UHGV virus genome: UHGV-0037186 | Strand: one strand, 5' to 3' | Origin: a virus | Length of the DNA stretch: 10,400 nt | Part shown: positions 1 to 10,400 of the stretch, one piece after another | Layout of the letters: each line of letters opens with the position of its first letter | Numbering within the stretch: the stretch's first letter is position 1 | The notes under the pieces: generated by a model | What the model was told of the DNA's origin: nothing | Databases searched by the model: none | Seen by the model: the letters and a program-made list of their open reading frames with translations, nothing else | Program-made: the position numbers and the translations under genes

Positions 1-26
1 GCGGAGACGATAAATAAGTAATAAAG

Positions 27-52
27 AAAAACCCGCCATTTGGCGGGTTTTA
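27..52. terminator. Intrinsic (rho-independent) terminator hairpin, symmetric so potentially bidirectional
   Basis: A-tract (27-31), stem CCCGCC (32-37) pairing with GGCGGG (42-47), 4-nt loop ATTT, then T-tract (48-51). Overlaps the stop codon (50-52, minus strand TAA) of the minus-strand ORF 50..610. Confidence 0.7.
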
Positions 53-610
53 TGCGCAAATTTTTTCGCAGTCTTGCGAGTGACTGAGTGAGCGAGTAAC
101 TCTCTCCACCTCATGAATGTCGCCCAACGATCTTATACGCAGGGCAAGATTCCACGTACTCAATGTGCGCGCGTTACGCACCAGTTCTTCCCGTGCTTTT
201 TCGTCTTTGCTGTCAAGACGACCGCAGTCGTTCAACCATTTAGCGACTTCCGCCCAGTCCCAGAGTGGAGACTGACCGCTGATACGCTGAACAGGGCAAG
301 GAAAATCACCTTTGCCACGTAATCCGTCTTTAAGCAGAGTAATAGCCTGGCGCGTTAAGCCAGAGAGTTGAGCAATATCGCTCAAGCCTACCAGTGCTGA
401 ATCTACCGATTCCACCACTGCGCCAATGCCTGCTGTTTCAATATCAAGGATTGCCGATTCGATTGCTTCATCTAAAGATTTAGCTTCTCGGTCAAATTCT
501 ACATACACTGAGTTTCCGTAGTAGCAAATGAGCGCATCATCGCAACCGTGGCTATACAGAGCATCTGCGACTACGCAGTACTGACTACAGGTTATCAGAA
601 TTATCCCCAT
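50..610 (-). CDS. Hypothetical protein, 186 aa; Cys-rich N-terminus (CxxxC ... CxxxxC) and HTH-like C-terminal segment (DIAQLSGLTRQAITLL ... WDWAEVAKWL); possible DNA-binding regulator
   Basis: Long uninterrupted minus-strand ORF ending exactly at the terminator hairpin 27-52. Protein-like composition. No recognisable Shine-Dalgarno upstream of the ATG at 608-610, so the start is uncertain. Function inferred only from motif-level resemblance. Confidence 0.5.
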   Translation of the reverse strand: MGIILITCSQYCVVADALYSHGCDDALICYYGNSVYVEFDREAKSLDEAIESAILDIETAGIGAVVESVDSALVGLSDIAQLSGLTRQAITLLKDGLRGKGDFPCPVQRISGQSPLWDWAEVAKWLNDCGRLDSKDEKAREELVRNARTLSTWNLALRIRSLGDIHEVERVTRSLSHSQDCEKICA

Positions 611-687
611 TTACATCAGCTTATCTACGTCAGCCCTCAAGTTCTTCAGCAAGCCAGCTCCACCGCCTGATTCCAACATGATAAAAT

Positions 688-711
688 TGATATACGAAAA
701 TAAGTATATAG
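688..711. promoter_or_regulatory. Inverted repeat in the divergent intergenic region (candidate operator)
   Basis: TGATATAC (688-695), 8-nt spacer, GTATATAG (704-711); arms are reverse complements at 7 of 8 positions (core ATATAC/GTATAT perfect). Lies between the minus-strand ORF start (610) and the plus-strand ATG at 720. Confidence 0.3.
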
Positions 712-719
712 ATAACATT

Positions 720-1151
720 ATGAGCGCCGATATCTACGAAAAAATCATGTCCGATCTGGAGTTCGACCGCGACAATCTGGAGGAAGTCTGGCGTCAGCAA
801 CCGCGTCTGTTGATGGAGTATGGCTCTAAGCTGGCACGGGCAGAACGTGAGGTTGCAGATGCAAAACTATCTCTCGACGCGATCGAGGCAAAAATCTATG
901 ACAACGAGCGTAAGAGCTTGAGTATGAATGGAATTAAGTTTAATGAATCCGTACTGGAAGCGAAGGTTAGAACCAACCCGCAATACCTCGCAAAGCGCCA
1001 GAAACTCGACGATGCTCGACACATTGCAGACCTGTACAAGCACGCTGTAGCCGCCTTCTCCCACCGCCGCGATATGATTGTCCAGGCGTCGAAGATGGCT
1101 ATCGTAGAGATAGAGCGTCTGGGGGCCGAACGATTCCATTTACCCCGTTAA
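720..1151 (+). CDS. Hypothetical small, predicted helix-rich protein (~143 aa); possible UvsY-like recombination mediator
   Basis: ORF in the track runs 678..1151. I prefer the in-frame ATG at 720 because the inverted repeat 688-711 would otherwise sit inside the coding sequence; neither start has a clear SD. The UvsY-like call is a from-memory pattern resemblance to T4 UvsY and the genomic context (next to gp32-like SSB and RecA-like genes), not a verified alignment. Confidence 0.5.
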   Translation: MSADIYEKIMSDLEFDRDNLEEVWRQQPRLLMEYGSKLARAEREVADAKLSLDAIEAKIYDNERKSLSMNGIKFNESVLEAKVRTNPQYLAKRQKLDDARHIADLYKHAVAAFSHRRDMIVQASKMAIVEIERLGAERFHLPR

Positions 1152-1270
1152 TTTATGCTAGATAGTAAGTAAGTACTGATCTATCATTCTTCTCGCTCGA
1201 AAGAGCCACGAACAAACGAACGCCCAATGCGCATAGCGCCAATGGCCACAATCACAACAAGGAGAAATAC

Positions 1271-2287
1271 ATGTCTAAGTCATTACTTGATCTGCTTAAC
1301 AAGACCCGTGGCGATATTGCTTCCAAACGTGGCAATAACATTGATTTGACCCGTCTGAAAGATGGCAATAACTATCTGCGCATTTTTCCGAACAAGGACG
1401 ATCCGAATGGCGTGTTCTTCCAGACTTTCGGTATGCACTACGTTAAGCATCAGAATGAGGAAGGCAAAGATGTAACCACCGCCTATATCTGCGAACAACA
1501 CACCCACGGCCACGCTTGCCAGCTGTGTGAGATGGTTATGGAAGGTCGCGCTCGCTTTAAGGGCAACAAAGCGATGGAAGAGCGCATTAATAGTATGCGT
1601 GCTACGCCGCGTTATCTGGTCAACGGTGTTCTGTCTGCGCGTGAAGACTTTGCGGACGCAGAGAAATGCCAGCTGATTGAGCTGCCGTCTACGGTCTTCG
1701 ACGATATCTGCAAAGTGATGTCCGAAGATATTGCGGACGATATTGGCAACCCACTGAGCAAAGAAGAAGGCTATGCGTTCCTGATTAAACGCACCGGTTC
1801 CGGTCGTGACACCAAGTACGACGTATCCCCGAAACGTAAAGTCTACAAAGGCGACATTCCTGAGAAGCTCTGGACTACCCAACACGATCTGATCGCATAT
1901 GCGAACCAGGCTGACGAAACTCGTTTGCTGTCCACGACTCGCACTATGGGTCGTCTGATTGGTATTGCGGCTCCGGCAGCAACTATGTCCTCACCAGCCA
2001 TTTCTTCCGCTGCAAAATCAGCCGCAGCTGGACTGCCAGGCTTTGGCTCTATCACTGGTCATACGGAAGGCGCAGCTGCTGTCGCTACAGCACATACTCC
2101 GGCGCCAGAGTCCACCAGCCTGGTTGATGAAGAGATCCTGCGTGCCGCTGAAGCTGAGTTCAAACCGGAAGAAGCGAAAGCTCCGGAAGCCACCGAAGCC
2201 GCAAGTGCTTCAGCATCTGCTGCCGCTGCATCTGTACCAGCTGATGAAGGTCTCGATGACCTGCTGGCTGAACTGGACGCTCTGTAA
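1271..2287 (+). CDS. Single-stranded DNA-binding protein, phage T4 gp32-like (Zn-binding core, low-complexity linker, acidic C-terminal tip)
   Basis: Strong SD AAGGAG (1259-1264) 6 nt before ATG 1271. N-terminal region resembles gp32 (LRIFPNKDDPNGVFF; Cys/His cluster CEQHTHGHACQLCE consistent with a Zn site). C-terminal ~120 aa is Ala/Ser/Pro/Thr-rich and ends in the acidic tip DEGLDDLLAELDAL typical of SSB interaction tails. Followed by a terminator. Confidence 0.75.
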   Translation: MSKSLLDLLNKTRGDIASKRGNNIDLTRLKDGNNYLRIFPNKDDPNGVFFQTFGMHYVKHQNEEGKDVTTAYICEQHTHGHACQLCEMVMEGRARFKGNKAMEERINSMRATPRYLVNGVLSAREDFADAEKCQLIELPSTVFDDICKVMSEDIADDIGNPLSKEEGYAFLIKRTGSGRDTKYDVSPKRKVYKGDIPEKLWTTQHDLIAYANQADETRLLSTTRTMGRLIGIAAPAATMSSPAISSAAKSAAAGLPGFGSITGHTEGAAAVATAHTPAPESTSLVDEEILRAAEAEFKPEEAKAPEATEAASASASAAAASVPADEGLDDLLAELDAL

Positions 2288-2304
2288 TCCCATAACGTAA
2301 CCAG

Positions 2305-2333
2305 TAAGGCGTCTGCGGACGCCTTACTTTTTG
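2305..2333 (+). terminator. Intrinsic terminator after the SSB gene
   Basis: Stem TAAGGCGTC (2305-2313) / GACGCCTTA (2318-2326), loop TGCG, followed by CTTTTTGG. The T-tract runs directly into the SD (GGAAGGAG 2333-2340) of the next gene, suggesting partial termination or attenuation. Confidence 0.75.
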
Positions 2334-2347
2334 GAAGGAGTGTACCG

Positions 2348-3292
2348 GTGAATTATCTCTTTGTGGACGGTAACAGCCTGGGCTATTACCACCAGCAATC
2401 CGACAAATTACACAACGGCGAGATGGAAGTTCAGGCGGCTTTTGGCTTCGTGAAGAACGTTCGTCGTTACGCCTCAATTCTCCATGCCCGGCCAATGATC
2501 TTGTGGGATGGATTCAGCGACAAACGTCGCGACTTCTACCCGGAGTACAAAGCGAACCGCGACGACGACCCGGACATGAAGAAGATGAAAGAAGGCTTTG
2601 CCATCCAGAAGCCGTACATCTTGAAAATGATGACCGCGCTGGGCGTTAACCAACTCATTGCAAAGGACGCAGAAGCGGATGACCTGGCTGGAATGCTGGT
2701 CTCTCGTCTGGCTCCGCAGCCGACCGTCGATCACATCTACCTGCTGACTGGCGATGGCGACTGGCTCCAGCTTGTTCGTGAGAACGTGAGCTGGATAAGC
2801 CTGCGTGAAGACGCCAAGCACAAGCAGGTGAACTTCGAACAGTTCGCAGAGCTGACCGGTCTGCCGACCCCACGCGCGTTTCTGGAAGCGAAAGCGTTGC
2901 AGGGCGATAACTCGGACAACATCAAAGGCGTAGGTGGCATTGGTGATGGTGGCGCGAAAGAGCTGCTTCATGAATGGGGAAGCGTGGCCGCAATGGTACG
3001 CGGCATTAACGACGGTTCCATTGTCATCAACAAAGGTCGCTATAAGACGGCATTCAACAAGCTGGCAAAGAACGCCTTCAACGAGAAGACGGGCTGCCGG
3101 ATGCTCGAAGCCTTTAAGCGCAACATGATGCTGATGAACCTTATCGACACAAAATTCCCACCCAGCGAAATCGAGTCGATTAAAGGCGCACGCGATATGA
3201 GCGCCTTTGAACAGATGTGTTACGAGCTGAATTTCCGTTCGTTTCTGGAAGATCTGGAAGTGTTTGTTCTGCCGTTTGAGAGGTATTGCTGA
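2348..3292 (+). CDS. 5'-3' exonuclease / flap endonuclease (FEN; Pol I 5'-nuclease / T5 D15 / T4 RNase H family)
   Basis: GTG start at 2348 preceded by strong SD GGAAGGAG. Hallmark motifs present: N-terminal LFVDGNSL, acidic clusters (AEADD, LLTGDGDW) and the helix-3-turn-helix DNA-binding motif GDNSDNIKGVGGIGDGGAKELL. Confidence 0.85.
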   Translation: MNYLFVDGNSLGYYHQQSDKLHNGEMEVQAAFGFVKNVRRYASILHARPMILWDGFSDKRRDFYPEYKANRDDDPDMKKMKEGFAIQKPYILKMMTALGVNQLIAKDAEADDLAGMLVSRLAPQPTVDHIYLLTGDGDWLQLVRENVSWISLREDAKHKQVNFEQFAELTGLPTPRAFLEAKALQGDNSDNIKGVGGIGDGGAKELLHEWGSVAAMVRGINDGSIVINKGRYKTAFNKLAKNAFNEKTGCRMLEAFKRNMMLMNLIDTKFPPSEIESIKGARDMSAFEQMCYELNFRSFLEDLEVFVLPFERYC

Positions 3293-3558
3293 TGCTGAAA
3301 TCCATCATTAATGGCGGGGCAACTACGCCAACCATGCTGGCAAAGGAGATTGTTTTCTGCCACGGCGAGCACGCTGTGGTAGCGCTGCCGAACATTCTGG
3401 GCGCTGCTGGCATTTCTGCTACTGAGCGTGAGTTCGCGCTGGTCAGTGAGCAGGTCGTGAAGATCATCGCTCGCGTCGCCAAACACCTGAACCACGACGC
3501 AATCAAGTTTGACGAAGCCGCTGCTTCGAAGCGAATCAACGAATCAAAAGGAGCCTAA
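3292..3558 (+). CDS. Hypothetical protein (~88 aa), unknown function
   Basis: ATG at 3292 overlaps the TGA stop of the upstream FEN gene (TGATG), with GAGAGG upstream, suggesting translational coupling. The track's TTG start at 3286 is unlikely. Ends 2 nt before the recA-like gene, whose SD lies in its 3' end. Confidence 0.55.
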   Translation: MLKSIINGGATTPTMLAKEIVFCHGEHAVVALPNILGAAGISATEREFALVSEQVVKIIARVAKHLNHDAIKFDEAAASKRINESKGA

Positions 3559-3560
3559 TC

Positions 3561-5900
3561 ATGGCAAAAGGCAAATCCGCACTGGCACTGGCGCTGAAAA
3601 AGAAAATCGGCAGCAATGACGAGATTCAGAAGGTCTCCCACTGGATTGACTCCGGTTTCCCTCCACTGAACAAAGCCATTTCCGGACGTTACGACGGTGG
3701 TTTTCCGTGTGGGCGTATCGTTGAAGTCTTCGGGCCACCAAGCGCGGGGAAATGTGTTACCGCAGACACCATGCTGCTGACGGAGCGTGGAATGGTAACA
3801 GTGAAAGAACTGTTTGAGATTGAGGGGCACAAAGCAACATGCACTACTCGCGATGTAGAGCATAACGTTGGACTCATCAATGAAAATGGCGTGATAGAGA
3901 AAACCTCACACCTGACATGGAACAACCGTCGCAAATTCAAGCGCATTAAGCTGGCATCAGGGGGTTACATCGAGGCTACGTTCCGTCACCCAATTCGTGT
4001 GGTTGACGACTTAGGCAATATCGTCTGGCGGTATGCTGAAAAAATCAGTGTAGGCGACACGATTCCTTCAATGGTTGGCACACATCAATTCGGCGATCAG
4101 CACTTGGATGCCAATATCGCAAAACTGATGGGCTATTTAATTGCTGACGGATACGTGGCCTCTGAAAATTCTGTGCATTTTTCTAACACAGATCCATTCA
4201 TCAAGGATGAGTACTACCGCCTCATTTCGCTGGTATCAGACAAGATGCCAGTTACGAGAAAACATAACGGCTCGGAAGACCATGTGCTGTTTAGCAAAGA
4301 GGTGCGTTCGCTGCTTTTTAAAGAATATGGTCTGGAGTATGAGAAAGCTGCTGGCAAGCAGGTTCCGTTGAGTGTGCGTCGCGCCAATAGCGAGGCTCAA
4401 ATTGCATTCCTTCGCGGCTACTTTGAGCTGGAATGCCACGTCAATGATGGTCGCTGCATTGAGGTTGTGAGCGCGAGTGGGCTGCTGCTACAGCAAATTC
4501 GCCTCATGCTCCTGAATCTGGGGATTACGTCAACTATCTCTGAAAAACACGTCGCAGGTTATAAAAACATATATTACCGGCTGTCATTCAGTGGCTCTAA
4601 CTACGACCTTTTCCTGTCAACGATTGGGTTCGAGTCTCCGGCTCGTTTAGCAGTGGCAACCAAACGGGACATTAGTTTTGACCGCACTTATTTAGGCTAC
4701 GTTCCGCACATCAGCGGCTTAGTGAAATCACTCTACGAGTCACTCACCAAGACCTCTCGTAAAGACTACGTTCTGGTAGATCACGTTATTGGCCGCGGCG
4801 ATCGTGTCGGAATAGACAAACTGCGAGAAATCTATGTCTCCTTCATTGGCAGAAAGAATCGTTTTAACGAGCATCTGTTTGCACAACTGGCAGCGGTAAT
4901 TGACTCTAACTTGTTCTACGACGAAGTCGTGGCTATTGAGGAAGGTGAAGCACCAACGTTCGACGTAGCGATGCCGGAAACACACTCTTTCTGGTCTAAC
5001 GGGATTATCAGCCACAACACATTCCTCGCGACGGCTGCGATGGTGTCAGCACAAAAACAGGATGGTCTGGCCGTATTCCTTGACCACGAAAACAGTTTCG
5101 ACGTTGGTCTGGCGGTAGCGAACGGACTGAACGCCGACGAAGACGACGGTCAGTGGGTCTACAAACAGCCGGATACCTTCGAAGACTCCGTAGAGCTGAT
5201 CGGCACAATCCTCAAGCTGGTGCGCGACGAAGAGCTTATTCCGGAAACAGCCCCTATCTGCATCGTAGCCGACTCTCTGGCGTCGATGGTTCCGAACTCG
5301 AAGGCTGAGAAGTTCGACAAGATGGCAGAAGGCACTGCGAAGGACAAAGATCAGCTGAACATGAACGACAACACGGCGCTGGCGCGCGCGACAAGTGCGA
5401 ACTTCCCTACTCTGGCGCTTTGGGCGCGTAAGTACAACGCGTGCATCATCTTCTTGAACCAGGTGCGTACCAAAATTGGTGTGATGTTTGGCGATCCGAC
5501 TACGTCTCCGGGTGGCGACTCTCCGAAGTTCTACGCGTCGGTGCGCATCCGTCTGGGTGCATCCGTCATGAAGGATGGCAAAGAGAAGATCGGACAGGAC
5601 GTTGGCGCCGAGTGCATTAAAAACAAAGTCGCACCTCCGTTTGGCAAATGCTCATGGAAATTCTACTTCGACCCGACTCGCGGGCTGGACGTCGTCGAGT
5701 CTCTGGTTGAATACATGCTGGAGGAAGGATACCTGCCCAAGAGCGCCAGCGGGCGTGTGGAAATTGGCGAGAAGAAATACACCAAATCACAGATCGTCGA
5801 GATGTACCGGGAGAAGCCATTAGCTGAAATCATTGCTGCGTTACAGGCAATAGATGACAGGCGCGAGAAGACATCACCGACAGATGAATTAGAAGATTAA
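3561..5900 (+). CDS. recA: RecA-family recombinase precursor (779 aa) containing an in-frame intein; predicted mature RecA ~357 aa
   Basis: SD AAAGGAG (3547-3553) 7 nt before ATG. N-extein ends GRIVEVFGPPSAGK (compare E. coli RecA GRIVEIYGPESSGKT). C-extein resumes with T and carries RecA-typical segments (FLNQVRTKIGVMFGDPTTSPGGDSPKFYASVRIRLG, compare E. coli [35 protein letters not shown]). Closer to bacterial RecA than to T4 UvsX, by recall. Followed by a terminator. Confidence 0.9.
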   Translation: MAKGKSALALALKKKIGSNDEIQKVSHWIDSGFPPLNKAISGRYDGGFPCGRIVEVFGPPSAGKCVTADTMLLTERGMVTVKELFEIEGHKATCTTRDVEHNVGLINENGVIEKTSHLTWNNRRKFKRIKLASGGYIEATFRHPIRVVDDLGNIVWRYAEKISVGDTIPSMVGTHQFGDQHLDANIAKLMGYLIADGYVASENSVHFSNTDPFIKDEYYRLISLVSDKMPVTRKHNGSEDHVLFSKEVRSLLFKEYGLEYEKAAGKQVPLSVRRANSEAQIAFLRGYFELECHVNDGRCIEVVSASGLLLQQIRLMLLNLGITSTISEKHVAGYKNIYYRLSFSGSNYDLFLSTIGFESPARLAVATKRDISFDRTYLGYVPHISGLVKSLYESLTKTSRKDYVLVDHVIGRGDRVGIDKLREIYVSFIGRKNRFNEHLFAQLAAVIDSNLFYDEVVAIEEGEAPTFDVAMPETHSFWSNGIISHNTFLATAAMVSAQKQDGLAVFLDHENSFDVGLAVANGLNADEDDGQWVYKQPDTFEDSVELIGTILKLVRDEELIPETAPICIVADSLASMVPNSKAEKFDKMAEGTAKDKDQLNMNDNTALARATSANFPTLALWARKYNACIIFLNQVRTKIGVMFGDPTTSPGGDSPKFYASVRIRLGASVMKDGKEKIGQDVGAECIKNKVAPPFGKCSWKFYFDPTRGLDVVESLVEYMLEEGYLPKSASGRVEIGEKKYTKSQIVEMYREKPLAEIIAALQAIDDRREKTSPTDELED
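3753..5018 (+). mobile_element. Intein (422 aa) with LAGLIDADG homing-endonuclease domain, inserted in the Walker A P-loop of the RecA-family gene
   Basis: Starts with Cys (codon 65, TGT 3753-3755) immediately after GPPSAGK. Ends ...GIISHN (His-Asn, codons 485-486) followed by Thr+1 (the Walker A Thr). Block B-like T-x-x-H (ATFRHPI). LAGLIDADG motifs LMGYLIADGYV (~4124-4156) and FLRGYFELECHV (~4407-4442). Length is a multiple of 3 (1266 nt) and in-frame. Confidence 0.85.
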
Positions 5901-5905
5901 TTTTC

Positions 5906-5930
5906 AGGCGTCCGAATGGACGCCTTTATA
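5906..5930 (+). terminator. Intrinsic terminator after the recA-like gene
   Basis: Stem AGGCGTCC (5906-5913) / GGACGCCT (5918-5925), loop GAAT, followed by TTTATA. Stem sequence is closely related to the SSB terminator stem. Confidence 0.7.
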
Positions 5931-5990
5931 CCTTGAAAATATATAAGCACTTACTTACCATCTACACACAATAGCCACATAGGAAAACAC

Positions 5991-6191
5991 ATGATCAAAC
6001 TCTATCTGATGGCAGTGGCTACAGGTATATCTGTAGTTTTCATCTACTGTTTGCTGGTTCCGTCGCTGATCTCGGCTAAAAGCAATATTGCCGTAATGCT
6101 TGGAATCATTGTTGCTTTTGGCGCTCCTGTTATCGGCTTTAATGTTGGTCGTAACTTTCTGAAGTCACTAATTAATTCGAAGGGGAAGTAA
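5991..6191 (+). CDS. Small hydrophobic membrane protein (66 aa, two predicted TM helices)
   Basis: AGGA (5981-5984) 6 nt before ATG. Two long hydrophobic stretches (LYLMAVATGISVVFIYCLLVPSLI and IAVMLGIIVAFGAPVIGF) with a basic C-terminus. Its stop overlaps the SD region of the next gene. Confidence 0.5.
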   Translation: MIKLYLMAVATGISVVFIYCLLVPSLISAKSNIAVMLGIIVAFGAPVIGFNVGRNFLKSLINSKGK

Positions 6192-6194
6192 GTA

Positions 6195-6386
6195 ATGAAG
6201 AAAGGTTTACTGGCAGTGATCGTGGCTGCTGTTTGCACAATGGGTCTTACAGGCTGCGATCGTGTTGAGCCTGGGTACGTTGGCATCAAAGTAAACAAAT
6301 TGGGTGAAGACAAAGGTATCGGTGAAGTTGTCGGCGTTGGCCGTCAGTGGACTGGTCTGAATACCGAGCTGTACACCTCTCTTTAA
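6195..6386 (+). CDS. Small lipoprotein (63 aa); possibly a truncated N-terminal fragment of an SPFH/band-7-type lipoprotein
   Basis: SD AAGGGGA 7 nt before ATG. Signal peptide MKKGLLAVIVAAVCTMG plus lipobox L-T-G-C. The mature part (VEPGYVGIKVNKLGEDKGIGEVV...) resembles the start of an SPFH domain, but the ORF stops after ~40 residues of it. Confidence 0.55.
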   Translation: MKKGLLAVIVAAVCTMGLTGCDRVEPGYVGIKVNKLGEDKGIGEVVGVGRQWTGLNTELYTSL

Positions 6387-6409
6387 GTCATCTTAAATGA
6401 CTCTGAGGT

Positions 6410-6457
6410 GTCTGTTAAACCTGTGGCGATTCAGTCTATTAAACCTGTGGCGATTCA
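6410..6457. repeat. Tandem direct repeat, 2 x 24 bp (GTCTGTTAAACCTGTGGCGATTCA / GTCTATTAAACCTGTGGCGATTCA), one mismatch
   Basis: Read directly from the sequence at 6410-6433 and 6434-6457. Lies in the 232-bp AT-rich non-coding spacer between the lipoprotein ORF and hsdM. Confidence 0.8.
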
Positions 6458-6618
6458 CTTTATGGTGTCATAAACTTAAATCTAGCGCCGGGTAGAACAA
6501 GTTAATCGAACGATGTAGCGGCCATTTAGGCGTTACAGAAAGAACAGAATTTTAAATTTATAGTGAAGCCGTTGCAGCAACTTTGTGGGGTGCAACCAAC
6601 ACTGAACAGGAAAAGAAA

Positions 6619-9042
6619 ATGGATCATAGTGTACATAACAAGCTCATCTCATTTATTTGGAACATTGCCGACGACTGTTTACGTGATGTGTACGTTCGCG
6701 GTAAGTACCGCGATGTGATTTTACCTATGGTGGTATTACGACGTTTAGATACGTTACTTGAACCCACCAAAGAAGCCGTGCTTGAAGAGGTCAAGTTCCA
6801 AAAAGAAGAGATGCAAGCCACGGAGCTTGATGATGAACCATTGAAGGCGGCTAGTGGTTATGTTTTTTACAATACATCTAAATGGACCCTGAAATCCCTG
6901 TTCAACACCGCAACGAATAACCAACAGATATTACTCGCCAACTTTGAAGAGTACCTGCTTGGCTTTAGCGATAATGTTAAAGAAATCATTGAATGCTTTA
7001 ACCTCAAGTTGCAAATTCGTCACATGGCCTCAAAGCAAGTCCTTCTTGATGTCGTCGAAAAGTTTGTTTCCCCTTACATCAACTTAACTCATGAAACGGT
7101 CGAAGACCCAGATGGCAACAAGATGCCAGCCCTTACTAACCTGGGTATGGGGTACGTGTTCGAAGAGTTGATCCGTAAGTTCAACGAAGAAAACAACGAA
7201 GAAGCCGGTGAGCACTTTACACCTAGGGAAGTGATTGAGCTGATGACACACTTGGTTTTTGACCCAGTGAAAGAGCAGCTACCATTGACCATGACCGTTT
7301 ACGACCCTGCGTGTGGTAGCGGTGGTATGCTCACTGAATCTCAAAACTTCATTGAAGAGAAATACCCGAACGACAGCCGAGATATTTACCTTTACGGCAA
7401 AGAGATCAATGACGAGACCTACGCGATTTGTAAATCGGACATGATGATCAAAGGCAACAACCCTGAGAACATCAAAGTAGGCTCAACCTTGTCTACCGAC
7501 GAGTTTGCGGCTTCACGCTTTGACTTTATGTTGTCTAACCCGCCATACGGTAAGAGTTGGGCGTCTGAACAGAAGTACATTAAAGACGGCAGTGATGTGA
7601 TTGACCCGCGTTTTAAGGTTAGCCTGAAAGACTATTGGGGAAATCTCGAAGTGGTGGATGCCACGCCACGTTCGAGTGATGGCCAGCTGCTTTTCTTAAT
7701 GGAGATGGTCAACAAGATGAAAGATCCGAGCGTAAGTCCATTAGGCAGCCGGATTGCCTCTGTTCATAACGGCTCATCGCTCTTTACCGGTGATGCGGGC
7801 GGTGGCGAAAGTAATATTCGTCGCTTCATCATTGAAAACGACATGCTAGATGCCATCGTTCAGTTACCTAATAACCTGTTCTATAACACTGGCATTACCA
7901 CTTACATTTGGGTGTTGAGCAACAATAAACCTGAGGCGCGTAAAGGTAAGGTGCAATTAATTGATGCCAGCTTGCTCTACCGTAAGTTGCGCAAGAACTT
8001 AGGTAACAAAAACTGCGAATTTGCGCCTGAGCACATCACGGAAATTACCGATACTTACCTCGCGTGTAAGGATGTTGAAAGAGCACTGGATGCAAACAAT
8101 GATCCTGTTGGCATCGCCAGTAAGGTATTCAGCAATGACGATTTTGGCTACTACAAAGTCACTATCGAGCGCCCAGATCGCCGCAAAGCCAAGTTTACTC
8201 AAGATGCCATAGCCCCACTGCGTTTTGATAAGCAACTTAGTGAAGTGATGGAGTACGTGTACGCAGAGCACGGCGAACGTGTTTACGAAAAAACTGGCTA
8301 CGGGTCAGATCAGAAAAAGAGCTTCTTAAAATCCATCGAGAAAGACATTCTTTCTTGGTGTGAAGATAACGACATCAGTCTCAATGCTAAGGCTAAGGCC
8401 AAACTGCTTGATGTGAAACACTGGCTGGCGCTAAAAGCATTGCTTGAAACTGCACAAACGCTGATGGCTGACATCGGTAGCATTGAATTTGATGACTTCA
8501 ATAGCTTTAAAACCCAAGTTGATAAATCGCTAAAAGCCCATGCTATTAAGCTTTCAGCACCTGAGAAAAATGCCATTCTTCACGCGGTGAGCTGGTATGA
8601 CGAAACCGCCAAGAAAGTGGTTAAAAAGGTAGTTAAATTAACGGGTGATAAATTAAACGACCTGCTGGAGCGCTATGAGTGTGAAGTCGCTGACTTGCCA
8701 GATTTTGGTTATTACCCCGTTCCTTCAGCAGAAGGCGGTAAAAAAGGCGAGTATATCACTTACGAGACCAATTCAGACCTGCGAGATACAGAATCTGTTC
8801 CATTAAAGCAAAGCATTTACCAGTACTTCCTAGATGAAGTGAAGCCTCATGTCGATGAAGCATGGATAAACCTAGATACGGTAAAAATTGGCTATGAAAT
8901 CAGCTTCAATAAGTATTTCTACCGTCATAAACCGCTGCGTAGTTTAGAAGAGGTCGCAACCGACATCATCAACCTAGAACAAAAAGCCGAAGGTTTGATT
9001 GCGCAGATTCTTGGTGCGGAAGTAAAAAAGGTTCAGGGGTAA
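6619..9042 (+). CDS. hsdM: Type I restriction-modification system, DNA methyltransferase subunit M (N6-adenine), unusually long (~807 aa)
   Basis: SD AGGA (6608-6611) 7 nt before ATG 6619; the track's 6583 start is an upstream TTG extension. HsdM N-terminal domain signature (LISFIWNIADDCLRDVYVRGKYRDVILPMVVLRRLD), FTPREV, AdoMet motif I DPACGSGGML (~7303-7332) and catalytic motif IV NPPYG (~7537-7551). About 330 aa extend beyond the catalytic core. Confidence 0.9.
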   Translation: MDHSVHNKLISFIWNIADDCLRDVYVRGKYRDVILPMVVLRRLDTLLEPTKEAVLEEVKFQKEEMQATELDDEPLKAASGYVFYNTSKWTLKSLFNTATNNQQILLANFEEYLLGFSDNVKEIIECFNLKLQIRHMASKQVLLDVVEKFVSPYINLTHETVEDPDGNKMPALTNLGMGYVFEELIRKFNEENNEEAGEHFTPREVIELMTHLVFDPVKEQLPLTMTVYDPACGSGGMLTESQNFIEEKYPNDSRDIYLYGKEINDETYAICKSDMMIKGNNPENIKVGSTLSTDEFAASRFDFMLSNPPYGKSWASEQKYIKDGSDVIDPRFKVSLKDYWGNLEVVDATPRSSDGQLLFLMEMVNKMKDPSVSPLGSRIASVHNGSSLFTGDAGGGESNIRRFIIENDMLDAIVQLPNNLFYNTGITTYIWVLSNNKPEARKGKVQLIDASLLYRKLRKNLGNKNCEFAPEHITEITDTYLACKDVERALDANNDPVGIASKVFSNDDFGYYKVTIERPDRRKAKFTQDAIAPLRFDKQLSEVMEYVYAEHGERVYEKTGYGSDQKKSFLKSIEKDILSWCEDNDISLNAKAKAKLLDVKHWLALKALLETAQTLMADIGSIEFDDFNSFKTQVDKSLKAHAIKLSAPEKNAILHAVSWYDETAKKVVKKVVKLTGDKLNDLLERYECEVADLPDFGYYPVPSAEGGKKGEYITYETNSDLRDTESVPLKQSIYQYFLDEVKPHVDEAWINLDTVKIGYEISFNKYFYRHKPLRSLEEVATDIINLEQKAEGLIAQILGAEVKKVQG

Positions 9043-9048
9043 GTCGTT

Positions 9049-10350
9049 ATGATGAAGATTTCTGAAATGCCGAAATATGAGGTTTATAAGGATTCAGGTG
9101 TTGAATGGCTAGGGGATATTCCTGCGTCTTGGAGCTTATTAGCTAATAAGCACATCTTTCGCTTGAAGAAAAAACAGGTTGGAAAACGCTCAAGCGAATA
9201 TGATTTGCTATCGCTTACTCTCAGAGGTGTGATTAAGCGTGATATGGAAAACCCAGAGGGTAAGTTCCCAGCAGAGTTCGATACTTATCAAGAAGTGCAG
9301 TGTGGAGATTTCATTTTCTGCTTGTTCGACGTGGAAGAAACACCCAGAACTGTTGGGTTGTCGCCATTTAATGGGATGATTACTGGTGCATATACCGTTT
9401 TTGAACTAAATGACAATTTTGATAATAGGTTTTTATACTATTTTTATATGAACCTTGATGCAAAAAAGATGCTTAAACCGCTTTATCGTGGCCTGAGAAA
9501 TACAATTCCTAAAGATTCATTTCTGAGTTTTAAGACGTTTGTTCCTCCCCATGAGCAACAAACCCGTATCGCCAACTTCCTAGACAAGAAAACCGCTCTA
9601 ATCGACGAAGCGATTTCGATCAAAGAGCAGCAAATTAGCCTGCTGAAAGAGCGTAAGCAGATCATCATCCAACAGGCGGTGACCCAAGGGCTTGATCCCA
9701 ATGTGCCAATGAAAGACTCCGGTGTGGATTGGATTGGTAAGATTCCAGCGCATTGGGATATTGTGCCAGGATTTACAGTATTTAAAGAGGGAAAAGACTC
9801 GAACAAAGGGATGATTGAATCACAAGTTTTATCTCTCAGTTATGGAAATGTTATTATAAAACCAGAGGAGAAATTGGTTGGGCTTGTACCTGAGTCTTTT
9901 GAAACGTATCAAATAGCTTTACCTGGCGACATCATAATACGTTGTACAGACTTGCAAAATGACAAAACGAGCTTGAGAACGGGTATAGTGCGGAATAAAG
10001 GAATTATAACTAGTGCTTACCTTAACTTACGGTTGAAAACGGAACATTCAGCTGAATTTATGCATTATTTTCTTCATGTATTAGATATAACTAAAACTAT
10101 ATATCGTTTTGGTTCTGGGCTGAGACAAAACTTGAGTTATAAAGATTTTAAGCATATGAGAATATTGATGCCTCCTAAAGCAGAGCAAATTGAAATAGTA
10201 AATTACATCAATAATCAAGTAGAAGTGACTGAGTCATCTATTGATCTGATTAAAAATAAAATAGAAAAATTAAAAGAATACAAAACCACCCTGATCAACA
10301 GCGCCGTGACAGGAAAAATAAAAATCACCCCAGAAATGGTTGAGCAATAG
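9049..10350 (+). CDS. hsdS: Type I restriction-modification system, specificity subunit S (two target-recognition domains)
   Basis: Starts 6 nt after the hsdM stop (translational coupling). Internal duplicated architecture typical of HsdS: TRD1 begins SGVEWLGDIPASWSL, TRD2 begins SGVDWIGKIPAHWDI; conserved central region (PPHEQQTRIANFLDKKTALIDEAI) and C-terminal region (PPKAEQIEIVNYINNQVEVTESSI). The 3' half is very AT-rich. Confidence 0.85.
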   Translation: MMKISEMPKYEVYKDSGVEWLGDIPASWSLLANKHIFRLKKKQVGKRSSEYDLLSLTLRGVIKRDMENPEGKFPAEFDTYQEVQCGDFIFCLFDVEETPRTVGLSPFNGMITGAYTVFELNDNFDNRFLYYFYMNLDAKKMLKPLYRGLRNTIPKDSFLSFKTFVPPHEQQTRIANFLDKKTALIDEAISIKEQQISLLKERKQIIIQQAVTQGLDPNVPMKDSGVDWIGKIPAHWDIVPGFTVFKEGKDSNKGMIESQVLSLSYGNVIIKPEEKLVGLVPESFETYQIALPGDIIIRCTDLQNDKTSLRTGIVRNKGIITSAYLNLRLKTEHSAEFMHYFLHVLDITKTIYRFGSGLRQNLSYKDFKHMRILMPPKAEQIEIVNYINNQVEVTESSIDLIKNKIEKLKEYKTTLINSAVTGKIKITPEMVEQ

Positions 10351-10359
10351 GACGCGAAT

Positions 10360-10400
10360 ATGTTCACGGTAAATCATCAAACCAACAGGATTAGTCCTGT
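10360..10400 (+). CDS. 5' end of an unidentified downstream ORF (MFTVNHQTNRISP...), truncated by the window edge
   Basis: ATG at 10360, 9 nt after the hsdS stop, with a weak AGGA upstream. Only 13 codons visible; could be hsdR or an accessory gene, and cannot be identified from this fragment. Confidence 0.2.
   Translation, partial: MFTVNHQTNRISP

Follow-up and report, generated by a model that had tools for sequence, protein, structure and literature searches.

The window analyzed here, a stretch of viral DNA of 10,400 nucleotides, contains between positions 720 and 5900 what is probably an operon for homologous recombination belonging to an SSU5-type phage-plasmid and acting through a T4-like presynaptic mechanism and encoding a RecA recombinase that is split by an intein. 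The five genes lie on the same strand, as the first-pass annotation had described, and code in order for a UvsY-like protein, a gp32-type ssDNA-binding protein (SSB), a 5' nuclease (FEN), a small protein (ORF88), and RecA (143, 338, 314, 88, and 779 aa respectively; Table 1). The earlier description of the last gene (3561-5900) was incomplete, overlooking an intein that occupies 422 of its 779 codons and splits the Walker A motif. The cluster itself is already known, because the public record for phage Cyrano names its products 'UvsY recombination mediator', 'SSB T4 gp32-like', 'Exonuclease', and 'RecA', and the population genetics of the intein is a modest addition to it. We found no experimental work in the literature on any protein of the operon.

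Table 1. Features of the operon and its immediate context, in window coordinates.
Feature	Coordinates	Strand	Description	Evidence
AlpA-like helix-turn-helix regulator	50..610	-	Divergent, context only	phrog_2620 'excisionase and transcriptional regulator', E 4.6e-85
Gene 1, UvsY-like recombination mediator	720..1151	+	143 aa, remote homologue	Fold, profile comparison, synteny
Gene 2, T4 gp32-family ssDNA-binding protein	1271..2287	+	338 aa; Ala/Ser-rich linker, acidic C-terminal tail	PF08804 1.1e-71
Terminator-like hairpin, intra-operon	2303..2332	+	11-bp stem, UGCG loop, U5; between gp32 and FEN, directly before FEN Shine-Dalgarno	
Gene 3, 5'-3' exonuclease / flap endonuclease (FEN)	2348..3292	+	314 aa; T5 D15 / Pol I 5'-nuclease type	Pfam
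Gene 4, ORF88, small helical protein	3292..3558	+	88 aa	phrog_2207 (unknown function) 3e-58
Gene 5, RecA N-extein	3561..3752	+	aa 1-64; ends GPPSAGK, first part of Walker A	
Gene 5, intein with LAGLIDADG homing endonuclease domain	3753..5018	+	422 aa	PF14890, PF14528
Gene 5, RecA C-extein	5019..5900	+	aa 487-779; completes Walker A (T)	
Terminator-like hairpin, operon end	5906..5929	+	8-bp GC-rich stem (5906-5925), GAAU loop, UUUAU; after RecA	

The element and the organization of the operon

All 10,400 bases of the window match NZ_CP090457.1 at 100% in a DNA comparison, and the window is carried at 100% identity by plasmid pB379_2 of E. coli strain B379. SSU5-type phage-plasmids are siphovirus prophages kept as plasmids of ~100-110 kb in Enterobacteriaceae, and pB379_2 is a degraded SSU5-like phage-plasmid. 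It has lost most of its virion genes, with only portal and terminase annotated, and has gained ~90 kb of IS-bounded cargo; dnaE is split by an IS3 element, the primase gene is a pseudogene, and in the window the SPFH gene downstream of the operon is interrupted by an IS-associated type I R-M island. The operon on pB379_2 has stayed intact and matches other copies at 100% identity, although on such a decayed element it may now serve another role than in an intact phage-plasmid.

The operon lies directly downstream of dnaE and near repA, with a membrane protein gene, the SPFH gene, and repA following it, and the same replicon codes for DnaE, a CobT-like protein, an AAA ATPase, RepA, ligase, a DnaB-like helicase, terminase, and portal. 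The operon is present in 232 of 5426 complete E. coli genomes, in every case on a plasmid and in none on the chromosome. The presence of terminase and portal genes and this plasmid-only distribution identify a mobile, phage-derived replicon, as the first-pass annotation had suspected, and not a conserved chromosomal locus. The recombination kit had also been called self-contained, which is not the case, because the same elements encode DnaE, a DnaB-like helicase, primase, ligase, and an SbcD-like nuclease. The slot upstream of the operon is variable, containing the AlpA-like regulator in the window (named a helix-turn-helix transcriptional regulator in RefSeq) and HicAB in Cyrano, and being empty in pSLy3 and contig L014.

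Identity across the cluster at the DNA level is 92% with SSU5 and 85% with Cyrano. The order UvsY-like, gp32, FEN, (ORF88), RecA is found in all 80 related viral contigs where sequence is present, with gene 1 always adjoining the gp32 and RecA genes, and this synteny is still seen where the UvsY-like and gp32 proteins share as little as 31-35% identity. The pairing of a gp32-type SSB with a RecA, previously regarded as unusual, is the rule within this element family.

Strong Shine-Dalgarno sites had been noted throughout; by sequence reading they are present before 1271 (AAGGAG), 2348 (GGAAGGAG), 3292 (GAGAGG), and 3561 (AAGGAG), but none is recognizable before 720. For gene 1 an alternative start at 678 is possible, with distant homologues beginning at the position of 720, and gene 3 starts with GTG. 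The FEN stop and ORF88 start share one nucleotide (TGATG) and only 2 nt separate ORF88 from RecA, and ORF88 appears to be translationally coupled to both; the remaining junctions have spacers of 119 and 60 nt.

Two terminator-like hairpins were recognized by eye and by folding. The one following the SSB gene (centroid -19.6 kcal/mol, z -2.85) agrees with the internal attenuators proposed earlier, whereas the second (-16.4 kcal/mol, z -5.63, with 0 of 200 shuffles as stable) marks the end of the operon; a generic terminator scan missed both and showed no enrichment (10 found versus 7.1 +/- 2.9 expected). Among twelve relatives examined, a hairpin and T-run follow the gp32 gene in all twelve, with other stem sequences in L016, L019, and L030, and a hairpin follows RecA in eleven, with differing sequences in L019, L027, L030, and L074 and none in L016.

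The encoded proteins and the RecA intein

The identification of gene 2 as a gp32-like SSB is well founded, as it covers positions 1-208 of the 208 in the profile of T4 gp32's own family, to which T4 gp32 scores 4.9e-67 with the same full-length coverage. Three conserved cysteines line up with the zinc ligands Cys77/87/90 of T4, and the C-terminus, DEGLDDLLAELDAL, with DTDLDDLLNDL, giving the protein an acidic LDDLL tail like that of T4 gp32. Gene 3 was also correctly assigned, and contains both 5'-3' exonuclease Pfam domains (PF02739, 1.8e-24; PF01367, 4.1e-12), with T5 exonuclease (5hmm/1exn, ~8e-17) as the nearest solved structures. A homology search with ORF88 recovers only close relatives (at least 61% identity), the named ones being from Enterobacteriaceae, and none is detectable outside this element family; in more distant contigs it occupies the same position at 42-54% identity, and it was not detected in L016 or L030. 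Its AF2 model (pLDDT 73.6) predicts four helices and has no fold match in the PDB (all E > 1, TM < 0.45).

Against bacterial RecA structures the predicted spliced product of gene 5 (357 aa) scores 2e-35 to 2e-30, compared with 1.7e-5 against T4 UvsX (3io5), supporting the earlier view that the recombinase is RecA-like and not UvsX-like. Gene 5 matches PF00154 at 1.2e-36, and scores 135 bits against TIGR02012, which is under the equivalog cutoff of 325. The N-extein is colinear with, and 100% identical to, the intein-less SSU5 gp060 up to the insertion point, and the C-extein contains in order the catalytic-Glu region, Walker B, the L2 loop, the C-terminal domain, and an acidic tail.

The intein is inserted exactly between K64 and T. 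It contains Cys1, TFRH (block B), LMGYLIADGY, FLRGYFELECH, and a terminal HN followed by Thr+1, scores over the cutoffs of TIGR01445 and TIGR01443, and is presumably competent for splicing; RefSeq labels some copies of the protein 'intein-containing recombinase RecA'. It is exactly missing from the SSU5 and pSLy3 RecA proteins, and is found in 120 of 5426 complete E. coli genomes and in 248 PLSDB plasmids from 8 genera. The intein DNA is 93-100% identical where its flanks are 74-88% identical, with a step in identity at the intein borders. The junction GCGGGGAAA/ACA is present in all 21 intein-bearing alleles, which represent at least three backbone haplotypes, but among 60 empty alleles the left part occurs in one and ACA in none, the signature of a short synonymous co-conversion tract. 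This tract and the far greater conservation of the intein than of its flanks indicate recent homing, by which the LAGLIDADG endonuclease has spread the polymorphic intein among diverged phage-plasmid lineages.

Gene 1 and the role of the operon

The UvsY-like assignment of gene 1, considered by the first-pass annotation to be its weakest link, is now supported by fold, profile-profile comparison, and synteny. The AF2 model (pLDDT 91.3) was compared with the PDB using Foldseek, and the top 19 matches are all T4 UvsY (4ZWQ/4ZWR/4ZWS/4ZWT), with TM scores of 0.66-0.80 (query) and 0.75-0.91 (target), compared to 0.51 for the next fold, and a full-length colinear superposition with an rmsd of 1.8-3.5 Å over ~130 columns. 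An hhalign comparison of the gene 1 family (profile A4) with UvsY (profile A2) gives an E value of 2.3e-5 and a probability of 76% with 36 sequences, a stronger signal than with the less diverse set of 13 (8.9e-4). The bridging sequence P0119 matches the gene 1 family at 2e-17 and Pfam UvsY at 1.6e-3 (19.3 bits), and gene 1 itself matches phrog_2058 (1.9e-71) and the 'UvsY-like' phrog_231 (1.6e-3, over 117 of 143 residues). The T4 ssDNA-binding residues K58 and R60 align with no conserved basic residues in the gene 1 family.

It is distinctly improbable that gene 1 codes instead for an unrelated coiled-coil or helical protein, such as a regulator or scaffold, that resembles UvsY only in its fold, a simple helical bundle of a kind that arises repeatedly by convergence. 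In favor of such a protein are the lack of a Pfam match (including UvsY, PF11056), an insignificant single-sequence hhalign comparison with T4 UvsY (0.2% probability), structural-alignment identities of 13-17%, and Foldseek E values of only 2e-3 to 4e-2. However, the clear gap after 19 consecutive UvsY matches, the growth of the profile signal with alignment diversity, the individual matches of family members to a UvsY HMM and Pfam UvsY, the PHROG match, and the constant proximity of gp32 and RecA genes all argue against it. We find it somewhat unlikely that the operon is mainly a lagging-strand replication module, in which the SSB and FEN serve ssDNA protection and primer removal in the element's replisome (DnaE, DnaB-like helicase, primase, and ligase), with RecA and the UvsY-like protein being secondary and acting in fork restart only. 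This would account for the location directly after dnaE and near repA, the helicase, primase, and ligase on the same replicon, and the hairpin setting the mediator and SSB apart from the downstream genes; in T4, gene 32 is within 2 kb of both rnh and gene 59, and gp32 and RNase H belong to the core of the replisome. But in all 80 contigs the mediator gene opens, and the recombinase gene closes, a single conserved unit of tightly coupled genes, which argues for a shared task, and to our knowledge UvsY-type mediators have no role except recombinase loading. The lagging-strand and recombination readings are compatible with each other, given that T4 itself replicates in a recombination-dependent way.

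It also seems improbable that the operon acts mainly in the plasmid (lysogenic) state, in repair and maintenance or modulation of the host SOS response, and not in lytic recombination-dependent replication. The intact operon on the virion-gene-depleted pB379_2 is consistent with such a role, as is the typing of 232 of the 248 intein-carrying PLSDB replicons as non-mobilizable plasmids, but pB379_2 may be a recent derivative in which the operon is merely ahead of decay. Moreover, the list of Cyrano genes transcribed over local background in lysogeny includes the neighboring hicAB genes but not CYRAN_52-55, and ciprofloxacin induces Cyrano 39-fold (PMC9928086).

In the recombination operon that we favor, each step is modeled on the T4 presynaptic system. 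The gp32-type SSB would cover ssDNA from resected ends or stalled forks, and the UvsY-like mediator would aid the RecA-like recombinase in displacing SSB and forming a filament; strand invasion could then prime recombination-dependent replication, yielding concatemers or mending breaks, with FEN removing 5' flaps and RNA primers. Through attenuation at the hairpin following the SSB gene, FEN, ORF88, and RecA would probably be produced in smaller amounts than the stoichiometric SSB and mediator. The recombinase would be made as a precursor, and since its ATP-binding P-loop is split by the intein it should be an ATPase only after protein splicing.

Comparison with known systems

Salmonella phage SSU5 (gp056-060) and Escherichia phage Cyrano/pLF82 (CYRAN_52-55) have the same five genes in the same order, likewise preceded by dnaE and followed by the membrane protein gene, the SPFH gene, and repA, and RecA-like proteins are reported to be persistent genes of the SSU5 supergroup (PMC7969092). 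The RecA proteins of Cyrano and the window contain an intein but that of SSU5 does not.

The functional set matches that of the T4 presynaptic system of UvsX/UvsY/gp32 together with RNase H, in having a recombinase, a mediator with a predicted UvsY fold, a zinc SSB of the gp32 family that ends in an acidic LDDLL tail, and a 5' nuclease of the FEN family; an SbcD-like nuclease encoded nearby in Cyrano is an analogue of T4 gp46/47. The likeness to T4 noted previously holds for gene content but not for layout, since the T4 genes are scattered, with uvsY (at 114.9 kb) and gene 32 (at 147 kb) ~32 kb apart, whereas those of the window form one operon. The proteins differ too: the recombinase is far nearer to bacterial RecA than to UvsX, the mediator falls outside Pfam UvsY, the SSB lacks the T4-style N-terminal KRKST motif, and FEN most closely resembles T5 D15 and Pol I and not T4 RNase H.

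The nearest phage inteins share just 33-34% identity with that of the window, including one in the RecA of Bacillus phage fHSPT3 at the equivalent site (GKPGGGK/C...HN/S, 33%). The Mycobacterium tuberculosis RecA intein (NCBIfam NF007072) offers an analogy in that the RecA precursor likewise needs splicing for activity, but the window protein scores 95.9 bits against a cutoff of 1024. The M. tuberculosis intein is in the C-terminal half of RecA, not in Walker A. The Herelleviridae RecA/helicase inteins and the Pyrococcus horikoshii RadA intein do lie in the ATP-binding motif of a RecA-family ATPase, as here, whereas the host gene of the window intein belongs to gamma-proteobacterial phage-plasmids. 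With the P. horikoshii RadA intein the ATPase is blocked until splicing occurs, and ssDNA speeds splicing (PMC5238726).

The operon and the replicon that carries it

The region between 720 and 5900 had been described in the first-pass annotation as a self-contained recombination kit of a phage or mobile element made of five same-strand genes, and it is indeed filled by five open reading frames, all on the + strand. The order UvsY-like gene, gp32, FEN, (ORF88), RecA is invariant in 80 viral contigs, recovered using a distant family member as the query, and it is kept even in contigs whose first two proteins share only 31-35% identity with those of the window. The operon is also present in 232 of 5426 complete E. 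coli genomes (~4%), all on plasmids. That the cluster might be a conserved chromosomal locus, which the annotation had itself named as the finding that would count against a mobile origin, is rejected because none of the 232 copies is chromosomal.

Coordinates of the operon and neighbouring features within the window
Feature	Coordinates	Strand	Remarks
End of displaced dnaE C-terminal fragment	1-21		
dnaE-operon slot	50-719		AlpA-like HTH regulator
TTGATA hexamer	688-693		upstream of first gene
Gene 1, UvsY-like	720-1151	+	no SD
Gene 2, gp32-type SSB	1271-2287	+	
SSB linker	2013-2288		Ala/Ser/Glu-rich
Hairpin between SSB and FEN genes	2303-2332	+	11-bp stem, UGCG loop, U5; z -2.85
Gene 3, FEN	2348-3292	+	
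Gene 4, ORF88	3292-3558	+	
Gene 5, RecA	3561-5900	+	779 aa
Intein	3753-5018	+	422 aa
Hairpin after RecA gene	5906-5925	+	8-bp GC stem; z -5.63
Type I R-M island	6374-10400		L001 18195-26775
Solo IS3-family end	6374-6442		
hsdM	6583/6619-9042		
hsdS	9049-10350		followed by DUF4268 and hsdR

Plasmid pB379_2 (NZ_CP090457.1, 152 kb, E. coli B379) is 100% identical to the entire 10.4-kb window, and the segment 678-6374 shares 92% identity with Salmonella phage SSU5 and 85% with the Escherichia phages Cyrano (pLF82) and PhiR41_1. Elements of the SSU5 type are prophages of siphoviruses maintained in plasmid form and are termed 'phage-plasmids' (PMC7969092). On pB379_2 the operon is flanked by genes for RepA, a CobT-like protein, an AAA ATPase and DnaE, as it is in SSU5 and Cyrano, and judged from this synteny, the high identity to SSU5 and its relatives, and the RepA replicon, pB379_2 is an SSU5-type phage-plasmid. 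Elsewhere it carries DNA ligase, DnaB-like helicase, terminase and portal genes together with a primase pseudogene, and the genes for ParB and an SbcD-like metallophosphoesterase are likewise pseudogenes. A complete virion gene set is absent from the annotation of the whole 152 kb, where portal and terminase large subunit are the sole virion genes and no capsid or tail gene is annotated. Cargo bounded by IS26/IS1 makes up approximately 90 kb (ars, ttr, bcs, dha, psiB, umuDC), with functions in arsenic resistance, tetrathionate reductase, cellulose synthesis and 1,3-propanediol genes, plus two group II introns. pB379_2 is a decayed, mosaic replicon, seemingly what is left of an SSU5-type phage-plasmid after it was 'plasmidised'.

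The flanks of the operon are variable. Directly left of the window, dnaE (Pol III alpha) of pB379_2 is split by an IS3 element (7254-12021 of L001, the fetched pB379_2 locus). In plasmid pIncFIB of E. coli PC-NDM34 (L015 1-3375), which is without the intein described below, a free-standing gene for an HNH endonuclease splits dnaE and is followed by a helix-hairpin-helix pseudogene corresponding to the dnaE C-terminus; this HNH gene is another homing-type element within the same replication module. The slot between dnaE and the operon holds the AlpA-like regulator in SSU5 also, together with an additional small ORF, contains HicA/HicB in Cyrano, and is empty in plasmid pSLy3 and in the relative L014. 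On the right, the type I R-M island has truncated, at 6374, the SPFH/stomatin-like gene that in SSU5 and Cyrano comes after a membrane-protein gene. The first bases of the island are 97% identical to sequence adjoining an ISEhe3-like orfA in Shigella phage SfIV, identifying them as a solo IS3-family end, and the opposite end of the island has a fragment of an IS3-family transposase.

Four genes have strong SDs (AAGGAG, GGAAGGAG, GAGAGG and AAGGAG), but the first has none; a TTGATA hexamer at 688-693 suggests that this gene may have a very short or leaderless 5' end. Short or overlapping junctions are found between FEN and ORF88 (1-base overlap) and between ORF88 and RecA (2 nt), while the remaining gaps measure 119 and 60 nt. 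A consensus promoter/terminator scan of the window detected no terminator excess and missed both hairpins listed in the table, each of which is significantly more stable than its shuffles. A hairpin with a T-run is present between the SSB and FEN genes in all 12 relatives compared, although the stems differ in distant ones (GGGGCUC/GAGCCCC in L016, and others in L030 and L019), and a post-RecA hairpin of varied sequence is present in most of the 12. The first-pass description is therefore confirmed, its internal attenuator-like terminators corresponding to one intra-operon structure that is conserved in position; this hairpin would raise the yield of mediator and SSB above that of the products encoded downstream. 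A core stem, GGCGUC...GACGCC, is common to the two hairpins (2308-2323 and 5907-5924) and to most close relatives, with other stems in distant ones; searching Rfam revealed no known RNA family within the window.

Products of the five genes

Gene 2 encodes a gp32-type SSB, as was first proposed. It matches the gp32 model PF08804 over its full length (profile 1-208 of 208; 241.6 bits against a cutoff of 26.8, E 1.1e-71), comparable to T4 gp32 itself (226.4 bits, 4.9e-67), and some copies are named 'T4-gp32 family ssDNA-binding protein' in RefSeq. BLASTP comparison with T4 gp32 is insignificant (E 0.06) and phmmer finds no PDB sequence, such that the relationship is drawn from the shared Pfam model together with a motif alignment. 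Three Cys residues align with the T4 zinc ligands Cys77/87/90 and are conserved in 5/5 of the SSU5-type sequences aligned, and a conserved His lies 3-4 residues off the T4 His64 column of the multiple alignment. The acidic C-terminus ...ADEGLDDLLAELDAL aligns with T4 ...DDTDLDDLLNDL, with the extreme C-terminus, DEGLDDLLAELDAL, aligning with the T4 acidic tail DTDLDDLLNDL. The N-terminus, MSKSLLDLLNKTRGDIASKRGN, lacks a motif resembling KRKST, the basic N-terminal cooperativity motif of T4, and cooperative binding may occur via another surface. Nowhere is the operon less conserved than in the linker of the SSB, where DNA identity to L014 and Cyrano is ~55% in the last 125 nt, yet the terminal LDDLL is still kept; the hairpin and FEN start directly after it show the highest conservation outside the intein (89%).

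The recombinase had been called bacterial-RecA-like rather than UvsX-like, and this is confirmed by the spliced 357-aa product of gene 5, which matches bacterial RecA structures at 2e-35 to 2e-30 but T4 UvsX (3io5) at only 1.7e-5. It contains the motifs GPPSAGK-T (Walker A), FLDHEN (catalytic Glu region) and CIVADS (Walker B), and an L2 DNA-binding loop, VRTKIGVMFGDPTTSPGG, that aligns with its E. coli counterpart. The gene 5 score is 126.9 bits on PF00154 (cutoff 27) and 135.1 bits on TIGR02012, whose equivalog cutoff is 325.3; it is a RecA-family protein that is not an equivalog of cellular RecA and represents a distinct phage lineage. Gene 3 has both 5'-3' exonuclease domains (Pfam), in agreement with its designation as a FEN. 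Among solved structures it is nearest to the T5 D15 exonuclease and to the 5'-nuclease domains of Pol I rather than to T4 RNase H. ORF88 is a genuine, conserved gene that was detected in the same place in 73 of the 80 contigs; it has no Pfam or NCBIfam match, a homology search returned no relatives below 61% identity, and its AF2 model (moderate confidence) has no meaningful structural match in the PDB.

Gene 1 was considered the weakest link of the original proposal, and its assignment as UvsY-like has been strengthened, even though the segment 678-1151 does not match Pfam UvsY (PF11056) at E <= 0.1; T4 UvsY scores 179.5 bits on this model, whose cutoff is 22.8. Neither phmmer nor a family HMM matches it to PDB sequences, single-sequence hhalign against T4 UvsY alone is insignificant, and the 'UvsY-like' phrog_231 (E 1.6e-3) ranks behind four PHROGs of unknown function. 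The link is seen only by fold comparison and with richer profiles. An AlphaFold model built with 13 homologues has a pLDDT of 91.3, and its top 19 Foldseek matches in the PDB are all T4 UvsY chains (4ZWQ/4ZWR/4ZWS/4ZWT), with TM-scores of 0.66-0.80 (query-normalised) and 0.75-0.91 (target-normalised) and rmsd down to 1.8 Å; the next fold listed has a TM-score of 0.51. The modelled protein thus has the UvsY monomer fold of the T4 crystal structures. Using hhalign, a profile of 13 close sequences matches UvsY with E 8.9e-4 and 23% probability, and 36 diverse members match a profile of eight bona fide UvsY proteins with E 2.3e-5 and 76% probability. One family member, P0119, scores 19.3 bits on PF11056, just under the cutoff. 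Among the 80 related contigs the gene adjoins gp32 in 79, and RecA follows in every contig reaching far enough. Taken together, the predicted fold, the profile signals, the P0119 score and the synteny argue that gene 1 is very probably a remote homologue of UvsY. In the weak hhalign alignment the T4 ssDNA-binding residues K58 and R60 correspond to a gap and a Glu respectively, and an invariant Lys (K49) lies ~9 residues upstream.

The UvsY-like family is large and mostly unannotated: at E <= 1e-3 an exhaustive HMM search yields 3511 representatives of clusters made at 50% identity. Its members share the motif RRDMIVQ(A/L)(S/G)K. About one-third of the top 150 members are proteins of 250-420 aa (among P0074-P0220) with the UvsY-like domain at the C-terminus and a long, acidic, low-complexity N-terminal region without a Pfam match; they correspond to PHROGs 1069, 9245 and 4969, all of 'unknown function'. 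No related locus was found in a search with P0119, and the neighbourhoods sampled are those of SSU5-type contigs. Vibrio phage 2.058.O was considered as a parallel UvsY/gp32/recombinase cluster and rejected; it has a bona fide Pfam UvsY, but the neighbours of that gene encode a Dda-like helicase and an unknown protein.

Much of this is already annotated. The public Cyrano record labels the four recognisable genes as UvsY, gp32-like SSB, exonuclease and RecA, and RecA-like genes are reported to be persistent in the SSU5 supergroup (PMC7969092). The original observation is therefore real and its interpretation essentially right, but the operon is a conserved module of a well-known, already annotated element family, for which the cluster is ordinary; what is added is independent structural support for a UvsY-type mediator in the 'hypothetical protein' ahead of the SSB. 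Our literature searches found no paper studying the operon or mentioning an intein, and those combining SSU5 with intein, or UvsY with SSU5 or phage-plasmid, gave nothing relevant. Only for the intein and its homing signature did we find no earlier description.

An intein within the Walker A motif of RecA

The intein lies exactly between Lys64 and Thr of the recombinase, inside Walker A (GPPSAGK/C...HN/T, with slashes marking its borders), and is precisely absent from SSU5 gp060 and pSLy3 RecA, which read GPPSAGK-TFLATAAM with no gap or extra residue. It has the residues of a class 1 intein, namely C65, the block B T140-F-R-H143, H485-N486 and the +1 nucleophile T487, and matches TIGR01445 (35.8 against a cutoff of 24.5), TIGR01443 (17.8 against 15.6) and PF14890. 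Two LAGLIDADG motifs, LMGYLIADGY (aa 189-198) and FLRGYFELECH (aa 283-293), are accompanied by a PF14528 match at 4.4e-18, and the second motif has Glu-Cys at its end in place of Asp/Glu-Gly. From these features it is a class 1 intein with a LAGLIDADG homing endonuclease, for which both splicing and endonuclease activity are predicted.

Of the 232 E. coli operon copies, 120 carry the intein, as do 21 of 81 alleles at the fetched loci and 248 PLSDB plasmids of Escherichia, Klebsiella, Enterobacter, Citrobacter and four other genera, 162 of these 248 inteins being at least 99% identical. When the window is compared with one plasmid, the intein DNA is 93-100% identical and the flanks are 74-88% identical, with sharp steps at the borders. 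The junction reads GCG GGG AAA/ACA (GCGGGGAAA/ACA) in every one of the 21 occupied alleles, which lie on at least three backbone haplotypes, whereas empty alleles on the same backbones have, for example, GCT GGT AAA/ACC, with all of the differences synonymous; the left tract is seen in only 1 of 60 empty alleles and ACA in none of the 60. The empty site has the sequence GCTGGTAAA/ACCTTCCT. This synonymous junction haplotype, shared across backbones, is the mark left by endonuclease-mediated homing in which co-conversion reached a few bases. The intein is thus a clear case, visible at population level, of active homing between prophages carried as plasmids in at least eight genera. In plasmid pYLPI6a (NZ_CP074043.1; L005 5561-7900) the recombinase gene is rearranged into an N-terminal pseudogene, an inverted LAGLIDADG fragment and a separate 1104-nt RecA ORF, and the intein region appears scrambled.

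Proposed roles and comparison with known systems

By analogy with T4, the SSB would coat ssDNA and the UvsY-like mediator would load the RecA-like recombinase, with strand invasion leading to recombination-dependent replication, concatemer formation or break repair, and FEN trimming flaps and primers. Polymerase, helicase, primase and ligase would be supplied by the wider element, which in Cyrano also provides an SbcD-like nuclease. Expression of the operon is probably lytic: the Cyrano genes CYRAN_52-55 are missing from the list of genes whose expression in lysogens exceeds background, and the phage is induced 39-fold by ciprofloxacin (PMC9928086). SSU5-type phage-plasmids are common in clinical Enterobacteriaceae and exchange genes with plasmids, and the recombinase system that they encode is a probable driver of their mosaicism as well as of their lytic replication.

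A broader reading joins the intein with the mediator, proposing that the Walker A intein gates the recombinase to induction and that the UvsY-like family is a general mediator of RecA-type recombinases; we consider this combination unlikely. Because the intein splits Walker A, the recombinase would be kept ATPase-dead during plasmid carriage, and splicing would set in, or speed up, in response to ssDNA or DNA damage, as for the P-loop intein of the archaeal P. horikoshii RadA, whose splicing is accelerated by ssDNA (PMC5238726). Recombinase activity may then be gated post-translationally to prophage induction, making the intein more than a parasite; and since homing needs homologous recombination, it would sit in a gene catalysing its own spread. 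The UvsY-like family would on the same reading serve RecA-type phage recombinases outside the T4-like phages.

The suggested likeness of the layout to T4 is not sustained, as the T4 genes are dispersed. The pairing of a RecA-type recombinase with a gp32 and UvsY-type loading system offers a natural test of mediator-recombinase specificity. The nearest other inteins are 33-34% identical and are found in helicase and RecA genes of the Herelleviridae, and the RecA of Bacillus phage fHSPT3 carries its intein at the equivalent P-loop site.

What the first reader, a model, noticed from the sequence alone, without database searches (positions are those of the whole stretch)
5930..10400. Abrupt compositional shift marks an acquired Type I hsdM-hsdS cassette next to the recombination module
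Hand counts on sampled 60-nt lines give roughly 55% GC in the recA region (line 5461-5520) against roughly 27% in the hsdS second TRD (line 9421-9480). hsdM also reads as AT-richer, with a different codon style (frequent AAA, GAT, TTA). The change occurs across the two small genes and the 232-bp spacer at 5990-6618. This argues that the R-M genes have a different evolutionary origin from the recombination module, as in a defence island or an insertion into a mobile element.
Basis: seen in the sequence. Interest (0 to 1): 0.5.

Follow-up and report, generated by a model that had tools for sequence, protein, structure and literature searches.

The report
Acquired restriction-modification cassette in phage-plasmid
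The AT-rich right half of the window is a Type I restriction-modification (anti-phage defence) gene cassette, probably of marine-bacterial origin, that insertion-sequence activity placed in a variable region of an E. coli SSU5-like phage-plasmid; this is real but an ordinary case of horizontal gene transfer.

Summary
GC is 50.3% for 1-6376 and 42.0% for 6377-10400 (hsdM 44.3%, hsdS 37.9%). Codon usage and tetranucleotide signature also differ.

The window matches E. coli plasmid pB379_2, an SSU5-like phage-plasmid, at all but one base. The true junction is at 6374-6378. There the backbone SPFH gene is cut after 61 codons and fused, through a 5-bp microhomology, to a 60-bp remnant of an IS3-family left end. 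A second copy of that IS end follows.

From 6456 the DNA is 92-96% identical to WYL-hsdM-hsdS-DUF4268-hsdR cassettes of Vibrio gigantis, V. thalassae and a Kangiellaceae MAG. In those genomes its ~44% GC matches the flanking DNA.

The system is complete: DUF4268 and hsdR lie just beyond the window. Only 28 of 709 related plasmids carry this junction, and relatives keep an intact SPFH gene. The same cassette sits at 98.5-99.8% identity in IS-littered E. coli chromosomal islands.

It has also moved between diverged phage-plasmid backbones as a block. Sibling plasmids hold a Type III R-M system, or nothing, in the same recA-repA interval.

The phenomenon is well known and interest is low.

The parts
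3561..5900 (+). Backbone recA, the last gene of the gp32 / 5'-3' exonuclease / recA recombination module. It carries an intein with a LAGLIDADG endonuclease at about 3753-5027. It serves as the compositional reference for the backbone.
   Evidence: Pfam RecA, LAGLIDADG_3 and Intein_splicing. SSU5 recA is 1077 bp and aligns on both sides of a 1.27-kb gap. GC is 0.506 overall; intein 0.477 and extein 0.539.
5907..5929 (+). Hairpin GGCGTCC-GAAT-GGACGCC followed by TTTAT, directly after the recA stop codon. Terminator-like. The best GC change point (5883) lies just upstream.
   Evidence: Read directly from the sequence. The consensus scan did not flag it because the T run is too short. Change point.
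5991..6191 (+). orf66, a small backbone gene homologous to SSU5_061 and annotated 'membrane protein' in some records. It is AT-rich (41.3% GC) but native to the backbone.
   Evidence: It aligns with SSU5.
6195..6386 (+). Truncated 5' stub of the backbone SPFH/band-7 gene (SSU5_062, 831 bp when intact). 61 native codons run into the IS remnant, which supplies the stop codon.
   Evidence: Alignment with SSU5. Intact-SPFH relatives match only up to window 6374-6378. Translation.
6374..6378 (.). Left junction. The 5 bp CACCT are shared by the SPFH gene and the IS leader, which is the signature of a microhomology-mediated deletion or illegitimate join rather than an IS terminus.
   Evidence: Alignments A1 and A5.
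6374..6433 (-). 60-bp remnant of the left end of an IS3-family insertion sequence: terminal inverted repeat plus leader. The terminus is at 6433 and the whole transposase gene is missing.
   Evidence: Matches at about 95-100% in 1195 of 5426 E. coli genomes. In the two copies fetched it lies immediately next to the start codon of an 'IS3 family transposase'.
6434..6457 (-). Second, tandem 24-nt copy of the same IS terminal repeat (23 of 24 identical to 6410-6433).
   Evidence: the repeat finder. Also present in the chromosomal island copies.
6456..6618 (+). First DNA of the imported cassette: the last ~50 bp of a WYL-domain regulator gene, whose remainder is lost, plus the native 113-bp region upstream of hsdM.
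   Evidence: About 92% mean column identity with V. gigantis p1, V. thalassae and the Kangiellaceae MAG, starting exactly here.
6619..9042 (+). hsdM, the Type I N6-adenine DNA methyltransferase subunit, 807 aa. It has motif I DPACGSGG, motif IV NPPY, and a ~320-aa C-terminal extension of unknown fold.
   Evidence: Pfam HsdM_N and N6_Mtase. PADLOC MTase_I PDLC03029 matches end to end, E = 5e-268. Translation. PDB M subunits match only within aa 118-488. GC 0.443.
9049..10350 (+). hsdS, the specificity subunit, 433 aa. TRD1 is about 9133-9543, the central conserved region 9544-9756, TRD2 9757-10239 and the conserved C-terminus 10240-10350.
   Evidence: Pfam Methylase_S, two stretches. PADLOC Specificity_I. 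Alignment of five copies shows invariant N-terminal, central and C-terminal regions with variable TRDs. GC 0.379.
10360..10400 (+). Start of the DUF4268 gene, which runs off the window and is followed by hsdR in the source plasmid.
   Evidence: L001 ORF 19360-20457 and hsdR 20537-23554. PADLOC PDC-S11 and REase_I.

Best explanation
The window comes from an SSU5-like phage-plasmid of E. coli. Positions 1-6378 are native backbone: an AlpA-like regulator, gp32-type SSB, 5'-3' exonuclease, a small ORF annotated elsewhere as a UvsY-like mediator, intein-containing RecA, orf66 and the first 61 codons of an SPFH gene.

From 6456 onward lies an 8.2-kb Type I restriction-modification cassette, hsdM-hsdS-DUF4268-hsdR, that evolved in a ~44% GC genomic background. 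Its closest relatives are in marine Gammaproteobacteria (Vibrio, Kangiellaceae, Shewanella). There it is preceded by a WYL regulator gene, and in V. gigantis it sits next to Tn7-like transposition genes.

In an enterobacterial intermediate an IS3-family element inserted into the 3' end of the WYL gene, and IS911-like elements came to flank the other side. This IS-bounded segment then entered the recA-repA interval of a phage-plasmid and replaced about 1.5 kb of it (the rest of SPFH, DUF2591/NinX and most of the next ORF). A microhomology-mediated deletion formed the left junction and an IS terminus forms the right one.

The block later spread among diverged SSU5-like backbones by homologous recombination in the flanking conserved genes.

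Function (inferred from the established biochemistry of Type I systems). M2S methylates adenines in a bipartite target set by the two HsdS TRDs. R2M2S translocates and cuts unmethylated incoming DNA. This would protect the lysogen, and so the phage-plasmid, from other phages and plasmids, and would mark the element's own DNA.

What is shown: the composition shift, the junction anatomy, the distribution, and the sequence relationships. What is inferred: the order of events, the direction of transfer, and the activity of the system.
For: **Identity of the source.** The window differs at one base from pB379_2.

**Backbone.** Homology to phage SSU5 runs at about 88-95% up to window 6378 and resumes at L001 27898, which corresponds to SSU5 L002 15032. 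So 12.5 kb is inserted and 1,471 bp of the SSU5-equivalent sequence is missing.

**Left junction.**
- IS3-family end remnant and 5-bp microhomology.
- Tandem IR copy.

**The same cassette elsewhere in E. coli.**
- 99.8% identity over 8,265 nt in the chromosomal island of E. coli JSWP006, and 98.5-99.6% in SCEC020022. Both are flanked by IS fragments.
- Only 31 of 5426 complete E. coli genomes hold it.

**Marine relatives.**
- V. gigantis p1 91.8% (hsdM) and 95.1% (DUF4268-hsdR).
- V. thalassae 93.0% and 96.3%.
- Kangiellaceae MAG 93.6% and 96.0%.
- All begin at window 6456 and end at L001 23647.
- The cassette's GC, 0.434-0.44, equals the GC of its flanks in those genomes (0.44-0.46). It is 7-14 points below its E. 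coli flanks.

**Distribution.**
- 28 of 709 related plasmids carry the junction.
- No INPHARED phage record has a full-length relative of this HsdM or the cassette DNA.

**Block transfer.** pCPF6-IncFIB and pSLy3 are 76-83% identical to window 1-3500, but about 95-100% identical from ~5000 through the cassette, apart from one dip to 88% in pCPF6 at 5501-6000 and the swapped hsdS TRDs.

**Intactness.** Catalytic motifs are present, HsdS has the two-TRD architecture, and hsdR is intact at 1005 aa.
Against: - No activity data exist, and the methylation motif is unknown.
- In pB379_2 the DUF4268 gene is 22 codons shorter than in other copies. The phage-plasmid's dnaE is interrupted by IS3. This particular element may therefore be decaying.
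- The marine relatives are 92-96% identical, not ~100%, so the actual donor has not been sampled. 'Marine origin' rests on the taxonomic distribution of the nearest relatives and on matching GC.
- R-M genes, and hsdS TRDs especially, tend to be AT-rich wherever they are found. Composition alone would therefore be weak evidence.
- The GC step (5883) does not coincide with the junction (6374-6378).
- No target-site duplication or pair of intact IS copies was found, so the insertion mechanism is reconstructed, not demonstrated.
Confidence: 0.88

Rival explanations
1. The lower GC is an intrinsic property of R-M genes (AT-rich, lysine/asparagine-rich DNA-binding proteins and fast-evolving TRDs). 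It says nothing about origin, and the cassette is an old resident of the phage-plasmid lineage that most relatives have lost.
For: hsdS TRDs are the most AT-rich part of the window. The backbone itself varies between 0.41 and 0.57 GC, and orf66 is 41%. The R-M proteins have more K/N and less A/G/R than the backbone proteins.
Against: Only 28 of 709 relatives carry the junction. The site shows a truncated SPFH gene, IS remnants and a 1.47-kb replacement, while relatives have the intact genes. The cassette is ≥98.5% identical in chromosomal islands and in backbones that are only 76-83% identical to each other. Synonymous codon choice, not only amino-acid content, differs.
Confidence: 0.04
2. The cassette is acquired, but its immediate source was an E. 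coli/Shigella chromosomal island (or the reverse, plasmid to chromosome). The marine relatives are merely other recipients of a promiscuous cassette with no identifiable home.
For: Chromosomal island copies share the same IS-end remnant, the same tandem IR and the same start of cassette DNA at 6456, at 98.5-99.8% identity. Relatives of HsdM at 70-89% aa occur in many phyla and habitats. In V. gigantis the cassette is itself on a plasmid next to Tn7-like genes.
Against: Neither E. coli version can be the direct parent of the other. The chromosomal copy keeps 51 nt more of the marine-homologous right end. The plasmid copy keeps about 14-17 nt more of the IS remnant. The cassette's GC and tetranucleotide signature fit its Vibrio flanks (0.44-0.46 GC; r = 0.66-0.76) better than any E. 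coli context. This rival is compatible with the main explanation for the last step of transfer and differs only on the ultimate origin.
Confidence: 0.3
3. The junction is an assembly artefact, such as a chimeric join at a repeated IS sequence, and not a real biological arrangement.
For: The junction lies in a repeated IS end that is present in up to 16 places per genome.
Against: The identical junction (99.6-100% over 6150-6700) is present in 28 independently sequenced complete plasmids from different hosts, countries and backbones.
Confidence: 0.01

Closest known systems
WYL-hsdM-hsdS-DUF4268-hsdR Type I R-M cassettes of marine Gammaproteobacteria (Vibrio gigantis LMG 22741 plasmid p1, Vibrio thalassae CECT8203, a Kangiellaceae MAG)
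   Same: Same gene order and gene sizes. Nucleotide identity is 92-96% outside the hsdS TRDs, and HsdM is 96-97% identical in amino acids. GC is ~44%.
   Different: The E. coli copy has lost the upstream WYL-domain gene except for its last ~50 bp, and also the downstream ATP-binding protein gene. It is bounded by IS remnants rather than sitting beside Tn7-like tnsD/tnsE genes. Its HsdS TRDs differ.
Canonical Type I R-M systems (EcoKI, EcoR124I)
   Same: HsdM has the HsdM_N and gamma-class N6-adenine methyltransferase domains. HsdS has two TRDs and conserved spacer regions. HsdR is a helicase-nuclease. PDB M subunits (EcoR124II, EcoKI and others) match aa ~118-488 at E = 1e-9 to 1e-26.
   Different: HsdM is 807 aa, against about 500-540 aa, because of a ~320-aa C-terminal extension with no Pfam or PDB sequence match. 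An extra gene (DUF4268, PADLOC candidate PDC-S11, weakly NucS-like) sits between hsdS and hsdR. Scores are below the NCBIfam hsdM and hsdR trusted cut-offs.
R-M and other defence systems carried by phage-plasmids (the P1 EcoP1I Type III system; RM systems reported in SSU5 clade J phage-plasmids of E. coli and Shigella, bioRxiv 10.1101/2025.09.12.675607)
   Same: A temperate phage that replicates as a plasmid carries a complete R-M system as accessory cargo. The preprint reports RM systems in SSU5-group elements of E. coli/Shigella.
   Different: Here the system is Type I and has a traceable foreign origin and IS scars. That P1's system is Type III and part of its long-standing gene set is recalled from general knowledge, not tested here.
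Plastic loci or hotspots of mobile elements (ARG hotspots in phage-plasmids, bioRxiv 10.1101/2022.06.24.497495; defence hotspots of P2/P4, PMC13586616)
   Same: One interval between conserved genes (recA and repA) holds alternative cargo in near-identical backbones. The states seen are Type I R-M, Type III R-M + DUF4391 + SNF2, IS1 plus small ORFs, or almost nothing.
   Different: Only about ten elements were inspected, so this is not a systematic survey. The junctions differ between cargoes and carry IS scars, so there is no evidence of a dedicated site-specific exchange mechanism.

Membership tests
Type I restriction-modification system | An M subunit with an HsdM N-terminal domain and a gamma-class N6-adenine methyltransferase domain with intact motif I (FxGxG-like) and motif IV (NPPY/F) | tested here: met
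   Pfam HsdM_N E = 7e-23 and N6_Mtase E = 4e-60. DPACGSGG and NPPY are read in the translation. PADLOC MTase_I PDLC03029 covers aa 2-798, E = 5e-268.
Type I restriction-modification system | An S subunit with two variable target-recognition domains separated and flanked by conserved regions | tested here: met
   Pfam Methylase_S, two stretches. PADLOC Specificity_I E = 4e-99. Five-copy alignment: central aa 166-236 and the C-terminus are almost invariant, the N-terminal ~28 aa are conserved, and the TRDs are 39-41% identical or swapped.
Type I restriction-modification system | A separate R subunit (helicase/translocase plus nuclease) encoded in the same locus | tested here: met
   It lies outside the window, at L001 20537-23554: 1005 aa, annotated type I restriction endonuclease subunit R. 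PADLOC REase_I E = 2e-41 and TIGR00348 E = 2e-62.
Type I restriction-modification system | Scores above the curated cut-offs of the NCBIfam hsdM (TIGR00497) and hsdR (TIGR00348) models | tested here: not met
   hsdM scores 107.5 bits against a cut-off of 242.75; hsdR scores 211.6 against 284.55. These models describe narrower subfamilies. This is a divergent long-HsdM subfamily that PADLOC models end to end.
Type I restriction-modification system | Methylation of a bipartite adenine target and ATP-dependent cleavage away from the site | not testable with these tools
   Requires methylome sequencing and restriction assays.
SSU5-like phage-plasmid (backbone of the left half) | Collinear homology with phage SSU5 across the replication/recombination module and a plasmid repA | tested here: met
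   About 88-95% identity with SSU5 over dnaE, regulator, gp32, exonuclease, recA, orf66 and the SPFH stub, resuming after the insertion. The record is typed IncFIB and non-mobilizable. Sibling plasmids have repA downstream.
SSU5-like phage-plasmid (backbone of the left half) | Inducible, forms infectious virions | not testable with these tools
   dnaE is interrupted by IS3 in pB379_2, so this copy may be defective.
Horizontally acquired cassette or genomic islet | Composition (GC, codon usage, oligonucleotide signature) deviates from the host replicon | tested here: met
Horizontally acquired cassette or genomic islet | Absent from close relatives that have an intact empty site | tested here: met
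   SSU5, pHXH-2, Y. pestis pMT1-type and other plasmids have the intact SPFH gene. 28 of 709 records carry the junction.
Horizontally acquired cassette or genomic islet | Near-identical copies in unrelated replicons or taxa | tested here: met
   E. coli chromosomal islands at 98.5-99.8%. Vibrio and Kangiellaceae at 92-96%.
Composite transposon (IS-cargo-IS) | Two intact IS copies bounding the cargo, with a target-site duplication at the outer ends | tested here: not met
   The left border is a 60-bp IS end with no transposase gene, joined to the backbone at a 5-bp microhomology. The right border is a 5'-truncated IS911-like element interrupted by a group II intron and, in pB379_2, by an IS110-family element. 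No duplication was seen at the outer ends.

The most novel reading that the evidence does not exclude
The recA-repA interval of SSU5-like phage-plasmids may be a defence-cargo exchange hotspot. Whole defence systems would be swapped there between diverged phage-plasmids by homologous recombination in the flanking conserved genes. The systems seen so far are a Type I R-M of marine origin that has lost its WYL regulator and, in near-identical siblings, a Type III R-M with SNF2 and DUF4391. If so, these elements would act as shuttles bringing environmental defence genes into clinical Enterobacteriaceae. The ~320-aa C-terminal extension of HsdM and the embedded DUF4268 (PDC-S11) gene might add an uncharacterised activity to the Type I system.
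Probability: 0.45. Interest if true: 0.35.

Novelty: already known. Interest (0 to 1): 0.18.

Why it matters
This is a clean, fully traceable example of how a defence system moves. It goes from a ~44% GC, probably marine, gene pool into E. coli by way of IS-mediated capture, and then spreads among phage-plasmids by recombination of flanking backbone DNA.

It adds detail to the known picture of phage-plasmids as carriers of accessory defence genes, but it does not change that picture. In practice it shows that a GC step can sit several hundred bases from the true junction, because the backbone next to the insertion is already AT-rich. Comparative alignment, not composition, defines insertion boundaries.

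Tried and rejected
- **Rfam scan.** The whole window at E ≤ 0.1 gave no RNA family. In particular nothing was found in the 232-bp spacer.
- **Promoter/terminator scan of 5850-6700.** Three promoter-like sites against 1.8 expected from shuffles, and no terminator. This is uninformative.
- **Composite transposon or simple IS insertion as the mechanism.** Rejected: the left border is a transposase-less IS end fused at a microhomology, the right IS is truncated, and there is no target duplication.
- **The chromosomal island as direct donor of the plasmid copy, or the reverse.** Rejected: each copy keeps terminal nucleotides that the other lacks.
- **The short element at 6374-6442.** It hits many lambdoid phages. 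I first suspected a phage-derived sequence or an IS21-family end, because one hit lay under an IS21 annotation. Alignment to intact copies showed it is the left end of an IS3-family element. I did not name the IS.
- **HsdM C-terminal extension.** Pfam at E ≤ 10 gave only DUF6650 at E = 0.013, and no PDB chain matched beyond aa 488. I did not run a structure prediction because it does not bear on the finding.
- **Early Python runs.** Searches found no loci, because several loci are stored together in one file. The comparison was redone.
Full report
**What the window is.** The 10.4-kb window matches plasmid pB379_2 of E. coli B379 (NZ_CP090457.1, 11374-21773, minus strand) at all but one base, position 3902. 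It is collinear with Salmonella phage SSU5 and with hundreds of SSU5-like phage-plasmids.

Genes in the window (Pfam; annotation):

| Coordinates | Strand | Gene |
|---|---|---|
| 50-610 | - | AlpA-like DNA-binding protein |
| 678-1151 | + | unnamed ORF |
| 1271-2287 | + | gp32-type SSB |
| 2348-3292 | + | 5'-3' exonuclease |
| 3286-3558 | + | small ORF, annotated as a UvsY-like mediator in phage Cyrano |
| 3561-5900 | + | RecA interrupted by an intein with a LAGLIDADG endonuclease |
| 5991-6191 | + | orf66 |
| 6195-6386 | + | 63-codon ORF |
| 6619-9042 | + | hsdM, 807 aa |
| 9049-10350 | + | hsdS, 433 aa |
| 10360-10400 | + | first 41 nt of a DUF4268 gene |

In the source plasmid the DUF4268 gene is followed by an intact hsdR of 1005 aa. 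The R-M system is therefore complete, not an orphan M-S pair.

**Checking the observation.**
- Computed properly, GC is 50.3% for 1-6376 and 42.0% for 6377-10400. hsdM is 44.3%, hsdS 37.9%, and the whole cassette including DUF4268 and hsdR is 43.4%.
- The difference between 60-nt lines is highly significant (Mann-Whitney p = 2e-12).
- A single change-point model gives a log-likelihood ratio of 39.9, against at most 10.2 in 200 block shuffles.
- Synonymous codon usage differs strongly between backbone genes and hsdM+hsdS (chi-square 155.7, df 41, p = 3e-15). Two halves of the backbone do not differ from each other (p = 0.59).
- By codon (backbone vs R-M): CTG 58% vs 20%, TTA 8% vs 21%, GAT 40% vs 61%.
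- Tetranucleotide signatures correlate at 0.87 between two backbone segments and at 0.72 between the two halves of the R-M cassette. Between backbone and cassette they correlate at only 0.54-0.64.

Two details were wrong. Line 9421-9480 lies in the first TRD of HsdS, not the second. The best GC change point is at 5883, the end of recA, because the native orf66 and the intergenic DNA are already AT-rich. The compositional step therefore precedes the real junction by about 490 bp.

**Anatomy of the junction.**
- Alignment with SSU5 shows that the 63-codon ORF is the 5' stub of the backbone SPFH/band-7 gene (SSU5_062, 831 bp when intact). Homology stops at 6376-6378.
- Positions 6374-6433 are the left terminal repeat plus leader of an IS3-family insertion sequence. 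It points leftward, with its terminus at 6433 (…GCGATTCA). In the two intact copies fetched this segment directly abuts the transposase start codon. Here the whole transposase gene is missing.
- The five bases CACCT (6374-6378) are shared by the SPFH gene and the IS leader. The join therefore looks like a microhomology-mediated deletion rather than a transposition end.
- A second copy of the 24-nt terminal repeat follows in tandem at 6434-6457.
- From 6456 the sequence is homologous to cassettes in marine bacteria. It starts in the last ~50 bp of a WYL-domain gene and continues through the native 113-bp region upstream of hsdM.

**The right border (outside the window).**
- Cassette DNA ends about 90 bp past hsdR, at L001 23647.
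- Next comes a 5'-truncated IS911-like element. The IS911 identification rests on my recollection of its terminal repeats and OrfA. The element carries a group II intron and, in pB379_2 only, an IS110-family insertion.
- The terminus of this element abuts the backbone at the position equivalent to SSU5 L002 15032.
- Net result: 12.5 kb inserted (about 11.1 kb in plasmids without the IS110-family element), and 1,471 bp of backbone replaced. The lost backbone comprises the rest of SPFH, the DUF2591/NinX-like gene and most of the next ORF.

**Comparative evidence for acquisition.**
1. *Empty sites.* SSU5, pHXH-2, Y. pestis pMT1-type plasmids and many others have an intact SPFH gene and match the window only up to 6374-6378.
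2. *Rarity.* 709 PLSDB plasmids carry the adjacent recA segment, but only 28 carry the stub/IS/hsdM junction. All 28 listed are from Escherichia or Shigella, apart from one 'Enterobacter sp.' record. No INPHARED phage record has the cassette DNA or a full-length relative of this HsdM.
3. *The same cassette elsewhere.* It occurs at 99.8% identity over 8,265 nt in the chromosome of E. coli JSWP006 and at 98.5-99.6% in SCEC020022. There it lies within IS-littered islands next to Ag43, DUF932 and GTPase genes. Only 31 of 5426 complete E. coli genomes have it. The chromosomal copies share the IS remnant, the tandem repeat and the cassette start at 6456. However, they keep 51 nt more at the right end and about 14-17 nt less of the IS remnant. 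Neither version is the parent of the other.
4. *Foreign relatives.* V. gigantis plasmid p1, V. thalassae and a Kangiellaceae MAG carry WYL-hsdM-hsdS-DUF4268-hsdR at 92-96% nucleotide identity outside the TRDs. A Shewanella plasmid holds a fragment at 94%. In a scan of one genome per species the best HsdM relatives are V. thalassae (97% aa) and the Kangiellaceae MAG (96%). An Enterobacter follows at 89%, and then a broad set of mostly aquatic Proteobacteria at ≤84%.
5. *Composition in context.* In the marine genomes the cassette's GC (0.438-0.44) equals that of its flanks (0.44-0.46). In E. coli it is 7 points below the phage-plasmid backbone and 14 below the chromosomal flank.

**Spread and context.**
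- pCPF6-IncFIB and pSLy3 belong to a different replicon cluster. They are only 76-83% identical to the window over 1-3500. From about 5000 (the recA C-extein) through the junction and the cassette they are about 95-100% identical, and about 96-98% in the right backbone flank. The exceptions are one dip to 88% in pCPF6 at 5501-6000 and the swapped hsdS TRDs.
- pSLy3 even has an intein-less recA. The block has therefore moved between diverged backbones by homologous recombination.
- The HsdS TRDs differ between copies. TRD1 is swapped and TRD2 is identical between the window and SCEC020022. This is the usual way Type I systems change specificity.
- In backbones 99.6-99.8% identical to the window, the same recA-repA interval holds other cargo:
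  - a Type III R-M (Res + Mod) with DUF4391 and an SNF2 protein (p1919D62-2);
  - almost nothing (NZ_CP122497.1);
  - IS1A plus small ORFs (pBL12EC-1).
- Enterobacter and Klebsiella relatives hold fewer small ORFs still. The interval is thus a plastic cargo region.

**How it most likely works.**
- *Shown.* The motif I/IV methyltransferase, the two-TRD S subunit and the R subunit are all intact.
- *Inferred from the established mechanism of Type I enzymes.* M2S maintains adenine methylation at a bipartite site on the host chromosome and on the phage-plasmid. R2M2S binds unmodified sites on incoming DNA, translocates with ATP hydrolysis, and cuts at a distance. For the phage-plasmid this defends the shared host against competing phages and plasmids.
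- *Open points.* The WYL regulator found upstream in the marine versions has been lost, so expression control probably differs. The role of the DUF4268 protein is unknown. It matches PADLOC candidate PDC-S11 and is weakly NucS-like, and it is 22 codons shorter in pB379_2. The role of the 320-aa HsdM C-terminal extension is also unknown.

**Comparison with what is known, and verdict.**
- The genes are already annotated as Type I R-M subunits in RefSeq, and PADLOC models this long-HsdM subfamily end to end.
- RM systems in SSU5-group phage-plasmids of E. coli and Shigella have been reported (bioRxiv 10.1101/2025.09.12.675607). Plastic cargo loci in phage-plasmids have also been reported (bioRxiv 10.1101/2022.06.24.497495).
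- The finding is a well-documented but ordinary instance of horizontal acquisition of a defence cassette by a mobile element.
- The only mildly new elements are the traceable marine-type origin, the microhomology/IS-scar junction, and the indication that the recA-repA interval is a defence-swap hotspot. That last point rests on about ten inspected elements and needs a systematic survey.

Noticed in passing
window 3561-5900 (intein about 3753-5027): The phage-plasmid recA is split by an intein of ~425 aa that carries a LAGLIDADG homing endonuclease. SSU5 and pSLy3 have intein-less recA genes (1077 and 1074 bp). Intein GC is 0.477 against 0.539 for the extein, so it is a second, independent acquired element in the window.
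   Followed up: partly
window 6410-6457: Two tandem 24-nt copies (23 of 24 identical) of an IS3-family terminal inverted repeat. This suggests a second insertion of the same IS right at the end of an earlier copy, followed by loss of both IS bodies.
   Followed up: partly
window 6456-6505; L009 8127-9050: Marine versions of the cassette have a WYL-domain (regulator-type) gene directly upstream of hsdM. All the E. coli copies examined keep only its last ~50 bp, so the system has lost its presumed regulator.
   Followed up: partly
window 8086-9039 (HsdM aa ~490-807): HsdM has a ~320-aa C-terminal extension with no significant Pfam hit (DUF6650, E = 0.013). No PDB chain matches beyond aa 488. The extension is conserved across the family, since the PADLOC profile covers the full length.
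   Followed up: partly
window 10360-10400 onward; L001 19360-20457: A DUF4268 gene lies between hsdS and hsdR. It matches PADLOC defence candidate PDC-S11 and has a weak NucS-like match (E = 2e-5). In pB379_2 the ORF is 365 aa, against 387 aa in other copies, so it may be frameshifted near its 3' end.
   Followed up: partly
L001 7407-8661 (just left of the window): An IS3 element interrupts the phage-plasmid's dnaE (3168 bp annotated, against 3519 bp in SSU5). pB379_2 is 152 kb, against about 105-115 kb for typical relatives. This copy may no longer be a viable phage.
   Followed up: no
L008 2152-9001 and L096 1-4180 (p1919D62-2, NZ_CP046008.1): A sibling phage-plasmid whose backbone is 99.8% identical where compared holds a Type III R-M (Res 1025 aa, Mod 614 aa) in the same recA-repA slot, together with a DUF4391 protein and a 1110-aa SNF2 protein, on the opposite strand. 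Homology to the window ends at 6019, inside orf66.
   Followed up: partly
window 9133-9543 against L004 (E. coli SCEC020022 chromosome): HsdS TRD1 is unrelated between the plasmid and this chromosomal copy, while TRD2 and all conserved regions are identical or nearly so. This indicates recent TRD shuffling within the same cassette.
   Followed up: yes
L001 23749-26216; L003 9218-11685: The same group II intron (the ltrA product, WP_001189111.1, is identical in the plasmid and in the SCEC020022 island) sits inside an IS911-like element. That element lies downstream of the cassette in the plasmids and upstream of it in the chromosomal islands. The arrangement looks circularly permuted, which hints at an IS-plus-cassette circular or recombinational intermediate.
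   Followed up: partly
window 5000-5900 against L011 and L012: In two diverged backbones, identity to the window jumps from about 80% to at least 95% within recA. This marks a recombination breakpoint inside the recombinase gene itself.
   Followed up: partly

Follow-up and report, generated by a model that had tools for sequence, protein, structure and literature searches.

The open reading frame (ORF) at 6195-6386 on the plus strand of the window, that is, of the whole 10,400-nt stretch of UHGV virus genome UHGV-0037186 that was analysed, is with a probability of roughly 0.93 a pseudogene remnant: the first 61 of the 276 codons of the SPFH lipoprotein gene belonging to the SSU5/pMT1-type backbone, left in place when the adjoining backbone was replaced. 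The pseudogene is already known, as it is flagged in RefSeq by PGAP, where window positions 6195-6374 are described as 'SPFH/Band 7/PHB domain protein; incomplete; missing C-terminus' and the incomplete-gene call recurs in three independent RefSeq records (pB379_2 and two other plasmids). The window comes from an SSU5-type phage-plasmid; among phage records its nearest are Escherichia phage Cyrano and Salmonella phage SSU5, and a single base separates it from the E. coli plasmid pB379_2 (NZ_CP090457.1). Pfam recognises in the window a gp32-like single-strand-binding protein, a 5'-3' exonuclease and an intein-split RecA and, after the ORF, HsdM and HsdS. The features on which the analysis turns are the following:

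5991-6191, plus strand: intact gene of a 66-aa two-helix membrane protein (phrog_1130 'membrane protein', E 8.3e-24; Cyrano/SSU5 gene order; RefSeq)
6195-6378, plus strand: what is left of the SPFH/Band 7 gene at its 5' end (codons 1-61 and 1 nt), comprising signal peptide, LTGC and 39 residues from the start of the SPFH domain
6195-6386, plus strand: the ORF as read today, 63 codons plus stop, in which Ser62, Leu63 and TAA come from IS-leader DNA
6374-6378, no strand: junction overlap CACCT, the breakpoint; the window agrees with SSU5 as far as 6378 and with the SfIV IS copy from 6374 on
6374-6433, minus strand: IS3-family remnant (ISEhe3 type), left inverted repeat TGAATCGCCACAGGTTTAACAGAC... 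and 5' leader
6434-6457, minus strand: second copy of the IS left inverted repeat, 24 nt, abutting the first and 23/24 identical to it
6458-6505, plus strand: tail of a WYL-domain gene, last 15 codons (LYGVINLNLAPGRTS) and stop, from the alignment to V. gigantis p1
6506-6618, plus strand: native intergenic region upstream of hsdM, conserved with the Vibrio module and the E. coli chromosomal copies, travelling with the R-M module
6619-9042, plus strand: hsdM, type I R-M methyltransferase, 807 aa (Pfam N6_Mtase 4.1e-60, HsdM_N 6.5e-23; RefSeq start)
9049-10350, plus strand: hsdS, type I R-M specificity subunit (Pfam Methylase_S 3.4e-11, two stretches; RefSeq)

The severed SPFH lipoprotein gene

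The ORF opens with an ATG 3 nt past the stop of the 66-aa membrane-protein gene and encodes, in 63 codons, the product MKKGLLAVIVAAVCTMGLTGCDRVEPGYVGIKVNKLGEDKGIGEVVGVGRQWTGLNTELYTSL. The N-terminus is a lipoprotein signal peptide, MKK-GLLAVIVAAVCTMG-LTG-C21, with K within the first 7 residues and a match to the PROSITE-type lipoprotein regex. A lipobox was taken as [LVI][ASTVI][GAS]C preceded by a basic n-region and then a hydrophobic h-region, its Cys falling at positions 15-35, and the product carries one (LTGC, Cys21), as the first-pass annotation of this DNA had claimed; the predicted mature part amounts to 43 aa, in agreement with the ~40 residues given there. Residue +2 is Asp (Asp22, from the sequence). 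In the Lol sorting of E. coli, Asp at +2 leads to retention in the inner membrane, and the lipopeptide predicted from the ORF would be kept there by this residue.

The proposal that the ORF is the severed N-terminus of an SPFH/band-7 lipoprotein is borne out, its first 184 nt being collinear with intact 831-nt genes whose products match Band_7 at E~1e-30. The full-length homologues that were to be sought in related genomes are present in SSU5, in Cyrano and in 173 plasmids, and those of the two phages were aligned to find the breakpoint. In both phages the complete gene measures 831 nt (276 aa). The remnant shares 169/184 nt (92%) and 58/61 residues with SSU5_062 (protein accession AFL46989.1), and 156/184 nt and 57/61 residues with CYRAN_57 of Cyrano. 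The intact gene is annotated as 'putative SPFH domain / band 7 protein' in SSU5 and as 'stomatin-like integral membrane protein' in Cyrano; both products match Pfam Band_7 (PF01145) over residues 23-209 (E 4.5e-31 for SSU5_062, E 2.6e-30 for CYRAN_57), the domain beginning, in line with the first-pass annotation, at V23 of 'VEPGYVG...', and the intact proteins carry a weak flotillin-like tail behind Band_7 in Pfam. The 63-aa product itself gave 0 Pfam families even at E<=1; it is too short for the Band_7 profile, of which it spans only positions ~2-40 of 176. As there is no direct Pfam match, the SPFH assignment of the ORF rests on orthology to the Band_7 proteins, which is evident in the collinear DNA and in the shared locus. 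Among the PHROGs, the 63-aa product matches phrog_200 'lipoprotein' at 1.4e-17.

The intact orthologues in SSU5, Cyrano and the 173 plasmids occupy the same locus, after recA and the small membrane-protein gene. In PLSDB the gene was found in 201 plasmids, 173 of which have it at 80% of its length or more, and the genera across all 201 are Yersinia (63), Enterobacter (48), Salmonella (42) and others; the intact gene is also present in Y. pestis pMT1-type plasmids, where it is named 'SPFH domain-containing protein', and among the matches listed the short ones are E. coli plasmids with nt 1-184 or less. The ORF shares with the SSU5-type SPFH lipoprotein gene the position after recA and the 66-aa gene, the signal peptide and the lipobox; unlike SSU5_062 and CYRAN_57, it is without codons 62-276 (about 79% of Band_7 and the flotillin-like coiled-coil tail) and it ends in two foreign codons. 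A complete SPFH domain is absent from the ORF, in which only residues 23-61 of 23-209 are left. These 39 of about 187 domain residues are too few for the fold, and consequently the SPFH function of the remnant is lost.

The likeness to HflC/QmcA-type proteins that had been remarked on holds at the superfamily level: HflK/HflC, QmcA and flotillin share a superfamily with the intact orthologue, as indicated by its Band_7 match and weak HflC/HflK similarity. It does not extend to membership in the HflC and HflK families, since the NCBIfam scores of the intact orthologue lie below the cut-offs (HflC TIGR01932, 29.3 bits vs 134.4; HflK TIGR01933, 17.1 vs 159.4); the 63-aa product matched neither TIGR01932 nor TIGR01933. 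Unlike HflK/HflC, QmcA and flotillin, the intact orthologue has a lipobox anchor in place of the N-terminal transmembrane helix. A PDB sequence search with the intact orthologue returned nothing at E<=0.001, and PADLOC gave no match for the intact SPFH protein, the remnant or the 66-aa partner, and so no support for a known defence role; a full-text literature search turned up no paper about the SPFH gene carried by SSU5-type elements. SPFH lipoprotein genes related to it are present in the P2-like phage P88, in Stx prophages (labelled 'serine protease') and in the Salmonella jumbo phage 7t3. Two PHROGs of 'unknown function' correspond to parts of the SPFH lipoprotein, phrog_21428 to the N-terminal 63 residues and phrog_38808 to the C-terminal 68, and both appear to be families built from gene fragments.

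The breakpoint, the IS debris and the origin of the R-M module

Homology to the intact SPFH gene stops at 6378, not at 6386, the last matching letters being ...GAGCTGTACACCT. The earlier placement of the insertion boundary near 6386 was right in that the gene is cut where foreign DNA starts, but the breakpoint itself lies at 6374-6378, 8-12 nt to the left. The CACCT found there is common to the SPFH gene and the IS leader (5-nt overlap). From this point on, 6374-6433 is identical at 60/60 positions to Shigella phage SfIV (L006:4001-4060, reverse complement of the IS left end), in a segment that lies directly upstream of ISEhe3 orfA, on the opposite strand. The IS remnant terminates on the minus strand in TGAATCGCCACAGG and has both the 5'-TG terminal inverted repeat and the leader; the IS sequence ends 4 nt before the orfA ATG, and there it is fused to the SPFH gene. 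The left inverted repeat and leader of the IS3-family element annotated as ISEhe3 in SfIV (L006:2833-4060) are the same as 6374-6433; compared with that element only 60 + 24 nt are left in the window, so that the remnant cannot move, and 6374-6457, being without the orfA/orfB transposase and the right inverted repeat, is not a complete mobile element. Full 1.2-kb copies of the ISEhe3-type IS occur in 179 complete E. coli genomes, and because of these many copies the 60-nt piece matches >2,000 plasmids. As the junction lies inside the IS and not at its tip, it is not a transposition joint; the 5-nt CACCT overlap suggests instead a microhomology-mediated deletion or an illegitimate join.

The ORF had been described as ending before an AT-rich spacer and a tandem repeat. 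The repeat is real (2 x 24 nt head-to-tail, 6410-6433 and 6434-6457, 96% identical), but the 'spacer' consists of the IS remnant and the tail of the WYL gene. The tandem copy number is polymorphic, pM160133_p3 (L010) having a single 24-nt unit. The second 24-mer was also considered as the right inverted repeat of the IS, which direct comparison led us to reject (19/24 with the right repeat vs 23/24 with the left). The direct tandem of one IS end could have originated by replication slippage, or by the IS landing beside an IR-like sequence. The minus strand of the IS left end contains a promoter-like sequence (TTAACA-17-TAAGAT, 6418 to 6390; consensus match only). IS3-family elements have an inward promoter at their left end; the site at 6418-6390, if active, would give antisense RNA across the remnant.

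The IS left end abuts the WYL tail, which indicates that the IS first landed in the WYL gene and that its remnant then moved with the R-M module; the WYL tail thus marks the original IS insertion site. In the V. gigantis plasmid p1 a Tn7-like element contains hsdM-hsdS-DUF4268-hsdR behind tnsD, tnsE and a WYL-domain gene, and this region (L012 1-9953) has about 93% nucleotide identity to window 6458-10400, with matching gene order and WYL tail; in p1, unlike in the window, the WYL gene is intact and an IS remnant is absent. The stretch first read as a spacer plus tandem repeat is accordingly explained as IS debris and WYL tail, and ties the E. coli R-M module to the Vibrio Tn7-like element. 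Given a module ~93% identical in that element, the R-M module has thus passed between Vibrionaceae and Enterobacteriaceae, carried by different vehicles. The E. coli chromosomal modules are 100% identical to the window over the hsdM upstream region, and differ from it in that their IS-leader remnant is present only from window position 6388 on, the right end of a second IS3-family element, host to a group II intron, having truncated it 14 nt deeper; the phage-plasmid form has the longest IS remnant seen.

The cargo beside the ORF is a type I R-M system, comprising HsdM, HsdS with two target-recognition domains, and HsdR, whose gene is annotated in pB379_2 1.2 kb past the window end. The start of hsdM differs between sources: the ORF finder gave TTG 6583 (819 aa), whereas RefSeq and the Vibrio homologue give ATG 6619 after AGGAAAAG (807 aa). 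The DUF4268 gene inside the R-M operon (L008:17166-18328; L009:12985-14148) matches the PADLOC candidate PDC-S11 (E 3.5e-182); lying between hsdS and hsdR, it is frameshifted in pB379_2 and intact in the E. coli chromosomal and Vibrio copies. A phage-plasmid survey names RM systems, and nothing more specific, among the defence systems of the E. coli/Shigella clade.

Extent and spread of the backbone replacement

The truncation of the gene had been attributed to the insertion of an hsdMS cassette. The cut does lie where the R-M cargo starts, but the event was a replacement, and it is IS debris that adjoins the gene: SSU5 homology in pB379_2 resumes at L003:24999 (= SSU5 L002:7945), corresponding to a gain of about 12.5 kb of cargo and a loss of 1,471 bp (about 1.47 kb) of SSU5 backbone. 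The lost backbone held the 3' 647 nt of the SPFH gene, a NinX-like gene and most of the next ORF; the cargo includes the IS remnant, the WYL tail, hsdM, hsdS, the frameshifted DUF4268 gene, hsdR, IS3-family fragments, a group II intron and an IS110-family element. At the right cargo boundary, an IS3-family right terminus, presumably IS911-like, stands against backbone DNA (...GGTGGCCAGTTTTTGTTGACCACTTCA abutting TCTACAC), and this IS end is nearly identical to the one adjoining the remnant in chromosomes. The displaced 3' part of the gene, expected beyond the R-M locus, was not there: tblastn found no SPFH C-terminal part in the 27.9-kb locus, and the PLSDB plasmids have one SPFH-matching place per record and no second. 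The cargo replaced backbone genes, so that the region behind recA is a site of plasticity in SSU5-type elements, and the left edge of the cargo region in this phage-plasmid lineage is fixed at 6374-6378.

An IS3-family element with a group II intron (ltrA WP_001189111.1 in both cases) is found at L003:20655-24998 and at L009:5505-8995. This intron-bearing element flanking the R-M module, which we take to be IS911-like, is found right of hsdR in the plasmid, where the IS110-family element splits it further, and left of hsdM in the chromosome; the arrangement is suggestive of a composite unit, bounded by IS elements, that encloses the R-M module.

The junction is present in 21/5426 complete E. 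coli genomes and in 30 PLSDB plasmids, and is base-for-base identical across all the phage-plasmid variants aligned, which is consistent with one ancestral event. The region has 99.8-100% identity in 17 records. Two plasmids have eroded further, as fits a dispensable remnant: in both, the first 43-48 nt of the remnant have been lost or replaced. In p1 of strain cM2a the loss takes in recA, the 66-aa gene and 43 nt at the start of the remnant; in pLR-46_1 the part recognised as SPFH is down to 90 nt. A precursor with an intact IS beside the WYL tail and hsdM was looked for with a synthetic query of 602 nt, a record being counted at a coverage of at least 80%, and none was found in 5426 E. coli genomes or 72,556 plasmids (0 records in either set); the longest matches to this query begin exactly at the CACCT junction, and a precursor pattern scan over one genome per species gave 0 matches. 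As no precursor was found, the order of events stays inferential. In the course that we propose, about 12.5 kb of cargo would have replaced the backbone segment in one E. coli/Shigella lineage, the left joint would have formed inside the IS, 4 nt before orfA, by microhomology-mediated deletion or illegitimate joining, and the reading frame would since have run two codons into the IS leader before meeting TAA.

Had a discrete hsdMS cassette simply transposed into the SPFH gene, the 3' part of the gene would be expected directly past the cassette, and a target-site duplication at each end. The exact break of the gene at the start of the foreign DNA, and the right boundary formed by a true IS3-family terminal repeat against backbone, would suit such an insertion, which is nevertheless very improbable: the SPFH 3' part is missing both from the 27.9 kb surrounding the locus and from the rest of the plasmids, SSU5 backbone amounting to about 1,471 bp is gone, the left junction falls within the IS leader and not at an IS or transposon terminus, and the two boundaries are of two different IS types. 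That the ORF is instead a complete, genuine lipoprotein family of ~63 aa, merely resembling the start of SPFH proteins, is hardly credible even though the 63-position profile of phrog_21428 matches the product end to end (E 3e-38) and a lipobox and a favourable start context are present, because the same 61 residues match the N-terminus of phrog_200, the DNA shares 92% identity with the start of the 831-nt gene found at this position in relatives, IS DNA supplies the final two codons and the stop, PGAP calls the ORF incomplete, and the full-length protein also matches phrog_21428 over residues 1-60. Thus phrog_21428 is not an independent family without longer relatives; the first-pass annotation had held that a complete family of ~60 aa would speak against its reading, and the residues of phrog_21428 proved to match the start of the full-length phrog_200 as well.

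Also to be weighed is that the remnant was kept as useful, either as a short inner-membrane lipopeptide, perhaps with the 66-aa protein, or as a translated spacer aiding read-through into hsdM. The ribosome-binding site, ATG, signal peptide, lipobox and upstream partner gene are all intact, there is no terminator-like site from the ORF to hsdM, and the 17 near-identical records (99.8-100%) could be taken for conservation. However, the identity spans the whole region, which points to recent common descent and not to selection; the 5' end of the remnant is lost or replaced in two plasmids, in one of which the partner gene is also lost; and only 39 of about 187 domain residues are left, all of which makes such retention very unlikely. 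The corresponding functional claim, that the truncated gene is a working gene for a 43-residue inner-membrane lipopeptide co-made with the 66-aa protein and having its own role in the phage-plasmid, would be a long shot; if true, that role might be, for example, membrane-level exclusion of other phages, or that of a translated leader coupling the recA-operon transcript to hsdM. A pseudogene left by backbone replacement remains the reading that we prefer, and no finding speaks against the pseudogene.

Possible expression of the remnant and its neighbouring genes

A pseudogene of this kind may still be expressed. The intact ribosome-binding site, the start codon and the upstream partner gene point to translation of the ORF, and a short lipopeptide may therefore still be made from the remnant; if translated, the ORF would yield a 43-residue lipopeptide placed in the inner membrane by Asp +2. 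From the ORF to hsdM the scan called no terminator, so that upstream transcripts may read into hsdM. Promoter hits in the scan are consensus matches only. Directly past the recA stop there is a GC-rich hairpin (5905-5930, AGGCGTCC-GAAT-GGACGCCT, then TTAT), which was not called by the terminator scan, and a promoter-like site (5933-5961) lies ahead of the membrane-protein gene. The hairpin after recA and this promoter-like site together suggest that the membrane-protein/SPFH pair is a transcription unit of its own. The 66-aa membrane protein (phrog_1130, 'moron/host takeover') and the SPFH lipoprotein are encoded by two closely spaced genes whose pairing is conserved in SSU5/pMT1-type elements; no NfeD-like partner for the SPFH gene pair was found by Pfam.

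The recA gene upstream of the pair (3561-5900, plus strand) encodes 779 aa with a LAGLIDADG intein (Pfam RecA, Intein_splicing, LAGLIDADG_3). The recA of SSU5 measures 1,077 nt and has no intein, and Cyrano has the long form; the RefSeq name of the intein-bearing RecA, 'LAGLIDADG family homing endonuclease', masks its identity. Near the left end of the window, the 157-aa ORF at 678-1151 (plus strand) corresponds to the 'UvsY recombination mediator' gene of Cyrano, with no significant Pfam match, and the divergent 186-aa ORF at 50-610 (minus strand) is a helix-turn-helix regulator in RefSeq, at a place where Cyrano has a HicAB toxin-antitoxin pair.

Follow-up and report, generated by a model that had tools for sequence, protein, structure and literature searches.

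The promoters of IS3-family insertion sequences are located in the IRL, and hairpins that sequester the Shine-Dalgarno sequence of orfA are of a type that blocks the translation of read-through transcripts. For one member of this family, ISEhe3, the ISfinder reference is the copy from pPATH of Erwinia herbicola/Pantoea agglomerans. A 92-aa ISEhe3 orfA has also been annotated in Shigella (PMC4924310). The ends of such elements can be brought together in several ways. In IS circles and dimers, an IR-IR junction is formed in which the two ends lie tip to tip, in inverted orientation and 2-4 bp apart (PMC9333248; PMC2909936). Insertion targeted to the IR of another copy has been documented for IS30 and IS911 (PMC9333248). 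Nested IS-in-IS insertions and solo ends are found at the borders of genomic islands and cassettes. Plasmid iterons and the operators of C proteins consist of short direct repeats that precede a gene.

The locus described here lies in a window of 10,400 nucleotides, which is the whole stretch of DNA that was analyzed, and consists of two adjacent 24-mers in an AT-rich spacer upstream of the type I restriction-modification (R-M) gene hsdM. It seems probable, at odds of roughly three in four, that this tandem represents two IRL tips left by the insertion of one ISEhe3 copy, in the same orientation, 24 bp inside an older copy, and that the bodies of both elements were subsequently lost, leaving an inert scar. 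In origin, each 24-mer is a recognition end for the transposase (OrfAB). Overall, the tandem is what a known insertion sequence has left behind at a cassette border, and IS debris and nested IS copies are a familiar pattern.

Comparison with the systems above brings out both the likenesses and the differences. As in the left end of ISEhe3, the first 24-mer together with 36 bp on its inner side corresponds to bp 1-60 of a 1229-bp copy of the element, at 96.7% identity. Unlike ISEhe3 itself, the locus retains a stump of 59-60 bp and a solo 24-bp tip, possesses no transposase gene and no right end, and is not mobile. Like nested elements and solo ends at island borders, the junction is a pile-up of IS debris, with ISEhe3 present twice and IS911 present in a sister lineage. 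Comparable debris is seen elsewhere, as ISKpn26 and IS3 in the same upstream region and as IS629 within the ISEhe3 of another record (L069). The difference is that here the same IS occurs twice, both copies pointing the same way but offset by only 24 bp, mimicking a designed tandem. With the IR-targeted insertions of IS30 and IS911 the locus shares the arrival of an element from a copy-out-paste-in family at the end of a second copy (PMC9333248). However, their products are abutted, inverted IR-IR junctions, while here a tip lies against an inner edge, which is a better fit to ordinary insertion inside an end. Finally, plasmid iterons and C-protein operators are also short direct repeats upstream of a gene, but in this case there are two copies only, neither a Rep nor a C gene adjoins them, and the sequence is that of a mobile element.

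The two 24-mers and the left end of ISEhe3

In the window, GTCTGTTAAACCTGTGGCGATTCA at 6410-6433 is followed directly by GTCTATTAAACCTGTGGCGATTCA at 6434-6457. These 24-mers, referred to as copies 1 and 2, are direct (head to tail) with zero spacer and are identical at 23 of 24 positions, the sole mismatch being a G at 6414 versus an A at 6438. TRF reported a period of 24, 2.0 copies, 95% matches and a score of 89, and an independent repeat search of the window returned the same pair. Chance alone would give about 3e-9 pairs of adjoining 24-mers with one mismatch or none in 10.4 kb, and therefore the tandem is not a chance occurrence. The distance from the repeat to the downstream hsdM ATG (6619) is 162-209 nt, the position of this ATG being taken from the RefSeq annotation of a plasmid with identical DNA. 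The repeat falls in a non-coding gap of 232 bp, which extends from the stop of a 63-aa ORF (6386) to this ATG. Thus, the original prediction of a near-perfect 2 x 24-bp tandem, in a 232-bp gap and about 160-210 bp upstream of hsdM, proved accurate, and the inverted repeat GTTGCA(14)TGCAAC that it placed at 6571-6596 is present there. In the list of ORFs, none of at least 50 aa overlaps 6387-6562. An Rfam scan of 6150-6700 gave no match, and a search of the literature for the IR string returned chance matches only.

Copy 1 (6410-6433), which reads TGAATCGCCACAGGTTTAACAGAC on the minus strand, is the outer 24 bp of the IRL of a longer remnant. According to blastn, this remnant of an ISEhe3-like IS3-family element occupies 6374-6433 on the minus strand and corresponds to IS bp 1-60, comprising the IRL, an inward promoter and the leader. 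Its outer tip (TGA...) is at 6433, and its inner end is 3 bp short of the orfA ATG. Base 6374 is assignable to either the phage or the IS, so that the stump measures 59-60 bp. Matches to 6379-6433, at 90-100% identity, occur in 2134 plasmid records that span many Enterobacterales. Moreover, the IS end is carried by 2198 of the 5426 complete E. coli genomes searched (~40%), at up to 21 places per genome. Sought elsewhere, as originally proposed, the 24-mer therefore turned out to be a common repeat family scattered over host genomes, an outcome that the original prediction had listed as a refutation.

The limits of the element were defined by alignment of three unrelated plasmid contexts, which were pO157-like, IncHI2 and Klebsiella IncF. 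Leftward, the three share the reverse complement of ATGAGCGGTAAGCGTTATCC..., which encodes MSGKRYPEEFKIEAV..., an IS3-family OrfA (MSGKRYPEE...). Rightward, similarity stops exactly after ...GATTCA (6433) in all three, and the same exact stop is observed in a full chromosomal copy and in L069. The full chromosomal copy (L006:1501-2729) is 1229 bp in length, starts with TGAATCGCCACGGGTTTAACAGAC and ends with GTCTAGATTATCCGTGGCGATTCA. It possesses TGA...TCA ends flanked by a 3-bp direct repeat, CCG, and its CDS is annotated as an IS3 family transposase with a programmed frameshift (orfA/orfB). When this entire element was compared with the window by blastn, IS 1-60 aligned with 6433-6374 at 96.7% identity, and nothing else aligned. 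Copy 1 is identical at 24 of 24 positions to the allele in a further record, L003.

The minus strand reads TGAATCGCC... from both 6433 and 6457, which gives each 24-mer the terminal TG...CA of an IS3-family end. Terminal TG...CA, identity to a full element and a scattered, multi-copy distribution are all consistent with such an end. An intact, mobile ISEhe3 would also have an IRR and orfAB, and neither is present in the window or at the locus on plasmid L007. The name ISEhe3 is based on the UniRef label of an identical 92-aa OrfA ('ISEhe3 transposase A') and on the Shigella annotation (PMC4924310).

Two further features of an IS3-family left end were recognized in the stump. A consensus scan identified a promoter-like TTAACA-17-TAAGAT at 6390-6418 on the minus strand, which points into the missing IS and is presumably the IRL promoter of ISEhe3 itself. 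RNA folding predicted a leader hairpin at 6374-6410 on the same strand, in which CACCUC is paired with the orfA Shine-Dalgarno sequence GAGGUG. When folded on the identical stretch of L003, this hairpin had a free energy of -14.7 kcal/mol and a z of -2.86, with one of 200 shuffles being as good. The breakpoint between phage and IS DNA is located exactly at the base of the leader hairpin.

Copy 2 (6434-6457) is a solo 24-bp IRL tip that reads TGAATCGCCACAGGTTTAATAGAC on the minus strand. It is oriented as copy 1 is, with its inner edge against the outer tip of copy 1. The identification of copy 2 as an IRR was ruled out, because it agrees with the L006 copy at 18 of 24 positions for the IRR versus 23 of 24 for the IRL, and is identical over 24 of 24 positions to a natural IRL allele, TTTAATAGAC. 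It is the base distinguishing copy 2 from copy 1 that gives TTTAATAGAC on the IS strand (the T allele). A 42-mer with the T allele that reaches into the interior of the IS was found in 186 plasmid records. In L069, the T allele is carried by a genuine ISEhe3 copy with orfA, which is split by an IS629-type insertion accompanied by a 3-bp duplication. On this evidence, the two 24-mers look like the ends of two different IS copies, rather than a duplication followed by random mutation. The 186 records may all derive from one insertion, however, and the evidence from the allele may be thinner than the count.

Origin of the tandem

The nested insertion would have involved three steps. Initially, the hsdMSR cassette would have had a resident ISEhe3 of a slightly different allele on its upstream side, and the IRL tip of this copy would have been at 6457. 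A second ISEhe3 would then have entered the first in the same orientation, 24 bp from the tip. Lastly, both IS bodies would have been lost by later rearrangements. In the phage-plasmid lineage, this loss would have occurred by joining to an SPFH gene at a breakpoint that is not an IS end, and in the chromosomal lineage by the insertion of IS911 at about IS bp 43. In general, self-insertion in the same orientation at a distance of p bp from an end produces the last p bp of the newcomer followed by the last p bp of the resident, which is a perfect head-to-tail repeat with a unit of p. With p = 24, the structure observed is obtained and no coincidence is required. We infer the nested-insertion step from this geometry and from the allele match.

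The ancestral locus expected under nested insertion, either a full ISEhe3 with copy 2 and hsdM or a single IR next to hsdM, was found neither in the 5426 E. coli genomes nor in metagenome contigs. Similarly, the predicted reciprocal junction ...CTCTGAGGTGTC|TGAATCGCCACGG... was not found in the 5426 E. coli genomes. The lack of an ancestral nested structure and of a reciprocal junction, as well as the fact that the copies differ at one base only, would agree with a local event, in which the terminal 24 bp of one stump were duplicated in tandem by slippage, unequal exchange or an aberrant transposase event and a G-to-A change followed. Even so, a local duplication seems unlikely. It would need to end exactly at the IS tip, and its single mismatch would have to recreate by chance a natural ISEhe3 IRL allele. 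In addition, there are no flanking short repeats that could prime slippage, and copy number does not vary, with exactly two copies being present in the 29 plasmid records, in 8 metagenome contigs and in the chromosomal copies examined. The original prediction had included a duplication generated at an insertion junction among its alternatives. This was essentially correct. The tandem coincides with the exact left junction of the hsdMSR insert and is made up of two IS ends.

Two known routes by which IS ends become joined do not produce this arrangement. Insertion targeted to an IR, as described for IS30 and IS911, was ruled out as the direct cause because it yields tip-to-tip and not head-to-tail junctions (PMC9333248). 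Likewise, the IR-IR junction of the IS3 and IS30 families differs from the tandem, in which the copies are direct and have no spacer.

The distribution of the tandem bears on its age. Megablast of the 48-mer, for which seeding was possible only across the junction of copies 1 and 2, detected it in 29 plasmid records, and it adjoins this hsdM in every record inspected. The tandem junction pattern had 0 matches in 185,579 GTDB species-representative genomes. A looser pattern, with two tips 5-35 nt apart, had 45 matches in the GTDB representatives, 0 of them in Enterobacterales, and the taxa concerned have no evident link to ISEhe3. The hsdM region with the tandem is also present on E. coli chromosomes, at 73 chromosomal places in the search. 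In the two chromosomal islands examined, L009 and L010, the ISEhe3 stump stops at about bp 43, where it meets the right end of an IS911-type element (...CCACTTCA|TCTTAAATGAC...), and the tandem is intact. All of the metagenome contigs that contained copy 2 and the right flank (8/8) possessed either the SPFH or the IS911 left junction, always with two copies. Because the same tandem is found with two left junctions, the phage SPFH gene and the IS911 IRR, it must predate both. The stump is longer in the phage-plasmid form (60 bp) than in the chromosomal form (~45 bp), and neither form was derived from the other.

A further mosaic was noted upstream of the chromosomal cassette. At L009:8445-12000 there is a hybrid IS whose 5' half is of the IS629/IS1203 type and whose 3' half, with its IRR, is of the IS911 type. 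Between the two, a group II intron (ltrA with an internal stop) interrupts the transposase gene.

The repeat and the hsdM operon

To the right of the tandem, the plus-strand region 6458-6618, which includes the inverted repeat at 6571-6596, accompanies hsdM wherever the cassette is found, and it is identical in the phage-plasmid, chromosomal-island and metagenome copies. It is followed by hsdM (6619-9042, plus strand), which encodes the methyltransferase subunit of the type I R-M system and is annotated in RefSeq on identical DNA. The specificity subunit of 433 aa is encoded by hsdS (9049-10350, plus strand), as indicated by both the ORF list and RefSeq. With 807 aa, the HsdM protein is long.

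The leading idea of the original prediction was a regulator of the R-M genes that binds the 24-mers as iteron-like sites, in effect as operators for hsdM and hsdS. The position upstream of hsdM, the AT-rich spacer and the direct repeat would all suit such a role. However, the 24-mer is the end of a mobile element that occurs in thousands of unrelated contexts. No regulator is annotated in the cassette, whose annotated genes are hsdM, hsdS, a gene for a DUF4268 protein and hsdR only, and no Rep or C gene is adjacent. A consensus promoter scan of 6150-6700 detected no plus-strand promoter, either over the repeat or for hsdM.

An intact hsdM is also found in other lineages with an upstream region of only 22 or 93 bp. 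In one E. coli record (L070:2415-2605), the end of ISKpn26, an IS5-family element, is located at the equivalent of 6525/6526, 93 bp upstream of hsdM. In another (L071:2344-2534), the right end of IS3 is located at the equivalent of 6596/6597, 22 bp upstream of hsdM. The gene is annotated as intact in both records, and both lack the repeat; the record with IS3 also lacks the inverted repeat at 6571-6596. This comparison of sequences shows that the repeat can be dispensed with while an intact hsdM operon is kept. The repeat is thus unlike an iteron or operator array in that it is not specific to the operon, is not kept with every intact copy of hsdM (L070 and L071) and has no cognate regulator annotated nearby. 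Given that the 24-mer is a widespread IS3-family IR and that hsdM remains intact without it, the proposal of R-M regulator sites has almost nothing left to recommend it, and the repeat is not expected to act as a regulator of hsdM. More generally, caution is warranted where a near-perfect short tandem is found upstream of a gene, as it can be formed by IS ends out of register and need not be a regulatory array. The tandem itself raises no new biological question.

Five IS events are recorded within ~250 bp upstream of hsdM, namely ISEhe3 twice, IS911, ISKpn26 and IS3.

The phage-plasmid and the border of the R-M insert

By similarity, the window is part of an E. coli phage-plasmid of the SSU5/Cyrano type. 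Upstream of the repeat, the ORFs encode a gp32-like SSB, a 5'-3' exonuclease, a RecA-like protein, a 66-aa membrane protein and a lipoprotein, and they match those of the SSU5/Cyrano group of phage-plasmids. DNA identical to the window is found on about 30 plasmids of E. coli, Shigella and Enterobacter. Homology to the phages Cyrano, PhiR41_1 and SSU5 in blastn ends at 6374-6378. Specifically, the alignment of the window with Cyrano parts after ...CTGTAC, at 6374, inside a gene for a stomatin/SPFH lipoprotein. In Cyrano, this gene is 831 bp in length, encodes 276 aa and is labelled 'stomatin-like' (SPFH). On the basis of blastn and the Cyrano alignment, what remains of it in the window is a 5' remnant of ~60 codons with the signal peptide and lipobox (6195-6374, plus strand), from which the open frame extends into IS-derived DNA and reaches a stop at 6384-6386. 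The suspicion that the lipoprotein ORF might be truncated was therefore justified, with 63 aa in the window versus 276 aa in phage Cyrano. The truncated ORF (6195-6386) retains its lipobox, LTGC, and its signal peptide, and includes 4 codons of IS DNA before the stop. A 63-aa lipopeptide could still be produced from it.

The right border of the insert lies beyond the window and was located on the complete plasmid L007. There, hsdM and hsdS are followed by an unannotated gap, hsdR, a fragment of an IS3-family orfB, and then phage DNA again. The orfB fragment ends with ...GGCCAGTTTTTGTTGACCACTTCA at L007:21377, and the terminal string GGCCAGTTTTTGTTGACCACTTCA is printed in a study of the IS911 transpososome (PMC2909936). 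The border at L007:20760-21377 is a 3' fragment of IS911 orfB, and the tip of the IS911 IRR abuts phage DNA within a homologue of Cyrano gene 58. Judging from the two borders, the type I R-M cassette has replaced about 1.1 kb of an SSU5-like phage-plasmid, namely the 3' portion of the SPFH gene together with most of the gene that follows, and the 24-mer tandem marks the exact left border of the R-M insert. Since this left border does not coincide with an IS end, delivery of the insert as a simple composite transposon can be ruled out.

The interval between hsdS and hsdR differs in annotation. In chromosomal copies it encodes the DUF4268 protein (L009:15970-17133). No gene is listed for the corresponding interval of the plasmid (L007:16451-17660), which suggests either a pseudogene or an incomplete PLSDB gene table.

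It is conceivable that the tandem ends are active with ISEhe3 transposase supplied in trans, either as a hotspot for IS elements or as a boundary that mobilizes the R-M cassette between the chromosome and the phage-plasmid. The terminal TGA and the full 24-bp tip are kept, and the ~40% of E. coli genomes that carry the IS could provide the enzyme. Both chromosomes and phage-plasmids carry the cassette with IS debris on its flanks, several different IS elements lie within 250 bp upstream of hsdM, and there is the precedent of IR-targeted insertion by IS30 and IS911 (PMC9333248). Nevertheless, continued activity of the ends is highly improbable. Neither of the junctions between cassette and phage-plasmid is an ISEhe3 end, the left one being inside the IS at bp 59/60 and the right one being the IS911 IRR. 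No matching ISEhe3 IRR is present on the other side, and IR targeting gives tip-to-tip and not head-to-tail junctions. There is likewise very little to be said for the paired solo ends as a recruitment site, which would make the region upstream of hsdMSR a landing pad for IS3-family elements and help to shuttle the cassette.

The chief value of the tandem lies in annotation, in that it marks the exact left border of the type I R-M cassette in the SSU5-like phage-plasmid. The cassette brought with it IS debris that is common to an E. coli chromosomal island, and this shared debris documents an exchange of defence cargo between the chromosome and the phage-plasmid via IS-rich junctions.

Two additional observations concern the phage-plasmid genes to the left of the tandem. 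At 3561-5900, an intein that contains a LAGLIDADG homing endonuclease splits the RecA-like recombinase (779 aa), and the 779-aa protein is labelled as a 'LAGLIDADG family homing endonuclease' in RefSeq versus RecA in phage Cyrano. A 19-nt motif, TAGATRGTAAGTAAGTRCT, occurs in intergenic DNA at 1159-1177 on the plus strand and, inverted, at 5946-5964 on the minus strand, and this pair brackets the SSB/exonuclease/RecA block. The chance expectation for the motif is a mean of 0.01. The motif is shared with phage Cyrano, where it precedes the SSB gene (L008:1250-1268), and it may represent a promoter or operator motif of the phage-plasmid.

What the first reader, a model, noticed from the sequence alone, without database searches (positions are those of the whole stretch)
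8059..9042. HsdM carries a ~330-aa C-terminal extension beyond the methyltransferase core
Classical Type I M subunits (for example EcoKI HsdM, roughly 500-550 aa from memory) end shortly after the catalytic domain. Here the N-terminal HsdM domain and the motif I and IV core occupy roughly the first 470 residues, followed by a long extension rich in charged and helical sequence (...KAKAKLLDVKHWLALKALLETAQTLMADIG... ending KIGYEISFNKYFYRHKPLRSLEEVATDIINLEQKAEGL). The extension may be an extra interaction, regulatory or sensor domain, or may mark a distinct Type I subfamily.
Basis: partly seen in the sequence, partly recalled or inferred. Interest (0 to 1): 0.45.

Follow-up and report, generated by a model that had tools for sequence, protein, structure and literature searches.

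The report
Long HsdM with tandem-repeat helical insert
The extra ~320 residues of this Type I methylase subunit are real but ordinary: they are the normal C-terminal module of a very widespread HsdM family, split by a ~190-residue insert made mostly of two tandem helical repeats whose function is still unknown.

Summary
The hsdM ORF (window 6619-9042, 807 aa) has HsdM_N at aa 10-149 and N6_Mtase at aa 177-487. The last 320 aa match no Pfam, NCBIfam or PDB entry.

It is not a simple terminal extension:
- Family members of 573-611 aa keep a beta segment (query aa 497-524) and a tail (aa 713-807).
- The tail ends in a long helix, which I take to be the counterpart of the classical HsdS-binding tail.
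- Between these two pieces the query carries an insert (aa 525-712): two tandem ~60-aa three-helix repeats (aa 534-604 and 602-664) plus a small alpha/beta piece.
- Repeat copy number (0, 1 or 2) tracks HsdM length across species.

The family is common. At least 598 species genomes across many phyla hold it, and 2411 clusters at 50% identity match the C-terminal region. It is nearly always found in hsdM-hsdS-hsdR operons. PADLOC and PHROGs already hold full-length models of it.

Here it is cargo on an SSU5-like E. coli phage-plasmid, together with hsdS, a DUF4268 gene and a normal 1005-aa hsdR.

The role of the insert is inferred, not shown. My best guess is a structural arm beside the HsdM-HsdS helix bundle. 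Interest is low.

The parts
6619..9042 (+). hsdM, 807 aa, with the stop codon at 9040-9042. It is the M subunit of a Type I R-M system.
   Evidence: ORF listing. RefSeq CDS WP_023135725.1 has the same coordinates in pB379_2. Pfam HsdM_N plus N6_Mtase. PADLOC MTase_I PDLC03029 matches aa 2-798 at E=5e-268.
6646..7065 (+). HsdM N-terminal helical domain (aa 10-149).
   Evidence: Pfam PF12161, E=6.5e-23. AlphaFold2 predicts it as helical.
7147..8079 (+). Gamma-class N6-adenine methyltransferase catalytic domain (aa 177-487). Motif I is YDPACGSGGML (aa 228-238) and motif IV is NPPY (aa 307-310).
   Evidence: Pfam PF02384, E=4.1e-60. PDB sequence and fold matches to HsdM subunits. The motifs are read directly from the translation.
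8107..8190 (+). Beta segment A of the family's conserved C-terminal module (aa 497-524, ...SKVFSNDDFGYYKVTIERP...).
   Evidence: It is conserved in short and long family members alike. AlphaFold2 predicts three strands at aa 500-524. It shows 68% mean identity among 36 long forms.
8218..8430 (+). Helical repeat 1 of the insert (aa 534-604).
   Evidence: hhalign self-comparison of the insert profile gives probability 90.5% and E=1.4e-6. The repeat HMM hits aa 534-604. Predicted helices are at aa 538-556, 574-583 and 590-596.
8422..8610 (+). Helical repeat 2 of the insert (aa 602-664).
   Evidence: Same self-alignment. The repeat HMM hits aa 602-664. Predicted helices are at aa 599-619, 627-640 and 647-656. 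W602 and N628 are invariant in alignment A3.
8611..8754 (+). Small alpha/beta piece that completes the insert (aa 665-712). It is well represented only in the longest forms.
   Evidence: Alignment-column occupancy is 0.84 in forms with an ERP-to-GYEI distance of at least 215 residues and 0.38-0.60 in shorter classes. Predicted strands are at aa 668-673 and helices at aa 677-696.
8755..8904 (+). Beta segment B of the conserved C-terminal module (aa 713-762, ...SDLRDTESVPL...EVKPHVDEAWI...KIGYEIS).
   Evidence: It is present in every family member, including the 573-611 aa forms, with column occupancy of 1.0 in all size classes. Predicted strands are at aa 711-715, 723-728 and 749-759.
8905..9039 (+). 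C-terminal tail (aa 763-807, FNKYFY...PLRSLEEV...LEQKAEGLIAQIL) with a long terminal helix at aa 776-798. This is the inferred HsdS-binding helix.
   Evidence: It is conserved in all members. The helix is predicted by AlphaFold2. hhalign places it in register with classical HsdM tails only weakly (E=0.0027, probability 11%). The role of the classical tail is taken from PMC2647291 and PMC9613975.
9049..10350 (+). hsdS, 433 aa, with two target-recognition domains. It starts 6 nt after hsdM ends.
   Evidence: ORF listing. Pfam Methylase_S matches in two stretches. PADLOC Specificity_I matches at E=3.6e-99. The DUF4268 gene and the 1005-aa hsdR follow just outside the window.

Best explanation
This is the M subunit of a complete and otherwise conventional Type I restriction-modification system: hsdM, hsdS, a DUF4268 gene, then hsdR. 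The system is carried as cargo on an SSU5-like phage-plasmid.

The protein belongs to a very large HsdM clade in which the classical short C-terminal tail is elaborated. After the catalytic domain comes a small beta module, and the protein ends in an amphipathic helix. By position and by analogy with EcoKI, PacII and EcoR124I, that helix packs against the HsdS coiled coil and holds M2S1 together.

In this protein the beta module is interrupted by a ~190-aa insert. The insert has two tandem ~60-aa three-helix repeats plus a small alpha/beta piece. It arose by duplication, and its copy number varies among orthologues (0, 1 or 2).

The insert is not needed for the core chemistry, but it is kept under purifying selection. 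I infer that it is a rigid accessory arm projecting from the M subunit next to the M-S helix bundle. Its likely job is to enlarge the surface used for assembly or positioning of the complex, most plausibly contacts with HsdR or with a neighbouring subunit. It is unlikely to be an enzyme or a ligand sensor.

Shown: the domain anatomy, the repeats, the copy-number variation, the distribution of the family, and the operon context.
Inferred: HsdS binding by the terminal helix, and the arm or assembly role of the insert.
For: Anatomy
- Pfam domains end at aa 487.
- Alignment A1 shows that 573-611 aa relatives keep aa 497-524 and aa 713-807 but lack aa ~525-712.
- The distance between the ERP and GYEI motifs falls into discrete size classes in 66 species loci.

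Repeats
- hhalign self-match of the insert profile: probability 90.5%, E=1.4e-6.
- Repeat copies per size class: 0 in 3 of 3 and in 7 of 7 short forms, 1 in 18 of 18, and 2 in 47 of 47.

Folded, not disordered
- AlphaFold2 mean pLDDT is 85.7 for the full protein and 84.9 for the C-terminal region. The insert is mostly above 90.

Selection
- The insert is 43-48% identical among 36 long forms from many phyla, against 68-72% for the core. Several residues are conserved throughout, such as W602 and N628.

Canonical system
- hsdS follows 6 nt downstream.
- HsdR is 1005 aa with HSDR_N, SWI2/SNF2, ResIII and T1R_D3 domains.
- hsdM, hsdS and hsdR lie on the same strand in nearly all of 80 species loci.

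Tail role
- EcoKI aa 470-529 contact the HsdS coiled coil, and removing about 43 C-terminal residues abolishes assembly (PMC2647291).
- In PacII the M tails form a four-helix bundle with the S coiled coil (PMC9613975).
- Natural M-S fusions occur directly after this tail within the family (P0150, 1021 aa).

No enzymatic or sensor signature
- No Pfam family is shared across members.
- The insert is unrelated to HsdM_N or to the catalytic domain.
- No structural relative in PDB or BFVD.
Against: - No result places the insert in space relative to HsdS, HsdR or DNA. Model coordinates could not be inspected and no complex could be predicted.
- The match between this tail and classical tails is weak (hhalign probability 11%).
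- No HsdR or HsdS segment is gained or lost together with the insert. A dedicated partner surface on those subunits is therefore not visible.
- The insert is mildly acidic (mean net charge -3.4, pI 5.9) with only eight conserved basic positions. That argues neither for nor against protein contacts.
- The alignment behind the structure model is shallow, with only 4 clusters at 70% identity.
Confidence: 0.6

Rival explanations
1. The insert is a DNA-contacting arm. It would touch the DNA flanking the recognition site, for example to guide DNA toward HsdR or to stabilise the closed clamp.
For: - Eight basic positions are conserved in at least 80% of long forms: R521, R535, K591, K593, K639, K644, K670 and K673.
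- There is a precedent. [quoted passage not shown]
Against: - The insert has a negative net charge in most members (mean -3.4, range -13 to +3).
- The PacII paper states that the S coiled coil, next to which the M tail sits, makes no DNA contact (PMC9613975).
- BsaXI does not appear among the structural matches of the C-terminal model.
Confidence: 0.2
2. The insert is a regulatory or sensor domain. It might sense phage anti-restriction proteins or a metabolite, or it might control restriction alleviation.
For: - It is variable and modular between orthologues. That pattern is seen in surfaces engaged in arms races.
- It is less conserved than the core.
- Accessory defence-candidate genes sit inside some of these operons. 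Here this is a DUF4268 / PDC-S11 gene.
Against: - There is no known sensor or ligand-binding domain, no consistent Pfam hit and no structural relative.
- The variation is in copy number of one repeat, not in rapid sequence turnover. Several residues are invariant across phyla.
- The DUF4268 gene was found in only 2 of 80 loci, so it cannot be a general partner.
Confidence: 0.15
3. The long ORF is an artefact: two genes fused by a sequencing or assembly error, or a recent chimera.
For: None was found. The only hint is that many short 'proteins' match the C-terminal region in metagenomes.
Against: - The short hits inspected almost all begin inside HsdM sequence, so they are truncated gene calls. 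The exception is one singleton chimera, P0158.
- Full-length proteins of 802-831 aa at 89-100% identity occur in many genera.
- The same architecture occurs at 38-79% identity in dozens of phyla.
- The identical gene is present in four independent plasmid records and in 62 complete E. coli genomes.
- The conserved module lies on both sides of the insert.
Confidence: 0.01

Closest known systems
Classical Type I HsdM subunits (EcoKI, family IA; EcoR124I, family IC; PacII M1/M2; Sau1-type)
   Same: - It has an HsdM_N domain, a gamma-class N6-adenine MTase domain and a C-terminal helix.
- It is encoded next to hsdS and hsdR.
- PDB sequence hits range from E=2.8e-26 to 1.5e-9 over aa ~118-488.
- Foldseek gives TM-scores (normalised to target length) of 0.58-0.73 for the N-terminal and catalytic parts.
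   Different: - It is 807 aa, against 500-545 aa.
- A beta module plus two helical repeats (aa ~497-762) separate the catalytic domain from the terminal helix.
- It scores below the TIGR00497 cutoff.
- The tail motif GYEISFNKYFY replaces NDYNLNxxRYV.
Short members of the same HsdM clade (573-611 aa; for example P0267, P0234 and the 611-aa protein of L002)
   Same: - They share the N-terminal domain, the catalytic domain, beta segment A, beta segment B and the tail, at 47% overall identity.
- The 611-aa L002 gene is followed by hsdS. Orthologues of 660-720 aa sit in full hsdM-hsdS-hsdR operons.
   Different: They have a 10-20 aa Lys-rich linker where the query has the ~190-aa insert with two repeats.
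BsaXI (Type IIB) 'knob' domain
   Same: It is a multi-helical domain inserted between beta strands just after a gamma-MTase domain, in an enzyme that uses a Type I-like S subunit (PMC11997821).
   Different: - The knob is a single domain, not a tandem repeat.
- BsaXI is an R-M fusion protein.
KpnBI, the Type IE prototype
   Same: From my memory only: its hsdM was reported as about 2.6 kb, which would make it another long M subunit in an enterobacterium.
   Different: This was not tested. The paper is not held and no KpnBI sequence was available. Other long PADLOC MTase_I models (810-932 positions) match the query only over aa ~7-488, so their C-terminal regions are different.

Membership tests
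Type I R-M modification subunit (HsdM) | HsdM N-terminal helical domain | tested here: met
   Pfam PF12161, aa 10-149, E=6.5e-23, above the cutoff.
Type I R-M modification subunit (HsdM) | Gamma-class N6-adenine MTase domain with motif I (xxGxGG) and motif IV (NPPY/F) | tested here: met
   Pfam PF02384, aa 177-487, E=4.1e-60. YDPACGSGGML and NPPY are read from the translation.
Type I R-M modification subunit (HsdM) | Encoded together with hsdS and with an ATP-dependent hsdR | tested here: met
   hsdS lies at 9049-10350. The 1005-aa HsdR, with HSDR_N, SWI2/SNF2 and ResIII domains, lies 2.6 kb further on in the identical plasmid. The same operon is found in about 60 other species.
Type I R-M modification subunit (HsdM) | C-terminal helical tail that binds the HsdS conserved coiled coil | tested here: inconclusive
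   A long terminal helix at aa 776-798 is predicted and conserved. hhalign to classical tails gives the expected register, but only at E=0.0027 and probability 11%. No complex model could be made.
Type I R-M modification subunit (HsdM) | m6A methylation of a bipartite site, and a requirement for HsdM in restriction | not testable with these tools
   This needs methylome sequencing and phage or plasmid restriction assays.
Classical hsdM equivalog (NCBIfam TIGR00497) | Score above the curated cutoff of 242.75 bits | tested here: not met
   It scores 107.5 bits and matches only aa 177-487.
PADLOC Type I methyltransferase model PDLC03029 / PHROG 34860 | End-to-end match to the family profile | tested here: met
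   PDLC03029 matches aa 2-798 against profile positions 2-660 of 661, E=5e-268. phrog_34860 matches aa 1-807 with 1644 bits.
BsaXI-type helical 'knob' insertion | Structural similarity of the inserted helical domain | tested here: not met
   [not shown]
Type IE (KpnBI) family | Sequence similarity or subunit complementation with KpnBI | not tested
   No KpnBI sequence or paper was available.

The most novel reading that the evidence does not exclude
The tandem three-helix repeats could be a previously undescribed, copy-number-variable 'arm' domain of Type I M subunits with a specific job. One option is that it sets the geometry or stoichiometry of HsdR loading. Another is that it shields the M2S1 clamp against DNA-mimic anti-restriction proteins. 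In either case repeat number (0, 1 or 2) would tune restriction behaviour between lineages.
Probability: 0.12. Interest if true: 0.5.

Novelty: already known. Interest (0 to 1): 0.2.

Why it matters
It matters little for biology at large. This is a standard Type I R-M system on a phage-plasmid, and long M subunits are commonplace in sequence databases.

There are two modest points of value:
1. A very widespread HsdM clade carries a well-folded C-terminal region of 90-330 aa. This region has no Pfam model and no solved structure. Its anatomy is now defined as a beta module, 0 to 2 helical repeats and a terminal helix, which would allow a domain family to be built.
2. The natural series of orthologues with 0, 1 or 2 repeats gives a ready-made experiment on what the region does in Type I assembly.

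Tried and rejected
- Pfam, NCBIfam, PHROGs and PADLOC scans of the C-terminal region gave no named domain. DUF6650 (E=0.014) and PhoU_div (best E=5e-4, in 10 of 25 members) are below threshold and inconsistent across members.
- PDB sequence search of the last 320 aa returned only ribosomal eL14 noise at E of 0.14 or worse.
- I tested whether the insert is a duplicate of HsdM_N or of the catalytic domain. It is not (hhalign probability below 1%).
- I tested whether an HsdR or HsdS segment co-varies with the insert. None of 5 aa or more does, apart from 5 residues at the HsdS C-terminus.
- I considered a stand-alone version of the domain. The short database hits inspected are truncated HsdM gene calls. 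One 393-aa protein (P0158) with a different N-terminus is a singleton.
- I checked whether P. aeruginosa PAO1 PA2735, a characterised HsdM, belongs to the family. The cloning primer implies a start of MQKRQ, and none of the retrieved homologues has that start, so no link is claimed.
- I looked for the KpnBI (Type IE) paper. It is not held.
Full report
**What is there**

The window is part of an SSU5-like phage-plasmid of E. coli. Positions 5900-10400 are 100% identical to four plasmid records, including pB379_2 (NZ_CP090457.1). Positions ~20-6378 are 80-92% identical to Salmonella phage SSU5 and its relatives. Similarity to those phages stops at ~6374-6378.

From there on the window carries hsdM (6619-9042, 807 aa from the ATG; the ORF listing reports the longer TTG form) and hsdS (9049-10350, 433 aa). 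In the identical plasmid the operon continues with a 365-aa DUF4268 protein and a 1005-aa HsdR. That HsdR has HSDR_N, SWI2/SNF2, ResIII and T1R_D3-like domains. HsdR and HsdS are therefore of ordinary size and architecture.

**Check of the observation**

- Pfam places HsdM_N at aa 10-149 and N6_Mtase at aa 177-487, with nothing significant afterwards.
- NCBIfam gives nothing for the last 327 aa. The classical hsdM equivalog TIGR00497 scores well below its cutoff.
- Every solved HsdM aligns only up to query aa ~480-488.
- The last 320 aa alone find nothing in the PDB by sequence.

The roughly 320 unannotated residues are real and sit at the stated coordinates. One caveat applies. EcoKI HsdM has about 120 aa beyond the point where the profile alignment to this family stops (EcoKI 407 of 529). 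The true excess over a classical M subunit is therefore about 200 aa.

**How common it is**

- A search of 5.8 billion proteins filled its list of 120 with proteins of 772-831 aa at 89-100% identity. They come from Vibrio, Proteus, Providencia, Morganella, Shewanella, Klebsiella, Enterobacter, Actinobacillus and others, and sources name them Type I subunit M.
- An exhaustive HMMER search with only the C-terminal 320 aa found 2411 clusters at 50% identity with E up to 1e-3, and 904 with E up to 1e-10.
They span Pseudomonadota, Bacteroidota, Spirochaetota, Cyanobacteria, Bacillota, Planctomycetota, Chloroflexota and the archaeon Methanoculleus.
- In about 60 of the 80 loci kept, hsdS follows on the same strand. 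In most of these an HsdR homologous to this one also follows; where it is full length it is ~950-1100 aa.
- PADLOC has a Type I MTase model that matches aa 2-798 (E=5e-268). PHROGs has a full-length family.
- In E. coli, 62 of 5426 complete genomes carry the gene at 95% nucleotide identity or more: 40 on chromosomes and 22 on plasmids.
- Of the 17 PADLOC Type I MTase models listed among the query's top 25 matches, 12 are longer than 600 positions. Long M subunits as such are therefore not unusual.

**Anatomy of the extension**

I aligned the query with diverse relatives of 573-799 aa (alignment A1). The 573-611 aa members keep two blocks:
- a segment right after the catalytic domain (query aa 497-524, consensus SKIFxNxDFGYxxVTVERP);
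- a final ~95 aa (query aa 713-807, consensus DxExIPL..I..YF..EV.PH.PDAW....K.GYEISF.KYFY...PLR.LEEI..DI..LE.E..GL).

In those short members the two blocks are joined by a short Lys-rich linker. The query has about 190 aa (aa 525-712) at that position. The 'extension' is therefore a conserved C-terminal module with an insertion inside it.

Across 66 species, the distance between the ERP and GYEI motifs falls into discrete classes: about 110, 135-165, 190 and 222-251 residues. The query has 238 and the three short forms have about 57-61.

**The insert is a tandem repeat**

A profile self-comparison of the insert aligns insert positions 16-88 with positions 84-145 (hhalign probability 90.5%, E=1.4e-6). 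This corresponds to query aa 534-604 and 602-664.

Each unit is three helices in the AlphaFold2 model. The helices are at aa 538-556, 574-583 and 590-596 in the first unit, and at aa 599-619, 627-640 and 647-656 in the second. Each unit ends at a conserved Trp (W602, W659).

I built an HMM from the two units and counted non-overlapping matches per size class:

| ERP-to-GYEI distance | Repeat copies detected | Proteins |
|---|---|---|
| below 70 | 0 | 3 of 3 |
| 100-130 | 0 | 7 of 7 |
| 130-170 | 1 | 18 of 18 |
| 180 and above | 2 | 47 of 47 |

The longest forms, including the query, add a small alpha/beta piece (aa 665-712). The insert is unrelated to HsdM_N or to the catalytic domain.

**Structure**

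AlphaFold2 with a 71-sequence alignment gives mean pLDDT 85.7 and pTM 0.77. Most of aa 500-760 is above 90. A separate model of aa 488-807 gives 84.9 with the same secondary structure. The underlying alignment is shallow, with only four clusters at 70% identity.

- Foldseek of the full model against the PDB returns only HsdM subunits, aligned over the N-terminal and catalytic parts.
- BFVD gives nothing.
- The AFDB library was not available.

**Constraint and partners**

Among 36 long forms from many phyla, the insert is 43-48% identical to the query. The N-terminal and catalytic domains are 68-72% identical, and the flanking module is 60-68%. The insert is thus less constrained but clearly maintained.

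It is mildly acidic (mean net charge -3.4, pI 5.9) and has eight conserved basic positions.

No HsdR or HsdS segment of 5 aa or more is gained or lost with the insert, apart from 5 residues at the HsdS C-terminus. HsdR averages 1028 aa in long-insert systems and 1010 aa in short-insert systems.

The DUF4268 gene was found in only 2 of 80 loci, so it cannot be a general partner.

**Mechanism**

What is established for classical enzymes:
- The EcoKI HsdM C-terminal domain (aa 470-529) contacts the HsdS coiled coil. Removing about 43 C-terminal residues prevents assembly (PMC2647291).
- In PacII the two M tails and the S conserved regions form a four-helix bundle (PMC9613975).

Classical tails read ...NDYNLNIPRYV, then a linker, then a helix. 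This family reads ...GYEISFNKYFY, then PLRSLEEV, then a helix. hhalign puts the two in that register, but the score is weak (E=0.0027, probability 11%).

Natural M-S fusions occur directly after this tail within the family (P0150, 1021 aa). By its title and abstract, a published study joined EcoKI hsdM and hsdS by removing the frameshift between them (PMC3510504, listed).

From this I infer that aa ~776-798 is the HsdS-binding helix. I also infer that the beta module and the repeats project from the M subunit next to that bundle.

Because orthologues without repeats have the same operons, the insert is an accessory. My best guess is an assembly or positioning arm that contacts HsdR or another subunit (confidence about 0.35 for that specific role). 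The alternatives are a DNA-contacting arm (0.2) or a regulatory or sensor surface (0.15). The BsaXI 'knob' is a precedent for a helical domain inserted after a gamma-MTase domain that takes part in S-subunit and DNA contacts (PMC11997821). No fold similarity to it was found.

**Verdict**

The interpretation as a distinct subfamily is right, but the family is common and already catalogued. It is not a fusion artefact.

What this analysis adds is the anatomy: insertion rather than extension, two tandem helical repeats, and copy-number variation among orthologues. The function of the repeats remains untested. I found no paper that describes them within the searches I could run.

Noticed in passing
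window 3561-5900 (+): The 779-aa RecA-like recombinase is interrupted by an intein with a LAGLIDADG homing endonuclease. The intein sits inside the Walker A motif: GPPSAGK|C...SHN|T. Pfam finds RecA in two stretches, plus Intein_splicing and LAGLIDADG_3. RefSeq names the whole ORF 'LAGLIDADG family homing endonuclease'.
   Followed up: partly
L001 16461-17558 (just beyond the window end, between hsdS and hsdR): A 365-aa gene lies inside the Type I operon. Its C-terminal half is DUF4268 (E=3.5e-36), and the whole protein matches the PADLOC defence candidate PDC-S11 (E=4.8e-176). The N-terminal half reads like a PD-(D/E)xK nuclease motif (DLLALD...IIENK), which is my reading of the sequence. It was found in only 2 of 80 related loci.
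   Followed up: partly
window 6374-6460: A ~62-bp element sits at the exact point where synteny with SSU5 ends and the R-M cargo begins. It has a perfect hairpin (ACACCTC...AGTCATCTTAAATGACT...GAGGTGT), followed by two direct copies of TAAACCTGTGGCGATTCA. The hairpin plus the first copy recurs in 1195 of 5426 complete E. coli genomes, with up to 16 copies per genome, mostly unannotated. It also matches phage SfIV at 97% identity. It may be a small mobile or recombination-site repeat that marks the cargo boundary.
   Followed up: partly
L001 20670-24700 (downstream of hsdR, outside the window): A group II intron reverse transcriptase/maturase (ltrA) and an IS110 transposase lie between hsdR and the plasmid repA region. 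An IS3 element lies upstream, near dnaE. The R-M system therefore sits in a region rich in mobile elements.
   Followed up: no
window 678-3560 (+): A T4-like recombination and replication module precedes the recombinase: a UvsY-like mediator, a gp32-like SSB (1271-2287) and a 5'-3' exonuclease (2348-3292). These names come from the annotation of the related phages Cyrano and SSU5.
   Followed up: no
proteins P0150 (1021 aa) and P0260 (1148 aa); loci L067, L062, L081: Some relatives are natural fusions. P0150 continues from the HsdM tail straight into an HsdS-like region. P0260 replaces the tail after GYEINF with an unrelated ~430-aa C-terminal region. The HsdM-matching ORFs called in L067, L062 and L081 are 1199, 982 and 900 aa long.
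   Followed up: no
protein P0158 (393 aa, metagenomic): This is the one case where the C-terminal region (insert plus tail) follows an unrelated ~98-aa N-terminus (…ECEWVEFKHNF…) instead of an HsdM core. It is a singleton, so it may be an assembly chimera or a rearranged gene.
   Followed up: no

Follow-up and report, generated by a model that had tools for sequence, protein, structure and literature searches.

Probable identity of the open reading frame downstream of hsdS in an SSU5-like phage-plasmid: a catalogued candidate defence nuclease nested before an intact hsdR

The window, by which we mean the whole stretch of 10,400 nucleotides analysed here, is identical over its full length (10400/10400 bases, 100% identity) to two public records, NZ_CP090457.1 (plasmid pB379_2 of E. 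coli B379) and NZ_CP058829.1 (a plasmid of Shigella flexneri), both of which are SSU5-like phage-plasmids. This identity made it possible to extend the sequence downstream past position 10400. Positions 1-6378 form a module in which an SSU5-like phage-plasmid keeps its replication and recombination functions, and encode an AlpA-like regulator, a gp32-type SSB, a 5'-3' exonuclease, a small membrane protein, a RecA interrupted by a LAGLIDADG intein and a UvsY recombination mediator, the last label being taken from the annotation of Escherichia phage Cyrano. The module closes with the start of an SPFH/band-7 lipoprotein gene, from which a 5' remnant is left on the plus strand (6195-6378). The gene is cut there by the cassette described below, the homology to Salmonella phage SSU5 ending at 6378; it is annotated in pB379_2 as a pseudogene without its C-terminus, and the intact SSU5 gene measures 831 nt. 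A scan of the window with Rfam returned no RNA family.

From position 6379 onwards the G+C content falls to 0.36-0.48, against 0.44-0.56 in the preceding DNA. Compared with SSU5, the DNA located here stands in for about 1.7 kb, comprising most of the SPFH gene, SSU5_063 and most of SSU5_064. Its left border (6379-6459, minus strand) is made up of the terminal ~57 nt of an insertion sequence (IS), whose outer end, ...GGCGATTCA, is reached at 6435, followed by a second copy of the 19-nt terminus of the IS: the 19-mer TTAAACCTGTGGCGATTCA is duplicated, with the second copy at 6441-6459. Of 5426 E. coli genomes about 1195 contain the segment 6379-6435, with up to 16 copies per genome, and in the two records inspected it adjoins the start of a transposase fragment encoded on the minus strand. 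The possibility that 6379-6458 is the right end of the IS3-family element found upstream of the chromosomal copy of the operon was considered and rejected, that element being IS911. In the chromosomal copy IS911 is inserted at 6388 into a different IS-end remnant, and it is present on both sides. The right border of the cassette in the phage-plasmid lies about 95 nt past hsdR, where the annotation of pB379_2 places an IS3-family fragment, then a group II intron and IS110. The hsd operon hence sits on an IS-bordered cassette within the SSU5-like phage-plasmid, and the locus can be taken as an example of a phage-plasmid with a full restriction system gained through IS activity.

Two Type I genes are complete in the window, both on the plus strand. 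The first, hsdM (6619-9042), encodes 807 amino acids (RefSeq WP_023135725.1); its reading frame is open from a TTG at 6583, and the RefSeq start is the ATG at 6619. The product matches the Pfam families HsdM_N (E 6.7e-23) and N6_Mtase (E 4.2e-60) and the PADLOC model MTase_I (E 5e-268), and hence carries the N6-adenine methyltransferase domain, to which a C-terminal extension of about 300 residues with no Pfam match is added. It scores under the equivalog cut-off of TIGR00497, which places it in a divergent Type I family. The second gene, hsdS (9049-10350), encodes 433 amino acids (RefSeq WP_023135724.1), and its product, matched by Methylase_S of Pfam in two stretches and by Specificity_I of PADLOC (E 3.6e-99), contains two target-recognition domains. 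A sibling plasmid bears an hsdS allele in which TRD1 alone is exchanged.

As an earlier note on this DNA had observed, the M and S subunits are the only ones in view: the window holds no hsdR and stops 41 nt into the next reading frame. From this the note had raised the possibility of a modification system consisting of M and S alone, through which the element would protect its own DNA with no restriction subunit. That proposal is refuted by the extended sequence, since every record identical to the window carries, on the same strand and about 1.2 kb downstream, an intact hsdR of 1005 amino acids, and hsdR is likewise present in 58 of the 58 E. coli genomes that keep the junction. An orphan modification pair is thus the least probable of the readings weighed here, to the point of being hardly tenable. 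In HsdR the HSDR_N nuclease domain, the SWI2_SNF2/ResIII superfamily 2 helicase and T1R_D3 are recognized, and the motifs D..ELK, GSGKS and DEAH are visible. The Type I system is therefore complete, and with HsdM, HsdS and HsdR all intact at the level of sequence it should itself be functional.

The reading frame that follows hsdS is not the canonical HsdR of about 1000 residues that it might have been. The stop codon of hsdS ends at 10350 and, as the earlier note had it, the new frame begins 9 nt later, with an ATG at 10360 that opens MFTVNHQTNRISP... and is preceded at 7 nt by AGGA. The window contains the first 41 nt of the gene on the plus strand (10360-10400; 13 full codons), which continues beyond it. 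The downstream DNA, annotated as the note had advised, was read in the identical records and in the chromosomal copy of the operon and gave a DUF4268 gene and then hsdR, and the same gene, again followed by hsdR, is annotated in about 20 related phage-plasmids and about 40 E. coli chromosomes. The order on the single strand is hsdM, 6 nt, hsdS, 9 nt, the DUF4268 gene, 14 nt, hsdR, the last spacing being that of the window-identical records. A terminator scan found no terminator-like site in the gaps between the four genes, and the absence of terminators from such short gaps makes one operon the simplest reading; a promoter scan found fewer promoter-like sites than in shuffled sequences, and so nothing against it.

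That the gene is an addition to the Type I locus is shown by its relatives. The same unusual family of Type I system is found on plasmids of Enterobacter asburiae and Acetobacter pasteurianus, with an HsdM of about 800 residues and an HsdR that is, respectively, 42% and 70% identical to that of the window lineage, in a plain M-S-R arrangement in which hsdS abuts hsdR. The DUF4268 gene is therefore an accessory insert and does not encode a core subunit. The second proposal of the earlier note, a Type I locus with an accessory gene before hsdR, is in this way borne out, the frame at 10360 encoding a protein that in its intact form has 387 amino acids.

The accessory protein belongs to a family that has already been catalogued. 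DUF4268 (PF14088) occupies its C-terminal third (E 1.4e-39; 135.7 bits, the cut-off being 27), and the PADLOC model PDLC04913 for PDC-S11 matches residues 1-383 of 387 with an E-value of 7.9e-183; NCBIfam has no model for it. The family is large, amounting to 5527 clusters at 50% identity when E<=0.001 is required and to 471 at E<=1e-30. The N-terminal part gives sub-threshold Pfam matches to PD-(D/E)XK and NucS_C models. Among 61 diverse full-length homologues (29-60% identity) residues E26, D63, K79, Q90 and Y94 are invariant, and E77 is retained in 99% of an alignment of 102 sequences. In these same alignments the C-terminal domain is barely conserved, with little kept beyond two tryptophans. 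The block lDLLALDkegnLVvIEnKlddsgkdvvwQAlkYa of the family profile aligns to the catalytic core of Pyrococcus abyssi NucS at a borderline E-value of 0.003; NucS was reached by the family profile only, a single-sequence search of the PDB sequences giving no match. An AlphaFold model built with the 61-sequence alignment reached a pLDDT of 94.8, compared with 43 in a single-sequence run. It displays an N-terminal NucS-like domain of the PD-(D/E)XK type, with the fully conserved signature E...D...ExK...Q...Y predicted to form the active site, and a long connecting helix that joins it to a C-terminal DUF4268 domain with a fold like those of YbjN and type III secretion chaperones. Conserved active site, profile alignment to NucS and confident model together point to a PD-(D/E)XK nuclease joined to a variable domain.

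NucS/EndoMS is both the top structural and the top profile match (PDB 2vld, 5gke), and the D, the ExK, the Q and the Y of its PD-(D/E)XK core are all present. A housekeeping mismatch-repair endonuclease of that type, lying in the hsd locus by chance, is nevertheless very improbable. The protein falls below the Pfam threshold for NucS_C, the N-terminal DNA-binding domain of NucS is absent, the flanking domains are others and the context is mobile and linked to defence.

The copy carried by the window lineage differs from the intact protein. The gene, 1164 nt long when intact, has lost 1 bp at nucleotide 1095, which leads to a product of 365 residues without the last 23 (365-387). The deletion is common to three independent assemblies, those of the three plasmids that best match the window; RefSeq marks the gene as frameshifted in pB379_2 and pXJW9B263-1, and one plasmid has in addition a 22-bp duplication with in-frame stops. 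The 365-residue product was found on 133 contigs, compared with 162 for the exact HsdS allele, numbers that speak for a circulating allele and not for a sequencing error. A further change in this allele is V162F, at a position of moderate conservation. One E. coli chromosome combines the intact allele with this HsdS. Two apparent variants of 366 residues in the protein cluster proved to be alternative start calls, and were discarded as further truncations.

These observations could mean that in the window lineage the gene is a pseudogene, a decayed passenger, and that the element uses a plain Type I restriction-modification system against competing DNA. The RefSeq flags, the shared deletion, the duplication with stops, the count of 133 contigs against 162 and V162F would all fit such a decay, and we consider it a real possibility, if one with odds clearly below even. 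The truncation, however, costs only the distal half of a final helix that spans 349-383 in the model, in a poorly conserved region, and leaves the nuclease domain whole and the DUF4268 domain almost so; moreover, a single allele persists widely with no further decay in most copies, which is compatible with retained function. The truncated allele is the dominant one in this lineage, so that the module may be impaired, or may not work at all, in this element; its Type I system is intact.

The surroundings of the gene elsewhere bear on whether it depends on the Type I enzyme. A set of 80 loci, each from a different species and spread over many phyla, was examined; the homologues encoded are 49-99% identical, and a call of the DUF4268 gene was obtained for 76 loci. 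In 24 of the 76 the gene has hsdM/hsdS on one side and hsdR on the other, all on one strand, and in another 2 it comes just after hsdR. Its Type I neighbours fall into two families or more, of which one has an HsdM of about 800 residues and another an HsdM of about 520-600, and sometimes more genes are nested alongside. No Type I genes were detected in 43 of the 76 loci, 23 of which have at least 4 kb on both sides. This solo fraction may be overestimated given the limited sensitivity of the searches: a first pass with phmmer using HsdM, HsdS and HsdR of the locus recovered Type I genes at 33 of the 80 loci (plus the reference chromosomal copy), and home-made HMMs, applied in two rounds, brought few additions for hsdM and hsdR. 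Since divergent Type I systems had possibly been missed, the neighbours in this class were examined with Pfam, and they are heterogeneous, including integrases, PIN and Mrr proteins, AbiEii-like ATPases and housekeeping genes. Among complete E. coli genomes the gene is carried by 59 of 5426, and 58 of the 59 keep both junctions, with hsdS and with hsdR. Near-strict linkage to the hsd operon, as seen in E. coli, is also the pattern expected of a functional dependence on the Type I enzyme.

The linkage would be accounted for if the protein were a guardian like PrrC, held inactive by the Type I complex until a phage anti-restriction protein (Ocr, ArdA or one like Stp) disables the complex and so frees it, with DNA degradation as the outcome, either abortive or as a back-up. 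The gene is placed inside the Type I operon as prrC is inside EcoPrrI (PMC12707154), the four genes are tightly packed, in E. coli it is essentially always found in this operon, and closely similar DUF4268 proteins accompany the same Type I family, their identity being 73-99% next to a long HsdM and 57-65% next to a short one. Such a role, the main rival to an autonomous one, is unlikely all the same. Searches with Pfam and PADLOC gave no match in the accessory protein to the domains of PrrC or RloC (ABC-ATPase, anticodon nuclease), its homologues occur nested within two or more Type I families that are unrelated to each other, and in about half of the loci with ample flanks no Type I gene lies close by, whereas PrrC is almost exclusively embedded.

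Over the whole of the evidence, the best explanation is that the reading frame at 10360 encodes a catalogued candidate defence nuclease located between hsdS and an intact hsdR, to which we assign a probability of roughly 0.7. With regard to how such a protein might work, the active site, the single-gene architecture, the nested as well as solo occurrence and the unrelated Type I hosts lead us to infer that an autonomous module is most likely. The fuller proposal, that it is an autonomous DNA nuclease defence module riding in the hsd operon without being a Type I subunit, and probably cleaving DNA that escapes the Type I system, is advanced tentatively, at a little less than even odds. The nuclease gene would be co-transcribed with the hsd operon, which would serve it as a carrier and as a means of co-expression; the nuclease would cleave DNA escaping Type I restriction, such as hypermodified phage DNA, with the variable DUF4268 domain as its putative sensor or regulatory part. 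A Type IV-like nuclease inside a Type I operon could in this manner cover hypermodified phages that Type I enzymes leave uncut.

Precedent for this proposal comes from MdgA and MdgB, modification-dependent antiphage nucleases which contain DUF4268 and protect E. coli against T4 but not against the cytosine-containing T4-GT7 (Cell Host Microbe 2025, PMC12366544). Purified MdgA degrades the glucosyl-hmC DNA of T4 and, to a much lesser degree, that of T4-GT7, and loses its activity through the E77A mutation (PMC12366544). Fusions of DUF4268 to Type IV enzymes of the GmrSD type also exist (PMC4619093). However, in a scan with PADLOC v2.0 MdgA showed no homology to known defences (PMC12366544); hence MdgA may not be a member of PDC-S11, which counts against a mechanism like that of MdgA.

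The protein could alternatively target DNA in partnership with the Type I system, whether as a guardian set off by a block of the Type I enzyme or as a modification-dependent nuclease that fills the gap left by hypermodified DNA; its recurrent C-terminal truncation, specific to the SSU5-like phage-plasmid lineage, could reflect a conflict with the lytic replication of the element. We regard this as improbable; if it were true, a phage-plasmid would have tamed a host defence cassette and turned it on its competitors.

The DUF4268 proteins of Vibrio, Alteromonas, Shewanella, Marinomonas, Cellvibrio, Morganella, Providencia and E. coli are 98-99% identical, and identity of this grade across those genera argues that the cassette moved recently and widely. 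With natural intact and truncated alleles, and plain M-S-R relatives at hand, the E. coli cassette would be a convenient system for the study of genes embedded in Type I loci. The arrangement itself is already known from RefSeq annotation and from the PDC-S11 entry in the PADLOC catalogue, and we found in the literature no experiment on this protein or on PDC-S11. The remaining value of the locus is a candidate function for a large nuclease family and a natural truncated allele on a phage-plasmid.

Among known systems, the prr locus, to which the earlier note had likened this one, offers an accessory defence gene nested in a Type I hsd operon (PMC12707154). The comparison holds for the position of the gene and fails for the type of protein: PrrC, an ABC-ATPase combined with an anticodon nuclease for tRNA-Lys, detects when the Type I enzyme with which it is paired is inhibited, while here a predicted DNA nuclease of the PD-(D/E)XK fold is joined to DUF4268, and its homologues, in contrast to PrrC, are often found outside Type I loci. 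The Type IV enzymes AspBHI, MspJI and McrC share the PD-(D/E)XK cleavage domain, and the GmrSD fusions share DUF4268; in the present protein, by contrast, no SRA-like domain or recognised reader of modified bases was detected, and the fold of its DUF4268 domain resembles YbjN and type III secretion chaperones, which are not known as DNA readers. MdgA and MdgB, with MdgA compared by its description, are alike in combining a nuclease with DUF4268 in single-gene defences; the catalytic residue of MdgA is E77, and E77 also lies in the ExK motif here, although the common number may be a coincidence. The closest likeness is to PDC-S11, to which the protein belongs by a full-length HMM match and from which it shows no structural difference, apart from the C-terminal truncation of the window-lineage copy. 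The PDC systems are candidates put forward on grounds of "guilt by embedding", their genes lying inside Type I, BREX or DISARM loci, and were not tested one by one (Payne et al. 2024, bioRxiv 10.1101/2024.01.29.577857), and the nesting of this gene in a Type I restriction-modification locus matches the way in which they were defined.

The cassette is arranged as an operon of hsdM, hsdS, a gene for an accessory DUF4268 nuclease and hsdR, and in several species extra genes are found between the DUF4268 gene and hsdR (loci L010, L018, L023, L026, L036, L038 and L065, all carrying DUF4268-gene homologues), the largest of them being an ORF of 1982 aa in L018. The space between hsdS and hsdR thus acts as a hotspot where several nested genes build up. 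The accessory protein is 98-99% identical among Vibrio, Alteromonas, Shewanella, Marinomonas, Cellvibrio, Morganellaceae and Enterobacteriaceae, and the G+C content of the cassette (window 6388-10400 and beyond), 0.36-0.48, is lower than that of the phage-plasmid backbone. Taken together, this identity across genera and the difference in composition suggest that the cassette has spread recently, its source being perhaps marine Gammaproteobacteria.

The left border of the cassette is occupied by an IS-end remnant (window 6379-6459). Within it are a perfect hairpin, AGTCAT-cttaa-ATGACT, and the 19-mer TTAAACCTGTGGCGATTCA, which is present as two copies in tandem. About 1195 E. coli genomes also carry the initial 57 nt of this remnant, as do several lambdoid phages. 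At the opposite end, a small ORF beginning MLKAVSELLGGSPGLKGRQIAKELGL... lies directly 3' of hsdR, at 20186-20314 of L002, a chromosomal copy in E. coli, and beyond the window at 24270-24348 of L001, the E. coli plasmid pB379_2 (NZ_CP090457.1). It looks like the beginning of a helix-turn-helix protein and is cut by IS elements at points that differ from record to record; a WYL-domain gene is listed for the cassette copy on a Vibrio gigantis plasmid. The small ORF may represent a lost regulator of the cassette.

In the backbone, recA (window 3561-5900, + strand; Pfam RecA, Intein_splicing and LAGLIDADG_3) encodes a protein of 779 aa split by an intein carrying a LAGLIDADG homing endonuclease. 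The recombinase at the equivalent position of SSU5 spans only 1077 nt and is therefore devoid of the intein. The phage-plasmid dnaE is interrupted by an IS3 element in pB379_2 (L001 8136-9722, shortly before the start of the window) and in the Shigella flexneri plasmid. Position 1 of the window itself falls at the very end of the C-terminal remnant of dnaE, only a few bases of which are included.

The hsdS of the window (9049-10350) and that of a sibling phage-plasmid (L003 11750-13063) are identical outside TRD1 (residues ~25-170), which is completely different in the two, and such TRD1-differing alleles are found in sibling phage-plasmids. Since the alleles differ in TRD1 alone, their comparison implies that recognition specificity would be switched by domain exchange inside the lineage. 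In the DUF4268 gene, a 1-bp deletion (L001 21155, beyond the window) is common to three plasmids, and the copy of pXJW9B263-1 bears an additional 22-bp duplication (L005 ~12778-12799, also beyond the window). The truncated product, of 365 aa, is encoded in 133 contigs, and V162F is likewise present in the truncated allele. The DUF4268 domain is matched by PHROG 27742, and Gp54 of Bacillus phage G is the sole viral protein in BFVD whose predicted structure is similar overall to the model of the accessory protein (ma76853e55d06; Foldseek E 1.3e-9).

The hsdM product (window 6619-9042, 807 aa) exceeds classical HsdM by ~300 aa, and its residues ~500-807 have no match in Pfam. Neither HsdM nor HsdR reaches the TIGR cut-off for hsdM or hsdR, respectively, and both resemble the EcoR124 and EcoKI subunits just distantly; the Type I family of the cassette may belong to none of the classical groups IA-IE.
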